A stretch of DNA of 63,770 nucleotides, the filler included, from Reticulomyxa filosa (Eukaryota; Protista; Foraminifera): NCBI GenBank assembly GCA_000512085.1. It is 16 parts of 16 records of this genome, joined end to end, with 100 filler letters (N's around TTAATTAATTAA, not from the genome) between each part and the next. Parts side by side here need not be neighbours in the genome. Positions count along the whole stretch, not along the records: positions 1 to 14,513 come from ASPP01011739.1; 15 more parts are not named here. The stretch is one strand, 5' to 3'. Position numbers and translations under genes: made by a program. Numbering within the stretch: the first letter of the stretch is position 1; each line of letters opens with the position of its first letter. Of this stretch, positions 1 through 63,770 are shown in pieces. Below the pieces are notes generated by a model that made no database searches, was not told where the DNA came from, and saw only the letters and a program-made list of their open reading frames with translations.

Positions 1-49
<49 letters not shown>

Positions 50-99
50 TATGTGTCTATTTGTATTATACACTGACGTGCTTTCTTTTTTTTTTTGAA

Positions 100-2485
100 T
101 TGGGCATGATATCAGAAAACGAAAAAAAACTGGTGATGACTGTCTTTACGAATGCGATTAACACATTAAGTGACGAGAACAAACAGCTGTTGCAGCTGAC
201 CGGTGCGGTGGAAATGCTGCAACGGGGAGTTGGGATTCACCACGCCGGTCTGTTGCCGATTTTGAAAGAAGTGATCGAAATACTATTTGCGGAAGGACTG
301 ATCAAAGTACTCATCGCCACGGAGACCTTTGCCATGGGTGTCAACTTCCCCACAAAGACGGTCATCTTCAGCAGCATTCGCAAATGGGACGGACATGCAC
401 GACGCTTCCTCACCAGCGGCGAGTACGTGCAAATGAGTGGTCGCGCGGGTCGACGAGGTCTGGATACGCGCGGCATTGTGATCATGTATGTGGATGAGTA
501 CATGCAGCCGGAAGAGGTGACGGAGATGCTGAAAGGACAGACTGATCGACTCGTCAGTGAGTTTCGCTTAACTTATCCAATGGTCATTCAACTGCTGCGG
601 ATGGCGGACGTGTCGCCTACGTATTTGCTGCAGCGCTCGTTTATGCATTTCCAGGCTTTGGAACGCACGCCCGAACTCACACATGCGCTGGACGTGTTGC
701 AACAGGAGGAAAAAGAGCTCATTGCTCAATACTTTTGCCAAGATCAGATCACCGATCATAACCACCACGTCGTGGACTTGCAAAAGATGGCCGAGTTTTG
801 CAGTCTTCAATCTGCTTGGACAGACCTGTCCATCGAATTCCAACGCGAGCAGTGTCAAATCAAATTTCTGCTGCCCTGGCTTAATCCCGGCAGGCTACTC
901 TTCGTATCGCAGTTGCAGCCAAAAAAGAAAATCTGGGGATGGGGCATCTGTTTGCGTTTCAAGAAGTCCGACTTCTATAATCCAGGTCTATTTTTTTTTT
1001 ATTTCAAGATAAATGAAACACAATATATATATGTATATATATATATATATATATACGCATATACGTATACAATATATACATATATGTATATATGTATATG
1101 CTTATTAAAAAAAAAAACTACTCTATGTAACATGCTTACTTACTATTCGTTTTGTACAATCTCAAAGGAAGTGCAAATGATGATGAAGACTTAAGGAGAG
1201 GACATGTTGTGGATGTGCTATTGCCATGTCACAGAGAATCTCCGGACGGACCTTTGCAACCAATCAGCTGTAAAGAGTGGTGTCAATTCATACTGAATCC
1301 CACCGACTGGACGGATGGCAAGACCTCCTCCATTCTGTTTCGGACCATATCGGTGACTCTTCACAGCATTGCGCGCGTGTCGATTGCTTGTGTAAATATA
1401 CCGTCTTCCATGCACTTGCATGCGCAAAGAGAGGGGTTGGCGGTGCGGCTGTTTGAATGTCTTCGCGCATTATTGTCCGATGAAAGCAACAAAAAGTCGT
1501 CGTGGCTTTACACAAGCTTGTCTACACTCGACTGTGAAAGGATTCAAGACGAACATTACCAAGCACCTTATCTGCATCCCATTTCCGATCTGCGTGTTCC
1601 CGCGTCCAAAATCAAAGCGACCATGACCAAAATGGAGCAGCTGCAGGAGTCGATACGTTGCCACGATGTTTCGAAGCAGCTAAAAAATGGAGCCAAAATT
1701 AAAGAGTATGTAATGCACTTCCAACGAAAGCAAGAACTCGACCGCGAAATTTCCAAAATTCAACAAGAGCTAGACGCATTGCAAAATAATGAGCACATTA
1801 TGTCACGACTCAAAGGAATGGAACAAGTTCTTGAAAAACTCCAACTGATCGACAGTAAACAACATACTGTCACTCTCAAAGGAAGAATCGCTTGTGAACT
1901 TTCATGCGCCGATGAGCTGGTACTTACCGAATTGTTATTTACTAACATTTTGCCTGAGATGAAATCTCCTGCTCATGTCAATGCTTTATTGTCATGTTTT
2001 GTCACTGAAGCAAAGGTATACGTCATTTTTAATGTGTTGTTTTTTTTTTTTTTTTTTTTAGCAAATTAATATTTCAACTGGCTTCATTATAATAGATACC
2101 AAAGGGTAGTACATCTGAATTGAAAAATGCGGAATTGGAAAAGTATCATCTGCTTTTGACTAGAAAAGTTCAACGTATTGCTAAAATATGTAAAAAATGC
2201 AAGTTGGAAATATATGTCAATCAGTACAAGAACAAATTCAGTTGGTTGATGATGGAACCCTGCTTCGCTTGGACAAATGGCAGCAAGTTTCAAGATATCA
2301 TCACTATGACCATACTACACGAGGGGTCCATTGTTCGGGTCATTCACCGATTGTTTGAGCTATTGAATGAATTGATACACTGCTCGCATATTATGGGAAA
2401 TGAACAATTAGCAAAACTCTTTGAACAATGCCAAAAGTTGATCAAGAGAGATATCATTTTTGCTCCATCACTATACCTTGGATAA
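100..2485 (+). CDS. MTR4: Mtr4/Ski2-family DExH RNA helicase, 5'-truncated; exons approx 100-985, 1168-2015, 2096-2485
   Basis: Motifs GVGIHHAGLLPILKE, ATETFAMGVN, GEYVQMSGRAGRRGLD, arch/KOW LNPGRL..WGWG, KGRIACE..DELVLTELLF and C-terminal EGSIVRV..IKRDIIFAPSLYL. GT-AG introns 986-1167 and 2016-2095 join the ORF pieces in frame. Confidence 0.93.
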
Positions 2486-2836
2486 TTTATTGCTGCTATT
2501 GTCACTGCTATCACATTGTTTTTTTCAAATATTTTCCAATTGTCTACAATTTTTCCTTGCTTGTCTATTTTGTTTTTATTTGATTTATCATTTGAAAATT
2601 AAGATAAAAAGCAAACTATTTTTCAGTAATATAGTCCTTCATAGAAACATCCAATCTATCATTTTTTTTTTTGTAATAGAGTACAGTATTATTATTGACC
2701 TAAATGTACTCAACAGAGAGAAAATGTACTTATTCAATATAGAAACAAAACACATCAGGACTTTTAAAAAATTGTTAAAAAAAGAAAGGTGACGTTCCCA
2801 GCAGGTTCATATCCTAACTACTTAAAAAAATTGGAC

Positions 2837-4547
2837 ATGTCAAAAACTGAAAAAACCAAAAAAGATGAGAAAAATTCCAAATCAAAAAAAATAAAAAAAA
2901 ATCGACGAACAGACAATCAACTGAGTAATTTTACTTGGCCAGACTGTGTCCAGCCAAGTGGAAAAACGCATTGGGGGGAATGGAAAGAGACCAACGCGAA
3001 GCATATTTCTGTCAGATCTGACGATTACATAACTGTAAAAAAAATTATGTTTACATTTTTGTTTGTTTGTTTGTTGTGTATGCTTGCCTTACATACCAAA
3101 AAAAAAAAAAAGTAGTTAAATGGGTTACAATACTGACAACAAAACAAAAAATTGAATGTATTGAAAGAGTCGAAAAAAAATAAAGTCAAAACGATCATTA
3201 CTGAAATTAGCGTATCAAGAGTTTATTGAGGCAACTCTGGAAGAGTCGAGGCATATTGCCACGCACGAACATTCTTGGTACAAAAACAACCACACGAAAT
3301 TGCCAAAAGACACATTTCATTTGATTGTGAGTATTCAATTGCAAAGTATAAAAATAGCAATAATAAGTTATTATGTGATGCGAACGGACGATTCATTGTT
3401 TGGAGGAAGTGAAAGCAATGGAGATGACACGAGAGCGGAGAACGGGCTAGCCGTACCTGCTGTTGACAATGAAGCAGAGACGCTGAAGAGCAGCAGCAGC
3501 ATGGCGTCGAACAGTGAGTTAAAAACAAATGGAAACAATCCTATGAATGCTAGTAGCAGTGGTTTGAACACGGAAAACTTAAAATTATATAATGAGTTGA
3601 TGGAGTTACAAGAACACGAAAACACAGGTTTGCATCCAATTGCTAACTTTTTTTTTTTTTTTTTTAAAAAAACGGGATGTGTTTTCAATGTGTGTTGTTA
3701 TCACCATCCGTACACGCAATCTTTATCTATTTATTTATTTATTTTTTTTGTTTGTTATTCAATCCATTTGTTTTTGTCAATCAAACAAAAAACGAAATAT
3801 TTTTGTGAGTAGTGATTTAGACACATTCTGCTATGCTTCCTCTTTTTTCGCAAATTTTTTTTATGGATTTGTTATAACGGATTTTTTTTGGGAAAAAAAA
3901 AAAAAAAAAGAAGAAAAAGAAGCTGAAAACGTAAAGGTGAAAGAAAAAGAAGAAGATGAAAAAAAGTGCAACAACAAGTTGGTCATTTATGCCAAAAATT
4001 CATTACGCACCATTAGATGGAAATTTCTCTCTGCCAAACAATAATAACAACAACACTGATAATAACAGCATTTGGAAACAATTTTTAAGCAATAATCACT
4101 CGCTCATCCATGACCGTTTAAAATTGATTCCTCATGTTGTAAAATCACCTTGGTATTTGCCTATTCCAAGCAAACCAGTGCTGCTAGGAAAAATACTCTC
4201 CATCACGCACTTACCGCGGTGAAAATTATTTGGAAGTTGATATTGAAGCTGATTCCACCAAGTTAGCACAAAAAGTCGTCAAAGGTGCTCATGGTGTTAG
4301 CAAACAAATCATTGTAGATATTGTTTGGGTCATTGAAGGATGCAAGGCCGCTGAACTGCCAGAAAGGTGCTTGGGCGGTGTTCGCTTGTTTAATGTTGAT
4401 GTCACCAAAGTCACTCCTTTGAAAAAATGGGATGACGACACTTTTACCAAAAACTCTGCTGCAGATGAAACCGAAGAGAGCGAAAGCGAAGCTCTGCCTC
4501 AAGAAAGCTACGAAGTTGATGATAAAGAGATAATGGGGGTTGATTAA
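2837..4547 (+). CDS. EDR2 C-terminal-like (DUF1336) domain protein, multi-exon
   Basis: Motifs SVRSDDY..KKIKS..LLKL..HIA, RLKLIPHVVKSPW, KPVLLGK, YRGENYLEVDIEADS, IIVDIVWVIEG..ELPERCLGGVRL. Intron 3035-3167 is in frame. One extra T near 4211 breaks the frame. Confidence 0.8.
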
Positions 4548-4951
4548 ATTTTTTCACCCTCTTTTATTCAGACAATTCAAAAAAATTCAATGCCCCTCTC
4601 GATTTTTTTCTTCTATTGGATGATTCAAATGAAACACTTTTGTGTTTTATTTTGCATTTTTTGCTATGTTGTTCATTTATTTCATACTTTTTTTTTGAAC
4701 ATTTGATTTGGGCATGATATTCTTGTGCAACTTTCAATGTTGCAAATTTCCCTATCACAAAAATTTTTAGATGGCGCTGCAAGACAAAAAACCAAAATTG
4801 ATAATTATTGAGGGAAAAAAAATATTGAGCAATTTCAAACAAAAACTTTGGTCCATATCCACAAGCAAACTCCAAGATAAATTTAGACATTGCAAAAGAA
4901 AAAACGGAATATGTTGGGGTAAAATAACACAAAGACAATGAAATGAAAGAC

Positions 4952-6375
4952 TTATTGTTCATCATAAGTATCGGAATCACTTCGCGTATCAACAACGGCT
5001 TTTTTCAACCAGACTTTGCGATAAAGGATAGCAGAAATGAATGTCAGCCAATAGCAATGCAAGCAAAGCAAAACCCAAAGTCCAGGAATGAAGAAATACC
5101 AAGCCCAGTGACAAGAATGTGTAGGAACAGTGTCAAACGTGGAGGAAAGAACGACTTTCCAAGCGAAAAGGGACATGCGAACGAAAACCCAGTGTGAGAC
5201 AAAACAAACAAAAAAGAATTCCTTGAAGAACGTGTTGTGATGATATCCACTGACTTTGGCAGCAGCCAAAAAGAAATCGGTAGCATCGTGGCAAAACATG
5301 ACAATGGTGCCACATTCTGTCAATCCGTAGTGCCAAGAGAGCCAAATGAGACCGACTGTTGTCCAATGATGGAGAACCATTGCCTTTTTGGAGTTGAATG
5401 AAAAACAGAAGCAAACAAAGAGTTTAGTAGAAAGGGAAAGAAAGCCATAATTCTAACAAAAAAAATAAAAATAAATGAAATTACCACAAAGTCCTTTCTT
5501 TGATGATCAAAAAATTGGAAAACAGCACGGTGCATATGATATCCCGCACCGATGCAATAAAAGGCAGTAGTGTGCCATGTTTCCTGTTGTGGGAACTGGA
5601 CCCACAACAGTTTAGTGTCCCAAAACGAAGGCTGGCACCACATCACATAGCATCCAAACAGACCATTGAATGCCACAGTCAATCCTTTCCACACTTCTTC
5701 CAAATACTTGTGAATCAATTCTTCTTTTTGCACCTCTGTCCAATAATATGCCCAATACTTTTCCATTTGCTCCTCGTTCCATCCAGTTTGTTCACACCAC
5801 TCTTTCATTGAAATTATTCTTTTACCTTTATTTTTGTTCTTGCCTTCGTTTTCATGTTTGTCAATAAAGTTTTGAAGCTCTTTTGAATGCTTCGCATTTT
5901 CGTCACTTTTTTCTCGTTTTTCCAATTTTTCTTCCTTTTTTTTTTCTTTTTTTTTTCTTTTTCTTTTTCTTTTTCTCTTTCTTTTTCTTGTTCCAGATGC
6001 TTCAACTCTTTTCCTCTTCTCTTTTTCCATTCGCCGTGCAATTTTTCCAATTTTGCTTTGTCACGTGAGGAGTCTACAAAACTGGGTATCAGATTTTCAC
6101 CATATTCAGCTACTGCCAATCGTTTGGCTGTTCCTCGCAACTTGCTTTGAAGTGCGTGACGCCATAATGAACATACTCCCAACTTTTTACATTTTTTTCC
6201 CATTTGTTTTAGTTTACACTTTTAGCAAGGTTGTAAACGGGCAATAAAAACATACCCAAAAAGCGATCATCGCTGACAATTCCCACTGAGAATGAGTTGG
6301 TTGGATGTTTCTCACGTTTGGAAGACAAGCTTCCGTATTTGACAAACCGGTCACAAAATCTGACCAGCGCTCCAT
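4952..6375 (-). CDS. TLC/Lag1-family ceramide synthase
   Basis: Lag1 motif RKDF.|.MVLHHWTTVGLIWLSW..GTIVMFCHDATDFFL with conserved HH and DxxD; C-terminal DTRSDSD. Intron approx 5382-5485. Two apparent homopolymer frameshifts near 6220 and 5940. Confidence 0.85.
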
Positions 6376-7031
6376 TGCTTTATATATATGCAAATTAACA
6401 CAAAATTTCAGAAAAAGGAAAATCCCAAACTTGAGGCAACTTACAGCTTTTCTTTGCAAATTTGTTTTGTAAAAAAAAAAAGCACAATAAAGTGTAATAT
6501 ATAACATTACATGGCCAATTGACGTCAAGTGGTGTACAAAAGTGAGCCTATGAAATGTTATAGCTTTTTTAGTACAAGCACATGCTACATTTTGAAAGGT
6601 TGAGAAAAAACAGCCAGATATTTTATCGGGTGGAAATACAGTTGTATTAACTTCCAATATCGGTACAGCTATGGAATTAGTACGAAAAATAGCATGATGT
6701 TTGATCCTTCTGAAAAAATCCAATTATTATATGTTTAGTTATATACATTTTGTTTCTAGAGCGATTTAAACTTTATGTGCTTATTTATTTTTGTACTAAT
6801 CAATAATATTTAATGCACATTTTACATATTCCAGGATTTATTGTTTTTCAGTACCAAACACTTTATTTCAAATAAATTTTTCCTTGGTGTTGTAAAAAGT
6901 TAATGAATTAGATCAAATTTTTGTTTTCATTGCTCATCGATCAGAACTTACCTAAGGCTTCTGACCGTTTAAAAACAACTCCAAAAAAAAACAGTTCCCC
7001 GTCATCTTAGAAAAAATTAATTAATGAAACA

Positions 7032-10000
7032 ATGGAAGTTACAAAACAAAAATTAAAAGACTATTACAAAACTCAAGACAAATTAGTTCCATTATTTGAC
7101 GACCCTCAGCAGTCTGTTGACACTTGCTACGTTCGATTAGCCTTTGTGAGCCAACAATTTCAAGAAGAAAAAGTGAATATCCCAAATAAATGGAGTGACA
7201 ACGAAAAAAAAGAAGATGATGAAAAATGGCCAAATAAACTGAATTATTCATTAATAAATGATGATGATCAAAAAATAAGAGAATTGCAAGATATTTGGAA
7301 AATAGAAGAAAATGGATTGGAAACGCATCACATTAGTATTTATGGAGAAGCTGGAAGTGGAAAAAGTGTATTAACTCAAAGGATTACATATTTATGGGCA
7401 ACAAATCAAATGTGGAATGATCGATTTGAATGGTTATTACATATTCCTTTGAGAAAAATTTTCAATATTTTTGATAAAACTAGGAATAAAAATAATGATA
7501 TAATTAAAATGCAATGGTCAAAAATAATAAATGAATTACATATTCCTCAATGGAATATAGATGATACAAATATTGTATATTCACAAAATGGATTATTAGT
7601 ATTAGATGGATTTGATGAAATTGCAAATGAATTAAATAAGAAACCTGATTTAAAACAATGGTTACAACATTGTACTGTGAATAATGATAATTTTTGTGTA
7701 ATTATAACAAGTCGTCCTAATATAATGTGTTCATATTGGAATAATAATTCAAAAATATTTAATATAATTGGATTTCAATCACAAGATATTCAAAAATATG
7801 TTTATTCATATTTCCAAAATCTTAATTGTAATTATCAAGCAGATTTATTATTTAAAAAATTAAATAATAATTCTATTTTAGAATCATTAAGTCATATTCC
7901 ATTATATTTGTATTTATTTTGTTATTTGACAAAACAACAAATATTTGAAATAAAAGAAGAAAAAGAAAATAAAACTCAAGAAAAATTATTATTTGATGAA
8001 TTAAGTGATATATCTATTTCAAAATTGTATAAAATATTATTAGAATGTTATATGAGATGGAATTGGATAAAATGGAATGGAATAAAAAATCAACCAAATT
8101 CACAATCAATATTTAATATTTTTGAAATGGAAATGGATTATTTATCGCATATTGCATGGGAAGCATTAAAATGTGGACAATCTATCATTTCTTGTGAAAT
8201 ACAACAAAAAGTATTAAATTATATTAAAATAAAATATCCAAGAAAACATATTACAGTTATTTCTCAATGGTCTCGAATTAATTTATTTACATTTTTACAA
8301 GGACAAAAATTTATAAATTCATCCTATCCAATTGAATCAGTGTATTTTCCTCATTTAACATTTCAAGAATGGTTTGTTGCTTATTATTTGGTCAATTGTT
8401 TATATCAATCAAATGAATCAAATGATCATCAACAAGTATGTTCTATTTTAATTAATCAACAACTTACTCCAAAATATTCAGTAGTGATACCATTTATGGC
8501 AGGAATATTATATGATAATATTGAAAATAAGAAAGATTCATCAGGATCAGGTTTATTGTATTTTTGGAAATTGTTACATTCATTATCACCTCAACCGATT
8601 TTTATTCATCAAACTATATTATATATGCGTTGTCTTGCAGCTTGTAAAGCAGATACTAATAGTTTATTTCTTTCATCTCAACTCCAAAATTGTCATAAAA
8701 CACTCATTTGCTCATTCAAAACATTATTCATTTCTTGGATCAATTTTAACCAAGACAAAGATTATACTTATAATAAATTAGACAAACAGATCATGCATAA
8801 ATCAATTAATAATATAATGAAATTATATTTACCTAATTTACAACATATTCTTATTCATCCAGATATTCATTCATATATTATAGATCAAATTAAGATATTT
8901 CAAACTAATATGAACAGATTTGATGAAGATTATCTATTAAGAAAAGATTATATCAATATATTAAAATATTTGTGTATTTCTACAGAAACTACAAATAATG
9001 TTGTACAATGTTGTATGCAAGGTCTTCAATATTATCAAACTAATAATATATGTAATGAATATGCAAAATTAATTTGTGCAATAGCCATGAAATTGAATGA
9101 AAAACAATTAGATAATGCCATAATATTTTTTATGGAAGGATTTCAAGATAAAGTTATTCATGATATATGTATAGGATCACTTAAAATAATATTACAATAT
9201 ATGAATAAAAAGCAATTAGATGATACTTTTGAATGCTTAATGAATGAATATAATAATGAAAGATTAATGCGTTGTCATTTTTGTTTAAGTACACTTGAAG
9301 CAATAACAGAAAAATTAAGTGGAGAACAATTAAATAGTGCTTTGAAATGTTTGGTACAGGGATTAAATGGTCAAGTGAATACAATTTTTTGGCAATGTAC
9401 AAATGCAATTGAAAAATTTTTAATGAAATTAAGCGAAAAACAATTAAATGATACTCTCAATTTTTTGATTTTTCGATTAAATGATGATTTTGAATTCGTT
9501 CGTGATCTATGTGCATCAATAATTAAAACAATATCAACTCAATTAAATGAAAAACAATTAGATTATGTTTGTAAACATTTATTATCTGGAGTTGGACATA
9601 CAAATGAAAATATTAATCATTTACGTACAATATTATTTAGAGATATTTCAATACAATTAAATAAAAAACAATTAAACAATATTTATCAACATTTAATTGA
9701 TGGATTAATCAAAGATGAAAGAATATTTATTCGTCGATATTATGCAAAATTACTTGAGATACTTTCAATAAGATGGAATCAAATACAATTAAATAATATT
9801 TTAAAATGTTTAATGAATAAATCAATTGATGATAAAAATAAATGTGTTCGTTGGACATGTAAAGAATCACTTAAAGTTATTTTATTAAAATTGGATAAAA
9901 TACAATTAAATAATATTTTTCAATATTTGATAAAAAATTTAAAACATAAGAAACAAAGCATTTTCAAATTATATATTGATCTATTGATGGTAATTTCAAT

Positions 10001-12698
10001 ACAATTGGATACAATACAATTGGATATCTTACTTATGTGTTTGATATTAAATGGATCTAAATATAAAAATAAACATATTCGTTATTTATGCATGCAATCC
10101 ATTCAAAAACTTTTAACATTACAATTAAATGAAAAACAAATAAATGATATTTTTACATATTTAATGAATAGATCTAAAGATACAAATAAAAATATTCAAT
10201 ATTTATGTGCTGAAGCATTTGGAAAGCTTATACTAAGATTAAATAAAAAACAATTTTATAATGCTTGGGAATATTTAATAAATAAATTTAATAATAAAGA
10301 AGAAGATATTTTAGTTCGTATATCATGTGCAGAAGCTATTGGAATAATGTCAATGAAATTAAATCAAAAACAATTATTAGACAGTTTACAATATTTAATG
10401 AATGGATTAACTGATGAAGAAGTTGAAAATGAATTTCTCCGTAAATATTGTGCATATTCTCTTGAAAAGCTTATTAAAAAATTAACTACAATTAAAGCAG
10501 ATAAATGTATGATTATATCATTTATACAAGCATTTGAAACAATTCTAATAAAATTCAAGGAAAAACAATTTGATAAAACTCTTAAATATTTGCTTAATGA
10601 AATTAAAAATGAAGATTATGTTATGCGTTCTTATTCTATAAAATCACTTTCAAAACTTATTATGAAATTAAATGGAAAACAATTTGAAGATGCTTTTAAA
10701 GGTTTAATTGATGGATGTAAGGATAAAAATTTATGTATCAGCAATTTATGTGAAAAATCAATTGAAACAGTAGCATTAAAATTTGATAAACCACATCTGA
10801 ATTATATATTTGAATATTTAATTAATGGATTGAACGAAGAAGCTTGGGACATTCAATATTCATGTTTAAAAATATTAAAAACAATATCATTAATATTGGA
10901 TACAAAACAATTAAATTCTGCATTTCAATGTTTGATTGAGAAATTAAATAATTCAAGTTCTGATATTTGCGATTTATGTATAAACACACTTCAAACAATT
11001 ATAAAAAGATTAGATGATCAACAATTGTGTGCAGCAATGAATATTTTATTACAAAAATTGAAAAATATTCCTATAATAAGTGATAGTATTATTAAGACAT
11101 TATCAGATAATATGTGGCAACGTGTTATATTTTCTATGTTAAAAGGATATGTACAAACAATAGAAAAAAATATTGAAATAAAAACATTGGCATTTGGTTT
11201 GTTGATATTTAATCCCAACATTCTATTCCATTTCAATGATAAAAATAATGATATCAATCTTGATGCTTTCAATACATTGATAGATTGTTGTAATAAGCAA
11301 GCAATTGAATTAGATTTTCCAATTCAACAAAAATGGAATGGTTACGATGATATTCCCTATCCTTGTCTTACTGTTCTTTCAAATAATAATGAATATACTT
11401 TTTATAAAGCAATACAATTAGTTGATATAATACAACTAAATTTATTTAATGAACATGGAAAAACTCCTTTGCATTTGGCAATACATAATAAGCATTGGAT
11501 TGTTGCTAGTTATTGCATTGAACAAGGTGCGTGGATTGATGTTAGAGAAAGTACTTTAGAGGTAGATACTACACAAACTCCAATTGAATATATTACACAA
11601 TTAATTCATAAGATAGAAAATAAAGAAAATAACAAAGAATATTCAGAAATGATGGAAATGTGTAAATGGATATTGAAAAAACGTATTATATATCCAATAG
11701 AACAAATTAAATATGCTATTGATTATGTCAAAGATAAATTAATTAATAAAAATGATATCAATCAAATTATTAATGATAAAAATTATGAGATATTAATACA
11801 AGAAGGTGCAAGTTTCTTGTTAGGTGTAAATCAATTACAATTACAAGAAGTATTAATTAATAATAATTCATTTTGCCGGATGGAGAAAAAAAATACCAAA
11901 TTAATTGAAACTCAAAAAAAATTTGATGAAGAATGGTATATGAAAGCCTTTTTAATGTATCGAATATTTTTGTTGTTTAAAATATGTGTTCAATTAAAAC
12001 GATATAAAAGAAATCATATTGTATTACCAAAGAATATAAAATTTGAACAAATTTATGAAAAAGGAATGAAAGAATTACAAGTACAATTAACAACATATTG
12101 GGATTATATCACAATTAAAACATTTCACAAATTCCCAGATTTAATGGATGATTGGAGTTATAATATAGTTGATCGTTTAATGAATTTAAATCCAATATCA
12201 TTGAATGAATGTTGTGAAATGAGTTTAATGATTGGTCATCAAAATCATTGTATATATTTAAGTTTATGCAAAACATCTACCTCCATTTTGGTGCGGATTG
12301 ATAATCGACAGACGCAAATTATTCCATCCAATATATCCCATCCAAAGCAGATTATATCAATAAACAATAAGGATTATGAAGCAGTACAACCCTATTTGGT
12401 TGCATATTTTCCATCGAATAATTCAAATATCAATCAAAATAAAAAATGGTTGAAAGATTATATTAAAAATGCAATTACACTGGGGATGAAACATTTGTAT
12501 TGTAGTGATAATACTCCTCCTCGTGAAGGAAGTCCACCATCGATAGTAAATAATTGGCCATATCGTTCAATTCAAATTGATGCAAATAATTGTTATTTTC
12601 GGAATCACAATGTTGGATATCGTATTCGTTTGGGTGATGCCATTTATCAATGGTTTCGTGATCAAGAATATAAAAGCAATTTTGGCGTAACAAAATAA
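7032..12698 (+). CDS. NLR-like STAND protein: NACHT NTPase, HEAT-like repeat array, ankyrin repeat and putative C-terminal cysteine protease domain (1888 aa, intronless)
   Basis: Walker A GEAGSGKS (7344), Walker B LLVLDGFDE (7593), sensor IITSRP, HD1 HIPLYL, winged-helix FPHLTFQEWFVAYYL. About 39-40 aa repeats KLNEKQLD.....L...L.D....IR..C approx 9050-11090. Ankyrin GKTPLHLAIHNKHWIVASYCIEQGAWID approx 11450-11540. Confidence 0.9.
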   Translation: MEVTKQKLKDYYKTQDKLVPLFDDPQQSVDTCYVRLAFVSQQFQEEKVNIPNKWSDNEKKEDDEKWPNKLNYSLINDDDQKIRELQDIWKIEENGLETHHISIYGEAGSGKSVLTQRITYLWATNQMWNDRFEWLLHIPLRKIFNIFDKTRNKNNDIIKMQWSKIINELHIPQWNIDDTNIVYSQNGLLVLDGFDEIANELNKKPDLKQWLQHCTVNNDNFCVIITSRPNIMCSYWNNNSKIFNIIGFQSQDIQKYVYSYFQNLNCNYQADLLFKKLNNNSILESLSHIPLYLYLFCYLTKQQIFEIKEEKENKTQEKLLFDELSDISISKLYKILLECYMRWNWIKWNGIKNQPNSQSIFNIFEMEMDYLSHIAWEALKCGQSIISCEIQQKVLNYIKIKYPRKHITVISQWSRINLFTFLQGQKFINSSYPIESVYFPHLTFQEWFVAYYLVNCLYQSNESNDHQQVCSILINQQLTPKYSVVIPFMAGILYDNIENKKDSSGSGLLYFWKLLHSLSPQPIFIHQTILYMRCLAACKADTNSLFLSSQLQNCHKTLICSFKTLFISWINFNQDKDYTYNKLDKQIMHKSINNIMKLYLPNLQHILIHPDIHSYIIDQIKIFQTNMNRFDEDYLLRKDYINILKYLCISTETTNNVVQCCMQGLQYYQTNNICNEYAKLICAIAMKLNEKQLDNAIIFFMEGFQDKVIHDICIGSLKIILQYMNKKQLDDTFECLMNEYNNERLMRCHFCLSTLEAITEKLSGEQLNSALKCLVQGLNGQVNTIFWQCTNAIEKFLMKLSEKQLNDTLNFLIFRLNDDFEFVRDLCASIIKTISTQLNEKQLDYVCKHLLSGVGHTNENINHLRTILFRDISIQLNKKQLNNIYQHLIDGLIKDERIFIRRYYAKLLEILSIRWNQIQLNNILKCLMNKSIDDKNKCVRWTCKESLKVILLKLDKIQLNNIFQYLIKNLKHKKQSIFKLYIDLLMVISIQLDTIQLDILLMCLILNGSKYKNKHIRYLCMQSIQKLLTLQLNEKQINDIFTYLMNRSKDTNKNIQYLCAEAFGKLILRLNKKQFYNAWEYLINKFNNKEEDILVRISCAEAIGIMSMKLNQKQLLDSLQYLMNGLTDEEVENEFLRKYCAYSLEKLIKKLTTIKADKCMIISFIQAFETILIKFKEKQFDKTLKYLLNEIKNEDYVMRSYSIKSLSKLIMKLNGKQFEDAFKGLIDGCKDKNLCISNLCEKSIETVALKFDKPHLNYIFEYLINGLNEEAWDIQYSCLKILKTISLILDTKQLNSAFQCLIEKLNNSSSDICDLCINTLQTIIKRLDDQQLCAAMNILLQKLKNIPIISDSIIKTLSDNMWQRVIFSMLKGYVQTIEKNIEIKTLAFGLLIFNPNILFHFNDKNNDINLDAFNTLIDCCNKQAIELDFPIQQKWNGYDDIPYPCLTVLSNNNEYTFYKAIQLVDIIQLNLFNEHGKTPLHLAIHNKHWIVASYCIEQGAWIDVRESTLEVDTTQTPIEYITQLIHKIENKENNKEYSEMMEMCKWILKKRIIYPIEQIKYAIDYVKDKLINKNDINQIINDKNYEILIQEGASFLLGVNQLQLQEVLINNNSFCRMEKKNTKLIETQKKFDEEWYMKAFLMYRIFLLFKICVQLKRYKRNHIVLPKNIKFEQIYEKGMKELQVQLTTYWDYITIKTFHKFPDLMDDWSYNIVDRLMNLNPISLNECCEMSLMIGHQNHCIYLSLCKTSTSILVRIDNRQTQIIPSNISHPKQIISINNKDYEAVQPYLVAYFPSNNSNINQNKKWLKDYIKNAITLGMKHLYCSDNTPPREGSPPSIVNNWPYRSIQIDANNCYFRNHNVGYRIRLGDAIYQWFRDQEYKSNFGVTK

Positions 12699-14473
12699 AA
12701 TTGAAAGATAAATATTCATTTAATGTAATTATTTGTTTATTTTTATGTGCTCAAATAATATAAGATTATTTTCATTCTTTTACACAATATTCTTCATAAC
12801 ACGACAATTTTTCATCAACATTTGATCTATTTCTCAAATGAAAGAAACTGAAGTGATCACTAGTTCGATCAACTTCTTCACGCTTTTTTAAAATTTTTAT
12901 TGTTGAAAAAAATAATTATTTTGTAATTAAAAATCATAAAGTAAATTATTTTGTGTCGCAGTGTCATTTCTGCAGTCAAGTCATCACGTAATTCAACTTT
13001 GGATCCAAATCAATTCTAGAAAATCAGTAAATTCATATTGATTACTCAAATTGGAAATCTGAACGAAAGAAAATTGGAACAATTAGAGAAAGAATATCAA
13101 TAATTATGGAAATATCGTTCTTATTTGGACGGCAAAAGAAGAAATATCTTGTTATGTTTCATATTATTCAAACATAGAATTTTTTAAATTAAGGTACATT
13201 AAATTATCTATGCATTGCTAAATGTAATTTAATTTTTTTAACTTACTTTTTTTAAATAAAAACAGTCATTCTGTTAAAGATATTGCGAAAAAAGTAAAAT
13301 TATAAGTTAACTTTATAGTACTTGTGTTAAACTCGCGTTGCAAAAAGAAACTACAAATTATGTATTTTTTGTATCATTGTAACATAGATATATTATAATG
13401 TGTATATTGAATGTGAAATTGCAAAAAAAATTACTTTTTATCTATATATAAAAAAAGAAATTTTAAATAAATAAACAAACCAATAGCAACGATATAACTC
13501 GGTTTGGTAATATAAACTGAAAGCATTTATTTGTTTGATGCTGATTGATTATCCGAAAAAACAATAAACAAATATTAATTACATATAAATAATATTTGGC
13601 AACGAAAGATATTTGTGCATTACGAGTGCCTTAAGAAACAAGTCATGCAAACATAAATATATTCTAACTACATCGTTATAATATATTTTCATACGAACAT
13701 ACTTCAGTAAGTCGTTTCTTAGTATGTGTATATTCAGTGGTGCTTATATAATTGCAAATATTGTAACGCTTAATTGATCTTATTGTATATGATATTTATG
13801 TTTCTGTCCTGACTGCACAATTTCATTAGCATATATCGTATTATGATAGTTCCTAAACTTAGTTCCATACTTTTTACTAAAAAAGAAAAGTTAAAAATTT
13901 ATAATTTAAGTACATTTGAAAATTTGCCAAACAGTTGTACAATTGTTATAGATTTAAAACGATACGCTCTGTTTCAGAAATAGTTCTTGTAGCTACACTT
14001 TTTCGTTGTTGAACCTAGAAGTCAAGACATGGAACACTCACAAAATACTCGAAATGATACAACACAATATCTCCTATGCTCCGGTTAGTTTTAACTCCTA
14101 CAAACATTAAAAGTTATGACAGTTTGCCGCTTGTTTGTTCAGGTTTTGCAATTCCACTGGGGCTCTTTATCATATCTACATACCTCCGCAAGAAAGTCAA
14201 GTGATTCCTGCAAAAAAAAATGTACTTTTACATATGTAAGAAAAACTGAGAAAACCAAAAGCAATGAACCAAAAAAAAAAAAAAAGAATTTTCGTCGACA
14301 CCCTGCTCCGATAATATTTGGTCGCAGTATATCCCACTTATTGTTGGCCATAGTAACATTAGTCTGGAAATTGCTGGATATTGCTTCGAACCATAACGTT
14401 TAGTTTTAGATTTTTAAGATGATGTGTATATTGAGTTTTTCCTTTTTGAACCCTTTCAAATTTGTTTAACTTT

Positions 14474-14507
<34 letters not shown>

Positions 14508-14513
14508 GGGGGG

Positions 14514-14613
14514 NNNNNNNNNNNNNNNNNNNNNNNNNNNNNNNNNNNNNNNNNNNNTTAATTAATTAANNNNNNNNNNNNNNNNNNNNNNNNNNNNNNN
14601 NNNNNNNNNNNNN
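14514..14613. other. Artificial contig spacer N44-TTAATTAATTAA-N44; also at 15981, 20774, 22527, 26954, 28770, 34655, 37976, 39508, 46280, 47854, 54667, 60436, 61571 and 62671 (each 100 bp)
   Basis: The identical 100-bp spacer with a six-frame stop 12-mer occurs 15 times, and genes are truncated at the spacers. Confidence 0.98.
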
Positions 14614-14685
14614 GAATTCCGGGTTTTTAAAAACCCGGAATTCAAACCCTTTCGGTTCCAACGTTGGAACCGAAAGGCCAGAGAT

Positions 14686-15129
14686 TTGAAAAAAGAAAAG
14701 ACCAAAAAACAAAATGAAGAAGGAGGAAGTGGAGACAATGGGCCAGATGTCGATATGTTGGAAAGAACCATTTCCCAAGCAAGTACTACGGAAGCGACAC
14801 AAAATGATACGACAAAAGACAAAGAAGGCACAGAAGAAACGATAACTGGAGCCGAAACGAAAGAGCCTGAAAAAGAAAAGACGTTTGAAATATTGCAAAA
14901 TCCCTCTCGTGTCACTTTGAATCAACGCAAATCGATGCGATGGGAAGACACGCGATATCAGTCTGTGCGTAAAAATAACAATGATGGTAAATTGTATGGA
15001 ATCATCATTGTTCAGGACTCTTCTCCAGATCAACCGCAAGAACTTGTGGAGACCAAACGATTGGATGATAGAGGAGTCCATGGAAATGAACCTGCTCCGC
15101 CAAAACCGTTCAAATACTTGGGACCATAG
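14686..15129 (+). CDS. RPN2: 26S proteasome regulatory subunit Rpn2/PSMD1, C-terminal fragment
   Basis: FEILQNPSRVT..RYQSVR..GIIIVQD..QELVE..EPAPPKPFKY matches the Rpn2 C-terminus. Confidence 0.88.
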   Translation: MKKEKTKKQNEEGGSGDNGPDVDMLERTISQASTTEATQNDTTKDKEGTEETITGAETKEPEKEKTFEILQNPSRVTLNQRKSMRWEDTRYQSVRKNNNDGKLYGIIIVQDSSPDQPQELVETKRLDDRGVHGNEPAPPKPFKYLGP

Positions 15130-15529
15130 ATTGTGTGAGGGAGAAAAGAAGGCATTGAGAAGAGGGCACAATCAACTTGAATATAACTTAAAATACAAAT
15201 AAAAAATAAAAGAGATCAGCGCTCACAGATTTTTTTTTCATTTGTTTGGTGTGATGCCCTTTTTTATTTAGTTGCAATGGTTACTTTTTCTTCTTCTCAA
15301 TGCAAACTAAATGATAAAAAGACCGCATACCAAATCTTTGATTAAATCCATTAATCTATGCTTTCCTTTTCAAACTACAAAAAATTAATCAAAGTTTTTT
15401 TTGTTGCTGCAATCACCGAGGACACAAAAATGTACAAATCGTGTCTAGAGTTTTTGTTTTTGATTAATACCAAATCCCTTTTTTTAAAATTTGTTCATAT
15501 ATAATAATATTTGTATTTTCAATCCAAAA

Positions 15530-15928
15530 ATGTCTCTTTTTGGTGGCGATCCAACAGAAAGAATGCAAAGTTAGTTTGTGTTTTAAATGTAATGAAAGGA
15601 TTACTTTGTGTATTTCACAAGTGTTGAAAAAATATGTTCAAAACTAACAAAACAGATAAATAAACAATAACAAAATTGACTAGAACAATTGTTCGACTTG
15701 CGTTTCACGGCAAAGTCACTCGTACGTGAATCCAAAAAATGTGAAAAAGAGGTGAAAGGCAACAAAAAAAAATGCAAACAAGCGATGGAAAAAGGCAATA
15801 TGGATGGGGCGCGTATCTATGCAGAGAATTCAATACGTTTGCATAATCAATCACTCAACTATTTGAAGCTATCATCCCGCATTGATGCTGTTGCAGCCAG
15901 AGTCAACACAGCTGTTCAAATGGGAAAG
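15530..15928 (+). CDS. CHMP1: ESCRT-III CHMP1/Did2/Vps46, 3'-truncated, two exons
   Basis: LFDLRFTAKSLVRESKKCEK..KQAMEKGNMDGARIYAENSIR..NYLKLSSRIDAVAARVNTAVQM. Short first exon MSLFGGDPTERMQ is followed by a GT-AG intron. Confidence 0.92.
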
Positions 15929-16380
15929 GTTCGCTTTCCAATTTTGTGTGCTCCTTTTTATCTTTTTTTTTCCTAATCTCNNNNNNNNNNNNNNNNNNNN
16001 NNNNNNNNNNNNNNNNNNNNNNNNTTAATTAATTAANNNNNNNNNNNNNNNNNNNNNNNNNNNNNNNNNNNNNNNNNNNNTTGAAAGAATGGTGATTTCA
16101 TCCAACAAAAAAAAAAGTTATTAAAAAACAAATTTAATATTTAAAAACTACAAGACTTGTAGATATTTTTTTAAAAAAAATTAGGTCTAAATGTTGATTT
16201 TTCATGGAGAAAATCAATTATCATCATATGATATCGTTTTATGCGTTCAGTTTTCTTTGCAACCTACTGTAATAAATTATAAACACTTATGCTGGTCTAA
16301 TTCCTTTGTAGTAACAAAGTAAAGTCAAATAGACTAGCTTTTTTGCTACCTTCATATATACGTAATTAATGTGATCACTA

Positions 16381-17780
16381 TAATTTAATTTTGCATCAAT
16401 AATTAGTCCCAAATACTTGATCGGACGCATAAATGGATATCCATAATGCTATATCATATGCAAACACTCCAAATTGAATCTGTTCATATGCCTCATGTGT
16501 GATATCATTAATGTACATGAACAACAATGAGGACAAAGATGATCCTTGATATACTCAGGTGTTGAAATCATATATTGATGTATTGACTCCATTTATGACA
16601 ACATGTCCCAATATGTCAGATAAAAAACTATCGATCATAATTTTAAACTTAATCCATCACACCATACAATATCATATGCTGGTGAAATATCTAACATTGC
16701 AGCATAGGTAACTACATTCTTGTTAAATGATGCATGAATTGACTCTGACAATATCAGGAGCAATTCAAATTTGTTGCTTGGCTTTGACTCAACATTTGGC
16801 GCTCGTTCAAATATCGCATTAAGATCATTGTCACAATTCTATCAATTTTCACACAGTAAAGTAATTATATTATACTGTAATTTTTGCAAATTCTTGAATC
16901 AAGATCTGGTTTATGTACTGAAACAGTATTTGATTTTTTCAATGCTTTAGGAAAATAACCAATTTTGTAGCTACATCCAAACATCATAACAAGTGAATCA
17001 ATCAAACTTTGTACAACATTTTTCAACATTAAATTATATACATTGTCAGGACCTTGTGATTTATATGCAGATAAATGTCTTATTGAATCTATTACTTCAT
17101 CTTCAGTGATATATGACTGATTCAACTCAAGCTGTGACTGATATTCACTGAATTCTGTTTTTCTTGACATTTGCACAACTGAGTATATTTCGTCTTCGAC
17201 ATATTGACAATGTTCTTCATTTTTATCTGATAGTTTTGGATGCTGTGATTGCTGAGAAAACAAACACGCAAGTAAATTTGCTTTTTCAGTATCATTTTCG
17301 GCCAAAGAAAATATGACATATCTTTTCCTGGATTTATCAATGACAGAACTATTGCAATCTTGTTTGAATTTAATGACATAAATTGACAAAACATTTGTCT
17401 TGTGTTCCAATCATGCAATGTCTTGATACTTTTTGCAATGTACAATTGCTTTTCAAATCGAAGATTTCTTTTGAGTGAATCTGCAGCTTTTTTGTATATT
17501 TCATAATTTTCTGATGTCATATTTTTCATAAAATTTCTTTTTAATCGATTCACATTTTGTCATTGCTTATACAATTTATTACTCCACCAATGTTTATTTC
17601 TTTTCTAAAAAATCTTTTGAACAACTGTGGCTTTTTCCGTTTCAATCACGAAATGACTCCAGGATTCCACTGCTTGGTCTAATTCATATGATTCTACAAT
17701 TGTATCAATGCTCTTATACAGCCAAGTATGATGATGTGCATTACAGTATCCACAAATTATAATTTGCTCCGAAATTTTCC
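16381..17780 (-). mobile_element. Decayed non-LTR retrotransposon (LINE; APE endonuclease plus RT relic)
   Basis: Minus-strand relics in order: IICGYCNAHH (GDFNAH-like), KSQGPDNV..FPKALKKSNTVSVHKP..KNY, VTYAAMLDISPAYD, QGSSLSSLLFMYIND, FAYDIA, KYLGLIIDAKL. Many stops and frameshifts. Confidence 0.88.
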
Positions 17781-18598
17781 TGACAGCTCAATGTCTTTGT
17801 TGCATAAACTGATAACATAATTTGAGTTATCTTTCTTGTTCATTTTGAGTTGTATTTTTCAGTAATATGGTAGTACAATTAGATTCCGGTAACTTTCCAA
17901 TATTCATACTGTCAACAGGTTCCAATATTCAGTAAGTGTTCTGACAATATTTCTTTATGAATGTATCGAAATATTCAACAAAAATAAGCAATTATGTAAT
18001 CGAATATCCTCCACCGGATATAATTTTGGTGAAAAGAATAACAAAATCATTTACAAGCAGTTTGATTCGTTGTTCTTTGCTAAGTTTCATGGCAAGTGGA
18101 GAGATAACATTGTCATTTAAGTAAATAGAAACCTCCAGTAGCCACAAACTATAAATAATACGTTGTGCATCGTCCGTTACACGTATACAAAAAAAATTGA
18201 ACTGGCAGCTAAAAGTTCAAATTAAAATTTTGCTTTGTCTCCAAAAAAAAAATAAACAAAGAATAAATCTGGTCCAAACGAGAACAATATGTATATATGT
18301 TTAAATTTTCTTAGTGATTTTCATTGTGAACTTCTTTGATTAAGTCTATATGAAATTTTTTTACAAAATGTGGATCCATTTACTGAGAAGAAGGATAGCC
18401 AAACGAATTTGGCTATGTTACAACACATCAACCAGAGAAAAAGACAATAGTTCAATAAAGGATTCTGATATCCTATGCAATCAACTAACTGCACCAAAAA
18501 TTTTTGAACTCAATACCCCCTTCTAACCAAAAATAAAAACTTGTCCATATGTTGGCAATAATTTTGTTTGGCCCCCGTTTTAAAGAAATTTACATTGC

Positions 18599-19347
18599 CT
18601 AGTCAGAATCAATCTCCATTGCATGTTCTGATTCCGTATCGCTGTTGACTAGAGGTTTTGGTGTGGATTTGTTGTTGTCTTCGTCTTGTGTAGTAATAAA
18701 CCACGAATCGCTTCCAATATCTCTTAAGTCCAACTGACATTCGTCACAAAACTCATTTTGTGGGGGGTTGGCATGCTTACAAAATGGACAGGAAATCTTT
18801 TGAATTTTATTGTTTGCGGGGCCTGTTGCACTGTTGTCCGGCTTTGCTTCATTTTTCGACGGCGGGTTAGCGTTTGAATTTTGATTTAGATTGGAATTGG
18901 AATTGGAATTGGGAATTGGGGATTGAGATTTGGATTTGGATTTGGATTTGGATTAAATTGATTATAAAAATCGCAAATCGAACATATGTGGCTGTCTTTC
19001 AATTCAAAGTGGCATCTTTTACAATACGTCTTTGAAGCGTAGTCACGCGCTGACTTATCTGCCAGACTCAAATAAACGGGAATAATGTCATGAGTTCCAA
19101 AGACAGAAACACGTCGTCTTAATTTGCTTGTGTCTTCTTTGTTGCTTACATTAATTTGTAACTCGCGATTTAAGTTGATCTCATATGCCTTACCGTTCAA
19201 ACGTACAAACACAACATTGTTGGAAGGGTGAATCTTCGCGTTCTTCAACTGGTGCTCTTTTTCAATAACACCGGAAATGGTGACAGGATACGTTTTCCAC
19301 TGATTTTTGCTTTCTTCATACTGCCATTCTACAGTTTCCTTTGACAT
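18599..19347 (-). CDS. WWE domain protein with two C4 zinc fingers (one RanBP2/NZF-like)
   Basis: WWE: EWQYEESKNQWKTYP..IEKEH..YEINLNRELQIN..RR. CKRC-x9-CSIC follows. After an apparent frameshift in G-runs near 18915 the frame continues to CPFCKHANPPQNEFCDEC and a stop at 18599. Confidence 0.75.
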
Positions 19348-19824
19348 TATTTGGCGTTTAGGCAAAAGTTATTTTGTGCTTGTCAGACTTTTCCCTTTTT
19401 AAAAATAATTTCGGAGAAATTACTTTAATTGTGCCTCAAAAATTCATTGAATAGTGCCTATATTTTCCCACTATGAAATACTTCGTTATCTTGGACATTA
19501 TTGCAAGTTTTCATATTACAGGGGTTCTAAAGTTTTCTTTTCTATTTAGACAAACAAGATTCGTCTGTAGTGTTCATCACTTACCATTTTGTTTTTGCAG
19601 CCGTTGATGCCAATAGATCTTGGTATTCATTGAATTTGAAAGAAACAGTTTTCAAGCAGACTTAGGGGTTGAATAAAGAAGGCGGAGGTGCACAAGAAAT
19701 AACAAGATTTTCCTGATAAATTTTTATTAAAAAAACAATGGCCACAAAAACAACCTCCCCAAAAGTTGTGTAAAGTTTATAGTTTTGTATTTAAAAGAAA
19801 AAATAACAAACGATAGGATTACGA

Positions 19825-20406
19825 ATGTCAACGTCAGGATTTAATGGAAGTCCAATTGGATATTCTTGCCCAGCGAAAAACACTATTAGCACGGAAAGCG
19901 AGAAGGAAATGCTCCCTAATAGGAGTGGTAATAACACCGAGAAGAGACAACCTTTGCACAGTGACGGTGGTTATTTGTATGAGATTCAAATAATGTGTGA
20001 CCAAATGTGGAAACGTTTGCATCAATTATGTCACGAGCAGGCCATTAGCGAACGAAAGGCATGGTGTCAACATTATCACAATTCTGGCCATGCATCAGCT
20101 AAATTCCATTATAGCAAGTTATTGCGAAAAACGGCAGAAATTTTGAAAGAATACCAACAAATGAGACGTGGCAGTAAACAAAGACCACTCCTATCATCCC
20201 TGCCGCCACAATGTCAACTACACGAACAACAGGAATATCACACACCAGAATCAGAACAAGACCCACGACTGAAACCAGAACAAGAGCAGGTACGAGGACA
20301 GGAACATCCGCAGCAATGTGTGGCAGAAATTGATTGTACGGCTAATACTGAGGTACGAACAAAAAAAAGAGGGGGAAAAGGGGAAGGGGGAAAGGTTGTC
20401 ACATAA
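19825..20406 (+). CDS. Hypothetical protein (possibly first exon)
   Basis: 193-codon ATG ORF with exon-like composition; no recognisable motif. Confidence 0.45.
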   Translation: MSTSGFNGSPIGYSCPAKNTISTESEKEMLPNRSGNNTEKRQPLHSDGGYLYEIQIMCDQMWKRLHQLCHEQAISERKAWCQHYHNSGHASAKFHYSKLLRKTAEILKEYQQMRRGSKQRPLLSSLPPQCQLHEQQEYHTPESEQDPRLKPEQEQVRGQEHPQQCVAEIDCTANTEVRTKKRGGKGEGGKVVT

Positions 20407-20873
20407 GAAGGAGCGAAAGACACAACTATATGGTGGGAACATCAGTAGATATTGTGTACTTCGTTGGGTTTATACACTGTGCGCATTACACACTTTTCGG
20501 TACATTTTTTTTTGCATGGAAGTATGTGTATTTTCGCAATTATCCAATCACACCCTTTTTGTGTGATGCGCTTTTTTAAATACCCCTATCGCTTCCCCAA
20601 ATTATTAATTAGAAGAGGGGAAAATAAAAAAAAAACTTGAGGAAAAAAAAACTTTTTTTGGGTTGTTTTTCGTGGCCACCGATTGTAATGAACCCCTTGT
20701 AAAAAGTTATAATTTTTAAAATTACACGTATAAAAAAAAAGAACGGAAATGAAAAACGTATAAAAAAAAAAAANNNNNNNNNNNNNNNNNNNNNNNNNNN
20801 NNNNNNNNNNNNNNNNNTTAATTAATTAANNNNNNNNNNNNNNNNNNNNNNNNNNNNNNNNNNNNNNNNNNNN

Positions 20874-22526
20874 GGCCCTTTCTTGTTACATAGGCGCGTC
20901 GCTGCTCTGTTGCAGTGCGGAGACGTACAGTGGCAACGGGAAGGAGATGAAAAGTGAAACGAGAAATGGACGCAGACATGGCAATGACGACGATGACAGT
21001 GGCGAGGGAGGGGATAACAACCGCCGTGACCATGGCAATGATAACAATAACAATGGTGACAACAACAATGGTGACAACAATAACAACAATAACAGGCCCA
21101 GCGAAAGCAAAAGTGCATCAGTGACCGCTAATATAAACTTGGCGATACATCGCAAAGCGCAGATCAAAACGAACATTGAAGAAATGAGACGTTTGTTGAA
21201 CAAGCTAGAAGTGCCACCCGAACAACACTCGTGGATCTCGCAATTGGTGGGCAAATACAATACTCATCAACTCAAGTCCATCAGTCTCGGTGACGCCATC
21301 GATTACGTTTATTCCTGTTTCGATTTCCCACTTGATCCTGCTGAACAAGGTTATCATATATGCAAATATATATATATATATATACATATATATAAAAATA
21401 TGCGTATATATGATATAAAAAAATTTGAAATGATTGAAACAGATTTACTACGTTGGAATGTGTCCAACTTGGAATACGGATGCGGCACGAATATTCGTAA
21501 TGTGTCACTGATGCATTGGGATCAAGACGACGAGTTTGGATTCACAGGGAGTCACGTGATGCTGTGTCATGGCTACATTCCGCTGATCGAGTCGCTGATG
21601 TACAATCGACCGCACTACACGTGGGACGACGAGCGGAACAGTCTCGCACCTTTCAACGAGAATGGGCATTACTTTGACGAGCTGAGGCCCGACGTGAAGA
21701 AGAAGAGCAACCACAAGAATAGCAATAACAATGGCAATAACAATAACAATAACAATAACAATAATAATAGCAATAACAATAACAATGACAATAACAATAA
21801 GAACAGCCCTTCATGTAACACAAACAAACGCACAAGCATGAGCAAAGGAAACGAGGATGATATTCAAGAACAGCCCAAGCCTTTGTTCCCCGTGCATCTC
21901 AATACCCAAGTGGTCAAAGTCAAATACACCACTCTCAAGCAGCACGGGGAAAGACGTGTCTTTGTTTATTGCGAAGATGGCACCGAATTCCAAGGCGATG
22001 CGTGTTTAATCACTGTTCCTTTGGGTGTTTTACAAACCAAGTTTATATATAATACATATACATATATATATATAAACATATATATGTACATATATATGTT
22101 TATATATGTATATAAATATATATATGTATGTATATGTATAATATAGCATGATCAAATTTGATCCACCAATGCCGACTTGGAAACAAACAGCCATTCGCTT
22201 AATGGGCATGGGCAACTTGAACAAGCTGTCATTGCGATTTCCCAAGGTGTTTTGGCCCAACAAGCCAATCTTTGGCTACGTGCGTCCTTTCGACGCCCTC
22301 ACAAGTACTCCCAGCAATTCCCACGCGCCCTTTTACCATCACCACGATAGCAGAGGCCGCTTCTTCATGTGGTGGAATCTGCACATTGTCACCGGCGAGC
22401 CCGTGTTGATCACCCTGTGCGCCGGAGACGAAGCGGACATTGTGCAGTCCATTCCCGATCAAGAGTTGATCGACGAGGCGTTTGCCATTTTGAAACGAGT
22501 TTTACTTTTTTTAAAAAATTTAAAAA
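20874..22526 (+). CDS. KDM1: LSD1/KDM1-type flavin amine oxidase (histone demethylase), internal fragment
   Basis: LLRWNVSNLEYGCG..SLMHWDQDDEFGFTGSH..GY, GDACLITVPLGVLQ, FDPPMPTWKQTAI..GMGNLNKLSLRFPKVFW, RGRFFMWWN. Introns are (TA)n-rich. Confidence 0.88.
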
Positions 22527-22687
22527 NNNNNNNNNNNNNNNNNNNNNNNNNNNNNNNNNNNNNNNNNNNNTTAATTAATTAANNNNNNNNNNNNNNNNNN
22601 NNNNNNNNNNNNNNNNNNNNNNNNNNATACATTTACGTATACGCCACACACACATACGCATGTACGAATGATTGGCATCAAAGATAG

Positions 22688-23647
22688 GCCTTACGTGTAG
22701 CAAGAGTCGAGTTCGAAGACTGCATTAACTGGCACAGCATGATAATCGGAGGGGCTTTGTTGGGGACAGGGATGACCGTTTGTGGCGCGTGTCCAGGCAT
22801 GGTGTTGATCCAGACCGGGGCAGGAGTCACCACGTCAGTATACACATTGACCGGTGGCATGGTTGGCGCGTTCGCCTTTGGTTTGTGCGAGCCCTTGTTG
22901 CGGCCTTGGATTTCAAAGGCCGACATACGTCCCAAGTTTGTGGAGCACATGTCCAAACTCGAGGGTGTCTTTACGTATCCCGTTTTGGCGTTTGCTCTTG
23001 GTTGTGCTTTGCACACCTTTGCTTTTGCCATCGAAGTCTTGGTCCCATGGAAGTCCGAACTGCCGGAGAAAAATGTCACTACTTGCAATATTTTCACTTG
23101 TCGTTATTGGCCTCCTCACTTGGCTGGTGCTATCATCGGATTGTTACAAATACCTTGTCTTTTGGTGTTTGGAAGTACATTAGGTATAATTTTTTTTTTT
23201 TTTTTTTTTTTTGTTTAGTGATGATTGAAAACCACTTTGTGTATACGTTGCTAAAAAAAAAATGATTCAATAAAAGGTGGTTCCAGCTCCTATGTTTGCG
23301 TCACTGGCCAGTGCCTACGTACTCTTCCCACATCGGTCCAAGATGTCTTCCCAGCGATTAAGGCGCACTTTCATCGGTGGTGGCAGGTCTGCTATGTCAC
23401 CAGCGCCATTGTGGGATCCTTCGTTGCCAGTGCCATTGCTGCTGGTAGCCCTGCACCGAATCGTATGCCAATGTCAACACAAAGGGCCTTTGTTGGTGGC
23501 TTCCTCATGCTGTTTGGCGCAAGGCTGGCTCAAGGATGCACTAGTGGTCATGGCATCTCCGGCTTGGGCTTGCTCTCCGTTGCGAGCTTTGCTTGTGTCG
23601 CTGCCATGTTCGCTGGTGGAATTGTTGTCACGCTCATTGCTTTGTGA
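22688..23647 (+). CDS. YeeE/YedE-family (TsuA-like) sulfur-compound transporter, 5'-truncated; intron 23184-23276
   Basis: GGALLGTGMTVCGACPG and GGFLMLFGARLAQGCTSGHGISG are the two conserved Cys motifs. LG|GSSSY is restored across the intron. Confidence 0.88.
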
Positions 23648-23979
23648 TTAGGTGTCATTTCATTCGTTTTTGTGCATTTTTACTCGTTTGGATTGGTTGA
23701 TTTGGTTTTGTGTTAGTGTCATAAACTTTCACTTTTTCTGTTAACTAAACAATAAAGCCAAAACAATGTGCAAAGGCTAAGTTTTCAATTTTTTAATGGC
23801 TATGAACATTTTCAAAAAAGTGTACGAAACATCAATATTGTGAATAACACATTTTGTAAAGTGTCATTTTTTGGAACTTTTGTTTTTAGTAAACGTTGAA
23901 ACTGTTAACAAAGGACAAAACTGCTTGTTCAGGTTTTGGGGGTTGTTCAATTGATAAGGATATCTAAAAAAAACTTGTA

Positions 23980-25048
23980 ATGACCAAGGCTTGGTGGGCT
24001 GGATTTTTGGCTGGCTCTTTTCATGCTGTTAGTGGTGTTGATCACCTGGCCGCATTATTGCCTCTTTCATTAAGCAAAGGCACAGCAGCCTACAAGCAAG
24101 GTATGTTACTCCTTTTGTCCTTGAACAAAGAAAAAAATTGGTTGTAATGTGAAAACTTGGTCTCGATAGGTGCTTTATGGGGCTTAGGTACGTAGTCTAC
24201 TGATGAGTAGGGCAAGGGCAAGAAACGTCGACTTGGTAGTTGAACACCTCTTTTTTTGGGCGAGGAATGTGATTTTCTTGCAAGTATTGTGTGTGTGTCA
24301 TTTGTAAAAATTGTAAGGCCATGGCTTGGGATGTTCAGTTGTTGGAGTGATTGGAGTATTGTTGAAAAATTATTTTGATATGCAAATGCTAAGTGAATAT
24401 ATGGAATTGGTGGTTGGATTTTCATTGATTTTAATTGGCGTACTGGGTATCCAAAAGAGCAATCGCCATCGATCAAAGTCGTATTATGCCTTGTTACCAA
24501 TCCAAGAACCGTCCAAACACTTTACCTTTTCTTCTCTTGAATCGCAACACAATACCATTTTGGGAGATAATATTTTTCAATACCCAATCGAACCAACGTA
24601 CAAAAAAAGTTCATTGCCAGCGAACAGACGATCATTTCGTTGCTATTTTCAAAACTTAACCTCGTTTATACGCTCGTGGACACCTGAGTTTTGTTACAAA
24701 CTGAAAGAACAAAGCGAAAGCAATATGGACTCCTTGTTGGTTAACACAAACACAACCATTTTTTTCACAGGTGTTATTCACGGCGTAAGCGGACAAGGAC
24801 ATATCCTTGGCGTTTTGCCTGCTCTGACTTTTACAAAAATTGCCTCAGGCGTTATGTTTCTGCTTGCTTTTTGTGTGGGGACTCTTTTGAGTATGAGTGT
24901 CGTTACAATGGGCTTGGGCTATTTGGGAATGAAATTATCTCAAACCAACAAACATTTGCCACAGAAATTATCTACAATCGCAAGTGTTTTTGCCATTGTC
25001 ATTGGTTTCGTTTGGCTTACTTTTCCTCTGCTAAGGTGGTTTTTCTAA
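23980..25048 (+). CDS. UreH/NiCoT-like nickel/cobalt transporter-family membrane protein; exons 23980-24100, 24170-24187, 24318-25048
   Basis: GFLAGSFHAVSGVDHLAALLP, GALWGLGH (assembled across two introns), GVIHGVSGQGHILGVLPAL, FCVGTLLSMS. Confidence 0.82.
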
Positions 25049-25544
25049 AACACTACTCTTTTGTCATCAAAACTAGAGCACGATTGTATATTGCATCAAT
25101 TTTCAACAGACCTCATTCGTTACACCTTTGTTGACTTGCCTGGGACTTAATATCATTGGCATTGTAGAATATTACCCTACAAGTACATTTTTATTACAAT
25201 AACCTTTTTGTGCATTTGAAATTAAATTTTGTCACGTATTTGACGTATGGGAAATAGAGCCACCAAATGGAATGTTGTATTTGTTAGAATCTAGATAAGT
25301 TGAGTTTGCTTCTAAATCCACAGCAAATGAAAACCCTAAATTCAATGAAACAAAAACAAAATACTTGAACAGTATTTATGGAATCTACGGAGAAAAAAAC
25401 TAACAGGTGTTAGTTGACCCAAATTGACAATTTAGTGCATTCAATTTATAGTAGTGAAAAAAAAACAGTAAATGGGTTCTCATAAGACGTCTGACAGTTG
25501 AACGTGCAAGGGAAGAATATGATCCCGCGCAAAGCTTAATTATA

Positions 25545-26900
25545 TTACGTGTCATATCCCTTGTACTCTTCTGGTTGCATTTTAAACAATCCCTCAGCAC
25601 GATCCAGCTGTTCAATAGGTCTCTCCAGTTCGTGATAAATTGCGTCATTATCTTTTTGTGCGCTGAACAAGTCACAAGTTACATATAAACACATATGACG
25701 TGCTGTACACAGAAATAAAATGAGAGATAACAAAAGCATGCCTATCCAGCAATGTGTTGATAGATACAAGCTGTCTTTGCAAGGAAACGTTTAATCCTTC
25801 CAAATATTGATTCATTTCTGTTTTCTTTTTTGGGAATTCTATTTCTTTCAATGTTACTTTGGCAATTTTGAAATACGTAACACAGTCTCCCCATAACCTT
25901 GCAGAATCAACCAAAACAAATTTTTTTTTTTTTTTGAAAAAAAAAAAGATGTAGTTGTTAGATTAGTTTCTTGCTTGTGACAATATTTGTGCAAAACTTT
26001 TTCTCTCGAGCAAATTTGCCTTGATATTTTAATGCAATGGCTTTGTACAATGAAGCACGAATTCGAAGATAATGACGAAAGTCGGAGGAAATCGAGTCCA
26101 CGTGGGCATTGCCCAAACTGGAATCGAGTTGTTTGTGTAAGCTATCCAACTTATCTGCGATTCCTTGCGCCAACTTGGCAGTTACCGCACTTGATTTATC
26201 CGTTTGCACTGCCAGTTGCACCATAAATTCCTGAGCATTCACTAATGCTAAGCTACAAGAGGTGAGAGTGATACACACAAAAGTTATCCCAATAAAATTC
26301 TCTCCTCTTTCTCCTCTCTCTCTCTCTCTTTTTGTCTTATCACAATTGCAATACAATACAATATAAAGAAAGTAACACATGCACATTACCTTGACAAAAT
26401 CGCAGCCATGTCTCGAAAGACTTCTGGAATCACTTGAAATTCTTTTGTAACTTCAATGGCTTTGTTATTGGAATTGTACACATATATATATGTATATATA
26501 TGTATATATATATATATTATATATTATATACATATACGTGTATATATGTTTATGAATACAAAGATATCATTGTGTATGAAGAAAAGCAATTTGAGAATCA
26601 TGTTCTATCTCAAATGAACATATAAAAAAAAAGAAATAAACCTTGAAAACAAAAACTAACATAAAGTTTCTCTGCACAATAATTCCAAATGGCAGCCGCT
26701 TTTTTTAAATGTTGAGATATTACTTTGATTTTTTCCGTGTCATCAAATATTTTTGGATCTTTTTTTTCTACGGGCTCGTCGAATATTGGATCATACGACG
26801 GTGTTTTTTCCTCCTTTTTTTTTTTTGCCGACTCTTGGCGATTTTCATGATGAATTTTTGTTGCCAGTTGATAGTGTGCCAAACCCAATGTCTACAGTAT
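25545..26900 (-). CDS. BRO1-domain (BROX/ALIX-like) protein, 5'-truncated, multi-exon
   Basis: HLKKAAAIWNY, LALVNAQE, AKLAQG, YKAIALKYQG, WGDCV and KDNDAIYHE are BRO1 hallmarks. Confidence 0.8.
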
Positions 26901-27053
26901 TGTGTGTTTTTATTTGTGGCTCATTTTTTTTTTTTTTTTTTTTTTTAAAAAAANNNNNNNNNNNNNNNNNNNNNNNNNNNNNNNNNNNNNNNNNNNNTTA
27001 ATTAATTAANNNNNNNNNNNNNNNNNNNNNNNNNNNNNNNNNNNNNNNNNNNN

Positions 27054-27398
27054 CGTAATCAGCCAGGCCAGTGAAGGCGCCAGCACGCAGCCGATCGAGG
27101 CCAGGGAGAAGACAACCAGGCCCCAGCGATAGACCGTGCGGTAGCCCACGATGTCGCCCAGCGCCGCGATCGGCAGCAGCATGATCATCAGGGCGATCTG
27201 GTAGGCGTTGACGATCCAGATCGAACTCTCCGCCGTGATCGCGAGGTCGTTCGCGATGTACGGCAGGGCGAGATTGGTCATCGAGTTGCTGAGCACCGCC
27301 ATCGACAGGCCGATGGTGATGGTCGCCACGGCGGCGAGACGCCTCGGCCCCGCCGGCATGCCGTCGGGGAGCGGACCGGCTGGAGCGGGTTCGGCCAT
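27054..27398 (-). CDS. Bacterial MFS transporter (DHA2/EmrB-like), 3'-truncated
   Basis: MAVLSNSMTNLALPYIA..WIVNAYQ..ALGDIVGYR..GLVVFSLAS; high GC, no introns. Confidence 0.88.
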
Positions 27399-27401
27399 CT
27401 G

Positions 27402-28277
27402 TTACTGCGGGACCGTCAGTTCGTCGCCGCCGATGGTCGTGCGCTGCATCAGGCGCTTGTGCTTGGTCGCATCGTAATAGGTGGCGCGATGCAGCACGGC
27501 GCGATTGTCCCAGACGATCACGTCGCCCTCGCGCCAGGCATGGGACATCATGAACTCCGGCTGCTCGGCGCGCTGCGCCAGCTCCCACAGGATCGCCTTC
27601 GAGATCGGTTCGGGCCAGTCGAGGATGCGGCCGGCATGGGCGCCGATATAGAGCGCGCGGCGGCCGTTGATGGGATTGTCGCGGAACATGCGCTGCTTGA
27701 CCGGCGGCAGCTCCGACAGCGACTTGGCGCTCAGGATGCCCTTCTGAACGCGGTCGCGCGAATGGGCCAGCGCATGCTCGGCGACCAGCGGATGGATCGT
27801 CGCCTGCAGGGCGGGCGGCAGTGCGTCCCAGGCTGCGCGCATGTTCAGGAACTCGGTATTGCCGCCCTCAGGGGGGCAGATCCGCGCCGTCAGGATCGAA
27901 CACAGCGACGGGATGCGCTTGAAGGACGAGTCCGAATGCCAGAAGTAGTTGGCCTTCTGGTAGATCATGCGCATGTCGTCCGGCGGGATCGGCTCGCCGG
28001 TCATGATGTCGAGGTTGGACTGGCGCGCGAACTTGGTGCCGGCGGCGGGATTGGCGCTGAGCGTCGTCTCGAGCGGCCCGAAATTCTCGCTGAAGGCGAT
28101 CTGCGTGTCGTCGTCCATCGCCTGGTCGCGGAACAGGAGCACGGAGTGCTCCTCGAAGGCGGCGCGGATCGGCCCGAATTCGCGCGCCGAGAGCGGACGC
28201 GTGATGTCGATGCCGCTGATCTCCGCGCCGAACAGCGGATGGAGCTTGCGGACTTCGATGCTGCCGGTGTTGCGCAT
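27402..28277 (-). CDS. Bacterial TauD/TfdA-family Fe(II)/2-oxoglutarate dioxygenase
   Basis: FGAEISGID, HSVLLFRDQ, WHSDSSF (HxD), GGNTEF, GDVIVWDNRAVLHR. Shine-Dalgarno-like GAGGG upstream of the ATG. Confidence 0.93.
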   Translation of the reverse strand: MRNTGSIEVRKLHPLFGAEISGIDITRPLSAREFGPIRAAFEEHSVLLFRDQAMDDDTQIAFSENFGPLETTLSANPAAGTKFARQSNLDIMTGEPIPPDDMRMIYQKANYFWHSDSSFKRIPSLCSILTARICPPEGGNTEFLNMRAAWDALPPALQATIHPLVAEHALAHSRDRVQKGILSAKSLSELPPVKQRMFRDNPINGRRALYIGAHAGRILDWPEPISKAILWELAQRAEQPEFMMSHAWREGDVIVWDNRAVLHRATYYDATKHKRLMQRTTIGGDELTVPQ

Positions 28278-28288
28278 GGCGTTGGCCC

Positions 28289-28769
28289 TCAGTCGATGAT
28301 CGCCTGGTAGGTGAGCACGCGCAGCTCGCGCCGGATCGGATAGGTCGACGAGGGCATGAGCTGCGTCAGCAGCACCACGGCCATGTCCTCGACCGGGTCG
28401 ATCCAGAAGGCGGTGGAGGCGGCGCCGCCCCAGGCATATTCGCCGGGCGTGCCGGCGATGTAGGCCTTGGCCGGGTCGAGCATCACCGAGAAGCCGAGGC
28501 CGAAGCCGATGCCGGTGTAGGTCGATTCCGAGAAGCGCGGCGTGCCCATGTCGGCCATGTCGCCCTTGAGATGGTTCATGGTCATCAGCTCGACCGTCTT
28601 GCGGCCGAGCAGCCGCACGCCGTCGAGCTCGCCCTTGTTCAGCATGAACTTGCAGAAGCGCAGATAGTCGGATGCCGTCGAGACGAGGCCGCCGCCGCCG
28701 GAATTCACCTTGCGCGGCGCGAGGTAACGGCTCTTGGCCGGATCGTCGATCAGGTCGAGCCTGCCGCCG
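28289..28769 (-). CDS. Bacterial beta-lactamase-family serine hydrolase, 5'-truncated
   Basis: SGGGGLVSTASDYLRF..GFGLGF..GEYAWGGAASTAFWIDP. Confidence 0.9.
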
Positions 28770-28942
28770 NNNNNNNNNNNNNNNNNNNNNNNNNNNNNNN
28801 NNNNNNNNNNNNNTTAATTAATTAANNNNNNNNNNNNNNNNNNNNNNNNNNNNNNNNNNNNNNNNNNNNAAAAAAAAAAAAAAAAAAACAAACGAAACTT
28901 GCGTTTGCGATTTTTTTTCTCAGTTGACGTCTCCTCCGATCT

Positions 28943-30133
28943 CTAATTGGTATTGTCATAGATAACACAACAAACAAAGGAGATTGGACGATAGACAGAT
29001 TTGACAACGGAAAACATAGAGAAGAATACCGCAAGTGGATTAGCGTGGTCATCATTTGGACCGGGGTAGTACGAGTACTGAGGCAGAGATGGAGGCTGCG
29101 ATTGATATTGAGATTGAGATTGGGATTGGAGTTGGGACTGCAGTTGTGGTTGTGGTTGTGGTTGTGGTTGATATGAGTATTGATATTGAAACGAAGATGG
29201 GGGCTGGGGTTGGGCCTGAGATTGGATTTGAGCTTGTGTTTGAGGTTGAGAGGGCGAGGGGTGATATATGGCCATCGATGGATTGACCAAATGCACTTGA
29301 ATGGGCTGAATGGTAGTGGGGTACATGGAGATCCTTGGATCAATTAGGCCATTGTCAGTCGGGCCGGTGGGCGAAGACTTCAAGTTCAATGATGGCAACG
29401 GTCTTTTTGGTGACGCTTTGGACACACGGGCTTTGCCATGCTTGGTCATCGACTGATGGTTCTTTCGACTCTTCGTGCTTCGCGCTTGAGATGAGTCTTC
29501 CGTAGCATGTTGTTCTATTGCCACTGACGCTTTTGGACTCACCACGGGGGTTTTGTCACGCGTCTGTGAGGCTTCGATTTCTTTCACTTTTTGCTTCTTT
29601 GTTTTCGCTTTGGAATTTGCACTTGCATTTGCATTTGCATTTACATTTGCATTTACATTTGTATTCGTATTTGTATTTGTATTTGTATTCGTATTAATAT
29701 TTGTATTCGTATTAATATTTGTATTTGCATTTGTATTTGCATTTGCATTTACGTTTGCTCTTGCTTTCGAAGTCTCTGGTCTTCTTTTTGACATTGTCAA
29801 TTGCGTCTCATTCCATTCGCTTCGATCCTTTGTCTCTCGCTCTTCTGGTGTTCCACTGCTATTGGCAGGATATTGCCCATATACGTTTCTATTCTCGTCA
29901 ACCTCATTGTAGTTGTAATTGTAATTGTAATTGTTGGAATTGTTGTTGCTATGACCGCCATGCTTTGCCCTTTTTTTGGAGGACTTGCTTGGCTCAGGCC
30001 CCCTTCCGCTCACTTCGTCCCCTCCTCCTCCATTTTTTACACTCTTTTCGTTGTATTCTTTTGCGCTTTTTTTACCCCTGTTTTCGACTACAATTGACGC
30101 CGGGCTCTTATTGCGCTTGTGGTGCTGGCCGTT

Positions 30134-30170
<37 letters not shown>

Positions 30171-30360
30171 TATTGTAGTCGTCTCGATTGTTGTTGTTAC
30201 CGTTGCTGTCGTTGGGTGTTAGACGAGCGCCTCTCGTGGAACTCGTTGGTTGCTTCGTACCACGCTTTGTCCTTTGATTGTCATGGGATTTATGTTGACC
30301 ACTGAATCCGTCCCTGGGATCTCGATTATATGGTCCAAACGACGCTTCGGCTGAAGCCAT
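28943..30360 (-). CDS. Hypothetical low-complexity protein (N-, NA/NT- and QP/QS-repeat rich), probably 3'-truncated
   Basis: The ATG 30360 ORF joins the 30013-28943 frame if one A is removed near 30168. Codon-phase microsatellites such as (AAC)n and (GCAAAT)n are present. Confidence 0.6.
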
Positions 30361-30894
30361 TTATTTTGTTTTTTTTTTTTTTTGAAGGCTGTAAAATTTT
30401 GACGGTTTTCACTGTTTTTTTATTTTCATCCCACAAATACTTTTTAGTTTTTATTTTGAATCATTAATATAATTTTTTATTTTTAAACTTGTACTTGTCA
30501 ATACATTTTCATCACCTTACCTAATTGTTGATATTTAAGAGTTTATTCAGATACAACCACTTAGTTTTGTGAAAAAATGCAAAAATTGAAATTAAACAAA
30601 AAAAAATTTCTAAATTTAAACGATAAGAGCAAACCCATCAAAGCACACCAAATTATGTTTACATCCTAGCATCTGTGTTTGATTTTCTTATCACTCGATC
30701 CGAAAAAGGAGATTAAAAAAATTGTACAAAAGAAAAACTATTTTCCACCCACAACTATAGACATAAGATCTTGACAATGACAATTAAAAACTACTTCTGG
30801 TTGTTATACCAGCTACAAAGACCTAACAAACGTCAACACGATACTTGTGAATTTTTTAGTGACAAAAAATTAAAAACTACAAAACTTGAACTTT

Positions 30895-32546
30895 TCATTG
30901 CAAAATAAATTGATTGTTTCCACACTGATGGCACGGAATAGGCTGTATAATGCAATTGCTTGGACAATTGAATAGCAAAGGACTATTACAAAAATAGCAC
31001 TTGGCGTCAAAAAACCATTGACTTTCAGTAATACTGTTGCTGCTTTTGTTTTTAGCCGAACTTGTGTCCAATTCAAAGTTATACAAACTCAACAAACTAC
31101 CACTTGAAAAGGCAGCTTGGTTGTCGCGTATTTTGTTGTGTTCACGAGGGACGAGATCATTACTTGCAATAATTTCATCACTTATGTCCACAGGAACAAC
31201 ATTTTCACCATCAGCAAATAAGATTGGTGATGGTGGACACGACAAGGATGGAGACAAAGCCGTGTTCAAAGGATTGCAAAATGCGTCTTGCACTCCACTT
31301 TTGCAATTCGAAAGTGAGTTGCTTTTTGTATGTTGTAGTTTTGTGACGAGCGGACTTTCAAGTCTGGAACGGGTTGTTATCAGATTGGTTGGAGTTTGAA
31401 GGTTGATTACATTCAAACTTAAAGCAGGGGCTTGAGAAACCGTTACATACTTGTTTGAAGGTGTATGAATATCGTTATTGTTTTTGTTGTTAACTACTTC
31501 AATATTGCTTTTTGTGAGACTTTGTTGTTGATGTTTCGGTTGGTAAGGATCGGCATAATCCACACGAATAGGTCGATTGTGGATGATACAGCCATCCAAA
31601 GCAATGGCACGATCTATTGATGCCTCGTCCTTGAATTCAACATAGCAAAATCTGAAAAGTTCATAAAAAAAAATCAAAACAATTTTTTTTCACAGAGAAA
31701 ATTTAAATTGCATGACAAAATTCATACCCTCTTGAGAGCTGTGAAAACTTTTGACGCACAATCCTTATTGCCACGACCTCTCCACAGTCTCTAAATATGC
31801 GATGTATGTCTTGCTCTAACGTTTCAAATGGAACGTTGCCGACATAGACAGTACGGCAATTGTGTGGCTTAACACCTTGCGATATTCTTTTCGTATTTGG
31901 ATATAAAAATTACAGTTGTAATAAACACAAAAGAACAAAAAAAAGCTGTTTAAACAAAAAACACAAAAAAATATGAATTCCGAAACTTGTTGGATTCTCT
32001 TGTAAGATGTTCATATTCTTGTCTTGGTGTTAAACTGTGCAATAGTAATAAGGTTTTTGAACAATTATTTGTAGTGTTTTGGTTTTCATTGACCACATTG
32101 CTGGCATTAGGGGTATTTATTTTTCCTTTGTTTCTACGCACTTCGATGTTCCTGTATCAACAACACGGAATATTTTTGTCCGCCAGTGCAAGGTGTTTTC
32201 GAAGCCTCAAAAAAAAATTGCCAGCTCCATTTTTTTTTTTAAACTACCTTCCCATAAGTTCGCTCCCATCCAATTGGCAAGCACGTAATACTTCGTTGTT
32301 GTCCGAAAATTTTACAAAACAATAGCCTTTCAGTTTGCTACTTGTTAAATCTCTAGGTAGGGTAATCCTTTCGATCTTTCCACATTGCGAAAAGTGATCA
32401 TAGATGTCCTGCTCTCTTGCTTGGTAGGATATATTGCGCACGTACACTTCCAACATCGAATCGGGTCCATGTGTAAATCCTCCCGCTTGCCATCTGTTAA
32501 CCAGCTCATGTATGTTCTGCTGCGAGTTGTGAAAGTTTTCACTCAT
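30895..32546 (-). CDS. RNA-binding protein with two RRMs and a C-terminal CxxC..CxxC motif, multi-exon
   Basis: RRM1 VYVRNI..KGYCFVKF; RRM2 VYVGNV..SRG|FCYVEF..IRVDYA; tail CYFC..CHQC. Confidence 0.85.
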
Positions 32547-33119
32547 CAATATAAGTAGCTGTTGTGTTCACTTTTTGTAAAGTTTGTTTATCTCAAAGCA
32601 GTTTTATGTTGAGTCATTGCTCCGATTTTGAGACATACTTATGGCTGATCATGAGCTAATATTATTTTATGGTGCGGGAAAATAGATTTTTGATGCAAAA
32701 ATATTTGAACAAAAGAATCAGCAATATCTTTTTTTTTCTTCGGAGAGTGTCAATTGACGACTAAAGCAATTTTCAAAAATAAAACTTTTGTATTGTAACA
32801 ATTCACAAGCGGACAACTACATTAATAAACCATAACTTTGAAAGGAAATGACAGACACAAAAGATCCGAGGGAATATCATATCAAAGATGATAATAATAA
32901 AAAATAAAAAAAATTTGCAAAAAGACAACAAACACAAGTCAAATAAAACAAAAATAAGAATATGATTTTGAAAGGGGAAAAGATGTAAATAAATAGAAAG
33001 ACATCAAAAAAAAAGCAAACAGCAAAAAAAGAAAAAAAAAAAATAGCAAATGATGTGCAGTCTCGCATACACACCATTAATGTTATTGGCACAAAGGGGG
33101 AAAAGAAGCGTGAGTCAAA

Positions 33120-34512
33120 TCAATTTCGTCTTGTGGTGTCCCAACAAAAGGATGCATCTGTGTCAATCAGCGGATGAACTTGTTTGTGATGAAGCAGATA
33201 CGGTCGATGTTGTTGAAGCCAGAGATGAAACTGGTCAACAACATCATCAATAATTGTATGTCTGACCCCATGGTATCGATACACTTCAATGAGAGATGCA
33301 TTTACCGATTGCAGATATTCAGTGGAATATTTCCGTTGCCAATACAATTCGGCTTGCCAATGATTGGACAAATGAATGGCAGTCAGAGGTCCAGTTAAAG
33401 TTGACATTCGTCGATCTTTTTGCAAATATGCCTCTATATTTGAGTTTCAAAGTTAAATATTTATGACTTGATGAGATACAGAAAAAGCAGAATATAGATT
33501 TTGTGCAATCTCAAAAAAAAAAAAAAAAAACAAAAAACAAAACAAACAAACGTGAATGTTTTTCAGGTTCATATCGTCGTCGAGCTACCCCTTCACTGAG
33601 CAAGAGCCACCACAAATTTCCTTTCATATTTTTGCGTGTGTAATACATGTTACTGTCCGCTGGCTTGAATGGCAGCCAATTATCGACAATTTCAACATAG
33701 TGTGTCCATGCGAGTTTGCTAGCCAAGGGATCCATAACCCATTTCGGTAATCCATTGACAAACACCAAACAACGGCCCCGTTCAATGAACGTGGTGAAGT
33801 TGTTTTTATTCACGTCGCATCCCAATTGCTCGTAGCAAGTGGAGCCAATATATCGATTGATTTCAATGTAATTCACGCCAAACGTATTATACATATAATC
33901 AATCATGTCCACAACCTTAGAATCCTTGACGAGTACTCGTTTTTGCTCTTCTCGCTGTTTTCGCTTGTAACGTGATATCTGTCCAAGTTTATGATATATG
34001 TTGGTTGTGTTGCACTTGATAATTGTCGCGTTTCAGAAAAACGAAAAAGAGGAAAGAGAAAAACACCAGGAAACAAACAAACAAACAAACAAATGTACAA
34101 AACAGTTTGAGAGTCAATTTCATCTCCATATTGAAATTTATCCGGTTCTGAAGTGTAGACGATGTGGGAAACCAACTTGTCGTTGAATTGAATATTGACA
34201 TTGGGAATGATCCATTCGTCCACGTCGATGTTGGCAATGAAGTCGGATTCGAACCGGAATCTCGTCATGCAAGAGTGAATTTGCGCGTGTTGATAATACA
34301 AGTTGGAAACAGGCCAACGACGAGTGGTTTTGTCCACCGGATACAAAATATACGTTACCAGACCACGGTTGATATACGGCTGCAGCGCCTCATAGATCGT
34401 ATTGCCCTCTAAACGCCGTTGGTGGTCATAGATATAAAAATGGTCAAACCCTTGCATGCGATGGTATTGCACCCATTGCTCAATTTGCAACGGCATTTGT
34501 CCAAATTTGTCA
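33120..34512 (-). CDS. Glycosyltransferase family 92-like (GT-A fold) protein, 5'-truncated
   Basis: IEQWVQYHRMQGFDHFYIYD, LQPYINRGLV, QIHSCM..FIANIDVDEWI (DxD). Confidence 0.8.
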
Positions 34513-34793
34513 CCTTTTTTTTTTTTTAAAAAAAAAAAAAAGATGAAAAATGTCCTTAAATTTAAATAAATATATACGCACTTGTATACATTTATTTTAT
34601 TTTACACAAACTAAACAAAACTCAAAATACGTATACGTAATTTCCCCTCCCCCCNNNNNNNNNNNNNNNNNNNNNNNNNNNNNNNNNNNNNNNNNNNNTT
34701 AATTAATTAANNNNNNNNNNNNNNNNNNNNNNNNNNNNNNNNNNNNNNNNNNNNTTTTTTTTTTTTTTTTTGGATTGATCACATATAATTTAG

Positions 34794-35552
34794 TATTGGC
34801 CTGTTCGATCACCAACCAAAGAGGAAATGTCCATAGCGAAAGTTGTCAATATCATCAATGCCGTGATCAACCACAAGAACGGATTCGATTTGCAATCGTA
34901 TTGGGATATTTTATTGGCGGTCATAGACCAGCTAGTCACGTGTATGAAGTCTAAACATCACTCTGTCGCGGAACGGGCGTTAACGATTTGGAGTGAAGAT
35001 GCCGTCGAAGCCTTGGTCGACACCGACAAAAAGGTTATTTGGCCGAGAATTATTGCTGGTTTTGTTGAAGTTAAATTATCCGCAGGATATTCAAACTCCT
35101 TCTTTTTCCTTCTCTGGTTGTGTTTGGATTTTTATTCACTCCAAAAGATCAAGAGTGGGGCTGCCACTAACCGTTTTTTTTTTTTTTTTTTTTGCTGTTG
35201 ATGTTGCTTTTTTTGTTGGTCATGACGTGTGAGGGGTTTTGCAGAATAAAAACCATTGGAATGAACAATTGAGGCAATGTAATGATGATGCAATGAACAA
35301 CTTTAAGACAAGAGATCAAAATACATTTTCCAAGGTTATGGAGGACTATTTAAGCAACAAGGCCTTTATATCTTCCTCCGAGAAGCTCCTCAATGACAAG
35401 GTTCACTTTTTTTTTTTTTTTTAATTATTAAAGCTTGCAATTAAAACAAAACTTGTGTATGCGTATCGAAATAGAAAAAACGCCGACAATACCGATGGAG
35501 TATCGTGCGCACAATTGCTAGTCATAGATCGCATTCTAAAGTCCCAAGGTAG
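34794..35552 (+). CDS. PP2A regulatory subunit B56-family, divergent C-terminal fragment
   Basis: YWP..PTKEE, CMKSKHHSVAERALTIW, IWPRI, KNHWNEQLR across GT-AG introns. Confidence 0.8.
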
Positions 35553-36331
35553 CCAAAAAAATGTCTTGGCGACTTGACGAAAATTGCTTATTTTTCTTTT
35601 TCTCCCTCCTTTGACTTGCCTTCGTTTTTTTGTTTTTTTTCTCCGCTCCCCTGCTTTTTGTTTTTTTTAATTTTTCCCTTTTATAGATTTTGTGAGCATG
35701 ATATTCTTGCGCTGTGTTGTTTTGATGATTTTTGTGTATTGTAAGTGTAACATGTCGTCATTGCGACACACCTTTGGTCAGATTTTTGTTTGCTCTGCAG
35801 CGGTTACAACTTATAAAATCCAAGCACTTGGATATCTGATAGAATTAAGATGCATATTTTTTTTTATTGAGTTATATTTGCTTCAAAGTCAGTTCGGTTA
35901 TCGTTCTGACATTTTCTCAATGCAATTGTGTAAAACAATTTGATACTTATAAAGATATTTTATTAGATTTTGTTAATGTAGCCACTTTTTTAATGCAAAA
36001 AAGGCACCCTTCAGTAAAAATTATAATGAGTTGAAAATCTTTGTGGACGACATGGTGACGAGGCTTGTGTTGCCCCTTTTTTTTCAAATAAGAAATCAAA
36101 AAAATTAAAACAAACAGTTTAGTGCAAATTGCACAACAAAAAAACCAAACTACACTTTCAAAAAAACATTTCAGACAAACAACACACTACTTTGAACTTC
36201 ACTTGCGCTGGCCAACCGACACAACACGCTCAACTTGAAATCTATATATCATAATGTATTGATCACAACTTGGGTTCACAATACAAATGGAGACAGTTAA
36301 AAAAACTTACCTAATTGACTTTGGTTTCTTT

Positions 36332-37905
36332 TTAAAAAGTATACTCATCCAAATAAAAACAGTGACATCGACTTTCCACACGATACTTGCCATCAAATGA
36401 CATTGATTGTTCATCGTTGAACAAATAGCAAATATCTTTATGGAGAAAATGTGAGCACATGTGCGTGTTGTCGTTGCAAATAGAATTCGATATTCTTACA
36501 ATTTGATTTGCGACTGTCATGGTATTCGCATTCTTGAATGGCAACTGTTGATATCACTGTTACTGTTGATATTGTCGCTGTAGCATAGAAGGCAATAGAA
36601 CAACACAGTGCCCATCTACTTCAAGTGAATCCAGACCAGAAGCAGCATTCGTATCTTGTACTGGAGTGAAGAGTCACTTTCCACACTGGTCGTACGCTTC
36701 AATCTCCACTTGCCCAATTTTAAATCTATAAATTAAGAGGCACATACTAAGATAGAGTAAGTATATTGTTTGCGTATGTTGCTGTTAGTGTATTGATTAT
36801 ATATATATAATAATTAAACTTTCAAGAGATGGACACCAAGACTTTGATTATAGGAATATGAAATGGAAGAGCCATTACGCGCCAATGACTTATCGCCGTT
36901 CAGTTGATTCTATACATCGACTTTGAAGGCTGCAACGGCTTCCAATTGGTTCTTTTGCCTTGTAGCAAGAATATCGTCGCTAATTCCATTTATTTTCGTT
37001 CTGCCCAAGTTCTTGCAAGTGCTTTCCACATCGTAATAGTTATTGGTGCTGCTGCTGTTGCTTTGGTTGAGGAGGCAGAGCATATAACATTCTTTTTTTA
37101 TCCTTGAGGCTGTCAGGTACGTATAGTTGTCGATAACCACTGACACGTATATTTCCACAAAAAATTTTTCGCATCATCTTTTTTTTTTTTTGGAATCTTC
37201 GTTTTTTGATCTTTTCGATTCGGATGATCACCTTTTCCCCAAGTGACTCGCCGATTGTTCTCAGAATCTATTTTTATGTTTGTACGTATAAGTTTTAAAA
37301 AAAAAGAAGTTTTTTGATTTATTTTGTCTAATCACAAAAACACAAATTGTTTATTTAGAACAACTTTTGGACATTTCGACGGATCGCAAAATATCAAAAC
37401 GCTTGCTCGTGATGTTCTACGCTTTTGGCCACTCGAACGACTTTCGCTGGCCATCACATTCACACAATGCTGAGCGATTACCACACTCTTCGGCACATTT
37501 CTTTGCCACTTGCCACCGAGACATTTTAATAGCAATACGAGTCCATGTGTAGTAATTGCTAGATGTCAAGTCCTTTCCAATAAATAACATGTCATTGTGC
37601 GAGTATGACAAAACATTTTTATATCCACAATATGATGCTGATTACAATTTTGAAGGCGATTGTAGAATGGGAATTGTATGTGAATACAGCCAAAGCGATA
37701 TGAAGTTGAGATTGAACAAGATGAGCTGGACGTATAACAATTTCAATTATCGTAGTGCCCATAATTTTTCATATCCACAAATCAACAACGGGGAGATTTA
37801 CTAACTTTTTCACTACTTTTCTGCTGGGCCGCCAACGAATGTTAGTATCAATAATCCACATACCCACCAATACGTATACAACGTTTCCCACGCAATTTTT
37901 CTTCA
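36332..37905 (-). pseudogene. Probable decayed gene of unknown family
   Basis: Exon-like composition with repeated stops and frameshifts; no motif identified. Confidence 0.3.
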
Positions 37906-38259
37906 TTTTTTTCCCTTTTTAATCCTTTTTGATTTCCAAATTACCTATTTACACACAGACAAGTTTACAATTATANNNNNNNNNNNNNNNNNNNNNNNNN
38001 NNNNNNNNNNNNNNNNNNNTTAATTAATTAANNNNNNNNNNNNNNNNNNNNNNNNNNNNNNNNNNNNNNNNNNNNGCTACTGCGAAACTTCGTGATGAGA
38101 ATTCACCTCTTTCGTCACCCTCGAAGAGGTATTAACAAAAATTGAACAAAAAGAAGAAGAGGAGAGAAAAATGGAAAAAACGCAGCACCACTTTTTTTTT
38201 TTTTTTCTCAAATGTCTCACCTTCTTCTTCCTCTTCTTCTCGCTCCATCCTCTCGAATC

Positions 38260-39490
38260 TCGAGCAATTTACAAACAAATACAAACTAAGGAACTACATA
38301 GCCGGGGTGGAAGTAAATCCGAAAGTGACACGTGAAACAATAAAAGATGATGAATTTGTATTAGCCGAATATCATAGTGATTTTCCTCAACTGCTCAATG
38401 ATGCACTTTCACAATGTAATATCGAACATTTTTGTATACATATATATATATATATTTATATAATGTTATTTCAATGAACACAAAACAATGGACAAAATGA
38501 ATGACGAAAAAACAAAATAAAAAGTGACAAAAGAACAAAAGCAAAACGAAGTGAAAATGAAAGCTTATGACAATCAGTGGATGCTTGCGTCCATTAGTCA
38601 AAAAGAGATTTATTATTGGAACACTGCTTTCAGTCATGGTTCAGTTACACATGTTGTTATTATTTTGCGTGTTTATATAATATATACACACATATTATAT
38701 ACATGTATATACATATACATACATATATATATATTTTTTTTTTGAAAATGAAAAAATCAAAACGGGTTGGTACGACGATCATAAAAGCAAATGTCAAATG
38801 AAGAAGGCGAGTGTTATTATGTAAACCTCGGACTGTTAATGAACGAAGATGACATTGAATTACCGCGAGTGGAAGACATCCATTTGCTGTATCCGTTTGC
38901 TCCGTGTCACTCGTCTTTGCACTTGCACCATGCGAGTACACAAAGGCCGACTGACCCTTTAGATGCAAGCGACACGTCGTCCATGTATGTGAATCCATTT
39001 CTGCCCTGCCTTGATAGCGGTTCGTCTCAACTCTCGGCGGACGAGCATTTGGCCCATGGCACGAACCCGTTTTCGGGTATATCCATTTTCCCAAGTGAGC
39101 AGTTGGGCAGTTTCAAACACATTGTCGGCATTGCATTTGTGGACAATACATATGGCTATTTTTACTTCCTCCACCATTGCAAAAAGCCGCTGTGGGACAA
39201 TAGTCACTCCTTCTTCTCCTCTTCCTCTTCCTCTTTCTCTTCCTCCATGTTGTCGGGGCCTTTGGACCCAGATCATCATGACCAACCACAACTGTTCGAA
39301 TTCACTCGTCGCGATGTCACCAAGATATCTCTGCCACTGCGACGCAGAGACATTCGTGGTCACCAAAGGCGGTTGTCCACTCCTCAAGACCAAGACGTCG
39401 ACTCGGACACAAACGCCGACGACAGTCAAACGGGTGATGAAACTGTCGTCACTACTTTGGTTTTGCCGCAATCGGAATCTGTCAATGTTT
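38260..39490 (+). CDS. Hypothetical protein, internal multi-exon fragment
   Basis: Higher-GC ORF segments (38791-39490) separated by (TA)n-containing intron-like tracts. Confidence 0.5.
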
Positions 39491-41724
39491 CGTTTTTTTT
39501 TTTTTTGNNNNNNNNNNNNNNNNNNNNNNNNNNNNNNNNNNNNNNNNNNNNTTAATTAATTAANNNNNNNNNNNNNNNNNNNNNNNNNNNNNNNNNNNNN
39601 NNNNNNNAAAAAAGAATTGTTAAAATTTTTGTATAGTATTTCTACAATTGTAATTAAAAAAAAAATGAATTAATTACAAATAATTAAAAATTAAAATTTT
39701 TTTTTTTTGGAATAATTTATTTTTCCTTGAATAATGATTTTTCAATTGAAGAGAAAAACTTTTCCCTTTTTAGAAAAAATTCTGTGCTTTACGAATGTGG
39801 TTTTAACTCTTCTCTTTTAAACGGTCTAACAAACCAAACGTAGACAACATGGAAAGTTCCTTCACAATGTATTCATCTGCAAAATGCAACAGCTGCCGAA
39901 AAAGAAAGAAAACAACCAGTGTAAACCTAATACACCCAAAACAACATCCTTCGAAAAAGAGATGCTGTTATCACGGCCAAAACAAATACGCTTGCCTATT
40001 GGCAACCTTGTACATCTATCTTCACAACCAAGACATCAATTTTTTGTTGTCTCATTCAATCTGTTTGGCAGGGCCATGTTTTTATGTCTTGTTACCACTT
40101 CATTGTGAGCAATCTCATTTCAAAACATTTGAAATCTAATATTTTAATACATTGACTCGCTATCTTATAAAAAAGGATTCTGAAGAACAAAATTAGCAAT
40201 GACCCAATTTGGGGTGAAGTTGAAAGATTCCTCTTTTGTTGGAATTATCATCAATGGGAAAAAGGTGTGATACCGAATACGAGAAAATAGAGGAAAAACC
40301 ACAGGTAAATGTACACTATCAGCCAGATGATATTTGTCATGTAAATCTTCAGCAGCACCTAAAAAAAAAAGCAACTTGTTACCATTGCAACAAAGATATT
40401 TAGATAAAATTATAATTTCTAAACATTCCAGGAGTGGGAATCGGATTGACAATTTTTTTTCTTTTGTAGATGATGAAAAAGTAGTCCGAAACAACGTATA
40501 CAATAACTTGTCAAAAAGACACATCTTTTTTTTTTGGAGAGACACATTATTTTATAAGAATGTTTTGGATTGAAACTGTTTAGGGTTTTAGGTTGTCAAA
40601 TACTGTGGCACAAGTGAAAAGTTTGTCGATGTGAAACTCAACGAATGGAACAAAAATGCAGACGATGGGTCGAAAAATGGAAAGTGGTAGTTTAGTTGCA
40701 AAACTGGACGAGGGCTCAAAGATATTGGCAAGGTTTGAAGGTATTTCGGCCTGAATTATCTTTTGAACGAATCAGCATGAAAGAGTGGTTTAAGATTTTA
40801 AAATAAAAAGAGAAAGAGAAATTTAGTAAAAATATTGAAAATTGTCAAGTGAACAATTGTATTGAAATAGTTGCAAGACGAATAGGTTTATTTTAATAAT
40901 CATTTATCATTTTATTTATTTTTTTAATAATAAATAACATACAAAAATATGTACACATATAATACATGTATACATATATAAAAGGAATGGTTCGGCTCGT
41001 GTTTGAATTTTTGGCCAATGCCACAGACGGCACAGTCAAATGGCTGACAACGACTTGAGTGGAACCTCTCATCAGAGCAAGAGTTAAACACATGGGATCC
41101 CAATGCCAATGACGGAATATTTAATGAATAAACTATATTTCAAACCAAAATGGACAGGTTTAATGTTTAATTTTGATGGGAGTTGTCACATTTATTAAGC
41201 AAGCTTTGATGTCAATAAGTTGATTTTTTATAATATTACATTAACTAATTTGTTGGGATTAATTTTTTAAGTTAATAAAAGACTAATTGCATAAGAATTT
41301 CTAATGAAAGATGATAAAAATTTTATAATAAGATTATTACTTATGAATAAAAGCAAAATTGTTGTTTATGTCACATTTTTTTTGTTTGTTGCATCATCAA
41401 AAGGTTGCAATGACACAATAATATGCAATAAAAATACTTCAATAATGTACACATAAAATAATGTATGCAGTTTAATTCAAACAAACAAATTAATACAAGC
41501 GAATGAATTCAGCAGGTTTAAATTTTCTCTTTTTTAAAGTAGTTTTTTTGGATTGAATGTTTAATTTTTGATGTAACCTGTTGGAAATAGCCGAGCGTAG
41601 ATGAAGAGAAGACTGTGACGAAATCTTTTGGGTCGGAATTGATCTCGACCACGATGTTTCATATTTTCGCCCGTGGCCTTTGTCCACTTGTATTGGTCAA
41701 ATTTGGCTATCTCAATACGCCACG

Positions 41725-42890
41725 TCACACGTGATTTTTTAAGGCAAAAATATCCTTAATATTATTCAATTGATAGTATTCCTTATGTCTCTCTTTGTTA
41801 TAAATATTGGGAACAGGTTGATCATTATACGTGTCAGCCAGCTCTTTGCTGTTAAGCAAGTCGACACTGCGATACATCTTCCACAAAAATTTGAACAGGT
41901 AATGAATCATTTTAAACTCGTCTTCCCCTTTTGTTTGAATCCAGCCACGCATGTAATATGGTGTGTTTTCTTTGTACTGTTTGCATCGCAGCGCCGTCAG
42001 CCAATCAAATTCAAACATAAATTTGTCCACTTGTTGTCCAATTTCGGTCAAGTTCTTTGGACGTGAGTGTTCATATTCGGACAATATTCTATCTTTAAAA
42101 AAAAGTTCACAGTTATATACATATACGTATTATGTGCATGTAACCCCTTTTTTTTTAAAAAAAAAAAAACAAAACAAACAAACTGTCTTTCCCAATAAAA
42201 TGGATCCCTGACAAAAGGGCTGCACAATAGTAGACAAATCAGAGTACATCGCAGCTCGAACGGACTTTGATGATGTGAAGATGAGGACAGCGAAGCGATC
42301 CAAGATGGATAGAGTAGTGGAAACATGATCGATGTGTCGCAGATTGGAAGACACGATATCACTGTTGGAGTTGTCGTGTAAAAAAGAAGCGGTCGCACGA
42401 CCTTCCTTGTCGGATATGTGATTTGGCATCTGTTGACCTCACCGAAACAACTGAGCATGTTACACACGTCTTGGTCGATTCCATGATAATAGCATATTCC
42501 ATATGCAAAGGTTTTTGCAGTTGTTTAGTATCACGTACACTCGTTTCAATTGGCTTGTCTTGATTTGTTGCTGTTGCTGTTCTTTCAAGCTTTCCAGTTG
42601 CTTTAGCTGCTTCTTTGTTAACTGTTGGCTGTACCATATCTTTCTTTATTTCTTTGGTGTTTCCTTCTTCCAAGGGATTTTTATACCGTTTTTTTTTTTT
42701 ATCAATTTATCAATGTCTGCTTCCATTTCTTCTCTTTCCTCGCTTTGGATTTCTTTGAGGTCATCATTGTTGTGCTCGTCTTTGTGTTCTTCTTGTTCCT
42801 ACTTTCCCCCTCGTTTTTTGTTTCCAGATAGCTGCCAAATTTATGCTATTTATCTCCAAGGCCTCATAGCCAGCCACCATCATTCCATTG
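41725..42890 (-). CDS. Hypothetical protein or pseudogene, with frameshifts and an intron
   Basis: Consecutive coding-like minus-strand ORFs 42673-42359, 42429-42130 and 42084-41725. Confidence 0.4.
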
Positions 42891-45800
42891 GTTTGTTAAA
42901 AGTGAGGATTTAGGCTTTTTTTACTTTTTGATGTCAAAGGCATCCGCGCTGCAATCTTACATTCGCTATTGACTTCTTTTATTTCACTTTATTTCTTTAA
43001 AAAAAAAATTTTGAAAAATATTCAAAAAAAAAAAACAAAACTGACGATTGTGCAAGGACATGGTCAAATAACATTTATAACCGAATGGATTGAACAGCAT
43101 TATGATATCTCAATACCTTTCAATTGTTGAATTTTCTCAATTTTTTGAATCATGCAAAGTTGTTGTTGTCGCAAATGATCTCCCATTTTTGTTGCGCTGA
43201 GTGCTGATCCAAACTTTTTATGAGGAAACCCACAACGGCTGTAGCACTCATACAATCTCTGTCATTTTCAAATCTTCAAATATTTGTCCTCTGCTGCAGG
43301 TGCAGGTACAGCCATTTGTTATGTTTTTTTTGAAGATTTGAGCTACCAAGGGTAATCATTGATTACCAGCGACATTGGTCAGATGCTTTATTTTTTTTTT
43401 GATAAAATGCGTGAATAAACTTGCAACTCTACTTTTGTTTACTTGGCTTTCACTACAGAAACAAGCTAAGAAGAAAAAAGATGAACTTGAATTGTTGCCT
43501 TATTTTGTCAGTTGTCACTGGCTAAAATAATTTTATGATCAATTATGAACAGACCAACTCTCTTTTTTGTTCTTGACCAGCAGCAGCGCTTTTTTCAAGT
43601 ACAAGTTTTCTCAAATTCGTGCAAGTGTGAACATGGAAATTTTGTCCAATGAAAAAATTCCGACAAACCAAAAACCAATGTGCTTTAGATGTTACCCTTC
43701 ATAAAGCTAGTATTCAATCATTGAAGAAAAGAAATTCTTATAGCTGAACTTTTAGGGATATTTGATAACATTCTAAAAGGATTTGTCGATAATTTCAATG
43801 AATTTGTCTCTACTCTGTTTTCATGATTGCTTTCACTTTGTATGAAATTTGCTAGCAGATGTCTATCAAATGCCTGTCCAAAATAAGTTTTGGATGACAA
43901 AACATCAAGTAATACAACAAATACTTATCAAAATAGTGATAATATACAATTTTGAGGGATGAGTAGATGATTTTTTGAAATGTGATCAAAACAAAATAAA
44001 AAATTTATATTGTAATCAAAGGCAATTTTACTTGATCAAAGTATAACTTATTTTTGTTGTTGATACTCCATCTTCGACTCAGTGGGTTATCCATAATTGC
44101 CAAAGAGTATATCTCCGCCCCAGAATGCAAATTGTCCTGATCTGCCTAGTTCGGCCGTCTTTGTATCGAATTGTTGGACGACACTGTCCAAATACATCCC
44201 TACAAAACGCTTTAGCTTTTCGCGAACCAACTCATCGCACTGTTACATATTACGCGTGACAAATGCAATCAAACCGATCCCCATTTTCCAACATAAATGA
44301 ATGTAACATACACACGCACACACACACATACAAATGTATGTATGCATGCACAAACATTGTCGCGATTAGTGTTTAAGCCACTGATCTGGAAAGCGCTCTT
44401 TGGAATTGCAAAGATACCAATTGCTGTACAAAAATAAGTTCAACAACGATTTAAGAGTGGTACATGCTGATCGCGAAAACACGAGCCCATGCGTGGTGTA
44501 CTTTCACGTCCCGAGTTTATGACTCAGCTGTACGAACAATGCACATTAAACACGCATTTACGTGTTATCATCATTCATTGCAGATACATTTTTTTAAAAA
44601 AATACAAATTGTAAAAAGCCAAAATCAAACTTGATATATTTGAAAATAACCAGCATCATTTCCATTTCTCTTTGTGTCGGGATAATCCAACCACGCATAA
44701 GGGTCGATTCGTTCCAACAAAAAGTCTTGCAGCTCGTCCAAGCTGTTTCCTAAATATAAGTATACGTTCTTCCCTTGAGAACCATAAGAAGACTTACAAA
44801 TCCATCCTTTATTTTTTTATTTTTTTTTTTTCCACTGTTTATTTGATAGTGATTTTTTTGAATCATTATTTTTTTTTTTTCAAAGTACGCATACGTTGAT
44901 CGACTTTGATGAAAGGATGTCTTTGATAAAGTTCGGATCGTCACATATAAATGTATGATTTTTGTAATCAAAACTAATGATTTTGGAATAATTTGCTCAT
45001 ATACTTGGTTGATGTTGTCTCTGTATTATGCCAAAAAACGTCCTTACCATCACATCTTTGTCACAGAGTAAACATTGGTTGCAAATGTGTTAATGAATTG
45101 GTTGTCGTATCTCCATTGCTTGTTCACAAAAAAAAAAATACCACGTTCGGATTTGGCATTTCATTCAAATGGATTTGATACAATCCGTATTTATTCACTG
45201 CACATTTGCGAATATGTGTTCTTCCCATCACCCGAGAGCACTGGTCGGGATCACCAACAAACACGTACTCTCGTTTGTGGCCAGATTGAAATGTAGGCAA
45301 ATTCGACGAAAAACTACCCAAAGTTAGTGAAGGAGAGAATGTGTTGTCATTGTGATTTTCATGTTGAATTCGTCCAACCAATCATCTTTTCCAATGTATT
45401 TGATCATACCTTAATTCAACTCGATTACCAATGACATAATCACGAGTTGTTGAGTGGTGTGTATAATCATAGTGAGTTCTTGTACGATCTTGCACTTGCC
45501 AGATTATTGACTGCTGGTTCACATCATTGTTGTTTACAGGTGTGCCATCGTCAAAGTTGGAGAGTCGATGATTGTGAGTGGTGGGATAGTCTTTTTGCGA
45601 TTTGGCTCAATGTGGCTTTGTTCACAAATTTGTTTGAAAAGATATGCGAAGTGTTGGTTTGTAGTGTCTCTTTGCTACAATGTGACTATTATAAACCATC
45701 AATTTCGATCGATGAATAAATGGTAGTATTATAAAATTTATTTTTGACTTTGAAAGGGGTATACGATGAATATCTGATTATTTATTTATTTATTAACCAT

Positions 45801-48800
45801 TTCATGTATTAAGCACTTTCGGAACAAATAACAGCAAAATTGGTGTCCTCTCTTGACTGTAAAGATGCACAGCGTCAACCTGAATGTTGCCAATGTTAGG
45901 AGAGCTACAATAAACAAAAGCATTTTTTGGGCCGCGATGACAGCACCTTTTTTTTCGAATGGTGTCATTACTTTGGGTTTTTGGCTTTCACTGACTCTAT
46001 TCTTTCTTTTTCGGTAACTGCTGCAATTTTGCAGATGAGCGCATTGGAGAAGGGATCCTTGAGAAGCGAGCTCCATGTTGTATACTTTTGGCTTGTTAGA
46101 TTGTTTGAAGAGAGAACAGTCAAACCACATTCATGATGTTCAAGAACTTTTTCTAAAAAGGGAAATTTTTTTCTTTTTCAGAGAAAAGTCATTACCCAAA
46201 AAGAAGGATTTATCCAAAAAATAATTTAATTTTCGATTATCTATAGTTAATCTATTTTTGGAAATACAAATAAAAAATGNNNNNNNNNNNNNNNNNNNNN
46301 NNNNNNNNNNNNNNNNNNNNNNNTTAATTAATTAANNNNNNNNNNNNNNNNNNNNNNNNNNNNNNNNNNNNNNNNNNNNATAGGGGAAGTTTTCAAAAGG
46401 AAATTTTATTTTATTTTGGCAACTTCTTGAGCTCGCTAATGCCTTTTTTGAAAGCACAAACATAACTTGCGGCGTCAAAAATGTTATTTAAAAGATTTTT
46501 GTCCTTGAATAATTTTCGGAGATTTTATCACAAAAATGACTTTTTTTTGGCCTGTGCAAAAGTTGAACTAAACGAAAAAAAAATGGCTGGACTATTTCCA
46601 CGTTTGAATTTTTCGTCAAATAATTATAATTTGTATATGGCAAAAAAGAAAAAAATAAATATGATAGTCTCATCATCCACATTTCAAATCATGTTTTCCT
46701 TTTCTCAAGCTCAGTGCAACACTCTGGAACAGAAATTGTTAATTTTAATGTCTCTGCCAAGTAAGTTGTTATTCTACCACATTCGAAGCAACCAATTCAG
46801 TAATGAAACAATAATGACAGATAATTGAAAAGATTTAACAAAAAATTGATAAAATAACTCGTTTTGAGAATTTCAAATTTTATCAACAATTGCAATCATT
46901 CAATAAACACACAAAAAGTATGTGGCATATGAATATACTTCATTTGCTCGAACGTGCTCCACTATGTGAGCAAATAACAGTACCAGCATTCAGCAAACAT
47001 GCGTATTGAATCAAGTATGTTTTCTCTTCGTACATTCGTGCAAGAACTTGATGCAATACCACTTTCCAAACAATTAGAATTGCATCAAGGTTTCTTGTAT
47101 CATTTGTTAACTTATTTACAGAGCGGTATTATCAAATCAAGTCAATTACATCCCATTGTGCAATAACAAAAATGGAATAAATTGATAGATGATCCAAAGC
47201 AAAATGTTAAAAAAATTGAAATACAATTGTAAAATTCTATTTGGAGATATTCAATTGAGATTTGATACAAAAAACATAGAAGTAAATACACTGGATGACA
47301 AAATTATTGGTGAATATATTGGAAGCACATGATATTATTTATAAGAATTCATAAAAATCTAAAAAGTGTGTTTGAACAAAGAACGTCTACATAATTTACG
47401 TGCGAAGGAAATTATAGAATACTTTACTTGTGAGAAATCTAATCGTCACATGGTTAACACATTGAAATGCTTAAATGTATTGGCAGATATACAGATTAGT
47501 CATGAAAATATTGATGGAGGAATCACTTCAAAAAGTAAAACTATCTTCAAAAAAATACTTGGTTTGATTAAATAGTGAATGAATGGAAAAGATTTAATTA
47601 CACCTCGAAGAATTATTTTATGCCATTAAACAAATCGCAAAACCAAATTGCAAAGAGGTTTGGTTGATCAAGTCATATACTTAGAAATGGCACAGCAAAT
47701 TGTCAAGATAAATTCTTTTTTAAAATAATATGCATCCTAGAGAATTCAAAAATGCATTAAATTTTTTACACTTTATTAAAAATCAAGCACATTCGGTAAT
47801 TTGGATGGTAAAAAAAACATTTACACTTTTTGATTGTAATTACCAACTTAATANNNNNNNNNNNNNNNNNNNNNNNNNNNNNNNNNNNNNNNNNNNNTTA
47901 ATTAATTAANNNNNNNNNNNNNNNNNNNNNNNNNNNNNNNNNNNNNNNNNNNNTCATAGATCTGTTTGCATATTAGTATTCGCAATGTTAATTTCATATC
48001 TTCATCTACTTCCAATCCCCACTGCATCAATATCGGGTTGATTGCAATAAGGATTGTAATTGCTGGAATGCTGCCAATTCACGTCTTAGCGTTGAGATTT
48101 CGTCAGCATTATTCTTCTGTTTTTGATCATTGTTAAGCTTTCTTTTATTCTTCTTTCTATTGGTCCTTTTCTTTGGCTTTTGAGGACCATTGTTGTTTTC
48201 ATTTCCATTTGGTCTTTGTTCTTTGGCAGCATCAGTATAGGAGATGAAATTACCATGATTTTTTAAAATCATTGCATAAGTATCCAATTCATTGTGTGTA
48301 TATTATTGTAAATGACAAATCCATGTCTACATGCACGAAAACTGAGATAATGTGCAAAAAATCATCTTTTTTAAATTGAAAAAAAATTTAAATTTTGAGA
48401 GAACGAAAGAGAACAAAAAGACAAGACAAAGGCCATTGAAAATTTTAAAATATTATCAAAGAAACAACTTGGAATTGGTTGATCTTATTCGCTTTTTCAT
48501 TGATTGCTTTGGTTACAACAGAAAAGACAAGGAAGATGTTAATGAATTGTGTATTCTTCTATGTGATATTGAAAACAAAAATTGATAAAAATGATTATTG
48601 TTTGAAATTACAACACTTTCAAAAAATGAGCAAAGGTAGTATTATTGAATTAAATGAAGGTGTTATAAAAGAATTAAAAAAACCAAATTTCTGATTTGAA
48701 TAATCGCATGACATCATTTTTCAACAAAGAAAATCATTGGATTATTTTTATTTTTAAGTTTCAAATGTTTGAAACATCCTTTCGTGATGTAAAAAAGACC

Positions 48801-50159
48801 AACTGTACTTAGAATGCTAATGTATAAAGTGTTTGTTTTTCTGAAAAGAAATTGTCAAGTGTTGTTAATAGTCTGAAAAAAGATTGATCGTGTACACATT
48901 TAATGCACACAACACCAGCAAATAAAATGAAACAATGATAAAATCAATTATAAGAAAACAACTGTATTAATGCAATTATTAAAATTTGTAATAAAATTGA
49001 ATGCATTCCTCTTATTGCTTTCTTAGTTCAAATGGCGACAGCTGCAATTTTACATTCATCACATCAATATCTTTGAAGCTTGTTGATTTTCTGCTTGTGT
49101 GATTCCGCTGAAAAGTTGTACAGAAAAAGAAAATATTCCTAACGACAGAAGTGGCGTTTTAGCGGATGAACAAGGCAGTAAAAAAGACCGAAAGATAAGA
49201 AGATGGAAAGGTGGAATGCAATGGGCCAATATTTAATTTTAAGAACTAAAAAGTACTAATGAATGAATAAGGATATTTGTCAACATAAGAAGGCCGGTAA
49301 ACCAAGAAAACCAGATGATAGAGGAAATTGTGGTAAAAATGGCAGTGGCACAGAATACTATTTGAACCAAAACGAATTCTGGACATAAAGATAGAATTGA
49401 TCAAACAACACGTACATCATATCATTAACCAACAAAATGCACATTCAGATAAATAAGGAGAAATGAAGCTACGAGTAAGTAATAACATGACCAAGGTCCA
49501 GGGTAGCGTGAAAGAATTTGCGAAGATAATAAATCATAGAAAGAAAAACAACTACAATACAAATGGTATATAATAAAGTGATAACACTTAAAAAGAACTA
49601 ACTAAAAATGGAGATAAATAGAATGCCAGAGATATTGGATGAAATAAATAAATAAATATGATGGAACAGCAAACAGAAAAAGCAGATTTATTTGATCAAA
49701 ATACAGGTGAAGGAGTAACAAGATTAATTGTACAAATAAATGTGGATAAAAGTACCATAACAACTATAAATCCTAGTAGTGATAATAGAAACAAAAAAGG
49801 AAGCTGGAACAAACACGCAAGCTAATTAGGAAAGCAAAGGAAGTGTATATAACTACATGCAATAAGGGAATAATATGCATTACAAATAAGTGGTGCGTCC
49901 AATGATTGAATATGTGATGCAACTTAGACTCAACTAGGTCAAATACCCAAGCTGCTGCATGTGGGAATCAAGGATCAATCCAAGATATTTCACTCTTCAA
50001 ATTTCATTATTGAAATGTTAATTTTATCTTTGGAAGTTTCCTTTTACTTTGCTGTCTGAATGTGATGCATTGAGTCTTATCCGCTGCAAGCAACATCTTC
50101 CATTTATTGACCCAAATGGATACATCATCCAGACTTGCTGTAGTGATTCTAATTGATCA

Positions 50160-50760
50160 TTTCATTGACATCACTTGTAAATATCGATGTCCAAATTGCT
50201 ATATCAGCGAATATTACACATTGAATTGGTTGTTGAATGACTGTTTGTAAATTATTGATTTACAATAAAAATAATATTGGTGAAAGTGCATATCCTTGTA
50301 GAACTCCAGTATTGAATTCGATCCATTCTGAATGAACTATCTTCCAAGTCGATCTGATAATAAGCTGTCAATCCATTAATATAATCTTTCATCTTAATTC
50401 ATTTCTCCAAATACTGCAGAGATATCCAATAATACTGCATAAGTGACTGAATTGCAATCGAATGAATTATATGTTGTCTCATTAATCGAAGTAACAATTC
50501 GTATTTATTATGCCATAATTGGAATCCTGCTTGTGTTTAATATGATATTGCTTATCATTCAACCACTACATTAATTTCCTTTCCATTAATTTACCAACAG
50601 TAGATAATAATGCAATTGATCTATGATTTTGCAATGACCGTAATCTCTGTTAGGTTTGGGAATGTACAAAATGTTTGCCTTTTTCAATGCGACTGGCATG
50701 CATCCAATCATCCAAATAGGAATATAAATAAACTTAATTACTGGATTAGCTGAATTTAGT
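50160..50760 (-). mobile_element. Decayed LINE reverse-transcriptase relic
   Basis: GCMPVALKKANILYIPKP, VTYAVLLDISAV, TGVLQGYALSPILFLL, IFADIAIW with many stops. Confidence 0.85.
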
Positions 50761-51651
50761 TTTTCAGCTTTAATTGTGGTAATTATAATCATTTGTGTGT
50801 TAGTGTTAGTTTTCAACATATTTTCAAATGTGATTTTTCCTTTTCTTTTCATCTTGTTGACTTAAACTTATAAGTGCAAGTTGTATGTTGGAATGTACTG
50901 TCTTCATTTTCTTTGCAGCATCTGTATCCAATCACTTTCTGGTTTGATGAGTTTTTTTACATTTCTTTTGCTATCAATACATTCCATTCGAGTATTTGTT
51001 AACTGACCTGATACTTAAAGTTTTTTTCCACCAGTTGCTTAAAAGAAAGCAACGACAAAAAAAATAATAAAAAACTGTTGAAACAACGATTAGTAAACAA
51101 CTCTTTTACAACTAAAAAGAAAATCTTAACTAAAAAAATTCATATGAAAAAAATTCGGTTAGAAATGATTTCACTTGATTTTATCTTTCGAGATATTTTT
51201 AGATATCTTGTTCTTTCGATTTGATTGGCTAGATACTTTAAGATCTTGAACTTTCACCGAGATAATCAAGATGATCAAGATGATGGATATATATAAATTT
51301 TATAAATTATTGTATATCGAAGAAAATATATTTACATGATTCTTCATTGGAAGGTGATAATGATAATATAATATCATACCAAATCTGGAAAGAAAATAGT
51401 GTTTATTTGTGTTATGATAACAATAAAGGAAATACAAAAGTAAAACTACAATACTGTGGACATTGTCTTTTTTTGACTAAATGATTAAAAATTAGACAAA
51501 AGTGTTTCTTAACAAAAAATGGTTTCCTTTTCACTAACTTATTTCAGTATCACATTGGATGAGTGATGTTAATTTTCTTTAATTGTGGATCAACAATTTC
51601 ACTTTACAAATGTTTTTTATTTTCAAATCACAACTCGCTTATAAGTATTTT

Positions 51652-51840
51652 TCATTTTCCTTTTTGTGATCCTAGCATCGAAAACGAATCAACTACATCT
51701 TTGTAATTAAATACAAAAATTTCTAACTTAATTACCAATGACATTTCATAATATTCAATTGTTTTATTGTATTCGTTTTTTTGATTGTAGATTACACCTA
51801 ATCTATTAGATGACGATACAATACCTGTGTTTGGCTTCAA
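51652..51840 (-). pseudogene. Isolated TPR-repeat fragment (kinesin light chain-like TPR)
   Basis: SSNRLGVIYNQKNEYNKTIEYYEMSLVIKLEIF..VVDSFSMLG resembles the TPR consensus; no intact flanking gene. Confidence 0.6.
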
Positions 51841-53178
51841 AAATTGCTATTGAAAAAAAAATGGACAAATGACCCACTTATTTACTTCTTTTTGCATTTA
51901 GAGAAATTTGTTTTCCGCAATCATGAGATAATTATTGAAAATATCTAGTTAAAATAGTGCTTAGAGTTTTTTATTTTATCGTCTCCATTATTGTTTTGAT
52001 ACAGTTCTAAGACTGTTTCTTCCAAACTTTTTAAGTTCATTGAAGCAAATGTTACTTCATGATCTTTTTTCAAAGCAAATAAAAGTATTCCCAGTTATCA
52101 CGAAAAAAATTTGAAAAGCGTTCTTTGTCTCACCCCCAGTTTTTTTTACAAATCTTTTCCAATGTTTATGTTATTTTAAAATTGTAATGTTTTGCACAAG
52201 TCAAAAAAATTTTTTAGCTAAGATATCACGATCAAACAACAAAGTGTATCTGTATTCATAACATTGAATATTGGGGTTCTGTTTTTTTGCATTTCGTAAA
52301 AATGAAAAAAGCATCTTACTCAATTCGTACCAAGTTTTTTTTTTTTGCGCACAATTTTTGTTAACTATTTTTGCCATAAAAATTCATCAACTTTTTTGGC
52401 CAGTTAAATGATTTTCTCGAATGCCCTTATTGATAGACTCCAAAAAAACTGGAGTATCTTTTTATACTTTCAACCAAAAGCAGATTGGAAAAAAATCTTA
52501 ATAGAAATATATTTTCTTCTTGATCGAATATGTAATGTCTCTTGAATGAATTAAGTAGAAGTAATCTAATATGAAATGATTCACAAAAACTGTTTTTTTT
52601 AATTCTTTTTATCATGTTCTTTATAAACTTGTTTGGGATAAAATGAAAATATTGTTTAGGAAAAATTTTGAATAATTTTATCGTGTTTATTCATTAAAAA
52701 CTCAAACTAACTTTTTTGGAGTCACTCGAATAATGCAGAGTTTTTTTGGAATTAAAGCATCACTCCAATTAATGTAGAGTTTTTTTTTGGAGAAGAAACA
52801 AGTCACATACGTGATTATCAAATTTCTTTTGGTAAAGAAATGAATTTGTATTGTAAAACTGTTTTAGTTTCAATGAAACTCATTTTAGATTTGGATTGAT
52901 GCTGTTCATTTTAAAGATTAATGAAAAGATTGAAGTAAAACATTTATGCATGGATTCAAACGAATAAAAATGAAATGTATCATAGATTCATAATTGATAT
53001 CTTTTAAAAAAACATGGGAAGAATATTTGTTTTTTTAAAATGCCATTTCTTCTAGCTCTTCTAATCTGGTATTATCTTTTTTTCGTTCAACCTTTTTTAA
53101 AAAAACTACTTTGTTAAAACAGCTTTTTTTGTTTTTCCGTTGCAACTCGAATTTGCTTTAGGCATTTCTGTTACATTC

Positions 53179-54666
53179 CTCGCAAGACATGTATATGTCC
53201 ACTGGAGTCAGTATTACTGGGTTTTACGTTGAACATTCTGATTGTTTCGATATCAAAAAGTATACGAGGCTACGCCAAACAATGATATCAATACTTTCTT
53301 GAAACTATGCCAAATCAAAAAGCTTTCGTTTTTTTTAGTCGTTCACAACATTATGTCCTGTTGTTTGTTAGCTTTTCTCCGTCGTTGTCGTTTTTTTCCC
53401 GCAGAAACGCTTGAAAAAAACATAGAAAATTATATATGAGCATTTTTCTTCAACATTACAAATATTTCATATATGCAAATTAATTTCCATTAAACAAGCT
53501 GTTTCACCAAGATTCAAAGTCATTTGAGTGAAAATAAATAAAGATTTCAAACTTTGCCACAATAATAATAATAATTTATTTATTATTATTATTTGTTATG
53601 TTATTAGCAAATAAAAAAAGGAAGAATTAAAGGACAGTATTTGGAAAGCAAACAATAAAATGAAGAGCTTGAGAGAATAGCAAAGAACAAAAAGACAAAT
53701 TGAACAACTCAACGTATCATTTGAATTTTCAAAAAAATATTTGTGTCAATAGCGCTGTATATGTAATGTATACATGATTTATGTTACAAACAATATAGAC
53801 AAACACAACTGTATTATCAAACAAAGAACACAAGAAAAACAATAAGGCAAAAGCTATATCACAATGAGGTGATTATTTACCAGAATATGAAGATGAAGAG
53901 GGATGGTAATAAAATGTAGCAAAATGAAACTATTCGTTTTTTTTTTGTCTACAATTATGGTCGTAGCGTTTGATCTTATTTTGTTTCGTTTGTTCATTCA
54001 GTAAAATAAACTGATTTTTCTTAGTGCCATTGTCTTCATTGTTGCTCAATCAAATGTTATTTGTTTTTGTTTGAAAAACATTTTTTTTTGGAGTCAGCAA
54101 GAGTTTTTTTGGTTTATTAAAAAGCTTAGTTTAGAATTTTTGTTTGCAATGGGAATACTCAAAATGATGGTAAATGGATAATTACTACAAACAAAGTCGT
54201 TAATTTTGAGCAGAAGAGATATTGCATTTGCGATTCATTGTGATACAACTTTCTAATCTAGTGATAACGTTATTTTTTAAACGGAATTTTACTTAGAATT
54301 ACTCTTCAAATAGAATTTTATCAAAAAAACAGGCAAAGTGAATTTTTTTGGATTTTATAACAAATTGACGATATATGAAATATTTGTAATGTTGAAGAAA
54401 AATGCTCATATATAATTTTCTATGTTTTTTTCAAGCGTTTCTGCGGGAAAAAAACGACAACGACGGAGAAAAGCTAACAAACAACAGGACATAATGTTGT
54501 GAACGACTAAAAAAAACGAAAGCTTTTTGATTTGGCATAGTTTCAAGAAAGTATTGATATCATTGTTTGGCGTAGCCTCGTATACTTTTTGATATCGAAA
54601 CAATCAGAATGTTCAACGTAAAACCCAGTAATACTGACTCCAGTGGACATATACATGTCTTGCGAG
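53179..54666. repeat. Inverted repeat with 296-bp arms (53179-53474 and 54371-54666) and an 896-bp spacer
   Basis: The arms are reverse complements, and the identical 65-aa ORF appears on both strands. The right arm runs to the contig end. Confidence 0.95.
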
Positions 54667-55033
54667 NNNNNNNNNNNNNNNNNNNNNNNNNNNNNNNNNN
54701 NNNNNNNNNNTTAATTAATTAANNNNNNNNNNNNNNNNNNNNNNNNNNNNNNNNNNNNNNNNNNNNCCAAAATTGGCAATACTTTAAAATCAAAAGGAAT
54801 CGTTTTTTTTGTTAAAACACAACAAAAAAAACCGCTCAGACTGCTCTTTTTATACTCAAGTTGTTTAACAATACTTTTTGCGTTCAAGTGTATTTTTTCT
54901 GTTCGATGGTAAATATCCTGGTTACAACTGAAACTTTTTGCAGCGCAAAAAAAGTTTTTTTTAAACTGCTTCATTGTATTTTACAAAAAAAAAGTGTTCT
55001 TCTGAAATTTTTCAACGGTAACTCAAGCAAAAT

Positions 55034-55270
55034 GTTAGATTTTGTGAATGCATTTAAACATGAAAATGAAGGCACGGTTGTGGAGGCGAAAAACTTGCAA
55101 GGATTGGAAGTGCAATTGACGTATCACTTGGACGGGAGCAACTATAACTATAAAACGGTGATATTTGAGGAGGACATGACAGATCATTCGCAATACTTTG
55201 AAAACAAGTATAGCTACAACACTGGTGTCTTGGTACCTTGCACCAAGTTTAAGTGTAAATTGACCTGTTA
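55034..55270 (+). CDS. Small hypothetical protein exon
   Basis: ATG ORF MLDFVNAFKHENEGTVVEAK.. with coding-like composition. Confidence 0.35.
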
Positions 55271-56944
55271 TTATGTGATTCGATGGTTTGTTACAAATAG
55301 TTGGAAATTGAAAAACCAATTATGCCAGTTTGTTTGTTTTTATTGTTTTGTTTCGATAAGTTTCTGTCAAAAAAGGAATACTGCAAAAAAAAAAAAAATA
55401 AAGGTATGAGGCAATATTGGAACAAAAAAATCAAGATATACAAGCTCGAAAAATATCAGTATCCAGTTCTTCTATTTCCCAGAAGTATATCATGAGTCAT
55501 TATTCACAACTTTCTCATTTTAGTTTCATCTTCTTTTTTTTTTTTCGCTATTTTTTCACTGACTGTTGTTGAAATACGCAACAAAAAAAAAAAAAAGAAG
55601 CATGTAACAAGTCATGAAAAAAAAAGAAAAAACAATTGGTCAAGTTAAAGCTTTTTCACATGCAAGACACTTTTTTTTATTTTATTTTTCATTCGTCAAT
55701 TTCTCAAAAAAAAAAAAAGAACTTGCGAAAGTACTTTTTTTTTATGTGCAAAAAAAAAAGGACGAAGTTCGCATACTGGTGGCAACCAAGATAACGTGAG
55801 AACTGATGACGATGAATCCGAGTGGGAGGCCTCGTTGAAGGACAAGAGGACCAGATACATAAGCAGAAAGAGAAGACTACAAATCACTATGAATGGCATC
55901 CAAATCAAGCAAGCTATTGCATCATGCTTGCTATGGAAATTCTTTTTCCATGTAAATACAATTATGTTTGTTTGTATTAATTCCCACTTTCTGACAGTTG
56001 TTCTTTTAAAAAAATGGAGCTTTTTTATCATTTCATTGTTAAAATTGTACTTTCAGATATGAAACGAGTAAACAACGTAACATCATAAATTTGCAGATGA
56101 ATTGAGCAATGTTGCAGAATTGGATGAATGTATATCGCAAGCTGATAATTACATCCACACTTTGTTTTGTGAAAATCTTTTTATCTCCCGTATGTGAATT
56201 TAGATACACATCGAAGTTATTCAAACCACTGTCAATGGTATAAAAAAAAAAAGGGAGATAATGTTTGTGGGTTTTAGTTGAATACGACCTGTGTTTTTTA
56301 TATTTACCGCAGTGACGCAAATTATGCAGAGCTAATTGTATGTGTGAACATAGTATATACGGCACGTTTTAAGTTGAATTTAATATGTCATAAATATGCA
56401 TAAGCAGGACTAATTACAACTTAAATTAGCATTCTGAAATAATAGCATCTACTCAGTCAACTTTTTTGGTGTTATTTCTGTCACATCTGGAGAGAGGTCG
56501 ATCAAAAAAAGAAAGATTGCCTCAGCGAAACCTTTTTGAAAAGGAGAAGTAAAATGTTTACTCTATTTCGTTTTTAAACAATTGCGTTACATCTCTTTGA
56601 CTCTTCAAAAACCACAAACTTCTGACATTTTCTTGTTGTTTTTAAAGTCTTAAATTTTTAAATGGTTCAGTAACTGTTCATTGTTTTCTGATCGCTTTTC
56701 CATCGCTGCATATTGAAAATGTCACGTGCGACTGAAAGTCGCAATATTTCAAATCTAAAAAATGCTTCCAGTGCATCGCAGAAGATTCTAGTACGAAAAA
56801 ATGCTTAAAAAAGGGAAAAAAAATATCAACAACAACCAGCGACAAGGCGTTGACAATCTTTGATACCTTGACCCTTAGTCACAAGTAACAAGAAAAAAAA
56901 AGACGAAATACAGGAGTCCGACATTATTTTTTTTAATAACTTGT

Positions 56945-59500
56945 TCAATCCTTTCTTTTTGGTATCCAAAAATGCTGTGATGTCCCCATCCCCCCAAGTG
57001 ACAAGCAAAAATTGAATAGTAGTAGTATACACAAAAGAGAATAATGCAATACAAAAATAAAAAAAACTAAACAGTCATCCAAGGTTTTAGTGTAAAGGAA
57101 CCTTTTCTCGAGATCCCTTTGAGCAATATCTTTTTTGAACGTTTCTTTGAGATCATTGATTAAAGGTATTTTAGTCATTAGTTTTTGCAAATCATCTGAT
57201 TCTTCTTTTGCCGATTTGCCCAAATCAGACACAATGTCTTGGATTTTTTTAGCTATGGCACGTGTTTCCAATCCGAAATTGGAGCAATACAAACACAATT
57301 TACTCAATTTGGTTTGTTTGTCCAATAAAAAGCGATAGACATAGATGAGCCAGAGCATTGGTTCTGCAAGAATTTTGCGATTGCTGATGTACATCGCATT
57401 TCGATCGTCCATTAAATTTGCCAGGTTATCTACTCTAACAAATAAACAAAACCAAACAAAATAAGAAGAAGGAACTGCACAAACAAACACAAAACTTTGG
57501 ATTGATATAATAGGAGTATGAGTCAAAGGCATTCAACACCGCAGCATTGGATTTATTCAGAAATTGCGATTTGACCTTTTTCCATTCGATGCAACTTCCG
57601 AAGCCAAGCGATTTTAAATATTTATTGAAATGTTCTGCCAAGCAAAAATTGACGTATCTTCGTGAAGTATTGTACGCCTCCGTTCGCTTTCGTTCGTTGG
57701 GATCCGTAAAGTGTCGAGTGTCTGGATTTTGACGAGTGAAGAACTGAGCGGGCGACTTTTCATCGAGCAAATGTTTCCAATCTTCATTCGTAAGTGTTGC
57801 GCCAAACTTGAACAGATCCCAAGCAGCAACAACGGAATAAGGGCCACAGTTGAACGTGGACCCAGGCAATGATGGGTTCTTGGTTTCTTTAAACTCTACA
57901 TACGAACACGTTTGTTTTCGTAAAAAAAAAAAAAAAGAATGATTCATTCTTTCGTAGGAAGAAGAAGAAAGAGGGGAGAGGGATTACTTTAAAACAGTCA
58001 AACATGCCTGTGTGCATGTCTTGGTGAATGTCATAAAAAATGAGCAAACAATTTCGCATCATCGCTTTCATGGTGTCAACGCACAGAATGTAAGCCTTTA
58101 ATGCATGGTCAATATCCTTGAGAGCGGTGGTTCGAAAGCCAAGGACTTTGCGTTTCTTTTTCCATTCGTCGTAACTGGGCAAATGACTTTCCAAAATAAC
58201 CTGTCCATTGTTGTGGAAGCGTTCGTAAATGAATCGAAAAAAAAATGGGGATCAAGGAATCTCTCGGCTTCGGGTTTCTTGTGTTCCAATTCTTCATCTT
58301 CCAAGCGGATATCGCATTCCTCAAATGTTCCCTCTTTCGGTTCCAACCACAGTGTCAGATCAAAGTCCTTTGTCTTGCTCTCTTCTTGTGACTTCTCGTC
58401 CCTCAGATCGTCGTCGTCATCATCATTATCATCACCGTCATCGTCATCGTCATCGTCGTCCTCGGCTAATACATGTGGCTGATCTCTCTTCTGCTTCACA
58501 CTCGTCTTCCCATCTTCACTTTCCTTGTCTTGATCTTGTGTCCCATTGCTGAGTTTGATTGCGGTGTTGCCCCCTTTTTTTTTTTAAAAAAAAGGGGAAG
58601 GAGGGGACGAGAAATGAGTAAACAGACCAAAAGGCCCAACATCAAATGCACTAAACGGATACTCAGAATAACCCCATCCACTTGCAGAACTGCTTTGACT
58701 GTTGATTTGTGTGTTACTTTTGGACAGTTGTTTGGAAATCTTCTTCGATTGTCGGTTGGCTGTTGTCACGTTCGATTGCACTTTGTCGTTTTTTTCCACT
58801 ACGGACACGTTTTTTTGATCATTCTTGTTTCACAGCATAGGATAACAACAACCAAACAAACAATGTCCACAAAGATTTGAACGGTACAAAAAGCACCTTA
58901 AAAAAAAAAAAAAAAAAAAAATGGTCGAATGCATCCTTCATGTTACCTCCTCTTCATCATCTCGGGACGATGAGACAACATACGATTGATCCTGTTGATC
59001 GTTTTTTGCATTGTGGTGGTTTCTGTCACCAAATCCTGCCGTTGCTGCCTTTGTTAAGCCGTCGCTCTTCAATCATCATTTTTGGCACAGAAGACACAAC
59101 ATTGGTAAATACATATTCACGCAAGAACACAACAACCAAAGGCAATTGAACTGAATCCGTATCCAATTCATTATCACTTTTCTCTGTCACTTCGTCTTCA
59201 TCTTCTTCTTCATCTTCGTTATCCATTGAATTTAGTACTTTGTCCACAAATGATTGTCGCATCTGTATCATTGTTGGCTGACGTTGTAGACTTTGTCCTG
59301 TCTCAGCATTTTCCATGTGACGAAAAAAATCGCTAAATTTTTTCTGTTCAATTTTTTGGGTTAATGCAGGGGGGTACGTTATCAACATATACTCTTCTTC
59401 AAAAGTCTAAAAAGATACACCAACCGCTTCAGCATCCATCTCCAAATTGGTCAGAGGGCTTTCCGGCACTGTTGAATTTGATGGTGATAAATTGGCCGTC
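56945..59500 (-). CDS. Large hypothetical multi-exon protein with acidic tracts
   Basis: Series of coding-like minus-strand ORFs separated by poly-T/A intron-like tracts; poly-Asp run; no motif recognised. Confidence 0.55.
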
Positions 59501-60598
59501 ATTTTATGTTCAATAATGATTTGATTGGTCACTTCCCGATTTTGCAAATTATTTAGTTTCTGTAACGTTCAGTTTCTGTTCCACTGGTTATCTTTTTTCT
59601 TTACTGAAAATTATTTTTTTAGCAAGTTTAATGTTGCACCTCACTCAATAGGGACAGTGACATAAATTTTAAAAAAAGTAATTGGTTTGACATTGAAACC
59701 AAATATTACATTTTTGTTTTGTTTGCAATTTTTTTGGCTTGCTTTAGTCCGATAACATTCATTAATTGAGTGCTCTTGGAATATTTATAATAATTTAGAA
59801 TGAAAATACTCAAATCACTGGTATTATAAATATATGTACATTGATCGGATTATGGACATAGTATATTTTATCTGGAAAATTTTCATCGCTTATAGTTGAA
59901 TCCAGTTTTGGATCCAACGTATTTTCATCGTTCTTTTCTTTTTATTTGTTTTTTTCGATCTTTTATTTCTTTTTTTATCGTGATTTCTTCTTTTCTTCAA
60001 GTATATATTGTTAAGATTATTTGCTTGTATAATGTTATTTACTGGAATAATTTCAACAAGTTGTTTTTGATTTTATACCAATTGAGACAGTGAATTAAAT
60101 TCAGTATCTTGAACGACGCAATTGATAATCTGATTGATTTGCAAACCGTGAGGTAGCGAAATGCAGAAATGAGATTGACACAAGCAAACTTAAATGTGTT
60201 TGTGTAATAATAAACATTGTAAAGTGTATAATATATATCTTCGTCAACTTGCAATATTATTTGACATATCTACATACACAAACTAAGGCCTTTCAAGTTA
60301 AGATAGCAAATCATTTTAAGAAATAGAACAAAGTACTCAAAAGAAACACAAAAACAAAAGAAAGACATACAAAATTTTACAACGACATGGTCTGTATAAT
60401 AGATTATACAGTAAGTTGAAAAGAAAACTGAACGCNNNNNNNNNNNNNNNNNNNNNNNNNNNNNNNNNNNNNNNNNNNNTTAATTAATTAANNNNNNNNN
60501 NNNNNNNNNNNNNNNNNNNNNNNNNNNNNNNNNNNAATAAAAGTAACTTGGCGACATCACAAGATATAACGACGTTTGCATTTGAACAGCTATTTAAA

Positions 60599-61470
60599 TT
60601 ATTTGTAAATTTGTAGCGAACCATTCACGTCGTTAATATTGTGATCAAATAATTTGCGCGATATTTTGGATATTAGTATGATGAACTTTGTGGATTTGAG
60701 ATAGTTTTGAATGCGGCCATTTTGTGTCCATAGTGCGAGGTAGTCTTGTTTGAGGCATAAGTGCCATTGAGTATCACGCATAGGAGAAAGCAGCGTTGTT
60801 TTGCATAAAAGAGGCTGGGCAATCACGATTGACTTGCAATTAAATTGCTCGTCGTATGCATTATTGCCCAAATCCTCATATGCGCCAACAGCGCTTCTGT
60901 CCCCTTAAAGGCATGTACTGAGCCATTTGGCCATGATAACAGACTGTCAGCAAACTTCCTACCAGCTGGTCTGACCGTGTGTAAGTGTCCACCGCATTTG
61001 TCCATTCTTCACTTGGCAATGCCACCGCATACTCGCACAATCTTGTAATCTGCTTTATCATACGATCTATACAAATTTTTTTTGTTTGTCCGTTTTTTTT
61101 TATAAAAAAAAGAAGTAAAAACAAAAAAAACGTAACATTGCAGTCTTGGACAACAATTGCAAGATGGTTGGTGAATTTTGTTTGTCGGCATTGGGCGTTT
61201 GTACTTGATGTTGGAATTCGTGCAGACGTACAATTGGATATCTCTTGGATTTGACATTGAGATAACTGAACGGCACACCTGCTGCGACAATGTATATCAT
61301 TGATGGCTGATTCTACATTTGCGCCAATGTGACACATGAAATATTTGATTGACATTAATGTCTTCAGTTCTATTCTCGATCCTGATCCTTTGTGCAATTT
61401 GTGATCTTCATTCGATGGTGTCTTGCTTGCAATCATTTCTAATTCACCACTTGCCAATCTATTGCTGTTT
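60599..61470 (-). CDS. Hypothetical protein fragment or pseudogene
   Basis: Coding-like ORF pieces with an intron-like tract near 61070-61132. Confidence 0.3.
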
Positions 61471-62053
61471 ATTTTTTTTAAGAAAAATTCATTTGTCATA
61501 AAATCTATTATATATACAAGCACTTACATTTACTATCTCTTGATATACGTAAACCTCCCTTTTTTTTTCANNNNNNNNNNNNNNNNNNNNNNNNNNNNNN
61601 NNNNNNNNNNNNNNTTAATTAATTAANNNNNNNNNNNNNNNNNNNNNNNNNNNNNNNNNNNNNNNNNNNNGTCCCACAAAAAAAGAACATCCATCACACT
61701 TTTTAAAATAATTTTTTTGAAATAACATCCACATTAAACATAATTTATCAAATGTTTTATAACATTAGATTAGAAATATTCAAATGACACGTGCTAACAC
61801 AGATCGGAAAAAGCGTATTCTCTATAAAAAAAAAGTTTTTAGTAAACAAAGAATTTTTATAATTGTAAATGTGGGCAAAAATTCAGCATCACAATTTATT
61901 TCTCACAAGTTTTGAGACTGCATTGATTGTTATGGAATAACTTTATAAATGTTTTATTTTGAAAGGAAACTATCGATATTTCGTTTGATAAACAGTTTTG
62001 AAGGAAGGTTATGCTGTAGGGGCAGTAAAAAAAAAAGAAAAATAAAGGAAAAA

Positions 62054-62670
62054 ATGGAAAATAGAAGACGTGCTGTTTCAGTGCTAGCAACCAGTGCTCA
62101 ATCAATGCATTCACGAACTCCAGATGGATCAGAAAAAGTGGAGGAAAAACATAATAAAATGTTAGAGTGTGGAGACTTTCCTCAAAACCAAAAACAACAT
62201 TTTCAAGTGCCGCCCCAGCTGGAATGGAAAGAGGAAATGGAGACAGCAATAGATAACCGAAAGTATTGGGATACATTGGACCAAATGTTAAAGACACTAT
62301 GGCTTGGGATAGGAATAATTCGGTTGAATTTTGGAGAAAAGAAATGTTTCATTGGAACAGGATGTGTGTTTTACGTGCGAAAAGAAGAAGTGTATGCATT
62401 GACATGGTCCGGGAACTTGGAGTGCATCGACACAAATACAAAAGAAAAAAAGACGTTGAAAAAGGCATGGTTCGAGCGCCGAGAGACATCAAAGGCATGG
62501 ATAGGAGTGACGAGCGAAAGCAAGGCAATATATAGTATTTGCGAGTATTGGGAGCACGGACACTTTGCAGTGATGAAGTTTGTGGAGACAAGTGCCAATG
62601 CATTTTATAGCATCCATTGGCCAGAAATGTATGGTTTCGAATGCAAAAAGCCAAAGACGTCGAGATTGGG
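62054..62670 (+). CDS. Trypsin-like (PA clan) protease homolog, probably catalytically dead, 3'-truncated
   Basis: IGIIRL..IGTGCVF..YALTWSGN (in place of LTxAHN)..HFAVMKF (in place of DxAxL). Confidence 0.5.
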
Positions 62671-62776
62671 NNNNNNNNNNNNNNNNNNNNNNNNNNNNNN
62701 NNNNNNNNNNNNNNTTAATTAATTAANNNNNNNNNNNNNNNNNNNNNNNNNNNNNNNNNNNNNNNNNNNNTGTCTC

Positions 62777-63740
62777 GTGATATCTTTGTTCGTTTTTACT
62801 CCTTGGATGTTCTTTTTTTTTTCTCGCTACGTATTGTTGAAAGACCGGGCTTTCATCCGCCAACGGCATTTTCGACTGATAATAGCGGCACAATTTCTAT
62901 TGTTTACAGTGACAACAATAGAGCGGCCGTTAGCCTTTCTGTTGTATGTGAGCGGAGTGGAGCAATACAGTGCAGTGGGAGTGATTAAGAATATATTATG
63001 GAGTATATGTTATGTTGGGATAATGATAATAGTATGTTGGAGATATTGGATATTTTACTGCGACATTGACATCTACCAAAACTCGATCAATCGAGATTGG
63101 AGAGACATTATCAATCCAACCTCGGCCAGAAACCCAAGTTTTGTAATTAAGCATATTCGCACATATGCGAATGCTCGATGGTGTGCACTTCGGCTCGCTG
63201 TCCTTTACATTGTTTTAGTTGCTGTTCAGATCATGTTCCAAACTATATATTTTATATCAATAAAAAAACAAAAACAAAAACAAAAAAAAATTATATATGT
63301 GTATGTGTATGCATATGTGTATATGTATATAATGTATGTAAATTTTTTTATAGTTGTGTACGTATAAAAAAAAAAAAAAAAGTTTGATGTATTCTTACAA
63401 TGTAAATCCGTATGTTGTGTATGTTAACGTGAAATGAACCATAAGATTATTTGCAGCTGGGGATGCTGTGGCTGGGAGTATCAGCACGGGCATAATGTAC
63501 ATAATAGTAATGGCAGTTGTAACGACAGTCTGGTTTAAAATTCCAAGAAACGAAGAATATGCAGATGTGTTTGCAATCCGGCAAGAACTGAAGAACATTT
63601 TAATTTTGATCCTGTTTTCGTTCATTGTTGCTTTTTTCCTTTATGTTATCAGCAGCGTCTATACATCAGCTTGGGCCCTCCTCATTTGTTTGGATATTAT
63701 TCCTTGCATCGGAATTTTCTGTTTTGTCATATGTTTTTTT
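62777..63740 (+). CDS. Multi-pass (7TM-like) membrane protein resembling the receptor half of 7TM-RGS proteins, fragment
   Basis: FIRQR after TM1, WRYWIFY, several hydrophobic helices, and DVFAIRQEL (63564-63590) before a TM helix. Confidence 0.55.
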
Positions 63741-63770
63741 TTTTTTTCAACAAAAAAAAGTATTTCGCTA

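Follow-up and report, generated by a model that had tools for sequence, protein, structure and literature searches.

A NACHT-HEAT-ankyrin protein of Reticulomyxa filosa with an AnkH/AnkD-like C-terminal domain, a candidate thiol-enzyme output module

The window analysed here is a stretch of 63,770 nucleotides (filler included) from the foraminifer Reticulomyxa filosa, composed of 16 parts of 16 records of assembly GCA_000512085.1 joined end to end. Its first part (positions 1 to 14,513, record ASPP01011739.1) contains a long open reading frame (ORF), which a sequence-only reading had described as an NLR-like NACHT-HEAT-ankyrin protein ending in a putative CE-clan cysteine protease of Ulp1/deubiquitinase type. 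This raises the question of what the C-terminal tail of the protein is, and what it might do in a receptor of this kind. The domain layout of the gene, the sequence relationships, predicted fold and residue conservation of the tail, and the distribution of its family were therefore analysed, and competing explanations for the tail were weighed.

Gene and domain architecture

The ORF extends from 7032 to 12698 on the + strand and encodes 1888 aa plus a stop codon in a single exon. It was judged to be a real gene because the chance of a stop-free run over 1888 codons is about 1e-85 at the GC content of the ORF (23.6%). Its contig also holds intron-split eukaryotic genes, one for an Mtr4-like helicase and one with a TLC domain; the GC3 value is 13.5% for the ORF and 43-54% for the neighbouring helicase exons. 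In the encoded protein a NACHT domain is followed by about 18 HEAT-like repeats, then by an ankyrin repeat and finally by a tail of 330 aa. The individual features are:

7032..12698, + strand: ORF of the NLR-like STAND protein, colinear with P0047 and P0099, two bacterial homologues, starting at residue 2-8
7332..7820, + strand: NACHT NTPase domain, aa 101-263 (Pfam PF05729, E 5e-16, 59.4 bits; same site in the genome search)
7344..7367, + strand: Walker A, GEAGSGKS, aa 105-112 (read from the sequence)
7593..7619, + strand: Walker B region, LLVLDGFDE, aa 188-196 (read from the sequence)
8979..11126, + strand: array of HEAT-like repeats, about 18 in number and about 38 aa each, aa ~650-1365, boundaries approximate (Pfam HEAT/ARM matches)
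11430..11546, + strand: ankyrin repeat(s) directly before the tail, aa 1467-1505 (Pfam Ank/Ank_2/Ank_3)
11709..12695, + strand: C-terminal AnkH/AnkD-like domain, aa 1560-1888 (family copies, AF2 model, AnkH/AnkD fold match)

The Pfam cut-off for NACHT PF05729 is 26.7 bits, and both Walker motifs are intact. Along the HEAT array an L-N-x-K-Q-L marker recurs every 36-40 aa, and the single Pfam Ank repeat (aa 1475-1505) aligns with the Ank repeat of P0047. The NACHT-HEAT-ankyrin layout was thus read correctly from the sequence. The same applies to the near absence of a domain ahead of NACHT, since the start of the ORF is colinear with that of a bacterial homologue.

Like known NLR/STAND receptors (animal, fungal, bacterial NACHT and Avs), the protein combines a NACHT switch with variable repeats and a constant enzyme-like module. 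Unlike them, it carries HEAT repeats and not LRR, WD40 or TPR, and the enzyme-like module is located after the putative sensor, with no N-terminal effector. The range of eukaryotic NLR architectures is hereby extended to Rhizaria. In the literature covered, with subscription papers outside its scope, no paper was found that names Reticulomyxa filosa together with NACHT or that describes the tail domain in NLRs.

Fold and conserved residues of the tail

In the Pfam search of the protein the last 390 aa were without any match above threshold. When E values up to 10 were admitted, only a sub-threshold DUF3244 match appeared in the tail and Peptidase_C48 (PF02902) was not matched. The NCBIfam search returned nothing for the tail, and PDB searches by phmmer and with the profiles A1, A2 and A3 (E up to 10) gave nothing relevant and retrieved neither AnkH nor AnkD, so that the tail family is found in none of these libraries. 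Comparison of A2 with the C48 peptidase cores of this same genome (A4) by hhalign gave a probability of 0.1. Searches of the ESM Atlas by features and by shape led to no cluster that was either named or convincing; the ShET2/Toxin_15 family was listed at 0.79, too weak for use. Judged by its sequence, the tail is not a Ulp1/C48 member.

A different picture was obtained at the level of the predicted structure. The AF2 model of aa 1560-1888 (pLDDT 87.6, pTM 0.89) folds into a helical part (1560-1725) followed by a beta/alpha core (1726-1888). Its best structural match was AnkH (6MCA; Z 13.6, 236 residues aligned, rmsd 4.2), followed by AnkD/LegA15 with Z 11.6 for 7EW8 (about 213 residues aligned) and Z 11.0-11.6 for 7EW8, 7KJ6 and 7XQL, and the best unrelated chain reached Z 5.5. 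An earlier, poorer model (pLDDT 74.5) had already put AnkH/AnkD first; PH-domain and GRK2 rows obtained with it were dropped as noise given the better model. The CE-clan chains were XopD (Z 5.1), NEDP1 (4.8), SENP7 (4.7), NopD (4.5), SENP1 and a Ulp1-like chain (both 4.0) and a poxvirus core protease (3.9); direct scores of Z 4-5 form a consistent signal, but a weak one, of a size that chance arrangements also reach. With either model, Foldseek against the PDB returned nothing at E <= 0.001. The possibility that the His...Cys order reflects a caspase-like (CD-clan) enzyme was rejected, as no CD-clan structure was present among the structural matches. The predicted fold is that of the AnkH/AnkD 'cysteine protease-like domain', a distant CE-clan-like fold. 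Of the proposed CE-clan character, the model shows the topology, with AnkH/AnkD as best matches and weak direct matches to CE-clan proteases. Common descent with AnkH/AnkD is likely.

The AnkH domain has been described as an XopD-like or CE-like 'cysteine protease-like domain' with the triad H243/D258/C324, whose members open a strand, close the following strand and lie in the loop into the penultimate helix, respectively (PMC6712400). AnkH consists of ankyrin repeats, this domain and a cap, and cap and domain together form the post-ankyrin body that the model matches. In the model of the tail, H1739 is the first residue of strand 180-188, D1757 ends the next strand (192-198) and C1854 is the first residue of the penultimate helix (295-308; model numbering throughout). 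From topology, motif likeness and consistent offsets, and not from a residue-by-residue superposition, H1739/D1757/C1854 would be equivalent to the AnkH triad. In both proteins ankyrin repeats precede the domain, the order and fold placement of His, Asp and Cys agree, and the short motifs (G-H, D/N-R-g and G-N-C...N-V) are alike at presumably equivalent residues, the R-x-D-N motif of the tail resembling the D/N-R-g reported for AnkH. They differ in that no sequence similarity between them is detectable by HMMER, about 30 more residues separate Asp from Cys in the tail, and AnkH is a secreted bacterial effector of 460 residues without NACHT or HEAT. AnkD/LegA15 likewise has Ank repeats and a C-terminal domain, with a proposed triad H268-N290-C361 and, five residues ahead of the Cys, a Gln (PMC9757750), but is a stand-alone effector, and the residues of its reported GTPase pocket, R291, K367/R and R408, appear by motif spacing not to be conserved in the tail family. 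The C48 peptidases (Ulp1/SENP, NEDP1, XopD, NopD) share with the tail the order His, Asp/Asn, Gln, Cys and the Gln 5-6 residues before the Cys, whereas their fold matches are weak (Z 4.0-5.1 over 141-179 residues), their Asp-to-Gln spacer has about 40 residues compared with about 90 in the tail, and they lack the extra invariant Glu and Arg residues of the tail family. The longer Asp-to-Gln gap had been anticipated from the sequence, and in the model it contains three extra strands and one helix.

Conservation was assessed in alignment A2 (42 sequences, mean column identity 22%) and in a set of about 60 remote homologues with about 20% identity. The residues concerned, all found where the sequence-only reading had placed those that it named, are:

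12072..12074, + strand: E1681, Glu in the helical part (42/42 in A2; 60/61 remote homologues)
12246..12248, + strand: H1739, candidate general base (42/42 in A2; 60/60 remote homologues)
12294..12305, + strand: R1755-I-D1757-N1758, R-x-D-N motif (R 41/42, D 42/42, N 40/42 in A2), with the codons of D1757/N1758 at 12300-12305
12573..12575, + strand: Q1848, candidate oxyanion-hole Gln (40/42 in A2; 58/62 remote homologues)
12588..12593, + strand: N1853-C1854, N-C motif with the candidate nucleophile (C 41/42 in A2; 62/62 remote homologues), the C1854 codon being 12591-12593
12627..12629, + strand: R1866, nearly invariant Arg 12 residues past the Cys (41/42 in A2; 61/63 remote homologues)

E1681, H1739 and D1757 are the sole invariant columns of A2, and the columns conserved to at least 90% include R1755, N1758, Q1848, N1853, C1854 and R1866. 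In the lone A2 exception at C1854 the Cys sits one residue earlier, and most of the tail family reads G-N-C at the N1853-C1854 motif. Among the remote homologues, Asp occupies the D1757 column in 59 of 61 and Asn the N1758 column in 60 of 61; the catalytic-type order His, Asp, Gln, Cys is conserved, with the Gln 5-6 residues before the Cys. Within this divergent family, His, Asp/Asn, Gln and Cys rank among the roughly ten positions that are conserved best. In a few Reticulomyxa paralogues the Cys is replaced by Ser, Ala or Gly, or the His by Tyr. By itself the motif carries no weight as evidence and amounts to no more than chance, because a loose H..D/N/E..Q..C pattern was present in 719 of 2000 shuffles (36%) of the 165-aa tail; conservation and fold match exceed chance. 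Probably, as judged from sequence and model, the tail carries a His-Asp(Asn)-Gln-Cys centre that is a candidate catalytic site. The tail family combines a clear active-site-like signature with a link to AnkH, which is among the few effectors conserved across Legionella.

The family in Reticulomyxa and in bacteria

The tail is a distinct domain, present in at least 123 copies in the Reticulomyxa filosa genome; the profile search for it gave 142 matches. At least 103 NACHT matches were found in the same genome, and the more than 100 paralogues are distributed over many contigs. Many other tail copies in the assembly contain stops. As in other NLR/STAND systems the gene family is large and diversifying. 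A free-living foraminifer is thus seen to carry more than 100 NLR-like genes with putative HEAT sensors and an enzyme-like tail. The HEAT array is the variable part: paralogues are 30-43% identical there, with many gaps, and 51-70% identical in NACHT and tail. In most homologues ankyrin repeats directly precede the tail domain, two homologues are fused to a U-box, and in P0114 and P0117 the Ank and tail domains are located N-terminal to NACHT.

The family is not protist-specific: environmental Chlamydiota and amoebal symbionts of the Rickettsiales both have colinear homologues of the 1888-aa protein, and the nearest relatives outside Reticulomyxa are bacterial. The bacterial homologues have 41-49% GC. 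The Reticulomyxa clade is nested among these Chlamydiota/Rickettsiales homologues, which points to inter-domain transfer of the complete receptor gene. A more far-reaching version, which we consider possible but doubtful, is that the whole NACHT-HEAT-Ank-enzyme gene moved between protist-dwelling bacteria of these groups and the foraminifer and expanded there into an innate-immune or cell-death repertoire of more than 100 diversifying copies, with an output domain that would correspond, on the host side, to the Legionella core effector AnkH. If this were true, the AnkH/AnkD fold would be an ancient, catalytically active conflict module that serves hosts in receptors and pathogens in injected effectors alike, and the foraminiferal and bacterial NLR versions would offer a route to the long-sought substrate of the AnkH-type domain. 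Of 21 loci matching a degenerate DNA pattern for G-N-C-[VI]-[VI]-x-N-[HY]-x-[VI]-G, only one, in a Parachlamydiaceae MAG, is a true family member.

Possible function of the tail

The explanation that we favour, with slightly better than even confidence, is that the tail is an AnkH-like thiol hydrolase serving as output module of a STAND/NLR-type receptor with a HEAT sensor and a NACHT switch. The tail behaves like an effector in that the Ank-plus-domain unit also occurs on the other side of NACHT and that the HEAT array varies more than NACHT and tail. In the mechanism proposed, the hypervariable HEAT array would sense a ligand, ligand binding would lead NACHT to oligomerise, and oligomerisation would gather or expose the tails of the constant Ank-plus-tail output modules. 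The Cys1854/His1739/Asp1757 centre would then perform thiol-dependent hydrolysis, most likely cutting a peptide or isopeptide bond of a protein from the host or from an invader. A role in immunity or cell death may follow, and the protein may plausibly be a protist innate-immune receptor. The tail has no sequence link to any peptidase family, and the chemistry of its nearest solved relatives is unsettled. For AnkH no protease activity was detected in vitro, its pocket is described as closed with the triad out of the active configuration, and triad mutants lose function in infection (PMC6712400). LegA15/AnkD is reported to bind and hydrolyse GTP, with C361S abolishing the activity, Q356 touching the phosphates and H268A having little effect (PMC9757750). 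Of the protease, DUB or deSUMOylase effector proposed earlier the conserved candidate centre stands, while no such activity is known for the nearest relatives, one of which is a reported GTPase. Complex prediction of the tail with the ubiquitin of this genome gave a score of 0.00, which, with controls not run, counts neither way.

The data on LegA15 suggest an alternative in which the tail is an atypical GTPase or nucleotide switch, with a Cys-activated water attacking GTP and GTP-dependent recruitment of partners in place of protein cleavage. The rank of LegA15 as second-best structural match is in line with this, as are the Gln-x4/5-Cys spacing and the two nearly invariant arginines R1755 and R1866 of the tail family. 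At the positions equivalent by spacing, however, R291 of LegA15 (after the Asn) corresponds to Leu in 18, Arg in 13 and others in 11 of 42 sequences, and K367 (or Arg), six past the Cys, to Asn, Gln or Ser, with Lys in 1/42. As a family-wide function the GTPase is disfavoured because the His, like the Asp, is invariant in the tail family, yet H268A barely affected the LegA15 activity, and we regard it as unlikely. The invariance of His, Asp and Cys across the wider family is at the same time new evidence on the contested AnkD chemistry. The same centre could alternatively perform other thiol chemistry than that of a Ub/SUMO-type isopeptidase, such as acyl transfer in the manner of YopJ-like acetyltransferases or lipid/Atg8 deconjugation in the manner of RavZ. 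The CE clan includes acetyltransferases that share the residue order, the tail has no sequence similarity to C48 enzymes, and the invariant extras E1681, R1755, R1866 and N1853 fall outside the classical C48 signature; a likeness of AnkH to a RavZ domain was pointed out by its authors (PMC6712400). Against this, the CE members among the matches listed are Ubl proteases with no YopJ-family structure among them, and the two U-box fusions hint at the ubiquitin system, so that this chemistry appears quite improbable.

Distinctly improbable, in our assessment, is a tail without enzymatic function, acting as a conserved interaction, oligomerisation or ligand-recognition module in which the polar residues are structural or binding. 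No member of the tail family has a demonstrated activity, the AnkH pocket is described as closed, as noted, and NLR effectors do not typically follow the sensor repeats; but the five residues His, Asp, Asn, Gln and Cys are nearly invariant in about 60 proteins of many architectures that share about 20% identity, as expected of a catalytic centre, the Cys lies at a helix N-terminus in the model, and the loss of function of the AnkH triad mutants also argues for a working site. Finally, the ORF might not be a working Reticulomyxa gene at all and might instead stem from contaminating bacteria, from a wrongly joined contig or from a repeat copy in decay. Its low GC and GC3 next to the helicase exons, its bacterial nearest relatives, the stops in many other copies and the fact that no RNA sequencing run is listed for it would agree with such an origin. 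This is very improbable, given that the contig is shared with the intron-split helicase and TLC-domain genes, that the bacterial homologues have a far higher GC content, that more than 100 paralogues exist over many contigs, and that the 1888-codon frame is kept with all of the conserved residues in place.

Open reading frame and genomic setting

The NLR-like protein is encoded on ASPP01011739.1 (contig G000:C11739) by one uninterrupted ORF. In protein searches every top match was an R. filosa entry. The features of this part of the window, including the domain matches obtained with Pfam, are as follows.

61-2485, + strand: C-terminal exons of an Mtr4/Ski2-like RNA helicase (Helicase_C, MTR4 beta-barrel and stalk, DSHCT)
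4230-4547, + strand: EDR2_C fragment (C-terminus of ENHANCED DISEASE RESISTANCE 2)
4952-6030, - strand: TLC-domain (TRAM/LAG1/CLN8) gene, split over two overlapping ORFs
7032-12698, + strand: NLR ORF, 1888 aa
aa 101-263 of the ORF: NACHT (Pfam, 59.4 bits)
aa 105-112: Walker A GEAGSGKS, intact
aa 188-196: Walker B LLVLDGFDE, intact
about aa 800-1350: several HEAT/ARM-type matches (Pfam)
aa 1475-1505: one ankyrin (Ank) repeat (Pfam)

About 18 HEAT-like repeats were outlined between about aa 650 and 1365 by an L-N-x-K-Q-L marker recurring every 36-40 residues, and Pfam returned no domain match C-terminal to the ankyrin repeat (after aa 1505), where the C-terminal domain (aa 1560-1888, hereafter the tail) is located. 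Since 1888 codons without a stop are so improbable at the ORF's GC content of 23.6% (P ~1e-85), the ORF is certainly maintained, and an artefact or a dead gene is very improbable. The helicase exons are spread over three reading frames and therefore represent a gene with introns. Contamination is unlikely because the NLR ORF shares one contig with intron-split eukaryotic genes (helicase and TLC-domain gene).

In the region 7032-14513 the ORF is unusually AT-rich, also at third codon positions (GC3 13.5%), and its flanks have 25-26% GC. For comparison, GC contents were 28-35% in the tail-coding regions of seven paralogues, 41-49% in bacterial homologues and 36-44% (GC3 43-54%) in the adjacent helicase exons. 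The AT-richness could be due to a local isochore or to mutation bias on this copy. At positions 14468-14513 of the window about 24 T are followed by about 18 A and by GGGG at the end of the piece, a pattern that suggests an artefact of the contig end or of the library and not genome sequence.

Family size, conserved residues and distribution

The sequence-only reading had proposed a catalytic centre in the tail consisting of H1739, D1757/N1758, Q1848 and C1854, and all of these residues were found at the positions claimed. The motif alone says little, since when the 165-aa tail was shuffled 2000 times, a loose H..D/N/E..Q..C pattern arose 719 times. The weight lies on conservation and on the fold match. 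In the 101.9-Mb R. filosa assembly (50,809 contigs), the last 329 aa matched at least 123 places (402 first-look candidates) and the NACHT profile at least 103, both numbers being lower bounds of copy number. In 23 Reticulomyxa copies with 68% mean column identity the named residues were kept, as was much else. When 1.84 billion representatives were searched with a profile, 142 matches were obtained, many of them remote (E 1e-53 to 1e-4) and covering the entire domain. In a diverse alignment of 42 sequences (22% mean column identity) only E1681, H1739 and D1757 were invariant, while the columns conserved to at least 90% included R1755, N1758, Q1848, N1853, C1854, G1862 and R1866. R1755 and R1866 are two further, nearly invariant arginines of the tail family. 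The sequence-only reading had made its proposal depend on invariance among homologues, and in the remote set aligned to the profile near-invariance was indeed observed for His (60/60), Asp (59/61), Asn (60/61), Gln (58/62) and Cys (62/62). The signature shared by the family reads G-[YHW]-x-x-H-x-x-Y ... R-[IV]-D-N-[LR]-[GW] ... Q-x-x-G-N-C-V-x-x-x-H-N-V-G-x-x-x-R.

Some Reticulomyxa paralogues (P0008, L011, L012 and others) carry Ser, Ala or Gly in place of Cys, or Tyr in place of His, and judged by these substitutions may be inactive. Many tail copies of the assembly contain in-frame stops, so that both inactive members and pseudogenes are probable in the family.

The homologous proteins showed the following domain architectures.

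NACHT-HEAT-Ank-domain: P0047
HEAT-Ank-domain beside a separate NACHT gene: P0033, P0038
NACHT-Ank-domain: P0084, P0099 (Midichloriaceae MAG, Candidatus Jidaibacter acanthamoeba)
Ank-domain-NACHT-HEAT and domain-NACHT (canonical effector-first order): P0114, P0117
U-box-Ank-domain (U-box, E3 ligase): P0121, P0082 (Holosporaceae bacterium 'Namur')
WD40-Ank-domain-Ank: P0090

P0038 is located on a 53-kb marine contig (TARA scaffold, L016) with three tandem NACHT/HEAT/Ank-tail paralogues and with genes for Hc1, a TLC ATP/ADP translocase, EF-P, RNase E/G and ribosomal genes as neighbours; by its gene content this is a Chlamydiota-like marine genomic context with the same architecture as in the foraminifer. 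Two copies in tandem were found in a Parachlamydiaceae MAG. In the Chlamydiota sample, matches were present in 16 of 151 genomes, all among the larger ones (1.7-3.3 Mb), and in none of the listed genomes of about 1.1 Mb. Partial matches to the domain core lay inside open frames of 3000-4300 aa in the environmental chlamydiae G085, G120, G139, G104, G064, G122 and G101.

The whole R. filosa protein is colinear with P0047, identity being 27% both in the NACHT module (633 aa, E 2e-60) and in Ank and tail (435 aa, E 2e-40). With the Jidaibacter protein, colinearity starts at residue 2. In a quick maximum-likelihood tree, rooted by midpoint only, the Reticulomyxa copies formed a single clade (support 100), which was nested (support 99) with P0033, P0040, P0038 and P0047 and adjoined a Rickettsiales NACHT clade. 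The simplest reading of these comparisons would be a whole-gene transfer between intracellular bacteria and the foraminifer, in either direction, followed by expansion.

Predicted fold and relation to AnkH, AnkD and Ulp1-type peptidases

A model built from a shallow paralogue alignment reached a pLDDT of 74.5 and left the Cys loop unresolved, whereas the diverse alignment gave a model with pLDDT 87.6 and pTM 0.89. In the better model H1739 opens a strand, D1757 closes the next antiparallel strand and C1854 begins the penultimate helix. The long gap between Asp and Gln, for which an insertion had been assumed from the sequence, is occupied in this model by three extra strands and a helix.

In an exhaustive structural comparison against 48,161 PDB representatives the Legionella pneumophila effectors AnkH (6MCA; Z 13.6, 236 residues aligned, rmsd 4.2) and AnkD/LegA15 (7EW8; Z 11.6, 213 aligned) ranked first, the best unrelated chain having a Z of 5.5. 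CE-clan proteases came next, namely XopD (5.1), NEDP1 (4.8), SENP7 (4.7), NopD (4.5), and SENP1 and a Ulp1-like protease (4.0). A second comparison with the top 1000 chains of Foldseek left the order unchanged, with SENP2, a poxvirus core protease and SseL as additional matches; in Foldseek alone LegA15 was top-ranked, yet with a non-significant E-value. AnkH and AnkD also ranked first with the poorer model. At the level of the predicted models their relation to the tail is a strong fold match, and HMMER detected no sequence similarity between the tail family and the two effectors.

By sequence the tail is not a member of the Ulp1/C48 family. Pfam Peptidase_C48 had no match to the tail, and when the genome's own C48 genes were collected, their catalytic cores aligned and the profile compared with the tail family by hhalign, the probability was 0.1. 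As no C48 sequence link was thus found, the relation to the CE clan is confined to the order of the residues and to weak fold scores.

AnkH has a putative triad of H243, D258 and C324, for which the surrounding motifs are rGHa, D/NRg and GNCSWANV (PMC6712400), and both its topology and its motifs agree with the tail family. The offsets of start, His, Asp, Cys and end were consistent across the reported alignment ranges. From topology, motifs and these offsets, which concern ranges and not residue pairs, we infer that H1739, D1757 and C1854 are equivalent to the AnkH triad.

Proposed function of the tail

The chemistry of the nearest relatives is unsettled, because the AnkH triad, in a pocket described as closed, is required for function in infection while in vitro protease activity was not found (PMC6712400), and because a later report ascribed GTP binding and hydrolysis to LegA15, for which H268-N290-C361 had earlier been proposed as triad (PMC9757750). 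In LegA15, C361 activates water, the pocket is formed by R291, K367 (Arg in most species) and R408, and H268A had little effect (PMC9757750). A nucleotide switch of this type is nevertheless unlikely for the tail: the positions matching R291 and K367 by spacing are mostly non-basic and His and Asp are invariant, which speaks for a His-Asp-Cys mechanism, rather than that of the LegA15 GTPase, as the function of the family as a whole. On balance we lean slightly towards the tail being the thiol hydrolase output module of a STAND receptor. Other thiol-dependent chemistry, e.g. acyl transfer, is judged somewhat less likely than the nucleotide switch, and a non-enzymatic module a little less likely again.

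Full-length paralogues share 54-70% identity in the NACHT/NOD module and 51-67% in the tail, whereas the HEAT array, with many gaps, reaches only 30-43%; as far as sequences can tell, such a pattern fits a diversifying sensor between constant switch and output modules. Based on the architecture, conservation, predicted fold and variability pattern shown here, a mechanism can be proposed in which the HEAT array would bind a ligand, NACHT would exchange nucleotide and oligomerise, and the Ank and tail units would be clustered, or freed from a closed state comparable to the closed AnkH pocket. The centre of Cys1854, His1739 and Asp1757 would then hydrolyse a peptide or isopeptide bond, and Gln1848 would contribute to the oxyanion hole.

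NLR-like receptors bearing enzymatic effectors are an already known kind. What is new is the AnkH/AnkD-like module, which is missing from domain libraries, together with its placement behind a HEAT array read as the sensor, the large number of copies in a foraminifer, and the connection both to intracellular bacteria and to a Legionella core effector; a search of the literature accessible without subscription found no description of such a module in NLR-like receptors.

The U-box fusions P0121 and P0082 hint at the ubiquitin system as a possible target of the domain. The R. filosa genome contains at least 150 ubiquitin matches, and its polyubiquitin monomers (L019, G000:C19824) are linked through an additional Ala (...RGG-A-MQ...), an insertion known from Cercozoa and Foraminifera.
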